Source of the DNA: Roseovarius sp.
GTDB lineage: Bacteria > Pseudomonadota > Alphaproteobacteria > Rhodobacterales > Rhodobacteraceae
Assembly (NCBI GenBank): GCA_021775255.1
Contig: JAJFIA010000009.1
Location: forward strand, 68,772 to 132,771
Length of the DNA stretch: 64,000 nucleotides
Direction: 5' to 3'
The translations under genes were made by a program, and so were the position numbers. Shown here one piece after another: positions 1 to 64,000 of this stretch; position 1 is the stretch's first letter; each line of letters begins with the position of its first letter. Under the pieces are notes generated by a model. The model was not told the origin of the DNA. It did not search any database and saw only the letters and a program-made list of their open reading frames with translations.

Positions 1-1332
1 ATCCAGATGATCGCGGCCTATGACGACCGGCGCGGATAGCTCACCACTGCGCACCATCTCGTTGAACGCAAGGCCCAGCTTGTGCCGCACCCCAAGCCCG
101 ACCCAGCAAATCCTTGCGGGCAGCCCCTGAAACGCAATCCTCTCGCGCGCCATATCCAGCCAATTATGCAGATGCGCATCCTTCACCAGCTCTTTCACCT
201 TGGCATCGGTTTTATAAATATCCTCCGGATCACCCGATAAAGCGCACCAGCGAAACGGCCCAATGCCGCGACAAAACAACGGCCTGATATAGGCGGGCAC
301 AAAGCCGGGAAAGGCAAACGCCTCGGCCAGCCCTTCCTCAAGGGCCACCTGCCGGATGTTGTTGCCATAATCAAAGGTCGGCACGCCCATCTGGTGAAAT
401 TCAACCATTGCCGCTACATGTGTGCGCATCGCCGCCCGCGCGGCTTTTTCAACCGCCTTGGGATCACTTTCCTGCCGCGCCCGCCATTCCGCCACTGACC
501 AGCCTTGCGGTAGATAGCCATGAATGGGGTCATGCGCGCTGGTCTGATCGGTCACCATATCAGGCCGCACCCCGCGCTTTACCAGTTCCGGCACAACATC
601 CGCCGCGTTGCCAATCAGCGCCACGGATTTCGCCTCGCCCGCGTCCGTCCAGCGGGTGATCATCGCCAGCGCCGCGTCCAGATCATCGGTCTTTTCATCA
701 ACATAGCGCGTGCGCAGCCGGAAATCGGCGCGGCTCTCATCACACTCAACGGCCAGACAGCACGCCCCGGCCATGACCGCCGCCAAAGGCTGTGCGCCCC
801 CCATGCCGCCAAGGCCTGCAGTCAGAACCCAGCGGCCTGATAAATTGCCCTCATAATGCTGCCGCCCGGCCTCGACAAAGGTTTCATAGGTGCCCTGCAC
901 AATGCCCTGCGTGCCGATGTAAATCCAAGACCCCGCCGTCATCTGCCCGTACATCATCAGGCCCCGCTTATCGAGCGCATTGAAATGCTCCCATGTGGCC
1001 CAATGCGGCACCAGATTAGAATTGGCGATCAACACCCTCGGCGCATCCTTATGGGTCTGAAACACCCCCACAGGCTTGCCCGATTGCACCAGCAATGTCT
1101 CATCCTCTTCCAGCTCTTTCAGCGTACTCACGATCCGGTCAAAATCCTGCCATGTCCGCGCCGCCCGGCCAATACCGCCATAAACCACCAACTCATGCGG
1201 GTTTTCCGCCACATCGGGGTGCAGATTGTTCATCAGCATTCGCATCGGTGCCTCGGTAAGCCAGCTTTTGGCGGTGATCTCGGGGCCTGTAGGCGGATAG
1301 ACATCACGGGTATTATGGCGGGGATCGGTCAT
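1..1332 (-). CDS. hutU: Urocanate hydratase, 3' end runs off the window start (not in ORF track)
   Basis: Manual translation: starts [59 protein letters not shown]; later [22 protein letters not shown]...IGRDHLD; ATG overlaps hutG stop (ATGA). Confidence 0.95.
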
Positions 1333-2126
1333 TTCAGTTCTCCTTCTCGGGCGAGCCTGTCAAGGCGGCCCAACAGATCTTTCAAATGTATTCGTATCGC
1401 CTCAGCGCGCGGTGCATCATAGGCCCAGGGTGGGGCTTCAGAGTTATAAGTCGATTGCGCCAGCTCCATCTGAATGGCGTGATAGCCCTCACCGGGCCGG
1501 CCATAATGCCGCGTCGTCCAGCCGCCCCTGAAACGGCCATTGGTCACGCAGGAATAGCCCTCAGCGGCGCGGCAAACCGCCTCAACCGCCTGGGTTATTT
1601 CCGGCGCACAGGTCTGGCCTTGATTATCGCCGATATTGAAATCCGGCAGGGTGCCCTCAAACAAAAACGGGATGTTTGAGCGGATCGAGTGGCAATCATA
1701 CAGCACCGCAACCCCATGCAGGTTTTTCACCCGCTCAAGCTCGGCCTGCAACGCCGCATGATAGGGCGCGTGATACGCCTGCCTGCGGGCCTCAATCTCG
1801 GCCTCATCGGGCGGCACATCCCAGATATCCAGCCCGTCAAAATCGGTCAAAGGCACCAGATGGGTGGTGTTCTGACCCGGATAAAGGCTCGCCCCCGAGG
1901 GATCGCGATTGGCATCAATCACATAGCGGTGAAACATGGCCCTCACCACAGTGGTGCCGGGCTGAAGCCCGGCATACAGACGCTCGATATGCCAGTCGGT
2001 ATCCGACAGCTCCCGGCCCCTGTCATTGAGCGCCGCGCGCACCGCCTCGGGCAGCCATGTCCCGGTATGCGGCATTCCCAGAACCACCGGGCCAGTGCCG
2101 CGCATGATCTCGACCGGCACCGTCAC
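1329..2126 (-). CDS. hutG: N-formylglutamate deformylase
   Basis: [46 protein letters not shown] motifs; hut operon context. Confidence 0.93.
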
Positions 2127-3649
2127 AGGCCCATCTCCATGCCGGAAGCCGCCACCAGATCACCGGCACGGATCAGCCCCGCCGCCGCCTCAAGATCGGG
2201 CGCAAGATAGCGGTCGGTTTTCAGCGCCGGGATATCCGCCCTGAGCCGCGCCACCACCGCCTGCAACGCGGGGCTTGTCATCAGCGGCGCACGAAATCCG
2301 ATGCCTTGCGCCGCGCAAATCGCCTCAACCCCCAATATCACATTGAGATTCCGGTTCATCCGTTCCAGCCGCCTTGCCGCATAAGCGCTCATGCTCACAT
2401 GATCCTCCTGATTGGCCGATGTGGGCGTGCTGTCAATCGTGCAAGGATTGGCTAAATGCTTGTTTTCGCTCATCAAAGCCGCCGTTGTCACCTCGGCAAT
2501 CATCAGCCCCGAATTCAGCCCCGGATCAGGCGTAAGAAACGGCGGCAGATCAAAACTCAGCGTCGGGTCGACCATCAAGGCCACCCGCCTTTGCGCAATC
2601 GCGCCTATTTCCGACACCGCCATCGCGATCTGATCGGCGGCAAACCCCACCGGCTCGCCGTGGAAATTTCCGCCCGAAACAATCCGGCCTTCCCCCACCA
2701 GTACCAGCGGATTATCCGTCACCGCGTTGGCCTCGATCTCCAGCACCTGCGCCGCCTGCCTGAGCAGCCCGATTGCCGCCCCCGTCACCTGCGCCTGACA
2801 GCGGATGCAATAGGGATCCTGCACCCGCGTATCGCCCTCGCGGTGGCTTTCCCTGATCTCAGAGCCTTCCATCAGCTCGCGCTGCGCCCGTGCCGCCTCG
2901 ATCTGCCCTGAATGCCCCCTCAGCGCATGAATTTCCGCCACTAAGGGCGCGGTTGAGCCCATGATCGCATCGGTCGAGAGCGCCGCCGTCACAATGCAGG
3001 CCTGCGCATTGCGCCACGCCCCCCACAGCCCCGCCAGCGCGCAGGCGGTGGAAAACTGCGTGCCATTGATCAGCGCCAGCCCCTCTTTTGGCCCCAGCAC
3101 GACCGGCTCAAGCCCCGCTTGCTTCAACGCCGCGCCGCCCGCCAGCCGCGCGCCCTGATAAACTGCCTCGCCCTCGCCGATCATCACCGCCGCCATATGC
3201 GCCAGCGGAGCCAGATCCCCCGAGGCCCCCACCGATCCCTGATCCGGCACCACCGGCATCACGCCCCTGTCCAGCATCCCTTCGATCAGCGCCACAGTGG
3301 CCCATTTGACACCTGACGCGCCGCGCCCAAGCGACAAAAGCTTCAGCACCATCATCAGCCGGGTGGTGGCCGCATCCAGCGGCTCGCCCACACCGCAGCA
3401 ATGCGACAGGATCAGGTTGCGCTGCAACGCTTCGGTCTGATCCGCAGGAATCTTGACACTCGCAAGCTTGCCAAAGCCGGTATTGACCCCGTAAACCGCC
3501 GCCTCGCCCTGCGCCGCCTGCTGCACCAGCCGTTCCGCCGCCTCAACTCCGGGCCTTGCCGCCCGGTCCAGCGTCGCCGCCAGCCCCTCGCGCCAGATCG
3601 CTTCCAATGTGGCCAACCCGGTCTTGCCCGGCTGCAAAACCATGCTCAT
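2123..3649 (-). CDS. hutH: Histidine ammonia-lyase
   Basis: [19 protein letters not shown] (MIO-forming ASG), [16 protein letters not shown]. Confidence 0.96.
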
Positions 3650-4821
3650 GCCTCACCCCCGAATATCCGCCGGTAAAGCGGGTTGAACCCGATGCGATAC
3701 GACAGCTCCGCCGGATGCGCCACATCCCAAACCGCCAGATCGGCGCGCTTTCCGGCTTCAATCACGCCGGTATCTTTCAGCCCCAAAGCACGCGCCGCAA
3801 GGCATGTGACCCCGGCCAACGCCTCCTCCGGCGTCAGGCGAAACAGCGTGCAGCCCATGTTCATCGTCAACAATAATGACGCGAGCGGCGATGATCCCGG
3901 ATTGCAATCCGTGGCCAAAGCCAGCGGCACCATATGATCCCGAAACGCCTGCACCGGTGGCGCCTGGGTCTCGTGCAGGGTATAAAACGCCCCCGGCAGC
4001 AGGACGGCCACACTTCCCGCATCCGCCAGCGCCTTGGCATCCGCCGCATCGGCATATTCCACATGATCCGCCGACAACGCGCCATATTGCGCCGCCAGCC
4101 TGGTGCCGCCAATATTCGAGAGCTGCTCGGCATGCAATTTCACCGGCAATCCAAGCGTTTTCGCGCGTTGAAAAACCCGCTCAATCTGCGCGGTATCAAA
4201 CGCAATCCCCTCACAAAACCCATCGACCGCATCCACCAGCCCCTCGGCGGCGGCAGCCTCCAGCGCGGGCAGACACACCTCATCAATATAGGCATCCGCC
4301 CGGCCCTGATACTCGCCCGGCACCGCATGCGCCCCCAAAAATGAGGTTCGCACCCTTACCCGCCGCTCCCCTTCAATCGCGCGTGCCACACGCAGCATCT
4401 TCAGCTCGGTTTCCCGGTCCAGCCCATAGCCCGATTTCACCTCGATCGCCGACACGCCCTCACGGATCAATGCATCCACGCGCGTCAAAGCCCCCGCCAG
4501 CAGTTCTGCCTCCGACGCCGCCCGCGTGGCCGTCACGGTTGAGACAATCCCGCCGCCCGCGCGCGCCACCTCTTCGTAACTCGCCCCCTTCAGGCGCATC
4601 TCAAATTCCGCCGCCCGATTGCCGCCAAATACCACATGGGTATGGCAATCAATCAGCGCCGGCGTGATCAGCCGCCCGGCCATATCCTCACCACCCTCAG
4701 GCGCATCGGCCTCGGGCCCGGCCCATTTGATCAAGCCATCTTCGATCAGCACAGCCCCATGAAGCAGCCCATAAGGCGCCCCCGGCTGCATCGTGGCAAT
4801 AGTGGCATTTCGCAGCAACAT
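3646..4821 (-). CDS. hutI: Imidazolonepropionase
   Basis: [35 protein letters not shown]. Confidence 0.95.
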
Positions 4822-4854
4822 AGATCAGCCCTTGATTTTGAGGATTCGTTTGCA

Positions 4855-4876
4855 TTATTATGTCTATACATAATAA
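4855..4876. promoter_or_regulatory. Probable HutC operator
   Basis: Perfect palindrome TTATTATGT-CTAT-ACATAATAA with TGT-N4-ACA core in the short hutI/hutF divergent gap. Confidence 0.8.
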
Positions 4877-4899
4877 CCCCGTCAAGACAGGAAATCGCG

Positions 4900-6264
4900 A
4901 TGACAAAACTCTGGGCCCAACAGGCATTGCTCCCCTCCGGCTGGGCGCGTGATGTGCTTGTGGAGATCGGCGCGGATGGCCGCATTGCCGCCGTCACACC
5001 GGGTCAACCCGCCACAGGCCAGCGCCTCGGCATTCTTCTGCCCGCGCCGGTCAACGCCCACAGCCACGCCTTTCAGCGCGCCATGGCGGGCCTGACCGAG
5101 GCGCGCGGCCCCGACCCGTCCGATAGCTTCTGGACCTGGCGCAAACTGATGTACCGCTTCCTTGATAACCTGACCCCGGAGCAGGTCGAGGCCATCACAG
5201 CACTGGTTCAGATGGAAATGCTTGAGGCCGGTTACGCCACCAATGTTGAGTTTCACTACCTGCATCACCAACCCGGCGGCGCGCCCTATGATGACCTTGC
5301 CGAGATGTCCAATCGCATCATTTCCGCTACGGATACCACCGGCATCGGCCTCACGCTTCTGCCGGTGCAATACCAATATGGCGGCTGTGACAGGCGCGCT
5401 CTGACAGCGGGCCAGATCCGTTTTGGCAATGATCCCGACCGCTTTGCCCGGCTTGCGGGTGCGGCCCGTACCGTGCTCAAATCCCTGCCCGCCGACGCCG
5501 GTTTCGGCATCGCCCCCCACAGCCTGCGCGCTGTGACCCCTGAGGCGATTGCGAACGCGCCAACCTTGGCCCATGGCGGCCCGGTCCACCTGCATCTGGC
5601 CGAGCAGATTGCCGAGGTTGAGGAAATTTACGCCGCCTATGGCCAGCGCCCGGTGGAATGGCTTCTAAGCCACGCCGACCTTACCCCAAACTGGTGCCTC
5701 ATTCACTGCACCCAGATGCAGCCGCATGAAACCACGGCGCTGGCCCGGACCGGCGCCATCGCAGGCCTCTGCCCGATCACCGAATCCAGCCTTGGCGACG
5801 GCATATTTGACGGTGTGCGCTGGATGAATGCCGCCGGGCGCATCACCATCGGCTCGGATTCCAACATCCGCATCTCGCTTTCCGAAGAGCTGCGCACGCT
5901 CGATTATTCGCAACGCCTGCGCGACCATTCCCGCGCCGCCCTGGCCACGCCCGATCAATCCACCGGGCGGCGGCTTTATGATGCCATCTGTTCGGGCGGG
6001 GCACATGCCGCAGGCCGCGATACCGGCCAGATTGCACCGGGCAAATGGGCCGACCTCATGGCGCTTGATGCCGGTCATATCGACCTTGCGGATCAAACCG
6101 GCGATACCCTGCTTGATTGCTACATTTTCGCCGGGGATGACCGTATGATCCGCGATGTCTGGTCCGCCGGTCGTCACATGGTACAGGAGGGCCGCCACCG
6201 CCACCGCGACCAGATCACCGCCGCCTATGCCCGCGCCATGAAACCGCTGCGCGACGCCCTATGA
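4900..6264 (+). CDS. hutF: Formimidoylglutamate deiminase; start moved to MTKLW
   Basis: NAHSHAFQRAMAGL, EFHYLHH, APHSLRAV, HLHLAEQ, GSDSNIRI; ORF-track upstream extension overlaps hutI antisense. Confidence 0.93.
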   Translation: MTKLWAQQALLPSGWARDVLVEIGADGRIAAVTPGQPATGQRLGILLPAPVNAHSHAFQRAMAGLTEARGPDPSDSFWTWRKLMYRFLDNLTPEQVEAITALVQMEMLEAGYATNVEFHYLHHQPGGAPYDDLAEMSNRIISATDTTGIGLTLLPVQYQYGGCDRRALTAGQIRFGNDPDRFARLAGAARTVLKSLPADAGFGIAPHSLRAVTPEAIANAPTLAHGGPVHLHLAEQIAEVEEIYAAYGQRPVEWLLSHADLTPNWCLIHCTQMQPHETTALARTGAIAGLCPITESSLGDGIFDGVRWMNAAGRITIGSDSNIRISLSEELRTLDYSQRLRDHSRAALATPDQSTGRRLYDAICSGGAHAAGRDTGQIAPGKWADLMALDAGHIDLADQTGDTLLDCYIFAGDDRMIRDVWSAGRHMVQEGRHRHRDQITAAYARAMKPLRDAL

Positions 6265-6965
6265 CCCAGCCACAAATAAACAACTGGCAAGCGATCCAGA
6301 ACGAGGTGCTGCGCCGCATCCACGCCCGCGAATGGCCCCCCGGTCAGGTGATCCCCAATGAGGTGGATCTGGCCGCTGAATTCGGTTGCGCCCGCGCCAC
6401 CATGAACCGCGCCCTGCGGGCTTTGGCCGATGCCGGAATGCTTGAACGCCGCCGCAAGGCCGGTACCCGCGTGGCCCTGCACCCGGTCAGTCGTGCCACC
6501 CTCGATATCCCTGTCATCCGCCAGGAAATCGAGGATCGCGGGCTAAAATATTCCTACAACCTGATTGCCCGCAACACCGCCACGCCCCTGGCCAGCCTTG
6601 GACCCGCGCAAAAGGCTTTGCATGTCACCGCGCTGCACTGCGCCAATGCCGCGCCCTACGCCTATGAAGACCGCTGGATCAACTTGAGTACCTTGCCCGA
6701 GGCCGCAAATCAGCCCTTCACCGTGATCAACGCCAATGAATGGCTTTTGATGCACGCGCCCTTCACCCATGGCGATATCCGTTTCAGTTGCATGGCCGTT
6801 CCCGCAGCGCACGCCAAACGGCTCGGCACCACGCCCGGCACGCCGGTTTTTGTCACCCAACGCACCACATGGGATCACGCGCGCACCATCACCTCGGTCC
6901 GGCTCATCTTCGCGCCGGGATATTCGATCCACACCACCATCGGCAGCCCGCCTTTGGCCGATTAG
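6261..6965 (+). CDS. hutC: GntR/UTRA histidine utilisation repressor
   Basis: N-terminal GntR HTH (IPNEVDLAAEFGCARATMNRAL), UTRA-like C-terminus; coupled to hutF. Confidence 0.85.
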   Translation: MTQPQINNWQAIQNEVLRRIHAREWPPGQVIPNEVDLAAEFGCARATMNRALRALADAGMLERRRKAGTRVALHPVSRATLDIPVIRQEIEDRGLKYSYNLIARNTATPLASLGPAQKALHVTALHCANAAPYAYEDRWINLSTLPEAANQPFTVINANEWLLMHAPFTHGDIRFSCMAVPAAHAKRLGTTPGTPVFVTQRTTWDHARTITSVRLIFAPGYSIHTTIGSPPLAD

Positions 6966-7046
6966 TCTGATTTTTAATGTTATTTCGACGGTCCTGTACA
7001 AAACCCACGTACAAATTGTACTAGTTGTACAACATTTTGCCCCGGC

Positions 7047-7901
7047 TTACCCCTTGTCGCGCATCAGCGCCTTCAGACCGTCGCGATAGGTGGGATAGCG
7101 CAGGGTAATGCTCAATTCCCGCAGCATCCGGTCATTGCGTACCCGTTTTGATTCCGCATAAAAGCTTCGCGCCATGGGGGTTAAGTCTGCGGATCCAAAG
7201 GGAATATCCGGCGGCACCTTGATCCCCAAAAGCTCAGCCGCGTGGCCAATCACATCCTGTGGCGGGGCCGGGTCATTGTCGCAGACATTGTAAACCGCGC
7301 CGGGGTTGGGCTGCGCCATTGATGCTGCCAAAACCTGCGCGATATCCTCCACATGAATTCTGCTAAATACCTGATTTTCTTTGATTATCCTGCGCGCCTT
7401 GCCTTGGCGCAGCTTCTCAAACGGCCCGCGCCCGGGGCCATAGATCCCGGCCAGCCGGAAAATATGCAAAGGCAGGCAACCCATTGATTTCCATTGATTT
7501 TCTGCCTCTACGCGCAATTTCCCGCGTTTGGTTGAGGGCGTCAGCGGAGTGCTTTCATCCACCCACCCGCCTTGATGATCGCCATAAACCCCGGTGGTCG
7601 AAAGATACCCAACCCAGTCCAGCCCCTTGGCCATCTCCTTGATTTGGCTCTCATATTCATGCAAAACCGGATCGCCATCCGCATCCGGCGCGGTTGAAAT
7701 CAGGATATGCGAGGCCTGCGAAAATGCGTTCTCGGGCATCCCCTCAGACCACAAAACAGGAACGATGCCACTTTCCTCTAATCCCCTGAAATCACTTTGA
7801 TTTCTGGTCGTCCCATAGATCGTCCAGCCCTCAGGCAACAGCAATTTTGCCAGCGCCTGCGCGGTATAGCCATGCCCAAAGGATAAAAGCGTTTTACTCA
7901 T
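7047..7901 (-). CDS. NAD(P)-dependent epimerase/dehydratase (extended SDR)
   Basis: FGHGYTA, YLSTTGVYGD, RLAGIYGPGR, HVEDIA. Confidence 0.85.
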   Translation of the reverse strand: MSKTLLSFGHGYTAQALAKLLLPEGWTIYGTTRNQSDFRGLEESGIVPVLWSEGMPENAFSQASHILISTAPDADGDPVLHEYESQIKEMAKGLDWVGYLSTTGVYGDHQGGWVDESTPLTPSTKRGKLRVEAENQWKSMGCLPLHIFRLAGIYGPGRGPFEKLRQGKARRIIKENQVFSRIHVEDIAQVLAASMAQPNPGAVYNVCDNDPAPPQDVIGHAAELLGIKVPPDIPFGSADLTPMARSFYAESKRVRNDRMLRELSITLRYPTYRDGLKALMRDKG

Positions 7902-7943
7902 GACATCTCAACAACACACAAGCCTTTGCAAATGCTCAATAAA

Positions 7944-8699
7944 TCACGTTGCATAATCGGATTTTTCCGCGTCCAAAATCGCCTTCAGCTCGGCCAGATG
8001 GCGCTCGGATTGCCCAGGGTATTCTTCAATTTCCTGTGCTGTCTTCTCGGCAATCTCATCCGAAATCATCCGCAATTCCTGCCCGGTCCACAGCGCCTTG
8101 ATGTAGGTTTCACAGGCGCGTTCAAAATAATAAAGCCGGTTGAAAGCGTCAGCCACCGTGCTGCCAGTCACCATAACCCCGTGATTTCCCATCACTAAAA
8201 CGGTTTTTTTAGGGTCACTCAGATTACTGCAACAGCGCTCGGCCTCCTCCTCGAACGCCAACCCGCCAAAATGATCATCCACCGCGACACGATTGAAAAA
8301 CGTCGCGGTGTTCTGATCAATCGGCGGCAAGGTGGAATCCGCGAGGCTTGCCAGAACCGTGGCATAGATCGAATGCACATGCAGCGCACAGCGGGCATGC
8401 GGGCACAACCGGTGCACCGCGCCGTGCAGGCCCCAGGCGGTTGGATCCGGCGAGTTCGGGCCTTCCAGCGTCTTGGGATCATTGGCATCCAACAACAACA
8501 GGTCCGAGGCTTTGATACGGCTGAAATGCACCTGATTGGGGTTCATCAGAAATTCTGTGCCATCGTCATTCACCGCCAGTGAGAAATGATTGGCAACCGC
8601 CTCATGCATGTTCAGCCGCGCGGTCCAGCGGAATGCGGCGGCCATATCAACCCGCTCGGGCCAGTGGTCGATATTGCTATGTAATCTGGTGACGGGCAT
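7944..8699 (-). CDS. Class II aldolase/adducin-family protein
   Basis: NHFS, LHVHSIY, MGNHGV Zn-binding motifs. Confidence 0.85.
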   Translation of the reverse strand: MPVTRLHSNIDHWPERVDMAAAFRWTARLNMHEAVANHFSLAVNDDGTEFLMNPNQVHFSRIKASDLLLLDANDPKTLEGPNSPDPTAWGLHGAVHRLCPHARCALHVHSIYATVLASLADSTLPPIDQNTATFFNRVAVDDHFGGLAFEEEAERCCSNLSDPKKTVLVMGNHGVMVTGSTVADAFNRLYYFERACETYIKALWTGQELRMISDEIAEKTAQEIEEYPGQSERHLAELKAILDAEKSDYAT

Positions 8700-8971
8700 G
8701 GCTCATTCTCCCTTATGGTTATGGATAGGGTGCCTCAGATGGCCATGGCACACTATCCCAAAAACGTCATGTTATAACGGCTGCAACGCCACCTTGGCAG
8801 GCACATCACGCAGCAGAACATTCAACCCTAGCCCACTCGGCAAAGCGGCAAAATCTGCGGCTTTTCAGGGTTTAATAATCCATTCGCTCCCCCCCGGTCA
8901 TGCAGCAGCTTGATCCTGCCCCTGAGCCATGTCAACCTGTGCCAGGACTGTTGCAAACCCAAGGATGGCGC

Positions 8972-10456
8972 ATGACCCTGAATTCCCGCAGTAAAAGCGT
9001 GGTCACACCCAAAGCGGTACCGCCTGAAAACTTTACCGATGCAAGGGCGGCCGTGGATCGGCTGGTGCAGATATATGAGACATCAACCCGCTTTTTATGT
9101 ATGGAATTCGGCAAGGCCATGCAGGGCGATATCCCCGATACACGCATCCGCGCCTTTTACCCTGAAATCAGGATCACCACCACCAGTTTTGCCAAGGTCG
9201 ATAGCCGCCTGAGCTTTGGCCATGTCTCGGCTCCGGGCACTCATGCGGCCTCCATCACCCGCCCTGATTTATTTCGTAACTATCTGGAACAACAGATAAA
9301 ACTTTTACTTGGCAATCATGGCGTACCGGTCTGTATCGGGGTTTCTGACACGCCAATACCGGTTCATTTTGCCGTTGCCAATGACGCCTCGCTAAGTGTC
9401 CCTCAAAGCGGGGCAGCGGATTTTATCTTGCGCGATCTGTTTGATGTGCCCGATCTGAGCACCACCAATGATCATATTGTCAATGGCACCCACAAACCCG
9501 CGCCCGACGGGGCCGAGCCATTGGCCCCCTTCACCGCGCAGCGGGTGGATTATTCGCTGGCACGGCTATCGCATTATACCGCCACCGATCCGGCACATTT
9601 TCAGACCCATGTTCTGTTTACCAACTACCAGTTCTATGTCTCGGAATTTGAGGCCTATGCGCGCAAGATGCTGGCCGATTCCGATAGCGGCTACAGCACA
9701 TTTGTCAGCACCGGCAATCGCGAGATCACCACCGCTGATGGCGTGATCGAGGCCGACGGGAACATTCCGCAAATGCCGGCCTACCACCTCAAGCGCAGCG
9801 ATGGATCGGGCATCACCCTTGTCAATATCGGTGTCGGGCCGTCAAATGCCAAAACCGCGACCGATCATATCGCCGTGCTGCGGCCGCATGCCTGGATCAT
9901 GGTGGGCCATTGCGCGGGCTTGCGTAATTCACAAACCCTGGGGGATTTCGTGCTGGCGCATGCGTATTTGCGCGAAGACGGCGTGCTTGACCCTGACCTG
10001 CCCGCATGGGTGCCGGTGCCTGCGCTGGCGGAAATTCAGATCGCACTGGAACAGGCGGTCGCCGAGGTGACACAGCTTGAAGGGTTTGATCTCAAGCGGG
10101 TGATGCGCACCGGCACCGTGGCCAGTTTTGATGACCGCAACTGGGAACTGCGTGATCAATCCGGCCCGGTGCAACGGCTGAGCCAATCACGCGCCATTGC
10201 TCTGGACATGGAAAGCGCCACCATTGCTGCCAACGGGTTTCGCTTTCGCGTACCTTACGGCACGTTGCTATGTGTCTCGGACAAACCGCTGCACGGCGAG
10301 CTGAAACTGCCCGGCATGGCCAGTGACTTCTACAATGAGCAGGTTTCACGCCATCTGATGATCGGAATCACGGCAATGGAGACCCTGCGCAAAATGCCGC
10401 TGGAACGCATTCATAGCCGGAAATTGCGCTCTTTTGCCGAGACGGCCTTCCTCTGA
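8972..10456 (+). CDS. amn: AMP nucleosidase
   Basis: FTNYQFYV, QMPAYHL, NIGVGPSNAKTATDH, DMESATIAANGFRFRVPYGTLLCVSDKPLHGE. Confidence 0.93.
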   Translation: MTLNSRSKSVVTPKAVPPENFTDARAAVDRLVQIYETSTRFLCMEFGKAMQGDIPDTRIRAFYPEIRITTTSFAKVDSRLSFGHVSAPGTHAASITRPDLFRNYLEQQIKLLLGNHGVPVCIGVSDTPIPVHFAVANDASLSVPQSGAADFILRDLFDVPDLSTTNDHIVNGTHKPAPDGAEPLAPFTAQRVDYSLARLSHYTATDPAHFQTHVLFTNYQFYVSEFEAYARKMLADSDSGYSTFVSTGNREITTADGVIEADGNIPQMPAYHLKRSDGSGITLVNIGVGPSNAKTATDHIAVLRPHAWIMVGHCAGLRNSQTLGDFVLAHAYLREDGVLDPDLPAWVPVPALAEIQIALEQAVAEVTQLEGFDLKRVMRTGTVASFDDRNWELRDQSGPVQRLSQSRAIALDMESATIAANGFRFRVPYGTLLCVSDKPLHGELKLPGMASDFYNEQVSRHLMIGITAMETLRKMPLERIHSRKLRSFAETAFL

Positions 10457-10587
10457 TCGGGCAAAATCGGCAAAAAACACCCTAAAAACGCTTATTTTCA
10501 TATACTATTCGTTGTGTTTACCTACCACATAGCGTTAGATTACGCCCATGAGGCCCAATATCCGGGCAGATAAAGGAGACCATGATA

Positions 10588-10875
10588 ATGGCAAAACCAA
10601 TGACCAAAACTCAACTCGTGGCCGCTTTGGCCGATGAAATGGGCAGTGACAAGAAATCCGCCAACGATTGTCTGGATGCGGTGATTGCAATCATCACCCG
10701 CGAAGTTTCCGGCGGTGGCGCCGTGACATTGCCCGGCGTTGGCAAAATCTATTGCCGCGAGCGCCCCGAGCGCATGGTGCGTAACCCGGCCACAGGCGCA
10801 CAGATCCACAAGGACGCGGACAAGGTCGTCAAGATGACCATCGCCAAAGCGCTGAAAGACAGCGTGAACGCCTGA
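10588..10875 (+). CDS. HU family DNA-binding protein
   Basis: MTKTQLVAALA, VTLPGVGK, RMVRNPATG; GGAG RBS upstream. Confidence 0.93.
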   Translation: MAKPMTKTQLVAALADEMGSDKKSANDCLDAVIAIITREVSGGGAVTLPGVGKIYCRERPERMVRNPATGAQIHKDADKVVKMTIAKALKDSVNA

Positions 10876-10904
10876 TCCCCGGACTGGTATCGGTACAAGT
10901 TTTT

Positions 10905-10940
10905 AAGCCCCGCCCGCAGTGCTGTTGGCGGGGTTTTCTT
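10905..10940 (+). terminator. Intrinsic terminator after HU (possibly bidirectional)
   Basis: AAGCCCCGCC...GGCGGGGTTTTCTT hairpin plus T-run between convergent genes. Confidence 0.75.
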
Positions 10941-10945
10941 ATGCC

Positions 10946-11875
10946 TCAAACCGGATCGCGGATCAGGCTTTGGCACATGCAATGTACCCCGCCGCCGCCT
11001 TGGGTGATCATCGAAAGATCCGGGTCATAAATGGTAAAGCCCAGCGCCTTCAGTTTGGCTTTGAGGGTTTTTGAGCCATCCGGCAGCAAAACCCGGTCTT
11101 CGCCCAGCGCCACCACATTACACCCGAGCGCAATGGTTTCGCGAAACGGCACATCAACAATCTCAATCTGCTTGCTGCGCAGCCAGTCAACCACCTCAGG
11201 GTCGGTGCAATCAAGGCACACGGCGGCCAGTTTGGGCGCAAGCATCACCACCATCAGATCAATATGCACATAGAAGGGATCAATATCCGCCAGCCTGACC
11301 TCCCAACCCTCGGCCTCCATCCAGCGCGCCACCTGCTTTGCCCCCTGTTCCTGGGTGCGACCCTCATCGCCCTCCCAGCCGATCAAAACGCAACCGGGCT
11401 CGATCACGTTGAAATCGCCGCCCTCAAAAGTGCCGGCGGTAACGTAATCGTAAATCGGGATGCCAAGATTGTGGTAGGTTTCAATCGCGCGGAAGTTTTC
11501 GCCCCTGCGCCAGTATTGCGACATATGGGTGATAATGGCCCCAAACGGCGTCATCACCGAGCTGTCACGGGCATAGACCTGATAGGGCAGTTCCGGATCA
11601 GGCGCGTGCAGATGCACCTCAACCCCCGCTTGCCTGTAGGCATCCAGCATCTCGGCGTGCTGGGCTTTGGCAACGGCCAGATCAAACGGCACCCCCCGGC
11701 GGATGGTTTTCTTTGAGACCGAACTGGTATTCAGCCAGCGGTAATTTTCAATCGGTCCGAGCATGACAGACCTGAGCGTGCCATAATCAGAGTTTGCCCC
11801 CCAGGTGTTGAGCGTCGGCGTGCCGCCACCCTCAAGCCGGTTGCGCAGGGAAAATCCGGAGGGTTGATCACTCAT
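10946..11875 (-). CDS. Amidinotransferase/DDAH/arginine-deiminase superfamily enzyme
   Basis: YARDSSV, FEGGD, HID and C-terminal GGGGVHCM catalytic Cys motif; GAGG RBS before MSDQ. Confidence 0.85.
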   Translation of the reverse strand: MSDQPSGFSLRNRLEGGGTPTLNTWGANSDYGTLRSVMLGPIENYRWLNTSSVSKKTIRRGVPFDLAVAKAQHAEMLDAYRQAGVEVHLHAPDPELPYQVYARDSSVMTPFGAIITHMSQYWRRGENFRAIETYHNLGIPIYDYVTAGTFEGGDFNVIEPGCVLIGWEGDEGRTQEQGAKQVARWMEAEGWEVRLADIDPFYVHIDLMVVMLAPKLAAVCLDCTDPEVVDWLRSKQIEIVDVPFRETIALGCNVVALGEDRVLLPDGSKTLKAKLKALGFTIYDPDLSMITQGGGGVHCMCQSLIRDPV

Positions 11876-11960
11876 GGCCGGCCTCATTATGTTGTGCAAA
11901 GGCAGCCTCACCCGTGATGGGCTGGTGTGTCAAGTGGTGGGGTTCAGCAACGAACAAGCC

Positions 11961-11987
11961 AGAGGCCCCGGCGCGGGGGCCGGGGCG
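11961..11987. repeat. REP-like palindrome; 26/27 identical to the copy inside valS
   Basis: AGAGGCCCCGGCGCGGGGGCCGGGGCG versus AGAGGCCCCGGCTCGGGGGCCGGGGCG at 45186-45212. Confidence 0.85.
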
Positions 11988-12069
11988 CGGGATGAGCTAG
12001 AGGCCTCTGAATCAAGTCCGGCAATAAAGTCAGAAACAAAGGCAGGCACCCGTGAAAAGACGAAACTGA

Positions 12070-12774
12070 TCAAATACAGGCACAACCGACCATATAAGTG
12101 ATGGTTGTCGTGGTATAGATGATCCGCGAGCGTGGGATGACACTGATCGGAATTGCCACCGGGCTGCATTGCGGGCCGTCTTCATTGCCCTCCTCGCCAC
12201 AGCCGCCTGAACATGTCATCACCCGTTTGGCATGTGCCGTTGCTGCTTTGACTGCTGCGTTACGCGAAGTTCGGCTGCCAAATCGGCGCACGAATAGGGT
12301 GTGCGGCGTGGTGGTTGGGCCGGTACCGGTACAGGGCTTTCCCTGCGGCGCAATTTCGGCAACCGTGTCAAGCTCGGCGCTGATGGTGTAATAGGCGATT
12401 GCGATTGCGATCATTGCCAGAAGCAGCGCCATCAGAAACGCAACAATCGACGCGATCGTTACAGCGGCCCCGGCCCCGCCAACGGCCACCCCGCCAGCGG
12501 CGGCCCCATCGGTCACGATCACAGCCCCTTCACCTGCGGCCATCAGTTCGGCCGCCTCCATCAGCACCGCCAGCTGAATGCGCCCGGTATTGGCCAGCCA
12601 GATCAGCGCCCGCCAGAGGCTGGCGCGTTGGGCTGCGGTAGCGGCAGCGGCAAGGCGCGCGATTATCCCCAGCAATTCGCGCGCTGTGAGAGCACCGCCC
12701 CCGGCTGCAAGCTGACGCAGAATGGCCTGCATGTCGGGGCTGAGCGGTGCAATAATCTGATCAAACGGATTCAT
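12070..12774 (-). CDS. Hypothetical Ala/Gly-rich membrane protein with Cys-rich C-terminus
   Basis: GGGAG RBS before MNPF; hydrophobic stretch TIASIVAFLMALLLAMIAIAIAYY; six Cys in the C-terminal domain. Confidence 0.7.
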   Translation of the reverse strand: MNPFDQIIAPLSPDMQAILRQLAAGGGALTARELLGIIARLAAAATAAQRASLWRALIWLANTGRIQLAVLMEAAELMAAGEGAVIVTDGAAAGGVAVGGAGAAVTIASIVAFLMALLLAMIAIAIAYYTISAELDTVAEIAPQGKPCTGTGPTTTPHTLFVRRFGSRTSRNAAVKAATAHAKRVMTCSGGCGEEGNEDGPQCSPVAIPISVIPRSRIIYTTTTITYMVGCACI

Positions 12775-13008
12775 AATATACTCCCCTATTGTCAAAATAA
12801 TTTCTGGTATTTATCTGCCCGCTGAGATTGCGGAAAACAGCGCATTCAGCGGGGAATTCAAGCCAATACCAATACAATATGAGACTTGAAAACGACCCGG
12901 ATCCATTGGCACTCTACCACAGATTGCCGATTTTAGTGAATCCGGGGGGAAGATTGAGGAGAGGAAGAACAGGTACACCCGGCCCAGGGGCCGGGACATG
13001 GGGTGGAT

Positions 13009-13815
13009 TTATGGGTAGGACGGCGCGCGCCCCGACAACTCATCCAACTGCCGCGCAATCCAGCCTTTCGGGATGAAATGCCCGCGCGAATGCACGTCCA
13101 GAACAACCCGGCCCGATGTGCAATCCTCCCAGGTGGTGCGGGTGAACAGATCATCTTTTGTGATCTGCCAAACGCCCGCCGATGTGCCCAGATTGCAGCC
13201 CATCTTATCGCGCCAAAGTTTTACCGGATAGGTGGTATCGCCCTCCGGCCCAAAGGGAAAATCCATCACAGTGTCGCTTGTCCCATGCACATGGCGCACC
13301 TCGCGCGGGGCCTCAGGGCATGTCTCATCCTGATCCAAAGTTCCGGAAACCGCCAGTAAAGCCGCCACACCATTGCCATGTTCGCAGACATAACGCCAAG
13401 CCATGGCGGAACCATAGGAATAGCCCGAAACATAGATGCGGCTGCGGTCAATCGGATAACGCTTGGCCGCGTCTTCAATCACGGCGGCGGCAAATGCCAC
13501 ATCATCGGTTTCTGAATCCCAGAAATCCCAGGTCTTGCCGCGCCCGTTGGGGGCCAGCAAAAGCACCCCGCGCCGCCGGGTGGCCCCGGAGATGCGCCCG
13601 TGTTTCACGATCAATGTGCCCTGCCGCATCCAGCCGTGAAAATGCAGCAAGACCGGCAGAGGGGTTTTGCCATCCCAGTCATCGGGCTCTTTGACGTGAT
13701 AGGATCGCGCGCCAAGCTGGCAGGGGATTTCGGCGTGGCAAGGCGCGGGTTGCGGGCCGACCGCTGCGGCCCCTGAAGCCCAAAACAGGGATGAAATAAT
13801 CAGGATCACTCGCAT
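13009..13815 (-). CDS. Secreted alpha/beta-hydrolase (LpqC/PHB-depolymerase-like esterase)
   Basis: Signal-peptide-like N-terminus, LLHFHGW, SGYSYG nucleophile motif, HVHGTSD, GHF. Confidence 0.8.
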   Translation of the reverse strand: MRVILIISSLFWASGAAAVGPQPAPCHAEIPCQLGARSYHVKEPDDWDGKTPLPVLLHFHGWMRQGTLIVKHGRISGATRRRGVLLLAPNGRGKTWDFWDSETDDVAFAAAVIEDAAKRYPIDRSRIYVSGYSYGSAMAWRYVCEHGNGVAALLAVSGTLDQDETCPEAPREVRHVHGTSDTVMDFPFGPEGDTTYPVKLWRDKMGCNLGTSAGVWQITKDDLFTRTTWEDCTSGRVVLDVHSRGHFIPKGWIARQLDELSGRAPSYP

Positions 13816-13962
13816 CGGGCTTCATTCCTTGAATTTGTTTTCACGACTGTAGCTTTGGGGCTTTTGGTTTGTCACCTCACAACGCTGTCATGGGTTTGCA
13901 GGGTGGGGTCTGAGCCGTTGCAACTGCGCAAAGCCACAATACAGATGAAAGAGAGCGTTACC

Positions 13963-13986
13963 ATGGGCGGCACCATGAGCAACTGA
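13963..13986 (+). other. Candidate small ORF MGGTMSN (13 aa MKESVTMGGTMSN if started at 13945)
   Basis: ATGGGCGGCACCATGAGCAACTGA with GAGAG 7 nt upstream; related locus at 33154-33204. Confidence 0.4.
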
Positions 13987-13995
13987 TCCAATAAA

Positions 13996-14024
13996 CGGCT
14001 CCGGAATATCCGGGGCGGTTTTTT
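13996..14024 (+). terminator. Intrinsic terminator with no annotated + strand gene upstream
   Basis: CGGCTCCGGA-ATA-TCCGGGGCGG followed by T-run. Confidence 0.65.
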
Positions 14025-14287
14025 CGTGAATTTCAATGCCCGGTGGCTTCCCAGGTTTGTTTCTGGGATCACTCACTTTATAAAGACTGCAAATTATCCT
14101 GCCCTGAATATTTGCGCATATTGCGGAATAAACCGCTGCCTGACCCAATAATCCCGAATAATCAGGCACATTTGCGATTTTTTCACGGATCACTCCTGAC
14201 ATTGCTTTGCCCGGAAGGGCCCCCATGCTAAGCGATACCAACAGACGCGAATCTTCCAGGCTGGCTATTTCCCGGGAACCATAACAG

Positions 14288-15304
14288 ATGCCTTATTCAT
14301 CCGAGCCCAAACTGATCTCAGGCAATGCCAATATGCCATTGGCCAGTTCCATCGCCCGGCGCATGTCAATGCATCGCGGTGTCCAGGTCAGTCTGTGTGA
14401 CGCGCGCATAGAGCGCTTCAACGATCAGGAAATCTTTGTCGAGGTTTATGAAAATGTCCGGGGTGAGGATATGTTCATCATTCAACCCACGTCGAATCCG
14501 GCCAATGACAACCTGATGGAGCTTCTGATCATGGCGGATGCTTTGCGGCGCTCTTCGGCACAGCGCATCACGGCGGTGATCCCCTATTTTGGCTATGCAA
14601 GGCAAGATCGCCGTTCCAAGGCACGCACGCCCATATCGGCCAAGCTGGTGGCCAACATGATTGCCACGGCGGGCATTGAGCGGGTGCTGACGATGGATCT
14701 GCACGCGGCGCAGATACAGGGATTTTTTGATATACCGGTGGATAACCTATATGCCTCGCCCGTGTTCGCGCTGGATATCATGACCCAGTTCAAAGGGTCG
14801 ATGGATGATCTGATGGTCATCTCGCCCGATGTTGGCGGTGTGGGCCGGGCACGGGAATTGGCCAAACGCATCACCGCACCGCTGGCGATTGTCGATAAAC
14901 GCCGCGAAAAGGCCGGTGAGATTGCCGAAATGATCGTGATCGGCGATGTCACAGATAAAAAATGCATCATCGTTGACGATATGTGCGATACGGCTGGCAC
15001 CCTGTGCAAGGCCGCCGAAGTGCTGTTGGAAAATGGCGCATCCGAAGTGCATGCCTATATCAGCCACGGCGTCATGTCCGGCCCGGCGGTTGAACGGGTG
15101 ACCAAATCAGTGATGAAATCGCTGGTCCTGACCGATACGATCCAGCCAACCGAGGCTGTCATGTCGGCCTCCAATATCCGCATTATCCCAACCGCGCCGA
15201 TTTTTGCCCAGGCGATCCTGAATATCTGGAGCGGCACATCCGTCTCATCCTTGTTCGAGACATCCACGCTGGAACATATTTATGAAGGTCAGCTTTTTCG
15301 CTGA
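14288..15304 (+). CDS. prs: Ribose-phosphate pyrophosphokinase
   Basis: [47 protein letters not shown]. Confidence 0.97.
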
Positions 15305-15398
15305 AGCTGCGTAGGATGGGGTTTAAGCCGTCTTGGAAACGCTCCGGGGGAGTGTTTCAGGTGAAAACGGCGAGAGCCCGGGAAACCCACCTGCCGCC

Positions 15399-15749
15399 TT
15401 AATAAAGCGTCCAGTCTTCCAGATGCTCAACTTCGCCAATCGCCATCCACTGTACCCGCGCGCGGGCGACCTTGGTATCGCCCCAGGTGCGAAAGACCAC
15501 ATCAAACCCCACAGCCGTCACATTTTCGGCCGCAACATCCGCGCGGGCGTTTTTGCTGCTGTCCATATCCCACATCGACAATGAACAATGCACCACGGGC
15601 GCGGATTTGAACGGTTCCTTGAATTTCAGGCTGTGACGGCGTTCACGCGGGCCGCTGCCGATCCACATCTCGCCGCCATCCTGATAATCCGAGAACAGAA
15701 CATCATCGCCCTGATCAACGCCAATGGATTGTGCCGCAAATTTCTTCAT
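15399..15749 (-). CDS. H-type lectin domain protein
   Basis: FKEPFKSAPVVHCSLSMWDMD, FRTWGDTKVARARVQWMAIG. Confidence 0.8.
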   Translation of the reverse strand: MKKFAAQSIGVDQGDDVLFSDYQDGGEMWIGSGPRERRHSLKFKEPFKSAPVVHCSLSMWDMDSSKNARADVAAENVTAVGFDVVFRTWGDTKVARARVQWMAIGEVEHLEDWTLY

Positions 15750-15828
15750 TGGTGATGCTTAATACTCATATGGGTTGTGACCTGTGCCCCTGATACAACT
15801 TAACTGTTAAATTACTAAGAAAAAAGCA

Positions 15829-15860
15829 AAAGAAAAAGGCCCCGCAACGGCGAGGCCTCT
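15829..15860 (-). terminator. Terminator of the F1 atp operon
   Basis: On minus strand AGGCCTCGCCGTTGCGGGGCCT followed by T-run. Confidence 0.75.
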
Positions 15861-15886
15861 CAAAATATCATAAGGGTGGCTGCGGA

Positions 15887-16312
15887 TCAGTTGGCGCTAT
15901 GGCCAATCACATCGCCCATCGCCACCATATCCGCCAGCAGTTTTGCCGCATCATCCACCATGCCGGGATGATTGACATAGGTTTCCTGCGCCTGCGCCAG
16001 CGCATCGGTGGCATCATCCACCAGTTTCTTGAATTGCTCAGCCGTGACATCACCCCGCGGGATGGCCTGTTCGGCCAGAACCGAAATGCTGTCGGCGCTG
16101 ATCTCGGCAAAGCCGCCGGTCACAACATAGTCGGCTTCTCCCTCGGCGCTGAAAACCTTCAGCACACCGGGCCGCAGCGTCGTGATCAAAGGCGCATGAT
16201 CGGGCATTGCCGTCATGTCGCCCTCGGATCCGGGGATCTCAACTTGCGTGGCCTGTACCGAGGTCAAAAGACGCTCGGGCGAGACCAGATCGAATTGCAC
16301 TGTGTCAGCCAT
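15887..16312 (-). CDS. atpC: F1 ATP synthase epsilon subunit
   Basis: [28 protein letters not shown]. Confidence 0.95.
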
Positions 16313-16329
16313 CAAGGGCCTCCTTGAAC

Positions 16330-18658
<2,329 letters not shown>

Positions 18659-18676
18659 AGGCCCTCGTCCTTTCCC

Positions 18677-20215
18677 TTAAGCGAAATCAGCGGCGAATTC
18701 GTCCAGTGCCGCTTTGATCTTGTCCTCGGCATCACCCTTGATCTTGGGGTCATCCCTGGTGATCATGTCCAGCAGATCCTGATGCTTGCCGCGCAGATGG
18801 CTAAGCAGAGCATGCTCATAACGGCCCACATCGCCAACCCGCAGCTTATCAAGATAGCCCTTGGTGCCGGCATAAATCACACAGACGATCTCGGCATTGG
18901 AAAGCGGCGAATATTGCGGCTGTTTCATCAGCTCGGTAAGGCGCGCACCCCGGTTCAGCAATTGTTGCGTGGCCGCATCCAGATCCGAGCCAAACTGCGC
19001 AAAGGCCGCCATTTCGCGGTATTGCGCCAGTTCCAGCTTGACCGGGCCGGCCACCGATTTCATCGCATTGGTCTGGGCGGATGATCCCACCCGCGAAACG
19101 CTGAGGCCGGTATTCACCGCCGGGCGGATACCCTGATAGAACAGCTCGGTTTCAAGGAAAATCTGGCCATCGGTGATCGAGATCACGTTGGTCGGAATAA
19201 ACGCCGATACGTCACCGCCCTGGGTTTCAATGATCGGCAGGGCCGTCAACGAGCCTGAACCGTTATCTTCGTTCAGCTTGCACGACCGTTCAAGCAAACG
19301 CGAGTGCAGATAGAAAACATCACCCGGATAGGCTTCACGGCCCGGTGGGCGGCGCAGCAGCAATGACATCTGACGATAGGATACCGCCTGTTTGGACAGA
19401 TCATCATAAACGATCAGCGCATGGCGGCCATTATCGCGGAAATGCTCGGCCATGGCAGTGGCGGAATAGGGTGCCAGAAACTGCATCGGGGCCGGGTCGG
19501 ACGCGGTGGCGGCCACAACGATGGAATATGCCATCGCGCCGGCCTCTTCCAGCTTCTTCACCAGTTGGGCCACGGTCGAGCGTTTTTGCCCAACAGCCAC
19601 ATAGATGCAATAAAGCTTTTTGCCTTCGTCATCGCCCGCAGATACATTTACAGATTTCTGGTTCAGCATCGTATCCAGCGCCACGGCAGTTTTGCCGGTC
19701 TGACGGTCACCAATGATCAATTCGCGCTGACCGCGGCCAATAGGGATCATCGCATCGACCGATTTAAGGCCGGTGGCCATCGGCTCATGCACCGATTTAC
19801 GCGGGATAATGCCGGGGGCTTTCACATCGGCCAGACCGCGCTTTTTGGTCTTGATCGGGCCTTTGCCATCCAGCGGATTACCAAGGCCATCCACAACCCG
19901 GCCCAGCAATTCATCGCCGATGGGAACGTCCACAATGGATTTGGTCCGCTTGACAGTGTCGCCTTCCTTGATGTCCCGGTCGGAGCCGAAGATCACCACG
20001 CCGACATTATCGGATTCAAGATTGAGCGCCATGCCCATGATCTTGCCGGGGAATTCCACCAGCTCACCGGCCTGCACGTTATCAAGTCCGTAAACCCGCG
20101 CGATACCGTCCCCAACCGACAAAACCCGGCCGACTTCGGCCACATCGGCGTCATGGCCAAAATTCTTGATCTGTTCTTTCAGGATCGCAGAAATTTCTGC
20201 TGCTTGGATACCCAT
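18677..20215 (-). CDS. atpA: F1 ATP synthase alpha subunit
   Basis: [31 protein letters not shown]. Confidence 0.98.
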
Positions 20216-20781
20216 TATCCGACCTCTTTCATTGCATTCTGAAGGGAATTAAGGCGAGAGCGGATCGACGTGTCGATCATCTTTGAGCCCACTTTCACGA
20301 TTAAACCGCCGATGAGGCTTTCATCGACGGCAGCATTTATTTTCACATCCTTGCCCATTCTGGCCTTCAGCGTCTTGGCCAGTTCATCAGCCTGAGCTTT
20401 TGAAAGCGCCTGAGCAGAGGTTACATCGGCGGTCATCTCACCGCGATCATCGGCGATCATGCCGCGCAGCCGTGTCACCAGTTGCGGCAAGACAAATAAC
20501 CGGCGCTTTTGAGCCATCAGGCTCAGGCCGTTTTGCAGCACCGGGATAAGCTTCATTTTAATGGCCAGGGCGGCAATCGCGGCCCCCTGATCGTCGCGTG
20601 AAATCACCGGGCTGCTGATCAGCTCACGCAGATCGGCGCTGGCTTCCAGGGCTGCCGCGAGGTCTGTCAGATTGGCTTCAAGTTTACTCAGAGATTTGCC
20701 CTCTTTGGCAATCTCGAAAATAGCGGTGGCATAGCGCGCGGCAATGCCAAAAGAGATCGAAACTGGCTCTGTCACGTCCAC
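20215..20781 (-). CDS. atpH: F1 ATP synthase delta subunit (GTG start at 20781 or 20775)
   Basis: [31 protein letters not shown]. Confidence 0.95.
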
Positions 20782-21109
20782 CCTTCCGAAATTTGGCCCC
20801 GGTTAATTCGCAATCTGCCTGCGTCCGGGAGCGTTGATCATGTCTTGCGTTGAACAAAAACACTGGGAATTCGGCGTGGGTGTAGCAGAGCAATCCCCAC
20901 CCCGCAAGCAAGTTGGGAAAGGCAGTAGTTCTAAGGAAATACAGTGTTTTCAGGAGCTTGCAGTGACTGCCACCGTTTGCTTGATATTTATCCACAAAAA
21001 ATCCAGCCTGAATCTCACATTTTTGCGATTCCCTTGGCTGTTTTCCCATAAATGCCACAGGTTTGGTTGCCGCTGAAATCCTTCGGAGTTGGAAACATAG
21101 CCGAATAAA

Positions 21110-22057
21110 TCAGGGCCGGTGAAGAAGCTCGCCGCAATGCGGGCAGTGTTTTAGCCTGGATGTCTTTTGGTCGTGCAACATCTGGTTTCTGATCTCGTCC
21201 GCCACACGCTTGCTCAGGCCAAGCTCGAGGCGGGCGGCTTCCAGTTCTTCTTCTTCAGCCGCATCTATCATGCCATCCTCCAGCGCAACCCTGAAACGAT
21301 CGGCCAGTTCATTGCGGGTGCGGCGCAGCCGGTCGGCCATGCCACTGGCCAGGATACCTGCGGGCAGCGCGGCCATGCCAATGCCCACAATCGCCACCAG
21401 CGCGCCAAAAAGTTTACCGGCGGGTGTGATCGGCGTCACATCGCCATATCCCACAGTGGTTAATGTCGCGACAGCCCACCACATCGCCGCCGGGATTGAG
21501 CCGAATTTCTCGGGCTGCATGCTGTGTTCGGCCAGATAGGCCCCGCTGGAGGCCAGCACCAGCATCACCATCAGAATGAAGAAGCCGCCAAAGAAGGCGT
21601 TGGATTCTTCGCGAAACACATCCATCAGCATCGAAAGCGCCGAGGAATAACGGGTGAATTTCAGGATACGCAACAGCCGCAGCACCCGCAGGAATCGCAG
21701 ATCAAGCTTGATGAAATAGCCCAGATAAAGCGGCAGCACCGCCAGCAAATCCACAATTGCCAGGGGGGACATCATATAGCTAAGGCGGGGGTAACGGGCG
21801 TCTTTGAACTCGGGTTTTTCAACACATGTCCAGACCCGCGCCAGATATTCCACACTGAAAATGGCCACTGAGACCACCTCGATCAGCAGAAACAAAGCAT
21901 GGTGGCGGGCGTTGATAGAGGCGACAGTTTCAAGAATGACAGCAATGACATTGACCGCGATGAGGACGATCAGACACAGATCGACAAAATGGCTTAGCGT
22001 ACCGGCTTTTTTATCGGGTTCGAGGATTCGATGAACGGTTTTGCGAAGCTGGGTCAT
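21110..22057 (-). CDS. Voltage-gated-type potassium channel
   Basis: S4-like LRFLRVLRLLRILK, selectivity filter TTVGYGD, C-terminal CPHC. Confidence 0.9.
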   Translation of the reverse strand: MTQLRKTVHRILEPDKKAGTLSHFVDLCLIVLIAVNVIAVILETVASINARHHALFLLIEVVSVAIFSVEYLARVWTCVEKPEFKDARYPRLSYMMSPLAIVDLLAVLPLYLGYFIKLDLRFLRVLRLLRILKFTRYSSALSMLMDVFREESNAFFGGFFILMVMLVLASSGAYLAEHSMQPEKFGSIPAAMWWAVATLTTVGYGDVTPITPAGKLFGALVAIVGIGMAALPAGILASGMADRLRRTRNELADRFRVALEDGMIDAAEEEELEAARLELGLSKRVADEIRNQMLHDQKTSRLKHCPHCGELLHRP

Positions 22058-22157
22058 CCGGGGCCTGTTGTATAAAAAGGGCGCAAATCCGGGTGTACCC
22101 CATCATGTCACGGCAGCCAAACGGGTAATTTGGCTGCTGTGACATATTTTAACGGGT

Positions 22158-22179
22158 GGCGGGCTGAAGCCCGCCCTAC
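22158..22179 (-). repeat. GTAG-type REP
   Basis: Reverse complement GTAG-GGCGGGCT-TC-AGCCCGCC, identical to 51994-52015. Confidence 0.85.
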
Positions 22180-22181
22180 CC

Positions 22182-23567
22182 CTATCCGAAAACCTTTGTC
22201 AGGGCTTTATCGGTGGCCTCAATGATCTGGTTGATATCATCTTTGCCGGCAATCAGTGCGGGCGAGTAACACAGCGTGTTGTTGAACCCCGGAACCGAGC
22301 GGTTGGTCACACCGATGATCACCCCTTGCGCACCGCAATCCGCCGTGACCGCCTGTGCCAGTTTTTCATCCACCGGTTCTTTGCTGGAGCGATCCGAGAC
22401 AAGCTCGGCCCCAAGGAACAGCCCCTTGCCGCGCACCTCACCGATCACTGCATGTTTGTCCTGCAGCGCCCTGAGCTGATCCAGCATATAGGCGCCCATC
22501 CGGGTGGTGTTCTCAAGCAGGCCTTCCTCTTCGATGATCGCGATGTTTTCCAGCGCCGCCGCCGGGCCAGCCGTGCAGCCGCCAAAGGTGGAAATATCGC
22601 GGAAGTAATTCATCGGATCGCTGGCATCATCCTTGAACATCTCAAAGACTTTTTCGTTGGTGACACAGCAGGCAATCGCCGCATAGCCCGAGGCAACCCC
22701 CTTGGCCATGGTAACAAAATCCGGCTCGATCCCGTAATGCTGATAGCCAAACCATTCGCCGGTACGGCCGACGCCGCAAACCACTTCATCAATATGCAGC
22801 AGGATGTCGTATTTGCGGCAAATCTCCTGTACCCGTGGCCAATAGCCCTCGGGCGGAACGATCACGCCGCCGCCTGCCGTGACCGGCTCAAGGCACAATG
22901 CACCAACCGTATCGGGGCCTTCGGCCAAAATCACCTCTTCAATCGCATTGGCCGCGGCAAGCCCATATTCCTCGCCCGACAAATCCCATTGCGCGCGATA
23001 TTCAAGGCAATGCGGCACCCGCACAAAACCCGGTGTAAAGGGGCCATATTGCGCGCCGCGCTCATCCTGACCACCGCACGACAGCGCAGTGATCGTTGTG
23101 CCGTGGTAATCACGATCGCGATACAGGATTTTGTGCTTCTTGCCGCCATACCGCTTATGGGCAATCTGGCGCACCATCTTGTAGGCTTTCTCATTCGCCT
23201 CCGAGCCGGAATTGGTGTAGTAAACCCGGCTGAGCCCCGGCATTTTCGAGATCAGCTTTTCCGAAAACAGCGCGCCGGGGATCGACCCGGCAGAACCGGC
23301 GAAATACGGCAGCTTGATCAGTTGATCGCGCACCGCATTGGCAATCCGTTCACGGCCATAGCCCACATTCACGGTCCAGACCCCGCCCGAGACCGCATCA
23401 AGGCTTTCGCGGCCATGCTGATCCCAGACCCGCATGCCGCGCCCCTCGACAATGATCTTCGGCTCGCCGGTTTCAAACGGCTTGTGCTGGATCAGGTGGT
23501 GCCAGACATGGGCACGGTCGGCGTCCACGATTTTGCTGATGTCATTATCTATTATCTTGCCGTCCAT
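22182..23567 (-). CDS. tpa: Class III aminotransferase, probably taurine-pyruvate aminotransferase
   Basis: NSGSEANE, YHGTT, HIDEVVCGVGRTG, TMAKG, STFGG; resembles roseobacter Tpa from memory; TauR-like repeats upstream. Confidence 0.7.
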   Translation of the reverse strand: MDGKIIDNDISKIVDADRAHVWHHLIQHKPFETGEPKIIVEGRGMRVWDQHGRESLDAVSGGVWTVNVGYGRERIANAVRDQLIKLPYFAGSAGSIPGALFSEKLISKMPGLSRVYYTNSGSEANEKAYKMVRQIAHKRYGGKKHKILYRDRDYHGTTITALSCGGQDERGAQYGPFTPGFVRVPHCLEYRAQWDLSGEEYGLAAANAIEEVILAEGPDTVGALCLEPVTAGGGVIVPPEGYWPRVQEICRKYDILLHIDEVVCGVGRTGEWFGYQHYGIEPDFVTMAKGVASGYAAIACCVTNEKVFEMFKDDASDPMNYFRDISTFGGCTAGPAAALENIAIIEEEGLLENTTRMGAYMLDQLRALQDKHAVIGEVRGKGLFLGAELVSDRSSKEPVDEKLAQAVTADCGAQGVIIGVTNRSVPGFNNTLCYSPALIAGKDDINQIIEATDKALTKVFG

Positions 23568-23671
23568 GGCGATGCTCCATCATGTTAGGGCCCGAAATTT
23601 GGGATGCCGGGCGATTCTTGGATATTTCATGTGTCTTTAAATTTATCACAGCGCTTGAATCAAACGATCTG

Positions 23672-23704
23672 ATAGGGCCAGACCAGAGGTATCACTAAGG
23701 CCAG
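23672..23704 (-). promoter_or_regulatory. TauR-like direct repeat upstream of tpa
   Basis: Minus strand CTGGCCTTAG-N13-CTGGCCCTAT, 23-bp period. Confidence 0.55.
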
Positions 23705-23822
23705 AATTGCCATTTGTTGTACAAACACCCCGTAAGCCCCTGTTATTTATTTCAAAAAGAGAGCGGATAATGTAGTTATCAAATCTGCAATACCCTTACG
23801 GATATCCCTCAGGAGGATTGAT

Positions 23823-25334
23823 ATGGCCAATCCGCTTTATGACCGGCTATTTGCCAGGCATATCGGCAATGCAAAGCCATTTCTGACGCTGCCCGATGGC
23901 TGCAACCTGTCCTATGACAGCTTTTTGAAAAAGGCGGCGCAATTTGCCCATGTCTTCACCGCAGCCGGACTGGCCCCCGGTGACCGGGTGGCGGTTCAGG
24001 TTGCCAAATCACCCGAGGCTTTGGCGATCTATGCGGCCTGCGCACAGGCGGGGCTGATCTTTTTACCGCTCAATACCGGCTATACAGCGGCTGAGCTGGC
24101 CTATTTCGTTGAAAACAGCGGCGCGCGGATCATCATCTGTGATGCCTCTGTTCAGATGTCGCTTTCCCCGGTTGCATCTGCGGCGAATGCAGAACTGCAA
24201 ACCTTGAATGCCGATGGCAGCGGTACATTGGCGGATCAGGCACAGAACATGCCAGAACAGTATCCAACGATTCCGCGCACCAAGGATGATCTGGCGGCTC
24301 TGCTTTATACCTCGGGTACCACAGGCCGCTCAAAAGGGGCGATGCTGACACAGCGCAATCTTTTATCAAACTGCCTGACATTGGTGGAATGCTGGCGCTT
24401 CACCAAAGATGATGTGCTGTTGCATGCCCTGCCGATCTTTCACACCCATGGGTTGTTTGTGGCCACGAATATCATCCTCGCAGTTGGCGGCAGGATGCGA
24501 TTTCTGCCAAAGTTCGAGCCGGATCAGATCATCGCCCACCTGCCCGATGCTACCACGATGATGGGGGTGCCCACCTTCTACACAAGGCTGCTGAATGATC
24601 CCCGGCTGACCAAAAAACTGACCGGCAACATGCGGCTGTTCATTTCCGGCAGCGCGCCACTTCTGACGGATACCCATGAAGAATTCAAAGCCCGCACCGG
24701 CCATGAAATTCTTGAACGATACGGCATGACGGAAACCAATATGAATACGTCAAACCCCTATAACGGCGAGCGCCGCGCCGGCACTGTTGGCTTTGCCTTG
24801 CCGGATGTTGAACTGAAAATCACCGATCCCGACACTGGCAAGCCGATGCCCGTTGGCGAGGTAGGCCAGATCGAAGTGCGCGGGCCAAATGTCTTCACCG
24901 GCTATTGGCAGATGCCGGAAAAAACCGCTGAAGAGCTGCGGCCGAGCGGGTTTTTCATCACTGGTGATCTGGGCAAAATTGATGCCGATGGCTATGTGCA
25001 TATCATCGGGCGCGGCAAGGATCTTATCATCTCGGGCGGCTACAATATCTATCCCAAAGAAATCGAAGAAATGCTCGATGCCCAGCCCGGCGTGCTGGAA
25101 AGTGCTGTGATCGGTGTGCCCCACCCGGATATGGGCGAGGCGGTTCTGGCCGTGCTCATCGCGCAAAAAGATCAGGCGCCAGACATCCCCGCGATCACCG
25201 CCGCCATCTCAAAATCCCTGGCCCGGTTCAAACATCCCCGCCACTATGAAATCCTGCCACAGCTTCCGCGCAACACCATGGGAAAAGTGCAAAAGAATGC
25301 CCTGCGTGATACCTATAAAGATACCTTTCCCTGA
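23823..25334 (+). CDS. matB: Malonyl-CoA synthetase-type acyl-CoA ligase
   Basis: YTSGTTGRSKG, HALPIFHTHGLFVA, ERYGMTET, GYWQMPEKT, PRNTMGKVQK. Confidence 0.85.
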   Translation: MANPLYDRLFARHIGNAKPFLTLPDGCNLSYDSFLKKAAQFAHVFTAAGLAPGDRVAVQVAKSPEALAIYAACAQAGLIFLPLNTGYTAAELAYFVENSGARIIICDASVQMSLSPVASAANAELQTLNADGSGTLADQAQNMPEQYPTIPRTKDDLAALLYTSGTTGRSKGAMLTQRNLLSNCLTLVECWRFTKDDVLLHALPIFHTHGLFVATNIILAVGGRMRFLPKFEPDQIIAHLPDATTMMGVPTFYTRLLNDPRLTKKLTGNMRLFISGSAPLLTDTHEEFKARTGHEILERYGMTETNMNTSNPYNGERRAGTVGFALPDVELKITDPDTGKPMPVGEVGQIEVRGPNVFTGYWQMPEKTAEELRPSGFFITGDLGKIDADGYVHIIGRGKDLIISGGYNIYPKEIEEMLDAQPGVLESAVIGVPHPDMGEAVLAVLIAQKDQAPDIPAITAAISKSLARFKHPRHYEILPQLPRNTMGKVQKNALRDTYKDTFP

Positions 25335-25337
25335 TCC

Positions 25338-25361
25338 CTTTCATTTTTCCCTAAATACTCA
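25338..25361. repeat. Single arm of the AT-rich repeat that is paired at 48484-48543
   Basis: CTTTCATTTTTCCCTAAATACTCA, one mismatch to 48520-48543. Confidence 0.8.
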
Positions 25362-25420
25362 ATACAGCGTTTACCAAAAACCCTGAGGCCCGCTATTTGC
25401 ACCGCACATGCCACGGGGCT

Positions 25421-26449
25421 TCAGTTTTCAAACAGGTCCGTCTGATCCCGCCCCGTTGGCGGCGCCAGCTCCAGATGCTGCCAGCCGCGCGGGGCCAGCA
25501 TACGCCCGCGCGGGGTGCGCTGAATAAGGCCCTGTTGCAGCAAGAACGGCTCGATCACCTCTTCCAGCGCATCGCGCGATTCGCTCAAGGCGGCGCACAT
25601 GGTTTCAATCCCAACCGGACCGCCCTGATAGGCCTCGGCAATCAGCCGCATATAACGCCGGTCGGCCCCGTCACAGCCCAAAGGGTCAACCCCGAGCCGC
25701 GTCAGCGCATTATCCGCCAGGGCGCGCGTCACCCGCCCGTCGCCCTCGACCACGGCAAAATCCACCACCCGGCGCAACAGCCGCCCGGCAATGCGCGGCG
25801 TGCCGCGGGCGCGCTTGGCTATTTCGCGCGCACCTTCCGGATCGGCAGGCGTCTGCATTAGCCGCGCATTGCGGGTGACGATCTCATCCAGCTCGTCAAC
25901 AGTATAAAACTGCAACCGTGTCGGGATGCCAAACCGGTCGCGCAACGGCGTGGTCAAAAGGCCCAGGCGGGTGGTCGCCCCCACCAGCGTAAAGGGCTGC
26001 AATTCAATCCGCACCGTGCGCGCGGCGGGGCCTTCGCCGATCACCAGATCAAGCTCATAATCCTCCATCGCCGGGTAAAGCACCTCTTCCACCGCCGGGT
26101 TGAGCCGGTGAATCTCATCAATAAAAAGCACATCATTGGCTTCCAGATTGGTCAGGATCGCCGCCAGATCGCCGGCCTTGGCCAAAACCGGCCCCGAGGT
26201 CATGCGAAAGCCAACGCCAAGCTCCTTCGACATGATCTGCGCCAGCGTGGTCTTGCCCAGACCGGGCGGGCCGTAAAACAGCGTGTGATCCATCGCCTCG
26301 CCGCGTTGCCGGGCCGATTGGATGAATATTTTCAGATTGGCCCGCACCTCGGCCTGCCCGATGAATTCATCCAACGCCTGCGGCCGCAGGCTTTTGTCAC
26401 GGTCCTCAGGAAGCGGATCAGGGCGCAGTTGCGGATCAGGCTCAGACAT
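25421..26449 (-). CDS. ruvB: Holliday junction branch-migration helicase RuvB
   Basis: [38 protein letters not shown]. Confidence 0.98.
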
Positions 26450-26452
26450 GTC

Positions 26453-27118
26453 TCACCCCTTCGGTGCCAGAAGTTTAAGCGCCGCGCGAATGAGCGCCGG
26501 GGTTTCCGTCTCGGGCGTATCTAGTGCGGCCTGCGCCACGGCCCCTGCCGCCTCGGAGGGGGCATAACCCAGATTGCGCAACGCCGACAGGGCCTCGGCC
26601 TGTGCGTTTGAACCCGGCGGCGGGGGTGGCACGGGTGATGGCATGGCGATGTCTTCAATCACGTCATCCGGGGCCTGTGCCTGTGCCTGTGCCGGGGCGG
26701 CCCCCATGGCCATCACAGCCGGGGCCTTGTCTTTGAGTTCAATCACCACCCGCTGCGCGGTTTTAGGGCCCACGCCCTTGGCCGCTTTCAGGGAATTCCA
26801 ATCACCCAAAGCAATCGCCCGGCCCACACCGTCCGGCCCCAATGCGCCCAGAATGGCCATCGAGGCCTTGGCGCCAATGCCCTGCACGCTCATCAGCAAA
26901 CGGTGCCATTCCTTTTCCACCAGCGAGGTAAAACCAAAAAGTTGCAGATTATCCTCGCGCACCAGAAGATCGGTATAAAGCGCCACATGCTCACCCACTC
27001 GTGGTAGGGCAAAAAGCGTGCGTTCACTGCAATAAACCAGATAGCCAACCCCGCGCACATCAATCAGCACATGATCCAAAGCGCGGTAATCTACCCGCCC
27101 GGCAATCCGCCCGATCAT
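26453..27118 (-). CDS. ruvA: Holliday junction DNA-binding protein RuvA
   Basis: [37 protein letters not shown]. Confidence 0.96.
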
Positions 27119-27621
27119 GCGTTTGCCCTCAGGGCGGCGCGGGCGATCACATCCCTGGTGCGGGTATGATGCGCGTGACAGATGGCAATCGCCAGCGCAT
27201 CCGCCGCATCGGCCCCGGCCAGATCAACGCCGGGCAGTTGCACCCGCACCATATGCGCCACCTGCCCCTTGTCGGCATGGCCCACGCCAACGACCGTTTT
27301 CTTGACCTTGTTGGGCGCGTATTCGCCCACACACAGGCCAAACTGCGCCGGCACCAGCATGGCAATCCCGCGCGCCTGCCCCAGTTTCAATGTGGCCACA
27401 CCGTCTTTGTTTACAAAGGTCTGCTCAACCGCCGCCGTATCCGGCGCATAGCGCGTCATGATTGCAGTGAGTTGCTGATGCAGCGACAAAAGCCGCGCCG
27501 ACAGATCATCGCCGCAGGATTTGCAAATGCCGTTGCCCACATGGCTCAGACGGCTGCCATCCACGTCAATCACGCCCCAGCCCATGTTCCGTAACCCCGG
27601 ATCAATGCCCAAAACCCGCAT
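27115..27621 (-). CDS. ruvC: Crossover junction endodeoxyribonuclease RuvC
   Basis: [29 protein letters not shown]. Confidence 0.96.
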
Positions 27622-27659
27622 GAATTTGCCCTGCTTTGTTCTTGTTTTTCCAAGCCCTA

Positions 27660-27674
27660 GCACGAAACGGGAAC
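27660..27674. promoter_or_regulatory. Candidate alphaproteobacterial LexA (SOS) box
   Basis: GCAC-GAAACGG-GAAC, one mismatch to GAAC-N7-GAAC, about 40 bp upstream of ruvC. Confidence 0.5.
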
Positions 27675-27886
27675 AAACGCCAAGAAGATAACGGATGCCT
27701 GTAGTGTCAAAGCTTATCCGACACCCGGAATTACCCATAAATAACATTGGATTACCCAAATCTGAGCCATGCAGAAAATGCATATGGACTATGCGTTTTT
27801 TGCTGCTTGTGGCGGAGATATTACACGCCTACCTGCCGCAACAGAAACGAATTGGCATATCGCCCCGAACCTGAAGGAAGAAAATC

Positions 27887-28087
27887 ATGGCCGTCATCGA
27901 CAGCACCCGCTCGCACGCCTCCCCTCTGGCCATCATTGGTCAGGTCTTCACCCGCCTTGTCGGCAAATACACCGTCTGGAAAGACGCCCGCGAAACACGC
28001 AAAGCCCTGTCGCAGCTTTCTGACCGCGAGCTTGCAGATATTGGCATCAGCCGTGGCGAAATCGAGAATATCGTAAGCCACCACTAA
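27887..28087 (+). CDS. DUF1127 small protein
   Basis: RETRKALSQLSDRELADIGISRGEI signature; GAAGGAAG RBS. Confidence 0.9.
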   Translation: MAVIDSTRSHASPLAIIGQVFTRLVGKYTVWKDARETRKALSQLSDRELADIGISRGEIENIVSHH

Positions 28088-28095
28088 AGAAAAAA

Positions 28096-28134
28096 CGTAT
28101 CGGGATAATCAAATCGAATGATCGTCCCGGTACG
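28096..28134. terminator. Hairpin between convergent DUF1127 and DUF4242 genes
   Basis: CGTATCGGGA...TCCCGGTACG stem preceded by an A-run. Confidence 0.5.
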
Positions 28135-28169
28135 CCTTTGATTCAACGCTTGTTAAAGCTGCCACTGAA

Positions 28170-28445
28170 TTAATTATTGGCAGTCAAAGGGTCAATGATT
28201 TGCGGAACCTCTGTGATATTTGAGAACGGAATGCCGCTAAGATCAGCATGTGATCTGATCTCATCTTCGCCTTTGGCCAAATAGACACAGAAAGTCTTAT
28301 TTCTGGCAACATAAGAATGCTGCCACTGAATATCTGGTCCGAGGGTGGCCAATGCCTGATTCGAAGCGCGGGCAGCGCCACAAAGTTCGGTCAGGGAAAA
28401 TTCTCCAATTCCTGGAATATCGCGTTCGATGATATAGCGTTTCAT
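28170..28445 (-). CDS. DUF4242-family small protein
   Basis: YIIERDIPG, IQWQHSYV, KTFCVYLA, IRSHA pattern. Confidence 0.8.
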   Translation of the reverse strand: MKRYIIERDIPGIGEFSLTELCGAARASNQALATLGPDIQWQHSYVARNKTFCVYLAKGEDEIRSHADLSGIPFSNITEVPQIIDPLTANN

Positions 28446-28540
28446 TTTGTTGATCCTTTTTGGTTATCTGTTGAAGCCCGGGTACCATCACAATGAGATA
28501 TGTTAAGCCGGATTCAAAACTCAAATTTCTTTAGCTTACG

Positions 28541-28595
28541 AAAGGTAGCCTTTATTAATAGGCCTTGACTATTTGCGCGCTAAAGGTAACCTTTA
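28541..28595. promoter_or_regulatory. Two palindromic boxes between DUF4242 and LysR genes
   Basis: AAAGG-TAG-CCTTTA (28541-28554) and AAAGG-TAA-CCTTTA (28582-28595). Confidence 0.55.
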
Positions 28596-28599
28596 CCAA

Positions 28600-29529
28600 A
28601 TGACCGCTACCACCCATCTCAAATCGTTGCAGGCGCTGGAAATGGCTATTCGGGAAGGCACGCTAAAGGCGGCGGCCGGTCGGTTGGGCATCACCCCTGC
28701 GGCCGTGGGTCAGCGTATTCGCGCTTTGGAAGACTACCTTGGCACTGATCTGTTATTGCGGGGGCGTTCCGGGCTGCAGCCTACAGCCGAACTTGAACAT
28801 GCGCTGGCCGATTTGCAGGCCGGTTTTACCGCCCTTGAGCGCGTGACCGAAACATTGGATTTTCAGCGTGTCAGCGAAATTCACATAGTGGCTGAACCTG
28901 ATTGGGCAGAACTTTGGCTGACACCGCGTCTGCAGGCATTTCGTGAGGCGCATCCCAACATTTTGTTTTGCATAAATGGCTCGGGTGATGTGCCGCTGCG
29001 ATTGGGCGAACCCGATCTGCGTATCACTTATGGGGAAGGGCCGGGTGAGCCGCTTTTCAGGGATTGTTATTTGCCGGTTACAGGCCCTGACAATCTTCGG
29101 CGCATCGCAGATTGGGACCCGGTCTTGCAAATGGAGGGACTGCCGCTTTTACATCTGAAATCTCAACGCGGGCAAGAGGATTATCCCGGATGGGTACAAT
29201 GGTTTGATAAATTCGGACACCGGCAGGAAGGGCCGGACCGTGGTGTGCATTATAAAAACGCCCGCATAGCGCTTGAAGCCGTGCGTCAGGATGTTGGTTT
29301 TCTGCTGTGCGGTCTGTCTCTGGTTCTGAATGATCTTGAAACCGGTGCAATAGTGCACCCTTATCCAGCGTCATGGCATATTGTGGCACCGAGCCCCTAC
29401 ATGATGCAAATACACAATAAATCCGGGGTCCGGCCCCAGATTCAGAAATTTATTGCATGGTTGCGCGACATGGCCAGCGACACCAAAAGGCAAATTGAAA
29501 GCATGACAGCCCCTGATACACCCGGATAA
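28600..29529 (+). CDS. LysR-family regulator (GcvA-like)
   Basis: LKAAAGRLGITPAAVGQRIRALEDYLG HTH; LTPRLQAFREAHPNI. Confidence 0.9.
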   Translation: MTATTHLKSLQALEMAIREGTLKAAAGRLGITPAAVGQRIRALEDYLGTDLLLRGRSGLQPTAELEHALADLQAGFTALERVTETLDFQRVSEIHIVAEPDWAELWLTPRLQAFREAHPNILFCINGSGDVPLRLGEPDLRITYGEGPGEPLFRDCYLPVTGPDNLRRIADWDPVLQMEGLPLLHLKSQRGQEDYPGWVQWFDKFGHRQEGPDRGVHYKNARIALEAVRQDVGFLLCGLSLVLNDLETGAIVHPYPASWHIVAPSPYMMQIHNKSGVRPQIQKFIAWLRDMASDTKRQIESMTAPDTPG

Positions 29530-29647
29530 TTCAGAGTATGATGGTGTTCACCTCGTCACATTGTTGTGGCAATGTTGCAACCGAAGTATTCAGATGCTGG
29601 TAAATCTGTTGGTACCAGCTATGGTCCCTGCAAAATCTCAAAACCAT

Positions 29648-30553
29648 ATGAAGGACCGCCCATTGACCCGACCCCTTGCCGGAATTGTCACCCCCCTTTT
29701 GACTCCTTACGCGGATGATCTGACGATTGCCATGGATCTCTATCTGGGTCACGCGGCGGATTGTCTGGCGCAGGGCTCGCATTATCTTTCGCCTTTCGGC
29801 ACCACCGGCGAAGCGCTGTCAAATTCCATGCGCGAACGGATGTCGGTGCTTGAGGCGTTGATCACATCGAACACGGCTGAGGGCGCGCAGCTTCTCCCCG
29901 GTGCCGGGCTTTGCTCGGCCGGGGAAACCCTTGATCTCACCCGCCATGCCGTTGATCTGGGATGCGTGGCTGTGATGCTGCTGCCGCCGTTTTTCCATAA
30001 ACCTGTCGATGATGACGGGCTCTATCGCCACTACGCCGGGCTGATCGAGGCCCTTGGTGCAAAGGCCCCCATGATCATTCTTTACAATATCCCGCAAAAT
30101 ACCGGCGTGGCGATAACGCCCGCCCTCGCGGCGCGACTCAATCAGGCCTATCCTGAGATTGTGACCGCCTACAAGGATAGCTCGGGCGATTGGGACAATA
30201 CCCTGGCGGTGATGCGCGCCGCGCCGGGCATCACCATGTTCCCCTCGTCCGAGACCAAACTGGCCGAAGGTATTGCCCTTGGCGCGGGCGGCTGCATTTC
30301 CGCCAGTTGCAATTCCAACACCAGGGCCATCCGCACGATGTATGAGGCGGCGCAGGCGGGGGATGCTGCGGCTGTTTCCGCCTTGCAACCGGGGCTTGAG
30401 GCGCACCGGCTGGCGCTCCAGAAGGCCGGGCTGATCAGCGGGTTGAAAAGCCTCAAAGCGTATCAATCCGGCGATGCGCGCTGGCTTAACCTCAGGGCAC
30501 CGCATTGCAATGCCGACCCTGCAATCGGCGCCGCATTGGCCGCAACGCTTTAA
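29648..30553 (+). CDS. DapA/NAL-family class I aldolase
   Basis: GTTGEA, LYNIPQNTG, YKDSSGD (Schiff-base Lys). Confidence 0.85.
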   Translation: MKDRPLTRPLAGIVTPLLTPYADDLTIAMDLYLGHAADCLAQGSHYLSPFGTTGEALSNSMRERMSVLEALITSNTAEGAQLLPGAGLCSAGETLDLTRHAVDLGCVAVMLLPPFFHKPVDDDGLYRHYAGLIEALGAKAPMIILYNIPQNTGVAITPALAARLNQAYPEIVTAYKDSSGDWDNTLAVMRAAPGITMFPSSETKLAEGIALGAGGCISASCNSNTRAIRTMYEAAQAGDAAAVSALQPGLEAHRLALQKAGLISGLKSLKAYQSGDARWLNLRAPHCNADPAIGAALAATL

Positions 30554-31455
30554 CGACGCTGCAATTTAACCGGAATTTCACGCGCCAGGCGAATGAGATG
30601 CGCCATAAAGGGTTTGTCGGCATCCGCCTCCCGGATCGCGGCATAAAGCCGCTTGGTCAGGCCGTTTTCCGTCAGCGGGCGGGTCACGTAATCGCCACTG
30701 GTTTTAACCTCGCGCACCACCCAATCGGGCAAAACCGAAACCCCGCGATTCGAGGCCACCAGCAGCAGGATCACCGCGGTCAGCTCAACCTGCCGCATGG
30801 CTTTCGGCTCAACCTTGGCGGGGGTCAGCAATTCGGTGAAAACATCCAGCCGCGAGCGATCCACCGGGTAGGTGATCAGCATTTCATCGCGAAAATCCGC
30901 TGCCTCGATGAAAGATTTTTGCGCCAGGGGATGCTGGCTTGAGGCCACGAAAACCGGCTCGTAATCAAATAACGGCTTGAAAACTACCCCCGGCAAGTCC
31001 TCAGGATCAGAGGAGACCACCAGATCGACCTCTTCCTTGATCAGCGCAGGCAGCGCATCAAACGCCAGCCCGGGGCGGATATCCACATCCACCTCGCCCC
31101 AGCTTTTGCGAAACTGTTCCAGCACCGGAAACAGCCATTCAAAACAGGCGTGGCATTCGATCGCCATATGCAGCCGCCCGGCACTGCCCTCGCGCACGCC
31201 TTCAAATTCGGCCTCAAGCGCGTCAATTTCCGGCAGGATTTTATTGGCAAGTGCCAGCAACCGATGCCCTGCCGCCGACAGTTTCAACGGCTTTGAGCGG
31301 CGCACGAACAATTCCACCCCGGCCTGATCCTCAAGCCCCTTGATCTGATGGCTCAGCGCCGATTGGGTGATGTGCAAAACCTCGGCCGCCCGCGCCAGCC
31401 CACCGGATTGGTGAATCGCCCGGATGGTGCGCAGATGGCGGAACTCGATATGCAT
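30550..31455 (-). CDS. metR: LysR regulator MetR
   Basis: HITQSALSHQIK, AIECHACFEWLFP; divergent from metF. Confidence 0.9.
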   Translation of the reverse strand: MHIEFRHLRTIRAIHQSGGLARAAEVLHITQSALSHQIKGLEDQAGVELFVRRSKPLKLSAAGHRLLALANKILPEIDALEAEFEGVREGSAGRLHMAIECHACFEWLFPVLEQFRKSWGEVDVDIRPGLAFDALPALIKEEVDLVVSSDPEDLPGVVFKPLFDYEPVFVASSQHPLAQKSFIEAADFRDEMLITYPVDRSRLDVFTELLTPAKVEPKAMRQVELTAVILLLVASNRGVSVLPDWVVREVKTSGDYVTRPLTENGLTKRLYAAIREADADKPFMAHLIRLAREIPVKLQRR

Positions 31456-31488
31456 ATATTAGCAATCCTCATTTTGATCGTGAATTTT

Positions 31489-31503
31489 ATGAAGTTGTCT
31501 CAT
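31489..31503. promoter_or_regulatory. Candidate MetR-binding site
   Basis: ATGA-AGTTGTC-TCAT palindrome with LysR T-N11-A geometry between metR and metF. Confidence 0.6.
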
Positions 31504-31535
31504 GATGCTGTACCTGCAACAAAAGCTCAACCTGA

Positions 31536-31648
31536 TAAAGCGTTTCGCATTCAATTTAAGTCATGAATTGAACGCGAAACGCACACAGCATAACTAGGTT
31601 TCGAGCGTTTCGCCTCGTTTCCAACTTAAAACAATGCGAAACGCTTTA
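31536..31648. mobile_element. MITE-like element with 16-bp perfect terminal inverted repeats
   Basis: TAAAGCGTTTCGCATT ... AATGCGAAACGCTTTA, with two further internal copies of the 9-mer core. Confidence 0.5.
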
Positions 31649-31663
31649 AATAGGATCAAGCCA

Positions 31664-32536
31664 ATGCACACGCCCACCGTTTCCTTTGAATTTTTTCCGC
31701 CCAAATCGCTGGATGGCTCGTTTCAACTGTGGCAGGCAGCGCAGACGCTTGCCCCGCTTGATCCGAAATTTGTCTCGGTCACCTATGGCGCGGGCGGCAC
31801 CACCCGCAAACTGACCCGCGAGGCGGTGGGCGCGCTGCATAAATCAACCGGCCTCAATGTGGCCGCGCATCTGACCTGTGTTGAGGCCAGCCGCGATGAG
31901 ACCCTTGCCGTTGCCGATGAGTTTGCCGCCGCCGGGGTTTCCGAGATCGTGGCCCTGCGGGGCGATCCGCCCAAGGGCGCAGAGCGTTTCACCCCGCATC
32001 CATCGGGCTTCAGGGACAGTTGTGAGCTGATCTCGGCGCTGGCTGATACCGGCAAATTCAACATCCGCGTGGGTGCCTACCCCGAGGCCCATCCCGAAGC
32101 CCAAAGCGCCAGTGCCGACATCAACTGGCTCAAACGCAAATTTGAGGCGGGCGCCTGCGAGGCGATTACCCAGTTTTTCTTTGAGGCCGAGACATTTTTC
32201 CGCTTCCGAGATGCCTGCGAAAAGGCCGGGATAGACGCGCCGATCATTCCCGGCATCCTGCCGATTGAAAACTGGCAGGGCACGCGCAAATTTGCCGCCC
32301 GCTGTGGTGCCGGCATCCCCGGCTGGCTGGATGATGCGTTTGACAGGGCCGACCGCCATGGCGAAGGCCGTCATGATCTGCTGGCCACGGCGATTGCAAC
32401 CGAGCTTTGCACAGACCTGATCGAAGGGGGCGTGGACCATCTGCATTTTTACACCCTCAACACGCCTGATCTGACCCGTGATATATGTCATGCGCTGGGC
32501 GTGACATCACGCGCCGAGCTGCGGGACGTGGCGTAA
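31664..32536 (+). CDS. metF: 5,10-methylenetetrahydrofolate reductase
   Basis: SFEFFPPK, VSVTYGAGG, AAHLTC, LRGDPP, ITQFFF, HFYTLN. Confidence 0.96.
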   Translation: MHTPTVSFEFFPPKSLDGSFQLWQAAQTLAPLDPKFVSVTYGAGGTTRKLTREAVGALHKSTGLNVAAHLTCVEASRDETLAVADEFAAAGVSEIVALRGDPPKGAERFTPHPSGFRDSCELISALADTGKFNIRVGAYPEAHPEAQSASADINWLKRKFEAGACEAITQFFFEAETFFRFRDACEKAGIDAPIIPGILPIENWQGTRKFAARCGAGIPGWLDDAFDRADRHGEGRHDLLATAIATELCTDLIEGGVDHLHFYTLNTPDLTRDICHALGVTSRAELRDVA

Positions 32537-32620
32537 ACCACGCAAAAATACCCATCCCTGTGGGTTGAAAGCCTCCCTCTTGTGCTGTCTTGTTTTGCAG
32601 CATGAGAGGGAGCGCTTGAC

Positions 32621-33106
32621 ATGGCAAGGAAAACCGCAAAATCACTGGATGAGTTGCCGGATTGGGGCGATCTGACATCACGCTCGGGCCTGGAATTCAT
32701 GCAAGATGTGCTTAAGGGCGAATTGGCCGGGCCGCCGATCGGGGCCACCATGGGATTTTGGCCAACAGAGGTGCAGGATGGCCGCGTGGTGTTTGAGGGC
32801 ACACCTGAATTCAACAGCACCAACCCGATGCGCGGGGTGCATGGCGGCTGGTACGGGGCCATTCTGGATAGCTGCATGGCCTGCGCTGTGATGACAAAAC
32901 TGCCGCAAGGCACGATCTATACAACGCTGGAATACAAGATAAATATCACCCGCGCGATCCCTCCGGGCACCAGGGTTCAGGCCATAGGCAGGGTTCAGCA
33001 TGGCGGGCGTTCTACCGGGGTTGCCAATGGCGAAATCCGCGGCGTTGAGGATGAAAGGCTCTATGCCACCGGATCAACCACCTGTTTGATCATGAAAGCC
33101 CAGTAA
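32621..33106 (+). CDS. PaaI-family thioesterase
   Basis: NPMRGVHGGWYGAILDSCMAC, TTLEYKINI. Confidence 0.9.
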   Translation: MARKTAKSLDELPDWGDLTSRSGLEFMQDVLKGELAGPPIGATMGFWPTEVQDGRVVFEGTPEFNSTNPMRGVHGGWYGAILDSCMACAVMTKLPQGTIYTTLEYKINITRAIPPGTRVQAIGRVQHGGRSTGVANGEIRGVEDERLYATGSTTCLIMKAQ

Positions 33107-33153
33107 TCACATAATGGGCATCTGCCCCCCCCGTGATCCATACCTGCCCGGAA

Positions 33154-33204
33154 ATGCCCAAGGTGTGGATTCCATTGGGCGGTGGTGGCACCCTGAGCAA
33201 CTGA
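33154..33204 (+). other. Candidate small ORF MPKVWIPLGGGGTLSN (alternative starts GTG 33133, TTG 33175)
   Basis: Ends GGTGGCACCCTGAGCAACTGA, 19/21 identical to 13966-13986. Confidence 0.4.
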
Positions 33205-33224
33205 AGCATCTGAAAAAGAACCAA

Positions 33225-33254
33225 AGCAGCCCCGGTATTTTCCGGGGCTGTTTT
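33225..33254 (+). terminator. Intrinsic terminator related to that at 13996-14024
   Basis: AGCAGCCCCGG-TATTTT-CCGGGGCTGTT plus T-run. Confidence 0.8.
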
Positions 33255-33327
33255 CATGTGTGGATAGTAGGATTGGTGGGGGGAAAACGCACCGGAAAGA
33301 ATTTTGCAATCGGGTTTAGCCCTCTCG

Positions 33328-33543
33328 CCCGTGGCGCCTGGCGACACGGGCAGCGCCCGACCGCCCCCATGGGCGGGCGCTTCGCACACACCCTACGCTA
33401 GCTAAAAATTAGCATTTGATAGTGGGCAGACCATCTGGCGGTTTTGTGCGCGCGGCGTTTGAGATGCCAAAGGGTGGTGCGTGAAATCACGCACCCTACG
33501 ATTGTTGGAATGCGCCAAGATGAGCCATAAATGCACACCCTAC
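33328..33543. repeat. Cluster of palindromic repeats: two GC-rich hairpins plus three co-oriented GTAG-REP ends
   Basis: CCCGTG...CACGGG, AGCGCCCG...CGGGCGCT; CACCCTAC ending at 33396, 33499 and 33543; full REP at 33476-33499. Confidence 0.75.
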
Positions 33544-33582
33544 GGCTTGCTTTCAGCCAAGAGGGTGGATTTCATGTCAGTT

Positions 33583-34269
33583 CTATTCCATCCTGATTTC
33601 AGAAAGCAGCTTCTCACGCAGCGTCTCAATAGCGGCGTTCACACGTGGGCTTAGTTCATCGTACTTACCACCCGTCGAGTAAATCTGCCATCTGAGCTTT
33701 ATATGCAATTCTTTATCTTCTTTCTTTGGGTTTATGCCCAAATCCCATCCACTCAAAGTTGTCAGTGCTGCATAAACCTCTTGTCGAACATCAAAGAGTG
33801 TTTCAACGGCTTCTTTGACTTCGCTAGAACCCGTCAATGCTTCGTGCAACACTTGAAGATCTCTAAGGCGGTCGAAATCTTCTTTGTAACTCATCAAGCG
33901 TTTTGATTTGATCTCAATTGTTGCATCAAGACTATTCTCGGCATCTACCGGAACTTGCTCCATTGCACTTCGCACACTCGAAATCGCTAGTTTAACGTTG
34001 ATAGCTTTACTTAGTAGATGTTCTGCAGTTTCTGAAAGTCGTTTCGAAAGATGCTCGCTACGCCAAGTGTGCAATTGTCTATACCCAACACAAACACCCA
34101 AAGCTACCGCAATGAACATTCCCAACTGCGAAAGTGCTGCAATCCAATCGGTTACTGCCATCGCATTTTCGGGACTGCCTTGGCCGAGATTCCGGACGTT
34201 AACAGACAATAACTCTACTTCGACGGGCAAATGCTCAATATGAAGCTTCTGATCACCAATACTGGCCAT
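33583..34269 (-). CDS. Hypothetical AT-rich protein with one N-proximal TM helix (alternative start MAVTDW at 34161)
   Basis: 228-aa ORF starting 19 bp after pheS stop; visibly AT-richer than flanks. Confidence 0.7.
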   Translation of the reverse strand: MASIGDQKLHIEHLPVEVELLSVNVRNLGQGSPENAMAVTDWIAALSQLGMFIAVALGVCVGYRQLHTWRSEHLSKRLSETAEHLLSKAINVKLAISSVRSAMEQVPVDAENSLDATIEIKSKRLMSYKEDFDRLRDLQVLHEALTGSSEVKEAVETLFDVRQEVYAALTTLSGWDLGINPKKEDKELHIKLRWQIYSTGGKYDELSPRVNAAIETLREKLLSEIRME

Positions 34270-34287
34270 TTCAGGTCACCTTCACTC

Positions 34288-35361
34288 TCACCTACTCAAC
34301 CCCCCATGCAGCGTTGGCACATCCAAACCCGCGAACCCGTAATGCCTGAGCCAGCGCAGGTCTGAATCAAAGAACGCGCGCAGATCCGGGATGCCGTATT
34401 TCAGCATGGCAATCCGGTCGATGCCCAGACCAAAGGCAAAGCCCTGCCACTGGGATGGGTCGATGTTGCCCGCCTCCAGAACCTTGGGATGCACCATGCC
34501 GGAGCCGAGGATTTCCAGCCAGTCATCACCTTCCCCCACCTTCAAAGTGCCGTCCTGCCATGAGCAGCGGATATCAACCTCGGCCGAGGGTTCGGTGAAC
34601 GGAAAATGCGAGGCGCGAAAGCGCAGCTCGACATTATCGACCTCAAAGAACGCCTTCACGAATTCCTCAAGCGTCCACTTGAGGTTGGCCATGGAAATAT
34701 CGCGGTCAATCGCCAGCCCCTCGACCTGATGGAACATCGGCGTGTGGGTCTGGTCATAATCGGCGCGATAGACGCGGCCCGGTGCGATGATGCGCAACGG
34801 CGCGCCTTGGGCCTGCATGGTGCGGATTTGTACCGGGCTGGTATGGGTCCGTAGCACATGCGGCGGGCGCTCGTCATCCGCAGAACGGTGCATGTAAAAC
34901 GTATCCATCTCAGCCCGCGCCGGATGGTGGCCGGGGATGTTCAAGGCATCAAAATTATACCAATCGGTTTCAATCTGCGGCCCTTCGGCCACGGCAAAGC
35001 CCATATCGGCAAAAATTGCGGTGACCTCTTCCGAGACCTGAGAAATCGGGTGAATTGTGCCCTGACGGCGGCCCCGCGCGGGCAAGCTCACATCCAGCCA
35101 TTCGGTGCGCAGCCGTTCATCAAGGGCGGCATCGCCAAGGGCCTGTTTCCTGGCGGCCAAAGCTGAATTTATTTCATCCTTGAGGGCATTCAAGGCCGGG
35201 CCTGCAACCTGACGCTCTTCGGGGGTCATTTTGCCAAGCTCGCGCATTTTCAGGCTCACTTCACCCTTTTTGCCCACGGCGGTGACGCGCAGATCTTCCA
35301 GCGCATCCTCATCCGGGGCGGCGGCGATGGCGGTCAGGTATTTGTCTCGAAGTTCGGTCAT
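34288..35361 (-). CDS. pheS: Phenylalanine-tRNA ligase alpha subunit
   Basis: [54 protein letters not shown]. Confidence 0.98.
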
Positions 35362-35422
35362 AATCTTGGTCCTGCGAATTGGCTTGCACGCGGGTTAGCG
35401 CGCATTCCCCCCGCTTGCAAGC

Positions 35423-36316
35423 TCAGGGCCGTTTCAGATGATGGATATATTCAGCGGTAAACGCGGTATAGCCATTGGCGGTCACGCGCAGATGCAGTTT
35501 CAGGTGGGTATGCAGATCGGGCAGCTTGTGGAATGGCACATTGGGCAATGTGTGATGCTCGACATGGTAGGGCATGTTCCACGCCAGAAACCGCACCAGA
35601 CGGGTGGTATAGGTGGTGCGGGTGTTTTCCAGCATATTGGCAACAAAGGCACAGCGGCCATGCTCGGCCAGAAGATACAATCGCAAGAAAGGCTGGCCCA
35701 GCAATAATGGCAAAATCCACACCCAGAAAAGCAGCGGCGTGAAGAACAGGCTGGGAAAGGCCAGCGCATAGAAGGCCAGCATCCATTGTGCATCGATCCG
35801 GATCCGCCGCCGGGCGCGCGCCGGGACAAACCCGCCGGGATCATGGCCAAGGGCATTGCGAAATGTCTGTTTTATCATGGCGATCCAGAACGGCAGACCC
35901 GAGATATGGATGATATAGGCCATCGGCGTTTCCGGCTTCATACCGGCCATCAATTCCGGGTCTTTGCCGGGGGTATTGGTAAACCGGTGATGCGCCAGAT
36001 GGAAATAGCGGAACCATTCAAACGGCAGCACGATCAGCAACCCGCAGATGCGCCCGACCATTTCATTGAGCCAGGCGGTTTTGAACGGGGTTTTATGGGT
36101 GGTTTCGTGCTCAAGGGTGAAAAGAAAACACAAGGCGATGCCCTGTAGCGGCAGAGCCAGACCCCAAAGTGGCAGGGACAGGGCGATCCAAATGCCAGAC
36201 ATCACGATCAGCCCGACATGCAAGGCCAGATGCCGCAGCCCGGCGCGGTCATTGGTCTGGTTCAGCATCGCCTGCGTTTCAGCGGGTAACGCGGCTATGA
36301 AGGTTTTGTGGTCCAT
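35423..36316 (-). CDS. Fatty-acid-desaturase-superfamily membrane di-iron enzyme
   Basis: His boxes HETTH, HLAHH, HVEHH. Confidence 0.85.
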   Translation of the reverse strand: MDHKTFIAALPAETQAMLNQTNDRAGLRHLALHVGLIVMSGIWIALSLPLWGLALPLQGIALCFLFTLEHETTHKTPFKTAWLNEMVGRICGLLIVLPFEWFRYFHLAHHRFTNTPGKDPELMAGMKPETPMAYIIHISGLPFWIAMIKQTFRNALGHDPGGFVPARARRRIRIDAQWMLAFYALAFPSLFFTPLLFWVWILPLLLGQPFLRLYLLAEHGRCAFVANMLENTRTTYTTRLVRFLAWNMPYHVEHHTLPNVPFHKLPDLHTHLKLHLRVTANGYTAFTAEYIHHLKRP

Positions 36317-36451
36317 GATGCAAATCATTTACATATTTCAGCTATCCCATGGAAATGATATTGTAGGGTTTTGCAGAATAACGCCCGGCAAAAGTTATTT
36401 TGTAAAAACAGGTTTTCGGGTATAACCCCCCGAAAACCAATGAGGCGGACC

Positions 36452-37495
36452 ATGCAGTTGTTATATGAGCTGTTCACAGCGTTCAAAGATCACGCATTCA
36501 ATACCCTGATCTACCCGCTTGATCCCAAGAATCGGATTTATGTGCTGTATCTGGCCACATCCGTCATATTGGCATTTTTTGCCTATAGCCGGATCAATAA
36601 AAACCGCGATGAAAAACCGGAAAATGAAACCTCGTTTTTGCAGTTTCTTTTTCCCCGCCATATCTGGAGCAGCCCTTCGGCCTGGCTGGATATCAGATAT
36701 TTCTTTTTCCACCAGTTGATTGGTAAATTCCTGATGCTCGGGCTAACCGCATGGGCGGCGGTGATGGTTTTTGGCTATGTTACCGGCAGCAGCAGTGCCG
36801 GGGCGCTTCCGGAGCCGTCTGAAAATGGCACGGCCATGGGTATCCTGCTGGCCATTGTCTATATGTTCGTGAGCCTGATGGTGGTGGATTTTGTGGCTTA
36901 CGTCACACATTATCTGCAACATAAAGTGCCGCTCTTATGGGAATTTCACAAGGTTCACCACTCTCTTGAGGTGATGCATCCGGTATCGAATTTCAGGGAG
37001 CATCCGGTTGATAATCTGGTCTACAATCTGTTTACCGGGGCGTCATTTGGCCTGATAACCGGGCTTGCGTATAATATATTCGGATATCTGCCCAACGTTC
37101 CATCGTTAATTGGCGTGCCGCTTTTGATGTTTGCATTCAATGCGGTAGGCTATAATCTGCGGCATTCGCATGTCTGGCTGCGCTGGCCGGGGCGCTGGTC
37201 AATGGTGTTTCCGTCACCGGCGCATCATCATGTGCATCACAGTTGTCATCCTGATCACATCGACAAGAATTTCGCATTCGTGTTTCCGATCTGGGACGTG
37301 ATTTTCAAAACCTATATCGTGCCCGAGGATAACCGCGATGTGCGCTTTGGCCTTGGCAGGGGGCAGGGGAAGGAATTCACATCCTGCTTCAAGCTGTATT
37401 ATATCCCTGTCCGCGATGCCTTTCGTCTGTTTCGCAAACGGCCTGCCCCGGAAAAAGATGTGAACCGGCCGACTGAGCAATCCTCATCCGGGTAA
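36452..37495 (+). CDS. Sterol desaturase / fatty acid hydroxylase family protein
   Basis: HYLQH, HKVHH, LRHSH, HHHVHH His boxes; several TM segments. Confidence 0.88.
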   Translation: MQLLYELFTAFKDHAFNTLIYPLDPKNRIYVLYLATSVILAFFAYSRINKNRDEKPENETSFLQFLFPRHIWSSPSAWLDIRYFFFHQLIGKFLMLGLTAWAAVMVFGYVTGSSSAGALPEPSENGTAMGILLAIVYMFVSLMVVDFVAYVTHYLQHKVPLLWEFHKVHHSLEVMHPVSNFREHPVDNLVYNLFTGASFGLITGLAYNIFGYLPNVPSLIGVPLLMFAFNAVGYNLRHSHVWLRWPGRWSMVFPSPAHHHVHHSCHPDHIDKNFAFVFPIWDVIFKTYIVPEDNRDVRFGLGRGQGKEFTSCFKLYYIPVRDAFRLFRKRPAPEKDVNRPTEQSSSG

Positions 37496-37565
37496 GTAAC
37501 CCGCATATTGTAAATCTCCCGGCTTTGCCGCAAAGTCCTCTCAAATCATTTGGGAGGACATCATC

Positions 37566-38678
37566 ATGCGCACCACCGCCGCCGTAGCCCTTGAAGCGGG
37601 CAAACCGCTTGAGATCATGGAGGTCAATCTTGACGGTCCCAAACCGGGCGAGGTTCTGGTTGAAATCAAGGCCACCGGGCTTTGCCATACCGATGAGTTT
37701 ACCCGCTCGGGCGCTGATCCGGAAGGCGCGTTTCCGGCGATTCTGGGCCATGAGGGTGCCGGTGTGGTGCTTGAGGTGGGTGCGGGTGTGACATCGCTCA
37801 AACCCGGCGATCATGTGATCCCGCTTTACACGCCGGAATGCCGTGAGTGTGACTATTGCCTCAACCCGAAAACCAACCTCTGTCAGGCGATCCGCACCAC
37901 GCAGGGCGCGGGCGTGATGCCGGATGGCACCAGCCGGTTCTCAATGCTCGATGGCACGCCGATCTTGCATTATATGGGGTGTTCCACCTTCGCCAACCAC
38001 ACGGTTCTGCCCGATATTGCCCTTGCCAAAGTGCGCAAGGACGCGCCGTTTGACAAGATCTGCTATATCGGCTGCGGCGTGACCACAGGCATAGGTGCTG
38101 TGATCAACACGGCCAAGGTTGAGATTGGCAGCCGGGCGATTGTGTTTGGCCTGGGCGGCATTGGGTTGAATGTGATTCAGGGCCTGCGCCTGGCGGGGGC
38201 GGATCAGATTGTGGGGGTTGATCTCAACCCCTCCAAGATCGAGATGGGCAAACGCTTTGGCATGACCGATTTTGTCAACCCGGCGGATGTTGCGGGCGAT
38301 CTTGTGGCGCATCTGGTTGAGCTGACGGGCGGCGGCGCGGATTACACCTTTGACGCGACCGGCAATGTTGGGGTGATGCGCACGGCGCTGGAGGCCGCGC
38401 ATAAGGGCTGGGGCGAGTCGATCATCATCGGCGTGGCGCCGGCAGGCGCGGAAATCTCGACCCGGCCGTTTCAGCTTGTCACCGGGCGTTCCTGGCGCGG
38501 CACCGCTTTTGGCGGCGCGCGCGGACGCACCGATGTGCCGAAGATTGTCGATTGGTACATGGAGGGCAAGATCGAGATCGACCCGATGATCACCCACAAC
38601 CTGAAGCTGGAAGAGATCAACCACGGGTTCGATCTGATGCATGAAGGCAAAAGCATCCGCGCGGTTGTCGAATACTGA
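37566..38678 (+). CDS. frmA: S-(hydroxymethyl)glutathione dehydrogenase (class III ADH)
   Basis: GLCHTD, GHEGAG, YTPECRECDYC, GCGVTTGIGA, GRSWRGTAFGG. Confidence 0.96.
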   Translation: MRTTAAVALEAGKPLEIMEVNLDGPKPGEVLVEIKATGLCHTDEFTRSGADPEGAFPAILGHEGAGVVLEVGAGVTSLKPGDHVIPLYTPECRECDYCLNPKTNLCQAIRTTQGAGVMPDGTSRFSMLDGTPILHYMGCSTFANHTVLPDIALAKVRKDAPFDKICYIGCGVTTGIGAVINTAKVEIGSRAIVFGLGGIGLNVIQGLRLAGADQIVGVDLNPSKIEMGKRFGMTDFVNPADVAGDLVAHLVELTGGGADYTFDATGNVGVMRTALEAAHKGWGESIIIGVAPAGAEISTRPFQLVTGRSWRGTAFGGARGRTDVPKIVDWYMEGKIEIDPMITHNLKLEEINHGFDLMHEGKSIRAVVEY

Positions 38679-38685
38679 GGCGCGC

Positions 38686-38705
38686 GTGGGTTGCACCCAC
38701 CCTAC
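38686..38705 (-). repeat. GTAG-type REP
   Basis: Reverse complement GTAGGGTGGGTGCAACCCAC, matches 43325-43344. Confidence 0.85.
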
Positions 38706-38810
38706 AAAAATTTGCAATGTTGCACAAAAGACTGTGCGCCATTGCGCCTTGCATGATCTCGGCTACAGTCCCAGATTTCATCAATCGTAAATACATCAAG
38801 GAGCCGCCCC

Positions 38811-39683
38811 ATGAGCAATGATACATACACCCCGCCTGACGTCTGGACATGGGAAACCGAAAGCGGCGGCGCGTTTGCCTCGATCAACCGGCCCATTGCC
38901 GGGGCGACCCATGATAAAGAACTGCCCATCGGCAAGCACCCGTTTCAGCTTTACTCCTTGGCCACGCCCAATGGGGTGAAAGTGACGGTGATGTTTGAGG
39001 AATTGCTGGCAGCGGGCCACAAGGGCGCCGAATATGATGCCTGGCGGATTGACATCGGTGAGGGCGATCAGTTTGGCAGCGGTTTTGTTGCCATCAACCC
39101 AAATTCCAAAATTCCGGCATTGGTGGACCGCAGTGGCGGCACGCCTCTGCGGGTATTTGAAAGCGGGGCCATCCTGCTGCATCTGGCCGAGAAGTTTGGC
39201 GCGTTTCTGCCCAAATCCGGGCCTCAGCGCACCGAAGTGATGAACTGGCTGTTCTGGCAGATGGGAAGCGCGCCTTATCTGGGCGGCGGATTTGGCCATT
39301 TCTACGCCTATGCGCCGGAAAAATGGCAGTATCCGATTGATCGTTTTGCCATGGAAGTGAAGCGTCAACTGGATGTGCTGGACCGGCAACTGGCGGATCA
39401 CACCTATATTGCGGGCGAAGAATACAGCATTGCCGATATGGCGATCTGGCCCTGGTATGGCAATCTGGTGCTGGGGCGTCAGTATGATGCGGGTACATTC
39501 CTGGATGTGAAAAGCTATAAACATGTGCTGCGCTGGGCCGAGATGCTTGAGGCCCGCCCGGCGGTGCAACGGGGCCGCATGGTCAACCGCAGCTTTGGCG
39601 ACCCGGCTTTGCAACTGCATGAGCGCCATGATGCCGGGGATTTCGATACACAGACACAAGACAAGATTGGCGAGGATGTGTAG
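38811..39683 (+). CDS. yghU: GSH-dependent disulfide-bond oxidoreductase (GST nu class)
   Basis: FASINRPIAG, YSLATPNG, NPNSKIPAL, FESGAIL. Confidence 0.9.
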   Translation: MSNDTYTPPDVWTWETESGGAFASINRPIAGATHDKELPIGKHPFQLYSLATPNGVKVTVMFEELLAAGHKGAEYDAWRIDIGEGDQFGSGFVAINPNSKIPALVDRSGGTPLRVFESGAILLHLAEKFGAFLPKSGPQRTEVMNWLFWQMGSAPYLGGGFGHFYAYAPEKWQYPIDRFAMEVKRQLDVLDRQLADHTYIAGEEYSIADMAIWPWYGNLVLGRQYDAGTFLDVKSYKHVLRWAEMLEARPAVQRGRMVNRSFGDPALQLHERHDAGDFDTQTQDKIGEDV

Positions 39684-39709
39684 CCGCGGTCTCCGGGGGC
39701 GCGCGCCAC

Positions 39710-40156
39710 ATGGCGGGTAAAATCCTGTTTGTCTGCCTTGGCAATATCTGCCGCTCGCCCGCTGCCGAGGCGGTGTTTTGCAGCCTTGCGCCCAAGGCTC
39801 AGGTAGATAGCGCAGGCACATCCGGCTGGCATATTGGTGATCCGCCTTACGGGCCAATGCAAAAAGCCGCAAAGGCGCGGGGCTATGATATGTCACACTT
39901 AAAGGCGCGGTTGTTTATTGCGGATGATTTTGACCAGTTCGATCTGATCATCGGGATGGATGATAAAAACCTGCGTGATATAGAAGCGCTGCGCCCTGAG
40001 GGGAATGCCACGCCCGCGCGCCTGTTCACCGATTACGCGCCGGGCGTGGGCATGGATCACGTCCCTGACCCCTATTACACCCGCGATTTTGACGGCGCGC
40101 TTGACTTGATCGAACTGGCCGCAGAAGGCTTGGTAAAAGAGTTTTCGACGCTCTGA
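39710..40156 (+). CDS. Low-molecular-weight protein-tyrosine phosphatase
   Basis: VCLGNICRSP P-loop, VPDPYY. Confidence 0.93.
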   Translation: MAGKILFVCLGNICRSPAAEAVFCSLAPKAQVDSAGTSGWHIGDPPYGPMQKAAKARGYDMSHLKARLFIADDFDQFDLIIGMDDKNLRDIEALRPEGNATPARLFTDYAPGVGMDHVPDPYYTRDFDGALDLIELAAEGLVKEFSTL

Positions 40157-40177
40157 CCCAGCCTCAGGAGGCACCCG

Positions 40178-41461
40178 ATGCCCGATCATTTCAACAGTCC
40201 CATATCAGATGTTGATCCGCTGATTGCCGATGCCCTGAACCATGAGGTAAAGCGTCAGCAGGATCAGATTGAGCTGATCGCCTCGGAAAACATCGTCAGC
40301 CGGGCGGTGCTGGACGCACTCGGCCATGTGGTGACCAACAAGACCCTTGAGGGTTATCCCGGTCACCGGTTTCACGGCGGGGGCCAATATGTGGACATCA
40401 TGGAACAGGCGGCGATTGATCGCGCCAAAGAGCTGTTTGATTGCGCCTATGCCAATGTGCAGCCGCATTCCGGCTCACAGGCCAATCTGGCGGTGTTTTT
40501 CCTGCTGCTTAATCCCGGTGACAAGGTTTTGTCGCTTGATCTGGCGGCGGGCGGGCATTTGTCGCACGGGCTTGGGGCCAATCTTTCGGGCCGCTGGTTT
40601 GAGGCGCATCATTACGGCGTTGATGCGACGACCGAGGTGATTGATTATGACGCGCTGGAGGCTCAGGCGCTGGCACTGCGGCCAAAACTGCTGATCGCCG
40701 GGGGCTCGGCCTATCCGCGCCGGATTAATTTTGAGCGCATGGCGGATATCGCCAAAAAGGCCGGTGCATGGCTTCATGTGGATATGGCGCATATCGCCGG
40801 GCTGGTGGCGGGGGGCATTCATGCCTCGCCCTTTCCCCACGCCGATATTGTCACCTGCACCACCACCAAAACCCTGCGTGGCCCGCGCGGCGGGGTGATC
40901 CTGACCAATAATCCCGAGTGGTTCAAACGCCTGCAATCGGCGGTGTTTCCCGGCGTGCAAGGGTCATTGCATAGCCAGGTTCTGGCCGCCAAAGCCGTGT
41001 GTTTCAATGAGGCTTTGACCGCGGAATTCAGCACCTATGCCAGCCAGGTTGTGACCAATGCCAAAGTGCTGGCTGAAACCCTGGGCGGGCGCGGCATTCG
41101 CATAGTCTCGGGCGGCACGGATACCCATATCGTGCTGCTTGATCTGAAATCCCGGGGCCTGACCGGGCAACAGGCCGAAAACATTCTGGCGCAGGCAAAC
41201 ATTACCAGCAACAAGAATCCGGTGCCGGATGATGCGCCACGCCCACCCGATTGGGTTGGCCTGCGCCTTGGCACCGGAGCGGCAACGACACGCGGGCTGA
41301 AACAAGCGGAATTTGCGGCACTGGGCGAGATTATCGCGTCCTTGATTAATGCCCAATCCTCGGAGGATGCGATGCAGGCGGTTGCCACCGCCCGCGGCAA
41401 GATCGCCGATATTTGCGCGGATTTTCCGATTTATGAAAATCAGGGCACTGAACCGAGATAA
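40178..41461 (+). CDS. SHMT paralogue resembling 2-methylserine hydroxymethyltransferase
   Basis: LIASEN and GGHLSHG retained, but EGYPGHRFHGGG and TCTTTKTLRGPRGG replace canonical EGYPGKRYYGG and TTTHKTLRGPRGG. Confidence 0.75.
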   Translation: MPDHFNSPISDVDPLIADALNHEVKRQQDQIELIASENIVSRAVLDALGHVVTNKTLEGYPGHRFHGGGQYVDIMEQAAIDRAKELFDCAYANVQPHSGSQANLAVFFLLLNPGDKVLSLDLAAGGHLSHGLGANLSGRWFEAHHYGVDATTEVIDYDALEAQALALRPKLLIAGGSAYPRRINFERMADIAKKAGAWLHVDMAHIAGLVAGGIHASPFPHADIVTCTTTKTLRGPRGGVILTNNPEWFKRLQSAVFPGVQGSLHSQVLAAKAVCFNEALTAEFSTYASQVVTNAKVLAETLGGRGIRIVSGGTDTHIVLLDLKSRGLTGQQAENILAQANITSNKNPVPDDAPRPPDWVGLRLGTGAATTRGLKQAEFAALGEIIASLINAQSSEDAMQAVATARGKIADICADFPIYENQGTEPR

Positions 41462-41618
41462 AACCATTGCGGCATGCTAACCGCAGCCAGGCGGCTATTT
41501 CCCAGGGCCATAAGAATTCGTAACAGGGTTTGCAAAATATCCCGCCTGATAATCACGAATTGCGCATGGCTCCGGGATATGTTTTGTCTTTCGCATCATA
41601 TATAACGGAGCCCACCCC

Positions 41619-42623
41619 ATGAATCTTGCCAAATTCCCCCGTGTCCGGCTGGCGCATCTGCCAACACCGCTTGAACATCTGCCACGCCTTTCCGAGCATC
41701 TTGGCGGGCCCGAGATATGGATCAAGCGCGATGATTGCACCGGGCTTTCAACCGGCGGCAATAAAACCCGCAAGCTGGAATTTCTGATGGCCGAGGCGCA
41801 GGCCGAGGGTGCCGATATTGTCCTGACCCAGGGTGCCACACAATCCAATCACGCCCGCCAAACCGCCGCAGCGGCGGCCAAACTGGGGCTTGACTGCCAT
41901 ATCCTGCTTGAGGATCGCACCGGCTATAACTTTGATAACTATAAGTATAATGGCAATGTATTGCTGGATCACCTGCACGGGGCCAGCATTGAACATCGCG
42001 GTCCTGATCTGGATATGCATGCCGAGATGGAAGCCGTGGCTGACGGGTTCCGCGCCAAGGGGCGCCGCGCCTATGTCATCCCCGGTGGTGGCTCAAACCC
42101 GACCGGTGCTTTGGGCTATGTCAACTGTGCGTTTGAGATGCTGTATCAGTTTGTTGATAAGGGCCTCAATGTTGATCACATCGTTCACGCCACCGGCAGT
42201 GCGGGCACGCAAGCGGGCCTGATCACCGGTTTGAAGGCGATGAATGCAGGCATACCGCTTCTGGGCATCGGTGTGCGCGCGCCAAAGCAAAAGCAAGAGG
42301 AAAACGTGTTTCACCTGGCGGTAAAAACTGCTGAAAAACTGGGCTGCCCCGGTGTGGTGGCGCGCGAAGATGTGGTTGCCAACACCGATTATGTCGGGCC
42401 CGGCTATGGCCTGCCCGCCGAGGATACACTGGAGGCGATTGATCTTTTTGCCAAATTGGAAGCCATCCTGCTTGATCCGGTCTATTCCGGCAAAGGGGCG
42501 GCCGGCCTGATTGATCTCATCCGCAAGGGGCATTTCAAAAAAGGCGAAAAAATTGTGTTTCTGCATACTGGCGGCGCGATTGGCCTGACCGGCTATCTGC
42601 ATTGCTTTGACGTGGCAAAATGA
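41619..42623 (+). CDS. cuyA: Cysteate sulfo-lyase (D-cysteine desulfhydrase/ACC deaminase family, PLP)
   Basis: [55 protein letters not shown]; closely resembles Ruegeria CuyA from memory. Confidence 0.8.
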
Positions 42624-43297
42624 AGCCGGTGGGCGTGCTTGGCGGGATGGGGCCGGAGGCGACCATCCTGTTGATGCAAAAGGTGCTGAATGCCGTGTCG
42701 GCACAGGATGACGCGGATCATATCCCGCTTATCGTGCATCAAAACCCGCAGGTGCCCAGCCGCATTGCGGCGCTGATCGAGGGCACCGGCGATGACCCTG
42801 GCCCAACCCTTGCCCGCATGGCAAGGGAGCTTGAACATGCGGGCGCAAAAGCCTTGGCAATGCCCTGCAACACCGCGCATCATTATGCCAAACAGGTTGC
42901 GGCGGCCACGGATTTGCCATTCCTCAATATGCTTGATCTGACAGCATTGGCACTGGCCCGGACCGGTGCCAGAAACATCGGTATGCTGGCCTCGCCGGCA
43001 ACCCGGTTGGCGGGGGTGTTTGACAAGGTCTTTGCCTGCCATGGGCTGCGCCCGGTCTGGGCCGATGATGAGTCTGGTATTTTCACCATCATCAAGGCGG
43101 TCAAAGCCGGGCAGCGCGCGGATCAACTGGGCAATTTACTGACGATTGAGGCGCAGGGTCTGATGCGGCAGGGTGCCGAGCATTTGCTGATTGCCTGCAC
43201 GGAATTATCCCTGCTGACCGGGTATTTGCCCGATGGGATGCCGTGGACCGACAGCCTTGATTGCCTCACCGATGCGATCGTGGATTTTGCCACTTGA
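42620..43297 (+). CDS. Aspartate/glutamate racemase family, putative cysteate racemase
   Basis: [19 protein letters not shown] two-Cys motifs; ATGA overlap with cuyA. Confidence 0.85.
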
Positions 43298-43324
43298 TGC
43301 CGGTTCTCACGGGTTTTGACAAAT

Positions 43325-43345
43325 GTAGGGTGGGTGCAACCCACC
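43325..43345 (+). repeat. GTAG-type REP
   Basis: GTAGGGTGGGTGCAACCCACC in the convergent racemase/valS gap. Confidence 0.85.
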
Positions 43346-43360
43346 ATTTGCCCGTTGGGA

Positions 43361-46300
43361 TCAATCCAGCTCAGCCAGCCGCGCCAGCGCCGCGCGGAAT
43401 TTGCCCGCCTCTTCTTCACGCAAAGCAAGGTTTTCACGCGCCTCGGTAACCACCTCTTCCGGCGCCGAAGCCACGAATTTGGGGTTATTCACCCGGCCCT
43501 TGAGGCCCCCCATTTCCTTTTCAACCTTGCCTAAAGATTTCTCAAGCCGCGCTTTTTCTTCCTCAATATCAATGATATCCGCCAAGGGCATGCCAAAAAG
43601 CCCGCCCTCAACTGCCACGGTAACGCAGCCTTTGGGAAACGCCTTTGCATGGGTCAGGCTATCAATCCGCGCAATGCGCTTGATCATCACCTCATTGCGT
43701 GCCCAGGCCTGCGTACCCGCTTCATCCAGCTCGGTCACGATCACCGGGATTTTTAGCCCCGCCGGCACATGCATCTGCGCGCGGGCCGAGCGGATCGCCT
43801 CAATCAGGCCTATGACCCAGTTCATCTCACGGTCGGCGGCATCCTCGACCAGATCAGCGGCGGTATATTCCGGCCAGTCGGCATGAATGAGCATCTTGTC
43901 GCGGCTGCAACCCGTGCCCCAGATCTCTTCGGTGATGAACGGCATTATGGGATGCATCAGGATCAGGCATTGATCAATCACCCATCCCATTGTCGCCTGG
44001 GTCTCGGCCTTGGTGGCAGCGTCGCCATCCAGCAAAAGCGGCTTGGAAAACTCCACATACCAGTCGCAGACCTTACCCCAGACAAAGGCATAAAGCGCGT
44101 GGGCGGCATCAGAGAAACGGTATTGCGCAAGCGCGGCATCCACCTCTTCGCGCACCTTGGCGGTTTCGCCAATGATCCATTGGTTTACGGTGGCTTTGGG
44201 CGCGGGCCTTATGCCGCCGCCAACCGCGCCATTCATCTCGGCAAATCTAGCGGCATTCCACAGCTTGGTGCCAAAATTGCGGTAGCCGGTGATGCGTTGC
44301 GTTGAAAGCTTGAGATCCCGGCCCATGGCGGTGAGGGTAAAGCGCAGGGCATCCGCGCCGAACTCATCAATCAGCTCCAGCGGGTCCAGCACATTACCCA
44401 CGGATTTGGACATCTTCTTGCCCTTCTCATCACGCACCAGCGCGTGGACATAGACATCCGAAAAGGGTTTTTCGCCAACAACGGCATATTGCATCATCAT
44501 CATCCGGGCGACCCAGAAAAAGATGATGTCAAAGCCAGTGATCAAGACCGATGTGGGGAAGTATTTCTTCAGTTCCGGCGTTTCCTCAGGCCAGCCCAGC
44601 GTGCCGATGGGCCAGAGACCGGAGGAGAACCATGTGTCGAGCACGTCGGGGTCGCGTTCGAGAAATACGAAGACAGAGTCGTTGTAGTCGCCGCCGACTT
44701 GGCCAGTTCTTGCGAGCTTGCGGCCACTTGAATCGGTTCGTTCACCACCAAAGGTGGCTTCTCGTACGACAATAGAAGTATTGGGATAACGCTTAGCGTA
44801 CTTCTCCCGCGCCTTTTCAAAAGCCTCTTCTTGGGTCGCCGCGCAGAACATCTCGTCGGGTAGAGGACCATATTCAACAAGTGGTTCCGCTTCATCCGCT
44901 CGAATCCCATCGACATTCGGCCCATACCAAACCGGGATCTGATGCCCCCACCAGAGCTGGCGGGAGATGCACCATGGCTCGATATTCTCCAGCCAGTGGA
45001 AATAGACCTTGCGGTCAGCCTCGGGCATGATGTTGACCTCGCCTTCGCGCACCGCGTCAATCGCGGGTTGCACGATCTTGGCGGTATCGACAAACCACTG
45101 ATCGGTCAGCCTCGGCTCGATCACCACCTTTGAGCGGTCGCCAAACGGCTGCATGATGGGTTTGGATTCCACATAGGGGATAAGGAGAGGCCCCGGCTCG
45201 GGGGCCGGGGCGGGTTCGCCCTCCCCGTCCCGGACTTGATCCGGGACCTCCACCATAACCGCCAGCCCTTCGGTTGTGATCTGTGCAACCACCTTTTCAC
45301 GCGCCTCAAACCGGTCCAGCCCGCGCAGATCGTCGGGGACAAGGTTGAGCGTATCAACCTCCGCGCCGGTGAGATCCGCCCCGTTTGCAATCTCCTGTGC
45401 GCGTCTGGCGCAGGTGGCGTAATCGTCACCGTCATCGCGCATCCGGGCTTTGGTATCCATCAGCCGGTACATCGGGATATTGCCGCGCTTGGCAACCTCA
45501 TAGTCGTTGAAATCATGCGCGCCGGTGATTTTCACCGCCCCCGAGCCGAAATTGGGATCGGGATAGTCATCGGTAATGATCGGGATCATCCGGCGGAATT
45601 CTTTCGGCCCCACCGGAATTTCACAGAGCTTGCCCACGATGGGCGCATAGCGCGCGTCTGATGGATGCACCGCCACCGCGCCATCGCCGAGCATGGTTTC
45701 AGGCCTTGTGGTGGCGATCGAGATGTAATCGCGGGTCTCAGTCAGCGTCACATTGCCGTCTTCATCGCGCTCGATATATTCGTAAGATTCGCCATCCGCG
45801 AGCGGATATTTGAAATGCCACATATGGCCAGGCGTCTCGATATTTTCGACCTCAAGATCGGAAATGGCGGTTTCAAAATGCGGATCCCAGTTGACCAGGC
45901 GTTTGCCGCGATAAATCTGGCCTTTGTTGTACATATCGACAAACACCTTGAGCACGGCGTCATGGAAATTGCCCTCTTCGCCCGCAGGCGCGCCGGGGGC
46001 ACCGGACATGGTAAAGGCCGTGCGTGACCAATCGCAGGACGCGCCAAGGCGTTTGAGCTGATTGAGGATCGTGCCGCCGGATTCCTGCTTCCACGCCCAG
46101 ACCTTCGCCAGAAATTCCTCGCGGGTGAAGTCGGTGCGCTGCCTGCCCTCTTGGGCCAACTGCCGCTCGACCACCATCTGCGTGGCGATGCCTGCGTGAT
46201 CCATGCCCGGCTGCCACAGCACATCGAACCCGCGCATCCGGTGCCAGCGGATCAGGATATCCTGCAACGTGTTGTTGAAGGCGTGGCCCACATGCAAGGA

Positions 46301-46450
46301 GCCCGTCACATTCGGCGGCGGGATCATGATCGAGAAGGTTTCCGCGCCCGGTTTGGCATTGGCCCCGGCGGCAAAGCATCCGGCCTTTTCCCACGCTGCA
46401 TAAAGCCGGGTTTCGGCAAGGCCTGCATCAAATTTTGTTTCCATCGCCAT
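43361..46450 (-). CDS. valS: Valine-tRNA ligase with several insertions
   Basis: [13 protein letters not shown] (HIGH), [42 protein letters not shown]. Confidence 0.98.
45185..45250. repeat. In-frame REP doublet inside valS (22 codons)
   Basis: Hairpins GCCCCGGC-TCGGGG-GCCGGGGC and GTCCCGGA-CTTGA-TCCGGGAC, in opposite orientations. Confidence 0.8.
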
Positions 46451-46604
46451 AACGTCATACCTTGAGAATTTCACGGGTTGCCGAACCTCTAGCGAAAGCC
46501 GGGACCAAGGGAAAGATGGGCATGGCATTTTATTGTTTCAGGCATTGGGTGACAGGCGGCAATTTCTGGCGCAAACTGAATATGGGTCAGATGGAGGCAG
46601 GGCG

Positions 46605-47582
46605 ATGGACGGTGTAACCCAATGGCGGATCAATGAGGCCGGGCAAGGCGAGGCGATCACTCTTGACGCCAAAGGAGTGTGCGGGCTGGACCCGGTACAG
46701 CCGGGCCTTGTCTGGCTGCATGTGAATTGCGCCAAGGACGGGGCACAGGCCTGGATTGAAAACATCGGGGTGGAGCCCCTGGTGCTGCGCGCGTTGCTGG
46801 CCCCGGAGACGCGGCCAAGATGCACATTGCACGGTGAGGGTGTGTTGATGAACCTGCGCGGTGTGAACCTCAACACCGGGGACGAGGTTGAGGACATGGT
46901 TTCGCTCAGGATGTGGATCACCGAGCGGCTGGTGATCACCGTACAAATGCGGCGCTCGATGGCCGTTTCGGATGTTCAGAATTCGGTTGCGCGCGGGGAA
47001 GGCCCGAATAGTGCGGCAGAACTGGTAGCACGGCTGGCGCTGCGACTGGCCGACCGGGCCGAGCCTGTGGTGGCGGGCTTGAATGAAAAAGTGGATATAC
47101 TGGAAGATCAGGTGCTTGAAGGTATCTCACCCCTGACGCGGCGCGATCTGGGAGAGATTCGGCGTATGTCGATCATGTTGCGGCGGCACATGGCCCCCCA
47201 ACGCGATGCATTGAGCACCTTCGAGATTGAGGATTTGCCCTGGATCAAAGCACATGACAGATCGCGTTTGCGCGAGGCAACCGAGCGGGTGACCCGGCTG
47301 GCCGAAGAACTGGATGCGATCCGCGACCGGGCCCAGGTGGTGCATGACCAGATCATGGACACACGCGCCGAGGCAATGAACCGGCAGATGCTTGTCCTTT
47401 CCGTGGTTGCAGCGATATTTCTGCCGCTGGGGCTGATTACCGGGTTGTTGGGGATCAATGTGGGCGGCATTCCCGGGGCTGCCTATGTTGGCGCTTTTTG
47501 GATTGTATTTTTTGGGCTGATTGTGATTGGCTTGGCATTGCTTTGGCTGTTCTGGAAATTGGGCTGGCTGCGAAGACAGTAA
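46605..47582 (+). CDS. zntB: CorA-family zinc transporter
   Basis: ETRPRC, NLRGVNLN, MVSLRMW, FLPLGLITGLLGINVGGIPG (GIN motif). Confidence 0.9.
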   Translation: MDGVTQWRINEAGQGEAITLDAKGVCGLDPVQPGLVWLHVNCAKDGAQAWIENIGVEPLVLRALLAPETRPRCTLHGEGVLMNLRGVNLNTGDEVEDMVSLRMWITERLVITVQMRRSMAVSDVQNSVARGEGPNSAAELVARLALRLADRAEPVVAGLNEKVDILEDQVLEGISPLTRRDLGEIRRMSIMLRRHMAPQRDALSTFEIEDLPWIKAHDRSRLREATERVTRLAEELDAIRDRAQVVHDQIMDTRAEAMNRQMLVLSVVAAIFLPLGLITGLLGINVGGIPGAAYVGAFWIVFFGLIVIGLALLWLFWKLGWLRRQ

Positions 47583-47712
47583 CGGCAGGAATATATGTGC
47601 TTTCCGGGCGCAGCCTTCCTGATTCTGCATGCTAGGTTCACCTGAATACATCAGCTTTCATTCATGGCAGAACGGTGTTGTCATATTGGGATAATTGCAG
47701 CAGGTTTAAATT

Positions 47713-48456
47713 ATGGTTTTGATCATTCCTACATATCCGGTGTCGTTTTTCAGGCTGTTTTGGAAGATGGGCGGCTGGGTTGTGATGATATTCGGTGTGC
47801 TGCTTTTGGTGTTTACCCTGATCAGTCATTTCAATCTGAAAACCGCCAAACGGTTTGAAAATGAAGGCCTGAGCGCAATCGCCCTCGTTACCGATAAGAA
47901 AAAAACCGTTAATCGCAATGCCGATGGCAAGAGAACGACCACTTACTATCTGACACTTGATTTCACCAGCCAAACTGGCAGGGACATATCTGTGCGCCGC
48001 TCAGTGGGCAGCCGCAAATATGACAGTGTTCAGGTAGGCAATGAGATGGCTCTGTATTATCTGGCCAGCGACCCTGAGACCACCGAGGTGACACAAGGCA
48101 GTCACCGCAAAGGCAGCCGCATAACCCAAATCATCGCTCTGATTGCCGGGCTGGGATGTCTGGCAGCTATCTGGATTATTGGTGGCTCGACCGTCTCGGC
48201 AGTGCGCGCCCGGCGCTTTGGCCCGCGTGAAGAAGCTTATGTACAGGAGATCAAGCGCACCGGTGTAAAGATCAACAATAAGCCGCGTTACCGGCTTGTC
48301 TGGCGCGATAGCAAGGGCCATGAGGGCCAAGGCCTGTTGCACAAGGCCTCGGATCTAGAAAATCTGCAGCCAAATGATGTCATCCATATCTATCAGGGCG
48401 CAAAACGCAGTTGGTGGGTGGGTGATGTGGGTGAACGGGCCGAATTCACTCAATAG
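47713..48456 (+). CDS. Membrane protein with DUF3592-like domains
   Basis: TM helix then beta-rich YYLTLDFT...LYYLASDP, second TM, similar second half. Confidence 0.6.
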   Translation: MVLIIPTYPVSFFRLFWKMGGWVVMIFGVLLLVFTLISHFNLKTAKRFENEGLSAIALVTDKKKTVNRNADGKRTTTYYLTLDFTSQTGRDISVRRSVGSRKYDSVQVGNEMALYYLASDPETTEVTQGSHRKGSRITQIIALIAGLGCLAAIWIIGGSTVSAVRARRFGPREEAYVQEIKRTGVKINNKPRYRLVWRDSKGHEGQGLLHKASDLENLQPNDVIHIYQGAKRSWWVGDVGERAEFTQ

Positions 48457-48483
48457 GGTGCCGTTTTTTATCGGTTGGAGAAA

Positions 48484-48543
48484 TGAGTATTTAGAGAAAA
48501 ATGAAAGAGTGTACCTGCCCTTTCATTTTTCTCTAAATACTCA
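48484..48543. repeat. 24-bp perfect inverted repeat with 12-nt spacer
   Basis: TGAGTATTTAGAGAAAAATGAAAG ... CTTTCATTTTTCTCTAAATACTCA between convergent genes. Confidence 0.9.
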
Positions 48544-48554
48544 AAATAACAGCA

Positions 48555-49163
48555 TCAGCCCCGGGGTGTGCCGGTCAGAGATTCGCGCGCGCCGGTGCGG
48601 ATAACTGCCGGGTCGTAAGGTTTGCGGTCAAATACCTCACGCACCATGGGGGCGAAAAATTCCAGTGGCAGACCATCATAATCCGGATCAAAACTGGCCT
48701 GATCCCAGCGCTCACAGAATTCGGCGCAATCATCGAAATATATGTGGCCGCGGTGACGCTCGCGCTTGTTTTTGTCAAAACCTGCAAGGTGTTGGCCATA
48801 ATACAGCATTTGAAAATCACCATGGGTCTGCACGCACCAGCTACATTGTTCGCGCACGAATGGCCTGAGGATGGTGGCGGCGTATTCATCATGGTTGTAG
48901 GGCGCGTAGATATCGCCAATATCGTGCAACAGCGCCGACACCACCCAATCTGTATCTGCACCATCGCACCAGGCGCGGGTGGCTGACTGCACAGAATGGC
49001 CCAGCCTTGTGATTTGATAACCACTAAGACTTTGATCCAGCTCGACAAGCGCCTTCAAAAGCCTGTCGGCGGTGTGTCTGGTATGATCAGTCTCATGCGC
49101 CATGAGAAACTCATAGTCTTCCTTGGTGCCATCTTTCATTTGTGTAAAGCTTACTTTCTCCAA
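48555..49163 (-). CDS. HD-domain protein (TTG start)
   Basis: LGHSVQSAT, LLHDIGD, YNHDEY, QTHGDFQ, WDQASFDP. Confidence 0.85.
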   Translation of the reverse strand: MEKVSFTQMKDGTKEDYEFLMAHETDHTRHTADRLLKALVELDQSLSGYQITRLGHSVQSATRAWCDGADTDWVVSALLHDIGDIYAPYNHDEYAATILRPFVREQCSWCVQTHGDFQMLYYGQHLAGFDKNKRERHRGHIYFDDCAEFCERWDQASFDPDYDGLPLEFFAPMVREVFDRKPYDPAVIRTGARESLTGTPRG

Positions 49164-49532
49164 GGCCCAATCCCCTGTCGTTGTCAGTATGGGTATGAAA
49201 CACCCATGTTACCCCTTTGCGCAATAGTCATGGCTCGATTCGGTTGTTTTTTCATCGGATGCTGATGTCGGGGACATAATGTCATCTGTTGTCAGACACT
49301 CGGGTAATCAAGGGAATTACCTGATGCTGCCCTGATCCATGCCATATGTTTACTGTCCACATGAGGATAGGCCTTGGCCTGTGAAAATATTATAGGCGTT
49401 GGTCAACCGGCACAGAGTTCCATGATATTTCTCTCAATCAGACTGCATCAGGGCCCACTTACGTCGCTGATTGCAATTTCCTGCACCGGGCCTTATTTCC
49501 TAGGCAACATTCTTTAGAACGGACCATGCCTG

Positions 49533-50501
49533 ATGAACTGGATCACCAATTATGTGCGCCCGCGGATCAATTCGATCTTTTCGCGCCGTGAAGTCCCTGA
49601 AAATCTATGGTCGAAATGCGAAGAATGCGGCACCATGCTGTTTCACCGCGAATTGAGCGATAACCTGAATGTCTGCACCAGTTGCGAACATCATATGGCG
49701 ATCTCGCCACGTGACCGTTTTCTGGCCCTGTTCGATGGCGGCCAATTCACCGAAGTGAAAGTGCCCAAACCAGCCGCTGATCCGCTGCATTTTCGCGACC
49801 AGAAAAAATATCCCGACCGGATGAAGGCGGCGCAGAAAAATACCGGCGAATCTGAGGCGATGCTGGTGGCTTCGGGTGAAATTGGCCGCACGCCGATTGT
49901 CGCTGCGGCTCAGGATTTCAGCTTCATGGGCGGCTCCATGGGAATGTATGTGGGCAATGCCATCATTGCCGCGGCTGAGGAAGCGGTAAAGCTCAAACGC
50001 CCGCTGATCCTGTTTTCCGCCGCCGGTGGCGCGCGCATGCAGGAGGGCATCCTCAGCCTGATGCAGATGCCCCGCACCACTTTGGCGGTTCAGATGCTGA
50101 AAGAGGCGGGCCTGCCTTATATCGTGGTGCTGACCCATCCCACCACCGGCGGCGTTACTGCCAGCTATGCCATGCTGGGGGATGTGCATATCGCCGAGCC
50201 GAACGCCTTGATCTGCTTTGCCGGCCCCCGGGTGATCGAGCAGACCATCCGCGAAAAACTGCCCGAGGGCTTTCAGCGGTCTGAATACCTTCTGGATCAC
50301 GGTATGCTCGACCGGGTGACCCCGCGGCCAAAGATGCGTGATGAGCTGATCACCATTACCCGCATGCTTTTAGGCCTTGCCCCCGCCGTGAAAGGCGATC
50401 TGCCTGCCCCCGAGGCCGAAGCGCCTCCTATCGCGAAACCGCCGGTCACGGCGGATGAGCCGCCCGCAAAGAAATCCAGCGCAAAAACTGCCAAAAAATG
50501 A
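49533..50501 (+). CDS. accD: Acetyl-CoA carboxylase carboxyltransferase beta subunit
   Basis: [40 protein letters not shown]. Confidence 0.97.
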
Positions 50502-51772
50502 CGGCCAACACATCCGACATCCTCCTTGCCCGGATGATGGCGCTGCATCCCAAAATCATCGATCTCGTGCTGACCCGCGTTTGGCGTCTGCTCGGGGCGC
50601 TGGATAATCCGCAAGGCAAACTGCCGCCGGTGATCCATCTTGCCGGCACCAATGGCAAGGGGTCGACCCAGGCCATGCTGCGCGCCGGGCTTGAGGCGGC
50701 AGGCAAATCCGTACATGCCTACACCTCGCCGCATCTGGCCCGGTTTCACGAGCGTATCCGCCTTGCGGGTATGCTGATATCCGAGGCTGATCTCAGTGCC
50801 CTTCTGGATGAATGCGAAACTGCCAATAAAGGCGAACCCATCACCTATTTTGAGATCACCACCTGCGCCGCCCTTCTGGCCATGTCCCGCAGCCCGGCCG
50901 ATTTCACTTTATTGGAGGTGGGCCTTGGCGGGCGGCTTGATGCCACCAATGTCATCGCCAAACCGGCGCTCACAATCCTCACGCCCATATCTATCGACCA
51001 CCAGCAATATCTTGGCGATACCCTTGCCGAGATTGCCGGGGAAAAAGCCGGTATTCTCAAGCCCCGCGTGCCTTGCGTGGTTGGTCCTCAGCCCGAGGAA
51101 GCGATGGAAGTTATTGAAGACAGGGCCGATCATTTGCAGGTGCCTTTGATAGCCCATGGTCAGCACTGGCACGCCCATGAAGAACACGGCCGCCTGATCT
51201 ATACCGACGAGACCGGCCTCATGGATCTGCCCCTGCCAAACCTGCCCGGCGCGCATCAGATCGAAAATGCCGGTGCCGCCCTTGCCGCCCTGCGTTATCT
51301 GCAAATGCCGGAAAAATCCTATGAAGCAGCGGTGACAAATGCCGACTGGCCCGCGCGTATGCAGCGCCTGAAAACCGGGCCATTGGTGCAGGCCGCCCCC
51401 AAGGCCGAAATCTGGCTTGATGGTGGCCATAACCCTGCCGCCGGTCAGGCCCTTGGCCATCACCTGGCGCGGCTCCCCGCCCGCCCGACGCACCTGATCT
51501 GCGGCATGCTCAACACCAAGGATATTTCCGGCTATCTAAGCCCGCTCGTGGCGCAGGCCGCAAGCCTTACCGCGTTGTCAATTCCAGGTGAGGCCAACGC
51601 CTTACCACCAGAAAAAATCGCTGACATGGCGCAAAAACTTGGCCTTCAGGCCGGCACCGCTCAGGATGCGCTCTCTGCGATCCGGCAAATCGCAGGCCAT
51701 TCCCCCCACGCCCGCATCCTGATTTGCGGCTCACTTTACCTTGCCGGCAGCATATTGCGAGAAAACGGCTGA
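50498..51772 (+). CDS. folC: Folylpolyglutamate synthase/dihydrofolate synthase
   Basis: [34 protein letters not shown]. Confidence 0.96.
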
Positions 51773-51950
51773 AACCCGTTAAAAAAATTGCACCAGCAAG
51801 CCCTTGAAACGACTCGCAATTCCCATAACCCCAAGCAGATCCACAGAATTCAGCAACAGTTCTTATTGACCGATTCGTTTGATTTCGCCTATATCTTGTT
51901 CAACCGGCACCGCATCCGCAGCGCCGCATTGGATTAAAGTCATTGGCAGG

Positions 51951-51987
51951 AAAAAATGAGGGGCCGAAACAACGGCCCCCTTTTTCA
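51951..51987. terminator. Bidirectional terminator between folC and F0 operon
   Basis: A-run, GGGGGCCG-AAACAA-CGGCCCCC, T-run. Confidence 0.8.
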
Positions 51988-51993
51988 TCTTAT

Positions 51994-52015
51994 GTAGGGC
52001 GGGCTTCAGCCCGCC
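51994..52015 (+). repeat. GTAG-type REP
   Basis: GTAGGGCGGGCTTCAGCCCGCC. Confidence 0.85.
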
Positions 52016-52033
52016 ACCGCCTTGTGAAACCGC

Positions 52034-52594
52034 TTAATGCAGCTTGGCATCCACCTCGGCAATCGCCGCATCAATCAGCTTGTTACCAGCGGCCGCTGTC
52101 ATCTGCTTGGCAATCACATCATTGGCAGCCGCGATTGCGATGGCAATCGCCTGATCGCGCACCTCCTTGACCGCGTTGGCCTCGGCCGAGGCAATCTGAT
52201 CCTCAGCCGCCTGCAACCGACGCTTGATCGAGGCTTTCAGATCTTCTTTCGCCTCTTCTGCCGCTGCCTGTGCTTCGGATTTGGCCTGGGTCACAATCCG
52301 GTCGGCCTGCTCGCGCACTTCCTTTTGCTTGCGCTCATAGCTGGCAAGCAAAGTCTGCGCTTCTTCACGCAGGGCACGGGCCTCATCCAGCTCCGACTGA
52401 ATGCCTTCCGCGCGCTTGTCCAGCAATCCGCCTAACATCGAGGGCACCTTGAGATACAAAAGCACGCCAACAAAAAGCAGGAACGCAATCAACACCACGA
52501 AATTGGTGTTGCCAAGCGAGATGAACGGGCCAGACGCCGCCAGTGCCGGGCTGGCCAATGTCAGGGCCATAACAGAGATTATCAGTCGCATCAT
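52034..52594 (-). CDS. atpF: F0 ATP synthase subunit b
   Basis: [28 protein letters not shown]. Confidence 0.95.
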
Positions 52595-52599
52595 GTCCC

Positions 52600-53181
52600 T
52601 CATCCCTTCATCCGTGCTGAGACCGCAGCCGTCACGGTTTTGGCATCCGCCTTGCCGCCCATCGCCGCCACAACCTCTTTGGTGGTGTCCTTGGCTACCT
52701 GCTTGATGCTTTCCAGCGCGCCTGCACGAATGCCGGCGATAACCTTTTCGCCTTCCGCGCTTCTTGCGGCTATCTCGGCATCAGCCTTGGCAATCGCTTT
52801 GTTCAGGTCGCTCTGAATATCCGCCTTGGCTGCGGCCACGATGTTTTGCGCCTCGGCGCGGGCATCGGCCAGCGCCTTGTTATAGGCCTCCTCGGCCTCA
52901 ACCGCTTTGGCTTTCAGATCTTCCGCCGCCGCCAGATCATTGGTGATCGCCCCGCTGCGCTCGGCCAGAATGCCGGCAATCCGTGGCAATGCGATGCGTG
53001 ACAGCACGACAAAAATCACCACCAGCGTGACCAGCAACCAGAAAACCTGATTGCTCATCCAGTCGGTGCAAAGCTGCGGCATGCCAACGGCACCACCGTG
53101 AGAGTCGACGCATTTGCCAACTTCCTCAAGCTCAATAGGGCTTACGTGGCCTGTTGCGGCAGTAGTCGTATCGGTCGCCAT
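52600..53181 (-). CDS. F0 ATP synthase subunit b'
   Basis: [25 protein letters not shown]. Confidence 0.93.
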
Positions 53182-53273
53182 GTCGTCGTCCTTCCTTCAG
53201 GGGGTTTTCCGTTTGCACCGGGTGAAAGACACGAAATCTTTCACCCCATGATCAGGATCGAAAACCCGAAAGG

Positions 53274-53510
53274 TTAAACGGCGAACATCAGCAGAAGCGC
53301 CACGAGGAACGAAAAGATCCCCAGCGCTTCCGAGAACGCGATACCAATAAACATCGTGGCAGTCTGACCGCCAGCCGCTGACGGGTTGCGCAATGCCCCC
53401 GACAGGAAGTTCCCCACAACGTGGCCCACACCAACCGCTGCTCCGCCCATGCCCGTACAGGCCAGACCAGCACCGATATATGCTCCCATTTGTACGATAT
53501 CGCCTTCCAT
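53274..53510 (-). CDS. atpE: F0 ATP synthase subunit c
   Basis: [29 protein letters not shown]. Confidence 0.97.
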
Positions 53511-53545
53511 ATGATTTCTCCTTCAGATTGGAATTTGGCTAAAAT

Positions 53546-53566
53546 GTAGGGTGGGTGAAACCCACC
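53546..53566 (+). repeat. GTAG-type REP inside the F0 operon (atpB-atpE gap)
   Basis: GTAGGGTGGGTGAAACCCACC. Confidence 0.85.
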
Positions 53567-53589
53567 ATTCGTTTCTCTTCGTTAAGCTC

Positions 53590-54378
53590 CTAGTGGTGCG
53601 GATGCAGCGCATCCTTCAGATACACACAGGTCAGGATCGTGAATACATAGGCCTGAATAAAGGCCACCAGAACTTCGAGCGCATAGATCGCCGTAATCGC
53701 CAGAATGCTCAGCGGCGTTACCATCAGGCCAATCCCGGTTGAGATCATCACCATCGGCGCAAAAGCCGCGAAAACCTTGATCACAGCGTGGCCCGCCATC
53801 ATGTTGCCCGCAAGCCGGATGGAATGGCTTACCGGGCGCACGAAATACGAGATCACTTCGATCAGCGCCAATATGGGCCTGAGCGGCAAGGGTGCAGCCG
53901 AGATCCAGAACACGCCGAGAAAACCAAAACCGTTTTTGACAAAGCCCAGTATGGTCACGCTGAGGAAAACCATCATCGCCATCACCGCGGTTACAGCAAT
54001 ATGCGATGTTGGGGTAAAGGCCATCGGCAACAGGCCAAGGAAGTTTGAAAACACGATGAAGATAAACAGCGTCATGATGTATGGGAAATACGGCAGCGCC
54101 TCCTTGCTGGCCACATCCTCAACCATCTTGCGGATAAAGCCATAGCAAAGCTCGGCAACCGATTGGATGCGGCTTGGAATGATCGACCGGCGTGCCGTGC
54201 CCAAAACCAACAGGCCAATCACGCATAAAACACTCAGCGCCATCCAGAGCGTTGTGTTGGTGATGGTAAACATGCCCACGGGACCATCGCCAAACAACGG
54301 CTTGATGATAAACTGATCCATCGGGTGAAATACCAGTTCCATCCCTGCCTCTTCCACACCTTGCGTTTCAGTCGCCAT
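53590..54378 (-). CDS. atpB: F0 ATP synthase subunit a
   Basis: [36 protein letters not shown]. Confidence 0.97.
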
Positions 54379-54721
54379 TTTCCGCCCTCTTATCTTCGGC
54401 CCCGGTCTTGTTCGCGGCGGCCATCTGTTCTTTCTGGATCTCCTGCGCGCTGCGCATCATGGTTTTGATGCCCGCGGCCAGACCCAGCAATGTAAACAGC
54501 ATCAGAAAAATCGGGAGCGTCCCCAAAAGGCTGTCCAGCCCCATTCCAATGCCAAAGCCGATCAACAGACCGACAACCAATTCCAACACCATCCGCCAGG
54601 CCAGATGCGCCTGAGAATAATGTTCGTCCTGATGCCGCTTTTGCGGCGCTTCGCGGGCTTTCAGCGCGTTGATCTTTGCCTCAAGCTGCGCCAGGCGCTC
54701 GCTTTGTTCAGGCTCGGTCAC
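54368..54721 (-). CDS. atpI: ATP synthase protein I (AtpZ/AtpI)
   Basis: [23 protein letters not shown]; first gene of F0 operon. Confidence 0.9.
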
Positions 54722-54948
54722 GCGGTTTTGCCCCCTTCAGAACGGTTGGCCATTGCTAAGCGGGGACGGGCTTTGAGTCAAGCGCATCATTGCCCGCGTA
54801 ACCTTCCATTCAAACACTTGTTAATAATGTATTTTTCAGGATTTCATCGTAAGGTAAAACCGCCGATACAAGCCCGGCCCGGATCAATCCGTGCTGGATT
54901 GGATATTCAACCATTTGGTTGAGCTTGAAGCCTTTCGCCTTAATGCCA

Positions 54949-55377
54949 TCACTCCCCCTGGCGAACCACAAAAACTGAAATCGGCGCGTGTGAAGCCAGC
55001 TTGCCACCATGCGACGCCACGATATATTCGGCCCATCCCGGCTGATGCGAGGCGATGACGACAAGATCAATCCCCAGATCAGAGATGATCTCGATCAGTT
55101 TGGCATCCACCTCGACACTGGGATCGGGTACGGGGACATTCAGCGTCTCGATCACCACCTCCTTCACCTGCGCTATCTCAGCGGCAAACTCGGCCAGAAG
55201 GCGGCTGTATTTTGCGGTTGAATGCGAAACCTTGGCCTGTAATCCGCCGCTCACTGAAACCAGTGTCAATTTGGCATCGTAAAGCCGCGCCAGATCAGCC
55301 GCTACATTCACCGCTTTGGTCAATCTCTGCCGCACCGACAGATCAACCGGCACCAGGATATGAGTGTACATGGGCAT
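54949..55377 (-). CDS. Universal stress protein
   Basis: YTHILVPVDL, DLVVIASH, HAPISVFVVR. Confidence 0.88.
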   Translation of the reverse strand: MPMYTHILVPVDLSVRQRLTKAVNVAADLARLYDAKLTLVSVSGGLQAKVSHSTAKYSRLLAEFAAEIAQVKEVVIETLNVPVPDPSVEVDAKLIEIISDLGIDLVVIASHQPGWAEYIVASHGGKLASHAPISVFVVRQGE

Positions 55378-55485
55378 TATCCCCCCAGACATATGTGATT
55401 TTTGATAACTCATGATGGTCTCATCCCGCCTTGTCATAGGTCAATCCGGCTTGACGGGTCCACGCCGGGCGATTATCGCAGAACC

Positions 55486-55827
55486 ATGCCCAACCCGCTT
55501 GATCATGTCTTTGCTGCCCTCTCAGATCCGACCCGCCGCGCGATACTGACGATGCTGCTTGAGGATGACATGGCGGTGACAGACGTGGCCGAGCCGTTTG
55601 CAATCTCACTTGCGGCAATCTCGAAACACCTGATGATCCTCAGCCGCGCCGGCCTGATCTCACAAGAGCGCCGCGGGCGGGTAAAATGGTGCAAACTCGA
55701 CCCCGACGCATTGAAGCAGGCCAGCGTCTGGATGCAGGGGTTTGGCCAGTTCGAGCCGGTCAATCTCGAGGCGTTTGAACGCTTCCTGAAAGCCGAGCTC
55801 TTGGACGATTCATCGAGCGAGGTATAG
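55486..55827 (+). CDS. ArsR/SmtB-family regulator
   Basis: FAALSDPTRRAIL, ISKHLMILSRAGLI, RRGRVKWC. Confidence 0.92.
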   Translation: MPNPLDHVFAALSDPTRRAILTMLLEDDMAVTDVAEPFAISLAAISKHLMILSRAGLISQERRGRVKWCKLDPDALKQASVWMQGFGQFEPVNLEAFERFLKAELLDDSSSEV

Positions 55828-56040
55828 GAATGCCCATAACGGGACAGGCAGGGACAGGCAGGCGTAAAAATCCAGTCACATAGTTTAAGCATCTCAAATT
55901 TTCCGAACCGGGCTGATTTACAAACGGGGATTCTAAGGGGATCAGGTCATTCGGTCGCGCCGGGCCGGAGCATTTCCTGACGATCTGTTGCGCAGATCGC
56001 GCTGTGGTCATATGATCTTACCAATCAAGGGGGCACATAT

Positions 56041-56808
56041 ATGCCATTTATCAAGGTTACACCTGAGAAGCTTTCCTCGGCTGTTACGCGGCAGATTGAA
56101 AAGCTGATCCTGCGGGGAATTTTGCGGCCCGGCGAGAGGCTGCCGGCCGAGCGCGAGCTGGCCGAACGGTTTGGCGTGTCAAGGCCGTCGCTGCGCGAGG
56201 CCATATCCGGGCTGCAGGATAAGGGCCTGCTGAAATCCCGCGCCGGGGCTGGGATTTTCGTGGCCGATGTCATGGGCAATGCGTTTTCGCCCGCACTGAT
56301 CAAGCTGTTTGCCGATCACAATGAAGCGGTGTTTGATTTCATCAGCTTTCGCCGCGATCTTGAGGGGCTGGCGGCTGAACGCGCGGCAAGGCTTGCTTCC
56401 GACACTGATCTCATGGTGATCCAGAGCATTTTTGACAAGATGGAGAGGGCGCATCAGAAGGCCAATTCCGCAGATGAGGCCCGGCTGGACGCGGAATTTC
56501 ATCTGTCAATCATCGAGGCCAGCCATAACGTGATCATGCTGCATATGATGCGCTCGATGTTTCAACTGCTGCGCGAGGGAGTGTTTTATAACCGCCAGGT
56601 GATGTTCAAACAGCACACTACCCGCGATCTGTTGCTGGATCAGCACCGGGCGATAAACGCGGGCCTGCAGGCGCGCGATCCGCTAGCGGCGCGCAAGGCG
56701 GTTTCAGCGCATCTGAGTTATGTGGAAAATTCACTTTCAGATCAGCAAAAGGCAGAGCGCAACGAAGATATTGCCCGGCAGCGCTTTGAACATGAAAAAA
56801 CACGGTAA
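56041..56808 (+). CDS. GntR/FadR (FCD) regulator, PdhR/LldR-like
   Basis: LPAERELAERFGVSRPSLREAI, DAEFHLSIIEASHN. Confidence 0.92.
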   Translation: MPFIKVTPEKLSSAVTRQIEKLILRGILRPGERLPAERELAERFGVSRPSLREAISGLQDKGLLKSRAGAGIFVADVMGNAFSPALIKLFADHNEAVFDFISFRRDLEGLAAERAARLASDTDLMVIQSIFDKMERAHQKANSADEARLDAEFHLSIIEASHNVIMLHMMRSMFQLLREGVFYNRQVMFKQHTTRDLLLDQHRAINAGLQARDPLAARKAVSAHLSYVENSLSDQQKAERNEDIARQRFEHEKTR

Positions 56809-56963
56809 AACGAATGGCCTCTCGGGATGAGCGGCCAGAAAACGTCTGGTATTTGTCGCAATATGAATTGCCTGGCGGATTTGGCTCTGTCAGACATGGG
56901 CCATGTAAGATAACGCGCCGACAACAAGATATTCCGACCGACAGACAGGAAATGGAAACCCTC

Positions 56964-57887
56964 ATGGCAATTGATGCATTCACCGCCCCCGGACGTTTTT
57001 ACCGGGGCAACCTGCATACCCATTCCAACCTCTCCGATGGGGTGCTTGATGCCGGGGAAGTATGCCGCCGGTATAAGGCGGAAGGCTATGATTTCATCAG
57101 CATGACCGAGCATTTCATCGGGCTGTTTGGCTATCCCATTGCCGATACAAAACCGTATCGCGACAATGAATTCACCACCATTCCCGGTGCCGAGCTGCAT
57201 TCCGGCGCGATGGAAAACGGCGAGCTATGGCACATTCTGGCGGTGGGCCTGCCCGAGGATTTCAACCCGCCCGAGGCGCCGCATTTCAATGTGGTTGACG
57301 GCATGGAAAGCGGCCCCGCCATTGCCCGGCGGGCGCGCGAGGCGGGGGCATTCGTGACGATCGCGCATCCGCAATGGTCGGGGATGACGCTGAATGACGC
57401 GCGCTCATTGGAGGCGGCACATGCGGTTGAGGTCTATAACCATGGCTGCGCGGTGGATGATGGCCGCCCCGAGGGGTTTCATACCGCCGAATTGCTGCTC
57501 TCGGAGGGCCGTGATGTCACGCTGATTGCCACCGATGACGCGCATTTTCGCTCGAATGATCATTTTGGGGGCTGGGTGATGGTCAAGGCCGAGGCCAACG
57601 ACCCTGATATGCTGGTTGAAGCCCTCAAGGCCGGGCATTTTTATGCCAGCCAGGGCCCCGAGCTGCATAATATCGAGATCGAGGGCAAGCGGCTTTATAT
57701 CACCTGTTCGGCGGTTGAATCGGCCTTTGTTCAGGGCCATGGATCAGGCGTTGTTCGCCAGCACGGGCAGGCGATGACCCGCATCGAGATGCCCCTGGCG
57801 CGGATGAACGAAAGCAGTTGGTTTCGGGTAACGATCCGCGACCGGGCAGGCAAATGCGCCTGGTCAAACCCGATCCGGTGGAAATGA
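56964..57887 (+). CDS. PHP-domain metallohydrolase
   Basis: GNLHTHS, SDG, MTEH, AHP, EVYN, ATDDAH. Confidence 0.85.
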   Translation: MAIDAFTAPGRFYRGNLHTHSNLSDGVLDAGEVCRRYKAEGYDFISMTEHFIGLFGYPIADTKPYRDNEFTTIPGAELHSGAMENGELWHILAVGLPEDFNPPEAPHFNVVDGMESGPAIARRAREAGAFVTIAHPQWSGMTLNDARSLEAAHAVEVYNHGCAVDDGRPEGFHTAELLLSEGRDVTLIATDDAHFRSNDHFGGWVMVKAEANDPDMLVEALKAGHFYASQGPELHNIEIEGKRLYITCSAVESAFVQGHGSGVVRQHGQAMTRIEMPLARMNESSWFRVTIRDRAGKCAWSNPIRWK

Positions 57888-57953
57888 ATTTCATGTGATT
57901 TGTCCAGGCTATCTGCCGCAGCAGGGTTTAATGCCGTCAAAGCACGAGTGCGG

Positions 57954-58132
57954 GATGAAACCTTGGTTTCCTCGGTCAGCGTCGTATCAAGCGTATCCTC
58001 CCACGAGATATCCCCAAACGGGTGATAATTCCGCCGCTCGGCCCGCTCGCCCGCCTCGTTGGTGATGCCACTGACCGAGCCAAGCTGATCCACATGCAGG
58101 TAATCCGCGCGCGCGGTGCCGCCCTTCGCCAT
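57954..58132 (-). pseudogene. Rhs-repeat core fragment, frameshifted and truncated
   Basis: YLHVDQLGSV...RRNYHPFG; expected ETK-GFI reads GAA ACC AAG GT TTC ATC (1 nt missing), then similarity stops. Confidence 0.75.
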
Positions 58133-58151
58133 TATAGGTCAGTGATAATGC

Positions 58152-58547
58152 TTACCCATCGCTTCGTACAAATTTGACGTTAAAATCCGGCGGAATTTCT
58201 CCAACTAAATTGAGTCCTCCCCCTTCATAGCGAATGTGTAACACTCCATTTTCCTGCCACGATGGTTCTGCGACAACTTCAGGATCAAATTGGACATAAT
58301 GGTCTGGGAGGACTTCCAAGTCGTGCTTCTCCGATCCCCAAAACAAGTAGCTCGTGGTTGTGTAGTCCAAACCATTCGTCCGCACGCTTAGTACTACAAC
58401 ACATTTGGATGTCCCTTGGAGGCAATGAGTTTCGTATTGTGTAGCACCACCCAAAACATACCACACGATAGGGTTGGTAAAAACAAATACCCCCCCTACT
58501 GTTACCATTATAAACAGAGATGCAATTATCACTATCTTTTTTGTCAT
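58152..58547 (-). CDS. Hypothetical AT-rich membrane-anchored protein, putative immunity protein
   Basis: N-terminal TM helix; TGATG overlap with upstream remnant; followed by Rhs core fragment. Confidence 0.55.
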   Translation of the reverse strand: MTKKIVIIASLFIMVTVGGVFVFTNPIVWYVLGGATQYETHCLQGTSKCVVVLSVRTNGLDYTTTSYLFWGSEKHDLEVLPDHYVQFDPEVVAEPSWQENGVLHIRYEGGGLNLVGEIPPDFNVKFVRSDG

Positions 58548-58654
58548 CACGGTATCAACGCTTGATTTGGATTCGCCCTCAAAAAGCCTTTTGTGTACCC
58601 ATAAGCACTGCGAGTTCTTTGATAATCTATTTCACCCCAATTGGGAGCTGTGAG
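58547..58654 (-). pseudogene. 35-aa C-terminal remnant, putative toxin tail
   Basis: LTAPNWGEIDYQRTRSAYGYTKGFLRANPNQALIP-stop with no start; abuts the IS256 break. Confidence 0.4.
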
Positions 58655-58657
58655 CTA

Positions 58658-59240
58658 TGCCAGCGGTCATACTCATCCCACCAATCCGCCTTGAGACGTG
58701 ATATCGTGGTCGATGAAAGCCCTGCCGCATTCGGCCCGAGCAGCGCGGCAAGTGCTTCGTGAAAGTCGCCGGTGGAAATCCCTTTGAGGTACAGCCAGGG
58801 CAGCAGCTCTTCGATGGATTTGGCTTTGCGCAGGTAGGGCGGCAGGATCGTTGACGTGAAACGGACTTTCTCCGTCTCGTCGCCCCGGTCTCGCACACGC
58901 GGCACTTTGACCGGTACCGCGCCGATCCCTGTGATCACCTCGCGTTCCGGCAGGTGACCGTGGCGAACCAGTCGCGCGCGACCGTCCTCCGTTTTGTCAG
59001 ATGCATAGGCCTCCAGCAAAACTGCAAGTTCGGCTTCAACTGCTTGCTCAATCAGACGCTGCGCGCCGGAGCGAAGGAGGTCCGTCAGTGGATCAGTCGA
59101 AAATCCCTGTAGATCGGTCAGCAGGGTAATGGTATCTCTCGTCATGTGGCATATCCTTTTCTCAATGAGAACTGCGGCGCGTCAACAACGCCATGATATG
59201 CCGCCCCTCAGAGGCCATCACCAACTTTTAGCTATATCTC
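58658..59240 (-). mobile_element. Truncated IS256-family element (transposase start 59145, broken after about 160 aa, before the catalytic region)
   Basis: LIEQAVEAEL, RHGHLPEREVITGIG, LYLKGISTGDF; probable left end GAGATATAGCTAAAAGTTGG near 59240. Confidence 0.85.
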
Positions 59241-59414
59241 CCCGCAGCTCGACCATACGACTGTCTAGTAGTGCCAGAAAAAGTTCTCGCCGGTCTGACA
59301 CCCGGAATGCTGAAGAATTGCTATCCATTTTTCATGCTCTCCGCCAAATCACTCTGTATAGCAGACCGTACATCAAGCTCAGACCTTTGTGGAGGTGACC
59401 TGAGCTCCTAAAAC

Positions 59415-60241
59415 GGTTCTGTCGCAAAGTTTTTGCGGTTGGTTGGACTGGCTCGCGCGTGGTAGGTGCGGGCTTTTGAGTTTGAAAGTGAGCGCCCAAC
59501 CGTGACAATTGATTTCGAAGGGATCCATTTCCCGAAGAGCGTGATCCTTTATGCTGTGTTTTTCTATGTCCGCTACGGTGTCTCGTATCGGGATCTTGAG
59601 GAGATCATGGCCGAACGCGGCGTTGAAATCGATCATGCTACGCTGAACCGCTGGGTGGTGAAATTCTCGCCGCTGATCGCTGCAAGTGCGCAGGCCAGAA
59701 AGAAGCCGACAGCCGTCTCTTGGCAGATGGACGAGACATACATCAAGGTTCGCGGCAAGTGGACCTATCTGTATCGTGCTGTAGATCGGGACGGACAAAC
59801 CCTTGATTTTATGCTGTCAGAGCGCCGCGATACCGCTGCCGCGCGAAGGTTCTTCAAGCGTGCCGTTGGCACCAACGGTGTCCCAAACCGAATTGCCATC
59901 GACAAGAGCGGCGCCAATTTAGCTGGTCTGCAAAATCTAAACGTCATCCTCAAATTCACGGGAGTTGGTCGGATCATCGGTATCGTTCAATCCAAATATC
60001 TCAACAATATCGTCGATCAGGATCATCGCTTCATCAAGCGGATCACACGGCCAATGCTCGGCTTCAAAGCGTTCCATTCTGCGGCAGCAACGTTAGCTGG
60101 GATCGAAACCGCGCATATGATCCGCAAGGGCCAGCTAGCCCAAACAGGCATCCCGGCATTCAAGCAGTTCGCGGCCCTCGCAGCATAATTGTGTCCAGGG
60201 AAGACCGTTCTTCAGCCAGGCGAAATCTTTGCGACAGAACC
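59415..60241 (+). mobile_element. IS6-family element (transposase about 59502-60188)
   Basis: 15-bp perfect IRs GGTTCTGTCGCAAAG / CTTTGCGACAGAACC; WQMDETYIKVRGKW, YLYRAVD, IDKSGAN, NNIVDQDHRFIK. Confidence 0.95.
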
Positions 60242-60614
60242 ATTGTCTCTGCCAAGTTTCGTTGGCCTGGCAACTCTTGCCGGCGTGGTCGTGAATAACT
60301 CGATCTTGTTGGTCGAATTCATCAAGAGCCACCATGACAGCGGCGACGACCTGTTGGAGGCGGGGGTGCGCGCCGTACGGGATCGGTTTCGCCCAATCTT
60401 CCTGACGTCACTGACCACTATCGTAGGGCTTGGCCCACTTTTGTTTGAACAGTCAACACAAGCCCAGTTCTTGAGACCCATCGTTGCGAGCCTGGCCTTT
60501 GGATTGTCTGGTGCTACGTTTCTTGCCCTGTTTGTAACACCCGCCGCCTTCATGATCTTGTATGACCTGAGATTGGTTCGCCCCAATCAAGCTGCCCGTG
60601 ATAGTCCCAGTTGA
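60242..60614 (+). pseudogene. C-terminal fragment of an AcrB/RND permease cut by IS6
   Basis: LAGVVVNNSILLVEF, RFRPIFLTSLTTIVGLGPL, LFVTPA; begins at the IS6 right IR. Confidence 0.85.
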
Positions 60615-60914
60615 TATGTAGGCCTTGCGTGGCCGAACCACTTTCATGTTCGGCATGATCTGGTCCGTCACAATTGAGCATTCATTCAACAGACCCCTGG
60701 AATGTCGATGATCTTATCGTGCTTTCGCCATATGCGGACGCAGCCGTGCGCGGTGCGAAATTCATTTTGGAGATCGATTTGGTGCAGGAAGTTGGCAGCG
60801 CATGAGCCGATCTGTCACATATGGTTGAAATCCGGGGTAGGGCGAGCAATATATATTTGAATAATAGTCGGGCCTGCTAAAGGGACCAGCAATGAACCAG
60901 GGACGATTGTGCAG

Positions 60915-63779
60915 ATGAATACGGCAAGTCAATTCCTGCCAGTAATTGCGGCATTGCCGTTTCTGGGCGCGTTGTTGCCGGGTCTGATGATCCGAGCAGG
61001 GCGCAATGCCTGTGCAATTGCTGCAGCCACGCCGACGGTTCTGGCGCTGATTATGGTGCTGATAGCGGCACCAGAGGTGATGCGCGGCGAGGTTTTGCAG
61101 GCGCGGATCGAGTGGCTGCCTGCCTTGGGCCTCGACGTTAATTTCTTTCTTGACGGGCTGGGGTTGCTGTTTGCGGGCATGATCCTTGGCATCGGCCTGC
61201 TGATCATCCTTTATGCGCGGTTCTACCTGTCAGGCGACGATCCGATGGGGCAGTTCTATACTTATCTACTGCTGTTTCAGGGCGCGATGCTTGGGATTGT
61301 TCTTTCTGACAACATCCTTCTTTTGCTTATTTTCTGGGAACTGACCAGCCTTTCGTCCTTCCTGCTGATCGGCTTTTGGAAGCACCTTCCCGAGGGGCGG
61401 CAGGGCGCACGCATGGCGCTGGCGGTTACCGGGTCGGGCGGGTTGGCGATGATCGCGGGCATGCTGATCCTGGGCAATATCGTCGGCAGCTATGATCTGA
61501 CGGTGATTCTGCAGCATGGCGATCTGATCCGGCAATCTGATCAGTATTTGCCGGCGCTGCTGTTGATCCTGATTGGCGCTTTCACCAAATCGGCGCAATT
61601 TCCATTCCATTTCTGGCTGCCACACGCGATGGCTGCGCCGACGCCAGTGTCGGCCTATCTGCATTCGGCAACAATGGTTAAGGCCGGTGTGTTCCTTATG
61701 GCACGGATGTGGCCGGTGCTGGCGGGCACGGATGCGTGGTTCTACATCGTGACAACGACAGGCCTGATCACCATGGTTCTGGGCGCGCTGATCGCGCTGT
61801 TTAAGGATGATCTGAAGGCGCTTTTGGCTTATTCGACCGTCAGCCACCTCGGTCTGCTGACCACGCTGCTGGGGTTTGGCACCAAAGAAGCTGCCGTAGT
61901 GGCAGTGTTCCACATCATTAATCACGTGACCTTCAAGGCGGCCCTTTTCATGAGCGCAGGAATCGTCGATCACGAGACCCATACCCGCGACATCAAGCGG
62001 CTTGGCGGGCTGGCCGCGCTGATGCCGATCACAGCAGTGATTGCAACAATCACGGCACTATCGATGGCGGGCATTCCCTTGCTTAACGGATTTCTGTCAA
62101 AGGAAATGATGCTGGAAGAGGCGGCGCATACAGTCTGGTTCGGTAGTCATTGGGCGATGCCTGTGGCGGCGACACTGGGCGCGATGTTGTCGGTGGCCTA
62201 TTCGCTGCGCTTCATCGTGCATGTGTTTTTCGGGTCCAAGCGTGATGATTACCCCCATGCACCGCACGATCCCGGCTTTGGCCTTTGGGCAGCGCCGGGA
62301 TTGCTCGCGGTTACTGTCGTGCTGATCGGCGTCTTACCCAAACTGATGGTTGGTCCATTGGTCGCGGTCGCCGGAGGCGCAGTCGTTGGCGGGGAGCTAC
62401 CCTACTATTCGCTGAAACTTTGGCATGGCGTGAACGCTGCACTGTATATGTCGATTATCGCAATCGCAGGCGGTGCCTTTTTGCTTTGGCAACATGGCGC
62501 GTTGGACAGAATTTGGCGCACATTGCGCAAGCCCGAGGCCAAGGTGTTGTTTGATACTTTGGTGACGCGTAGCTGTGCAGGTGCGGGCAGGTTGATTGAA
62601 ACCACCCACAATAATGCCATCAGCAGGTATCTTGCAGTTTTTGCGATATCGACTGTCGCTTTGGGGTTTGCCGCGTGGTCTGGTGGTGGTCATATTTCGG
62701 GTGATCGGCCGCTATTAGAAGTGCCCGTGACTGTTGCAGTCGGCTGGGTGCTTTTGACTGTTGCGGCGCTTGCGGTCGTATTGATGCATCGGCAACGGTT
62801 TCTGTCTCTGGTGCTGATCGGGATAATAGGGCTGATGGTGTCGGGTGGTTTCGTGTACCTCTCGGCACCGGACCTTGCGCTGACTCAAATATCGGTCGAG
62901 ACGGTGACGATCATGCTGCTGCTGCTGGCTTTGCACTTTTTGCCCAAACAAACCCCGCGCGAAAGCAGCGTCGGCCTTCGGGTTCGCGATGGGAGTATTG
63001 CCGTCGCTTGCGGCATCGGCATTGCGGCGCTTACCTTCGCCTTTCTGACCCGTGACTTTAGCACGATCTCTCAATTTCATCTGGATAACGCAAAAACGGG
63101 TGGCGGCGGCACCAATGTCGTTAACGTTATTCTGGTGGATTTCCGAGGCTATGACACTTATGGCGAAATTATCGTGTTGGGCATTGCCGGGCTGATAATT
63201 TTCGCATTGATGGAGGCGCTGCTGAATGGCCCGGCTTCGCGCCGCCTGAAGAACTGGCCGCAAAACGAGCTGCGCAGTCATGATCGCCACCCGATGATGA
63301 TGGTCGTCGTGACCCGGATAATGATGCCGATTGCGGTGATTGTCGGGATCTATATTTTCCTGCGCGGTCACAACCAGCCTGGTGGCGGTTTCGTTGCAGG
63401 GCTCGTCATCGCCATCGCATTGTTGATGCAATACATGGCGTCAGGGTTTGCCTGGGCACAGGAGCGCCAGCGCACCGAATACCACAAACTGATTGGCATT
63501 GGCGTGCTGATTGCCGGGTTAACGGGCGCTGGTTCCTGGCTTGCCGGTCGGCCGTTTCTGACAAGTAGCTATGGCTATTTCACAATCCCACCGATTGAGG
63601 AATTTGAACTGGCGACGGCCATGCTGTTTGATCTGGGTGTTTTCCTGACGGTCCTGGGGGCGGTCATGCTGATGCTCTACAGCCTGTCGCGGATCGCCCG
63701 CGCGGCCGGTGAGACAGTAAACATAGAACCGATGGATTTCGACCCCTCTGAAACCGAACAAAAAGCGGGGCAAAACTGA
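60915..63779 (+). CDS. phaA: Monovalent cation/H+ antiporter subunit A/B fusion (PhaAB/MrpAB)
   Basis: FWELTSLSSF, FTKSAQFPFHFWLPHAMAAPTPVSAYLHSATMVKAG, DFRGYDTYGE, GHNQPGGGF. Confidence 0.95.
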   Translation: MNTASQFLPVIAALPFLGALLPGLMIRAGRNACAIAAATPTVLALIMVLIAAPEVMRGEVLQARIEWLPALGLDVNFFLDGLGLLFAGMILGIGLLIILYARFYLSGDDPMGQFYTYLLLFQGAMLGIVLSDNILLLLIFWELTSLSSFLLIGFWKHLPEGRQGARMALAVTGSGGLAMIAGMLILGNIVGSYDLTVILQHGDLIRQSDQYLPALLLILIGAFTKSAQFPFHFWLPHAMAAPTPVSAYLHSATMVKAGVFLMARMWPVLAGTDAWFYIVTTTGLITMVLGALIALFKDDLKALLAYSTVSHLGLLTTLLGFGTKEAAVVAVFHIINHVTFKAALFMSAGIVDHETHTRDIKRLGGLAALMPITAVIATITALSMAGIPLLNGFLSKEMMLEEAAHTVWFGSHWAMPVAATLGAMLSVAYSLRFIVHVFFGSKRDDYPHAPHDPGFGLWAAPGLLAVTVVLIGVLPKLMVGPLVAVAGGAVVGGELPYYSLKLWHGVNAALYMSIIAIAGGAFLLWQHGALDRIWRTLRKPEAKVLFDTLVTRSCAGAGRLIETTHNNAISRYLAVFAISTVALGFAAWSGGGHISGDRPLLEVPVTVAVGWVLLTVAALAVVLMHRQRFLSLVLIGIIGLMVSGGFVYLSAPDLALTQISVETVTIMLLLLALHFLPKQTPRESSVGLRVRDGSIAVACGIGIAALTFAFLTRDFSTISQFHLDNAKTGGGGTNVVNVILVDFRGYDTYGEIIVLGIAGLIIFALMEALLNGPASRRLKNWPQNELRSHDRHPMMMVVVTRIMMPIAVIVGIYIFLRGHNQPGGGFVAGLVIAIALLMQYMASGFAWAQERQRTEYHKLIGIGVLIAGLTGAGSWLAGRPFLTSSYGYFTIPPIEEFELATAMLFDLGVFLTVLGAVMLMLYSLSRIARAAGETVNIEPMDFDPSETEQKAGQN

Positions 63780-63780
63780 G

Positions 63781-64000
63781 ATGGAGCTATTGGTTGCAGC
63801 TACGGTTGGCGTCCTGACAGCCGCCGGGGTCTATCTGATTCTGCGGTTGCGGTCGTTTCCGGTGATACTGGGATTGGCGATGCTGTCTTATGCGGTGAAT
63901 GTGTTCCTGTTCGCGACCGGGCGGTTGGCGGTTGGGCTGCCGCCAATCCTTTCAAAATATGCCGAAGGCTATACTGATCCGCTGCCACAGGCGCTGGTGC
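63781..64000 (+). CDS. phaC: Cation/H+ antiporter subunit C, partial (not in ORF track)
   Basis: Manual translation MELLVAATVGVLTAAGVYLILRLRSFPVILGLAMLSYAVNVFLFATGR...YTDPLPQALV. Confidence 0.92.
   Translation, partial: MELLVAATVGVLTAAGVYLILRLRSFPVILGLAMLSYAVNVFLFATGRLAVGLPPILSKYAEGYTDPLPQALV

Follow-up and report, generated by a model that had tools for sequence, protein, structure and literature searches.

Intragenic REPs tagged CGTC or GTAG were catalogued by Di Nocera, De Gregorio & Rocco (2013, BMC Genomics 14:522; PMC3733652). The group is commonest in alphaproteobacteria, where in-frame REP dimers encoding 20–30 aa are known; the catalogued hosts include IleRS and GlyRS-beta of Erythrobacter litoralis, PDH E1/E2 of Sphingopyxis alaskensis and FtsY of O. 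terrae (PMC3733652). In that study, a CGTC REP is recognised by a terminal CGTC (TGTC and CCTC being allowed variants), a stem of 8–9 bp opened by A/T pairs, a loop of 4–5 nt and, at the untagged end, an unpaired 3-nt tail with the consensus CCA. Two of the Rickettsia palindromic elements (RPEs; Ogata et al. 2000, Science 290:347) fall into the same group, as RPE-4 equals CGTC-4 and RPE-6 equals CGTC-1 (PMC3733652). As far as RPEs are summarised in PMC10969869 and PMC3733652, they are selfish palindromic repeats that have entered housekeeping genes without breaking the frame, at positions which the protein fold is judged to accommodate. A third comparison is offered by the REP/BIME-RAYT REPtrons of Enterobacteria and Pseudomonas. 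The list in PMC3733652 does not include valS, nor was Rhodobacteraceae found in the text of that paper, and a literature search on REPs of Roseobacter or Rhodobacter returned nothing specific.

The window analysed here, a stretch of 64,000 nt of Roseovarius sp. DNA, carries a valS gene with an in-frame palindromic insert (Table 1). The gene product matches the Pfam families tRNA-synt_1, Anticodon_1 and Val_tRNA-synt_C as well as the ValRS structure 1GAX (E = 1e-174), and is the single full-length ValRS match in the genome (G000, 99.7% complete). On the coding strand (45250 to 45185), the codons of the insert are GAG GTC CCG GAT CAA GTC CGG GAC GGG GAG GGC GAA CCC GCC CCG GCC CCC GAG CCG GGG CCT CTC, and, given the intact valS frame, they would be translated. 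Unit B is read directly, while valS reads the reverse strand of unit A, giving APAPEPGPL. A preliminary description had reported two related palindromes in opposite orientation across these 66 nt, and the sequence is as described, with both 28-mers present. It had also pointed to a free intergenic copy of the first palindrome, which matches at 26/27 positions over the span it considered and has 2/28 mismatches over the longer one. Exact copies of unit A occur at C5:29205 (within pdhB), C27:125801 and C27:125838 of the same genome, and copies identical to unit B are found at other sites of the genome as well as in G008, G020, G047, G051 and L145. Shuffled sequence gave no 28-mer match to the insert units (0/100 shuffles).

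Table 1. Coordinates of valS, its palindromic insert and related units in the window
Feature	Position	Strand	Description
valS (valine-tRNA ligase)	43361..46450	-	1029 aa, intact; only ValRS of the genome
In-frame insert	45185..45250	-	66 nt = 22 codons; ValRS residues 401-422
REP unit B	45227..45250	-	GAGGTCCCGGATCAAGTCCGGGAC; 8-bp stem, TCAAG loop (5 nt); encodes EVPDQVRD
Spacer	45212..45226	-	GGGGAGGGCGAACCC; 15 nt; G-EGEP
REP unit A	45187..45211	+	GAGGCCCCGGCTCGGGGGCCGGGGC; 8-bp stem, 6-nt loop
Intergenic unit A copy	11962..11989	+	26/28 identical; between same-strand ORFs 10946-11911 and 12070-12795
Unit of a different family	43325..43344	+	GTAGGGTGGGTGCAACCCAC; GTAG-tagged

Both units belong to a dispersed family, GAGGYCCCGG-loop-CCGGGRC, of which the genome contains 74 exact units (pattern GAGGYCCCGGN{5,8}CCGGGRC), as compared to 0 for a reversed control, and about 119 units under a looser definition. 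The family lies mostly between genes, at about 65 intergenic sites, with about 10% of copies intragenic. Single units are 24–25 nt long; the canonical dimer, seen in 29 cases, spans about 65–70 nt and has its GAGG ends facing inward (tag-outward, HH) around a 12-nt spacer. The valS pair has the opposite, tail-to-tail (TT) arrangement, with GAGG ends outward and tags inward, and is the sole such pair in the family census, apart from a degenerate tag-inward pair in ftsY. The usual arrangement, to which the valS pair is the rare opposite, had been missed in the preliminary description. Chance palindromes or low-complexity Pro/Gly coding were considered as a source of the units and ruled out by the exact multi-copy matches and the absence of control matches; the same is indicated by REP-like 8-bp hairpins being confined to the loop in 103 valS sequences. 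The genome, which has a GC content of 58% and belongs to a free-living marine bacterium, also holds two other, GTAG-tagged families, with 28 and 75 pattern matches.

A scan for other recruited loops, as had been proposed, found them. Seven of the 74 exact units lie inside six real genes, namely valS (two) and ileS, pdhB, pdhC, ftsY and nrdJ (one each), with degenerate partner units in ileS, pdhB and ftsY. Three more flagged units (one at C1:23907, two at C27:125801-125862) are in probably mis-extended N-termini. The in-frame units of the five other genes mostly use the same two frames as those of valS, and the motifs EVPDQVRD and PAPEPGP are found repeatedly, in ValRS, IleRS, FtsY, NrdJ and PDH linkers. 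REP dimers in ileS are also present in G018, G012 and G019.

By resemblance to the published text description, the valS units appear to be CGTC-type REPs, an assignment at the level of the superfamily rather than to one of its families CGTC-1 to -4. As a G directly follows unit B, the opposite strand reads as CGTC-tagged (CGTCCCGGACTTGATCCGGGACCTC), while unit A reads CGCCCCGG, with the variant CGCC; genome-wide, the tag position of the family is T or C, that is, CG(T/C)C. The stems of both units are perfect and lie within the range of CGTC REPs, as does the loop of unit B, but the loop of unit A is longer than the 4–5 nt of that group. A conserved tail of 3 nt is present, but it reads CTC (GAG on the other strand) rather than CCA, and the stems open with G:C and T:A/C:G pairs instead of A/T. 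As in the CGTC REPs of PMC3733652, HH dimers with a conserved spacer form the majority and TT dimers with a variable spacer are rare, a dedicated RAYT/Y1 transposase is lacking, and most units lie between genes, a smaller number being in frame within known ones. The likeness to the intragenic CGTC/GTAG REPs extends from the short GC-rich palindromes, whose 8-bp stems lie between a CG(T/C)C tag and a 3-nt tail, to a striking overlap of host proteins (IleRS, PDH E1/E2, FtsY).

The features of RPEs listed above are shared by the valS units, but according to the same summaries RPE-1 measures 100–150 bp and specifies a conserved peptide of about 45 aa, well above the unit length found here, nearly half of RPE copies are intragenic rather than about a tenth, and the RPE host is an obligate intracellular bacterium with an AT-rich genome. 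Like REPtrons, the family consists of dispersed hairpins in HH and TT dimers; unlike them, the valS units are tagged CGTC/CGCC and not GTAG, and a Y1/RAYT gene was found neither in this genome nor in REP-rich congeners. The search for the Y1/RAYT transposase (PF01797, Y1_Tnp) gave 0 matches in G000, with positive control genomes detected, and none in the REP-rich genomes G020, G008, G003, G012 and G018; the domain was matched in 6/31 congeners, none of them among the REP-rich genomes examined.

In the AlphaFold model, the insert is a low-confidence coil (pLDDT about 50–56) between strands 399–401 and 423–425, at the tip of a beta-hairpin. On 1GAX the position falls between residues 329 and 349. 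The whole loop is absent from outgroup ValRS, and across 103 Rhodobacteraceae ValRS its length varies from 0 to about 50 extra residues. These data point to an account that we consider very probable, in which a tail-to-tail CGTC-type REP dimer sits in a tolerant, hypervariable loop of ValRS as an old allele. The GAGGYCCCGG family is one of short, GC-rich, dispersed palindromes, mostly intergenic and without a dedicated transposase, and one of its dimers occupies the surface loop at the hairpin tip, at the C-terminal edge of the CP1/editing insertion. Read in two of their stop-free frames, the units give Pro/Asp/Glu/Gly-rich peptides (EVPDQVRD, APAPEPGP), which most likely form a disordered extension tolerated by the enzyme. 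The claim that a non-coding repeat had made new ValRS peptide thus holds insofar as a dispersed repeat supplies loop codons, in frame, in an intact single-copy valS whose loop is absent in outgroups; it does not hold insofar as it implied an insertion private to this genome.

The same allele, EVP[D/G]Q[V/A]RD–spacer–PAPEPGP, with the same right junction, was found in many Rhodobacteraceae ValRS; it is common to G020 and to 30 or more of the top 120 protein clusters. The right junction, PGP followed by two residues and (I/V)P(Y/F/L)V, is present in 10/11 sequenced alleles; L147 has three residues there, and in R. mucosus unit A is gone. L145, whose ValRS shows 78% amino acid identity overall, carries both units at the identical right junction, while the spacers of the TT allele are unrelated between species in both sequence and length. 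The allele therefore appears to be old, as G020, L145 and many other genera share both units and the junction around fully diverged spacers. The picture implicit in the preliminary description, in which this ValRS gained a brand-new peptide through a recent insertion specific to its lineage, might seem to be indicated by the identity or near-identity of both units to intergenic copies in the same genome, and by this ValRS being a singleton cluster in a database of 5.8 billion proteins, but is made very improbable by that shared distribution. In the present spacer, the codons GAG GGC GAA CCC equal the EGEP codons of L036 (12/12) and L063 (11/12), both of which have REP-free loops of the type 'NPxAGxEGEPxxIPYVE'; the two units probably flank, in GEGEP, the remnant of an older loop.

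REP dimers of other families have settled at the same loop. The congener G003, whose genome has 46 units of the GTAGGCCGGG family and 0 GAGG units, lacks the peptide and carries its own GTAG-family units at the same site, so that the proposed comparison with an orthologue free of the family bore out its expectation; G003 and L044 both have GTAGGCCGGG-family dimers in the loop. Dimers of other families are found in the valS loops of L011, L050, L095, L103 and L081, and a canonical dimer of the GAGGYCCCGG family occurs in a different loop type in L077 (73 units in the genome). Dimers from other REP families have independently entered both the ValRS loop and one IleRS loop, most likely because essential genes offer very few permissive sites and REPs keep inserting.

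Loop alleles also appear to have been shuffled between lineages by short-tract recombination. The valS genes of G008 and G018 are about 92–96% identical, yet their loops differ and roughly 40 nt on either side are just 77–82% identical. A genus-wide sliding-window nearest-neighbour scan of valS showed no distinct recombinant tract shared by G000 and G020 around the loop, the nearest neighbours changing everywhere. Inspection of the sequence at the valS junctions (ATGGTG/GAGG and CCTC/TCCTTATC) revealed no evident direct repeat of the kind that a target-site duplication would leave; such a duplication, with terminal inverted repeats, is a hallmark of MITEs. No clean pair of filled and empty sites was found, as the loop alleles appear to differ by recombination and not by simple insertion.

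The intragenic units are conserved at the nucleotide level. At synonymous codon pairs, third-position identity is 0.90 in unit B and 0.93 in unit A, as compared to 0.56 and 0.65 in flanking conserved codons, and the non-preferred codons CAA, GAT and CGG are kept across genera. Across the TT-allele DNA set, pairing is kept in 96.5% of stem cells. Compensatory switches (A:T to G:C and C:G to A:T, in either direction) are seen at the innermost pair of each stem. The covariation score of the stems was reached by 0/500 shuffles, a significance that is overstated because the set was picked by protein similarity to the loop under study and is phylogenetically non-independent. Since this synonymous-site conservation exceeds that of a decaying passenger, a passive passenger alone would be expected to show less of it, and 'merely tolerated' may be an incomplete description.

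In another reading, the peptide itself would be selected, as a Pro/acidic-rich loop with a role such as an interaction surface, its palindromic coding being incidental. The recurrence of the two motifs in other proteins fits this idea, but we regard it as highly improbable. Residues 4 and 6 of the unit B peptide covary as base pairing predicts, with 15 cases of D-V and 12 of G-A and only six pair-breaking combinations (A-A 4, D-A 1, E-A 1); synonymous positions are conserved, about 65 intergenic sites carry the same sequences, the stretch separating the two motifs varies freely, and the model has no ordered structure in the loop.

The silent-site conservation, the retained codons and the compensatory changes, together with the folding of the insert-containing valS mRNA segment (-51 kcal/mol, z = -2.3), would suit hairpins that are a functional nucleic-acid element of valS, kept by selection on function rather than tolerated. 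Such an element might be an RNA structure that pauses the ribosome after the editing domain has emerged, an RNase barrier, or the binding site of a REP-recognising protein. This reading is nevertheless unlikely, as the element is absent or replaced by unrelated loops in most Rhodobacteraceae ValRS, and decay is plain to see in certain alleles, with unit A missing from R. mucosus and stem pairs broken in L147, L149 and L153. Since the roughly 65 intergenic sites hold equally intact copies, the conservation may belong to the REP family and not to valS. A riboswitch, attenuator or terminator was dropped as an interpretation because an Rfam scan of valS and a promoter/terminator scan around the insert showed nothing relevant. 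Under the preferred account of a REP dimer in a tolerant loop, the hairpins are likely to be kept up through concerted evolution with the other REPs of the genome, through repair in which the palindrome is its own template, or through selection on the DNA or RNA hairpin.

A bolder proposal, which we put forward only tentatively and consider rather doubtful, is that the loop at the edge of the ValRS editing domain, together with the matching IleRS loop, is a hypervariable cassette, shuffled by recombination, on which REPs land recurrently and in which lodged units are actively kept in REP form over long evolution; the silent-site conservation and the compensatory stem changes across genera would reflect this upkeep. 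If so, a sequence-specific process would act on REP hairpins even within essential genes, candidates being an enzyme that recognises REPs in trans, gene conversion by other copies in the genome, or hairpin selection.

The preliminary description had taken the route from repeat to peptide to be little documented, a view superseded by the catalogue in PMC3733652, so the kind of event is already known; what is unexpected is that the hairpins are intact at silent positions across many relatives. Three points are new relative to that catalogue: REPs of several families strike one and the same loop, different genera have the TT allele in common, and intragenic units are conserved at silent sites. 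With valS and the marine Roseobacter group, a further essential gene and lineage are added to those in which selfish palindromes provide loop sequence, and the same few permissive sites (ValRS/IleRS loops, PDH linkers, the FtsY N-domain) are seen to be reused in unrelated bacteria. Orthologous intragenic REPs across genera amount to a natural experiment on REP upkeep, as the contribution of selection on the protein can be removed one codon at a time, and conservation at silent sites persists here after that step. The long-standing question of whether REPs are kept by selection, conversion or re-insertion thereby becomes testable at a defined locus. For annotation, REP-derived loops should not be taken for lineage-specific functional domains. 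Separately from the insert, a unit of one of the GTAG-tagged families (G000:C26:112096-112115; 75 copies in the genome) lies 17 nt past the valS stop codon.

The valine‒tRNA ligase gene (valS) of this Roseovarius genome (G000; 3.40 Mb in 27 contigs, 57.7% GC) is intact and specifies the genome's only ValRS. Its product carries the expected Pfam domains and matches the Thermus thermophilus ValRS (1GAX) at E = 1e-174. Within it, 22 codons consist mainly of two copies, units A and B, of a dispersed palindromic (REP) repeat, the GAGG/CGTC family, each with a perfect 8-bp stem and a loop of 5 or 6 nt (see table). The coordinates, peptide and 26/27 identity to an intergenic copy (window 11961-11987) reported in the preliminary description were all reproduced. 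We infer that the insert is translated.

The pattern GAGGYCCCGGN{5,8}CCGGGRC has 74 matches in G000, compared with none for the reversed control, and the repeat is a genuine dispersed family; a looser unit definition gives about 119 units. The commonest form is a dimer of ~65-70 nt, (C-N-C hairpin CCTC)-N12-(GAGG hairpin G-N-G), with 29 examples in G000. Read on the opposite strand, the units start with CGTC or CGCC and end with a 3-nt tail, and these features, together with the 8-bp stem, the predominance of HH dimers (tags facing outward) and the lack of a transposase, resemble those that Di Nocera et al. (2013, PMC3733652) describe for the superfamily of CGTC-tagged REPs. A search for the Y1/RAYT transposase (PF01797), which did detect control genomes, found none in G000 or in other REP-rich congeners. 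The valS pair is a TT dimer (tags facing inward), a type that is rare among CGTC families and has variable spacers (PMC3733652). G000 also carries two repeat families with a GTAG tag, yet no RAYT gene: GTAGGCCGGGCTTAAGCCCGGC, whose pattern matches 28 times (a single palindromic site being in some cases matched on both strands), and GTAGGGTGGGTGAAACCCAC (75 matches); one unit of the 75-copy family lies 17 nt past the valS stop codon.

Features of valS and in-frame or neighbouring repeat units in G000 (C numbers are contigs of G000 and mark entries outside the window; the per-gene entries add degenerate partner units to exact ones)
Feature	Location	Strand	Description
valS	window 43361-46450	minus	valine-tRNA ligase, 1029 aa, intact (ORF and translation)
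valS insert	window 45250->45185	coding (minus)	ValRS residues 401-422; four parts; 2 units
Insert part 1		coding	unit B, GAGGTCCCGGATCAAGTCCGGGAC, 24 nt
Insert part 2		coding	spacer, GGGGAGGGCGAACCC, 15 nt
Insert part 3			unit A in reverse complement; unit A = GAGGCCCCGGCTCGGGGGCCGGGGC, 25 nt
Insert part 4		coding	2 extra bases, TC, closing the segment
Second hypervariable region of valS	window 44660-44917		residues ~512-597
10-residue insertion of valS	window 45971-46006		residues ~149-160
75-copy GTAG family units	window 43325-43344, 38686-38705, 53546-53565		GTAGGGTGGGTG(A/C)AACCCAC
ileS	G000:C27:120624-120682 (outside window)		HH dimer encoding RRPGPRSGASTSVEIPGQARD; start of editing domain; locus L111/L115
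pdhB (E1-beta)	C5:29145-29229		2 units, lipoyl-linker region
pdhC (E2)	C5:27807-27831		1 unit, linker
ftsY	C21:50538-50562		TT-like pair, EIPDQAGD...PAPGPDPGP, N-terminal acidic domain
nrdJ (class II ribonucleotide reductase)	C21:312697-312720		EAPDQARG
glmM	C1:302212-302231		one GTAG-family unit

In the alignment to 1GAX, the insertion site falls between residues 329 and 349, where we place the C-terminal boundary of the CP1/editing insertion. ValRS of other alphaproteobacterial families has no loop here (...QGL runs directly into LEKIDDH); all but one of 103 Rhodobacteraceae ValRS carry extra loop residues, with lengths from 0 to about 50. Structure prediction, a check proposed in the preliminary description, returned the insert as coil (AlphaFold2, 53-sequence alignment, mean pLDDT 79; about 50-56 for residues 401-422) flanked by short strands (399-401 and 423-425), and in this model it is predicted to be an expanded hairpin tip. 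On a valS tree made with the loop columns left out, a handful of discrete loop types (including ENDQGE, TxTxKDEDGxxxTVTVP, DPRLGK...APEEGGEA, PGEPNEDGNVCFDGG and NPxAGxEGEP) are scattered across the Rhodobacteraceae and recur in distant genera, and sister species frequently differ in type. The valS genes of genomes G008 and G018 (loci L013 and L016) are ~92-96% identical with unlike loops, and identity falls to 77-82% in the ~40 nt on each side. This mismatch and flanking dip suggest that short-tract recombination swaps loop alleles in the manner of cassettes. Close pairs with unrelated loops were also seen at L077 and L078, and at L039 and L042, again with lower identity in the ~40 nt beside the loop.

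REP-like dimers of several families occupy the valS loop in at least 11 of the 103 species-representative sequences: the GAGG/CGTC family in G000, G020 and L077 (where a DPRLG-type loop houses it as a canonical HH dimer), GTAGGCCGGG dimers in G003, G008 and L044, the ATCC(T/C)CGG family in L011, L050 and L095, and GTAGGGTGGGT in L103 and L081. The family found in the loop is generally resident in the host genome. GAGG units number 73-76 in each of G000, G020 and G047 (the genome of L077), while G003 has 46 GTAG and no GAGG units and G048 has 12 and 3, respectively. One exception is G008, where the variant in the valS units is rare elsewhere in the genome, which fits allele import. Other perfect 8-bp hairpins in valS were rejected as REPs, being conserved coding palindromes.

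A protein database search seeded with ValRS residues 360-470 recovered the TT design (V-EVP[D/G]Q[V/A]RD, variable spacer, (A)PAPEPGP, two residues, IPYVE) in no fewer than 30 of the 120 best-ranked clusters, from Marinovum, Phaeobacter, Parasulfitobacter, several Roseovarius and many MAGs; Roseovarius mucosus has a decayed allele that has lost unit A. Judged by this distribution, the window's allele is old and widespread. In the closest relative from the seeded search, L145 (ValRS 78% identical in amino acids, 81% over residues 360-470), the units match those of G000 at 24/24 and 25/25 positions. Comparison of 11 TT alleles at the DNA level showed a fixed right junction in ten, two codons ahead of (I/V)P(Y/F/L)V (three in L147), a left junction that shifts by 0-6 residues, and spacers with no kinship in sequence or length. 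The G000 spacer codons GAG GGC GAA CCC agree with those for EGEP in the NP-type loop (NPxAGxEGEP), a type that lacks REPs, at 12/12 positions in L036 and 11/12 in L063, and L147 keeps an IPNPAAA prefix. The preferred reading of the doublet is thus a pair of units on either side of what is left of an older loop, rather than a single transposed dimer.

Conservation and covariation were assessed on related sequences chosen by likeness to this loop, not by silent sites. Third-position identity within synonymous codon pairs (11 alleles) was 0.90 in unit B and 0.93 in unit A, compared with 0.56 in the flanking EGLAVM codons and 0.65 in those of PYVExKPIMQ. Codon bias does not account for this, since GAT, CAA and CGG are non-preferred yet kept in the units. 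Paired cells make up 96.5% of the alignment of the two stems; in each stem the innermost base pair has switched at both of its positions (A:T<->G:C for unit B, C:G<->A:T for unit A, four sequences each), and none of 500 shuffles gave a covariation score as high as that observed. At the protein level, the combinations are D-V in 15 loops and G-A in 12, against six in which the codons would disrupt the pairing (A-A 4, D-A 1, E-A 1). Decay does occur, as some TT alleles have broken pairs or lack a unit. The hairpins may be maintained by gene conversion that draws on the REP copies of the genome, a pool with the same consensus across genera, by self-templated palindrome correction, or by selection on the hairpin itself.

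A scan for other recruited loops, also proposed earlier, found units in ileS, pdhB, pdhC, ftsY and nrdJ. Seven of the 74 exact units in G000 lie in frame within six real genes, a strong depletion if the coding share is assumed to be ~85-90%. In-frame units are mostly read in one of two frames, giving E-[VIA]-P-x-Q-x-x-x or A-P-x-x-x-P-G-P. The ileS dimer, canonical in form and of the same family as in valS, is placed between FTIWVKFAV and DLQGAYVVIWTTTPWT; among relatives, this loop has dimers in G018 and G012, a single unit in G019 and a short form in G008, which is close to G018.

Additional file 3 of PMC3733652 lists, as alphaproteobacterial hosts, IleRS and GlyRS-beta (E. litoralis), PDH E1 and E2 (S. 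alaskensis) and FtsY (O. terrae), so that IleRS, PDH E1/E2 and FtsY are shared with G000. In-frame insertion of REP or RPE elements is established (PMC3733652; Ogata 2000, as related in passages of PMC10969869 and PMC3184786), and the route, which the preliminary description took to be little documented in this lineage, is not undocumented. The observation and core inference of that description, that a repeat made loop codons of valS, stand; the event is not private to the lineage, many genera being involved. ValS, in the Roseobacter group, is a new host gene for such insertion, and the recurrence of several REP families in one loop, a TT allele common to several genera and the conserved silent sites of intragenic units go beyond the literature examined.

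Two further parts of ValRS differ from the T. thermophilus enzyme. The second hypervariable region is an insertion of ~80 aa in place of ~15 aa, hardly alignable even inside the genus (DNA identity 0.4-0.5) and modelled with partly low confidence. In several relatives, the 10-residue insertion is encoded by a palindrome of 8-9 bp (e.g. TCCGGCGCCCCCGGCGCGCCGGA), and this segment may be an older, fixed insertion of palindromic origin.
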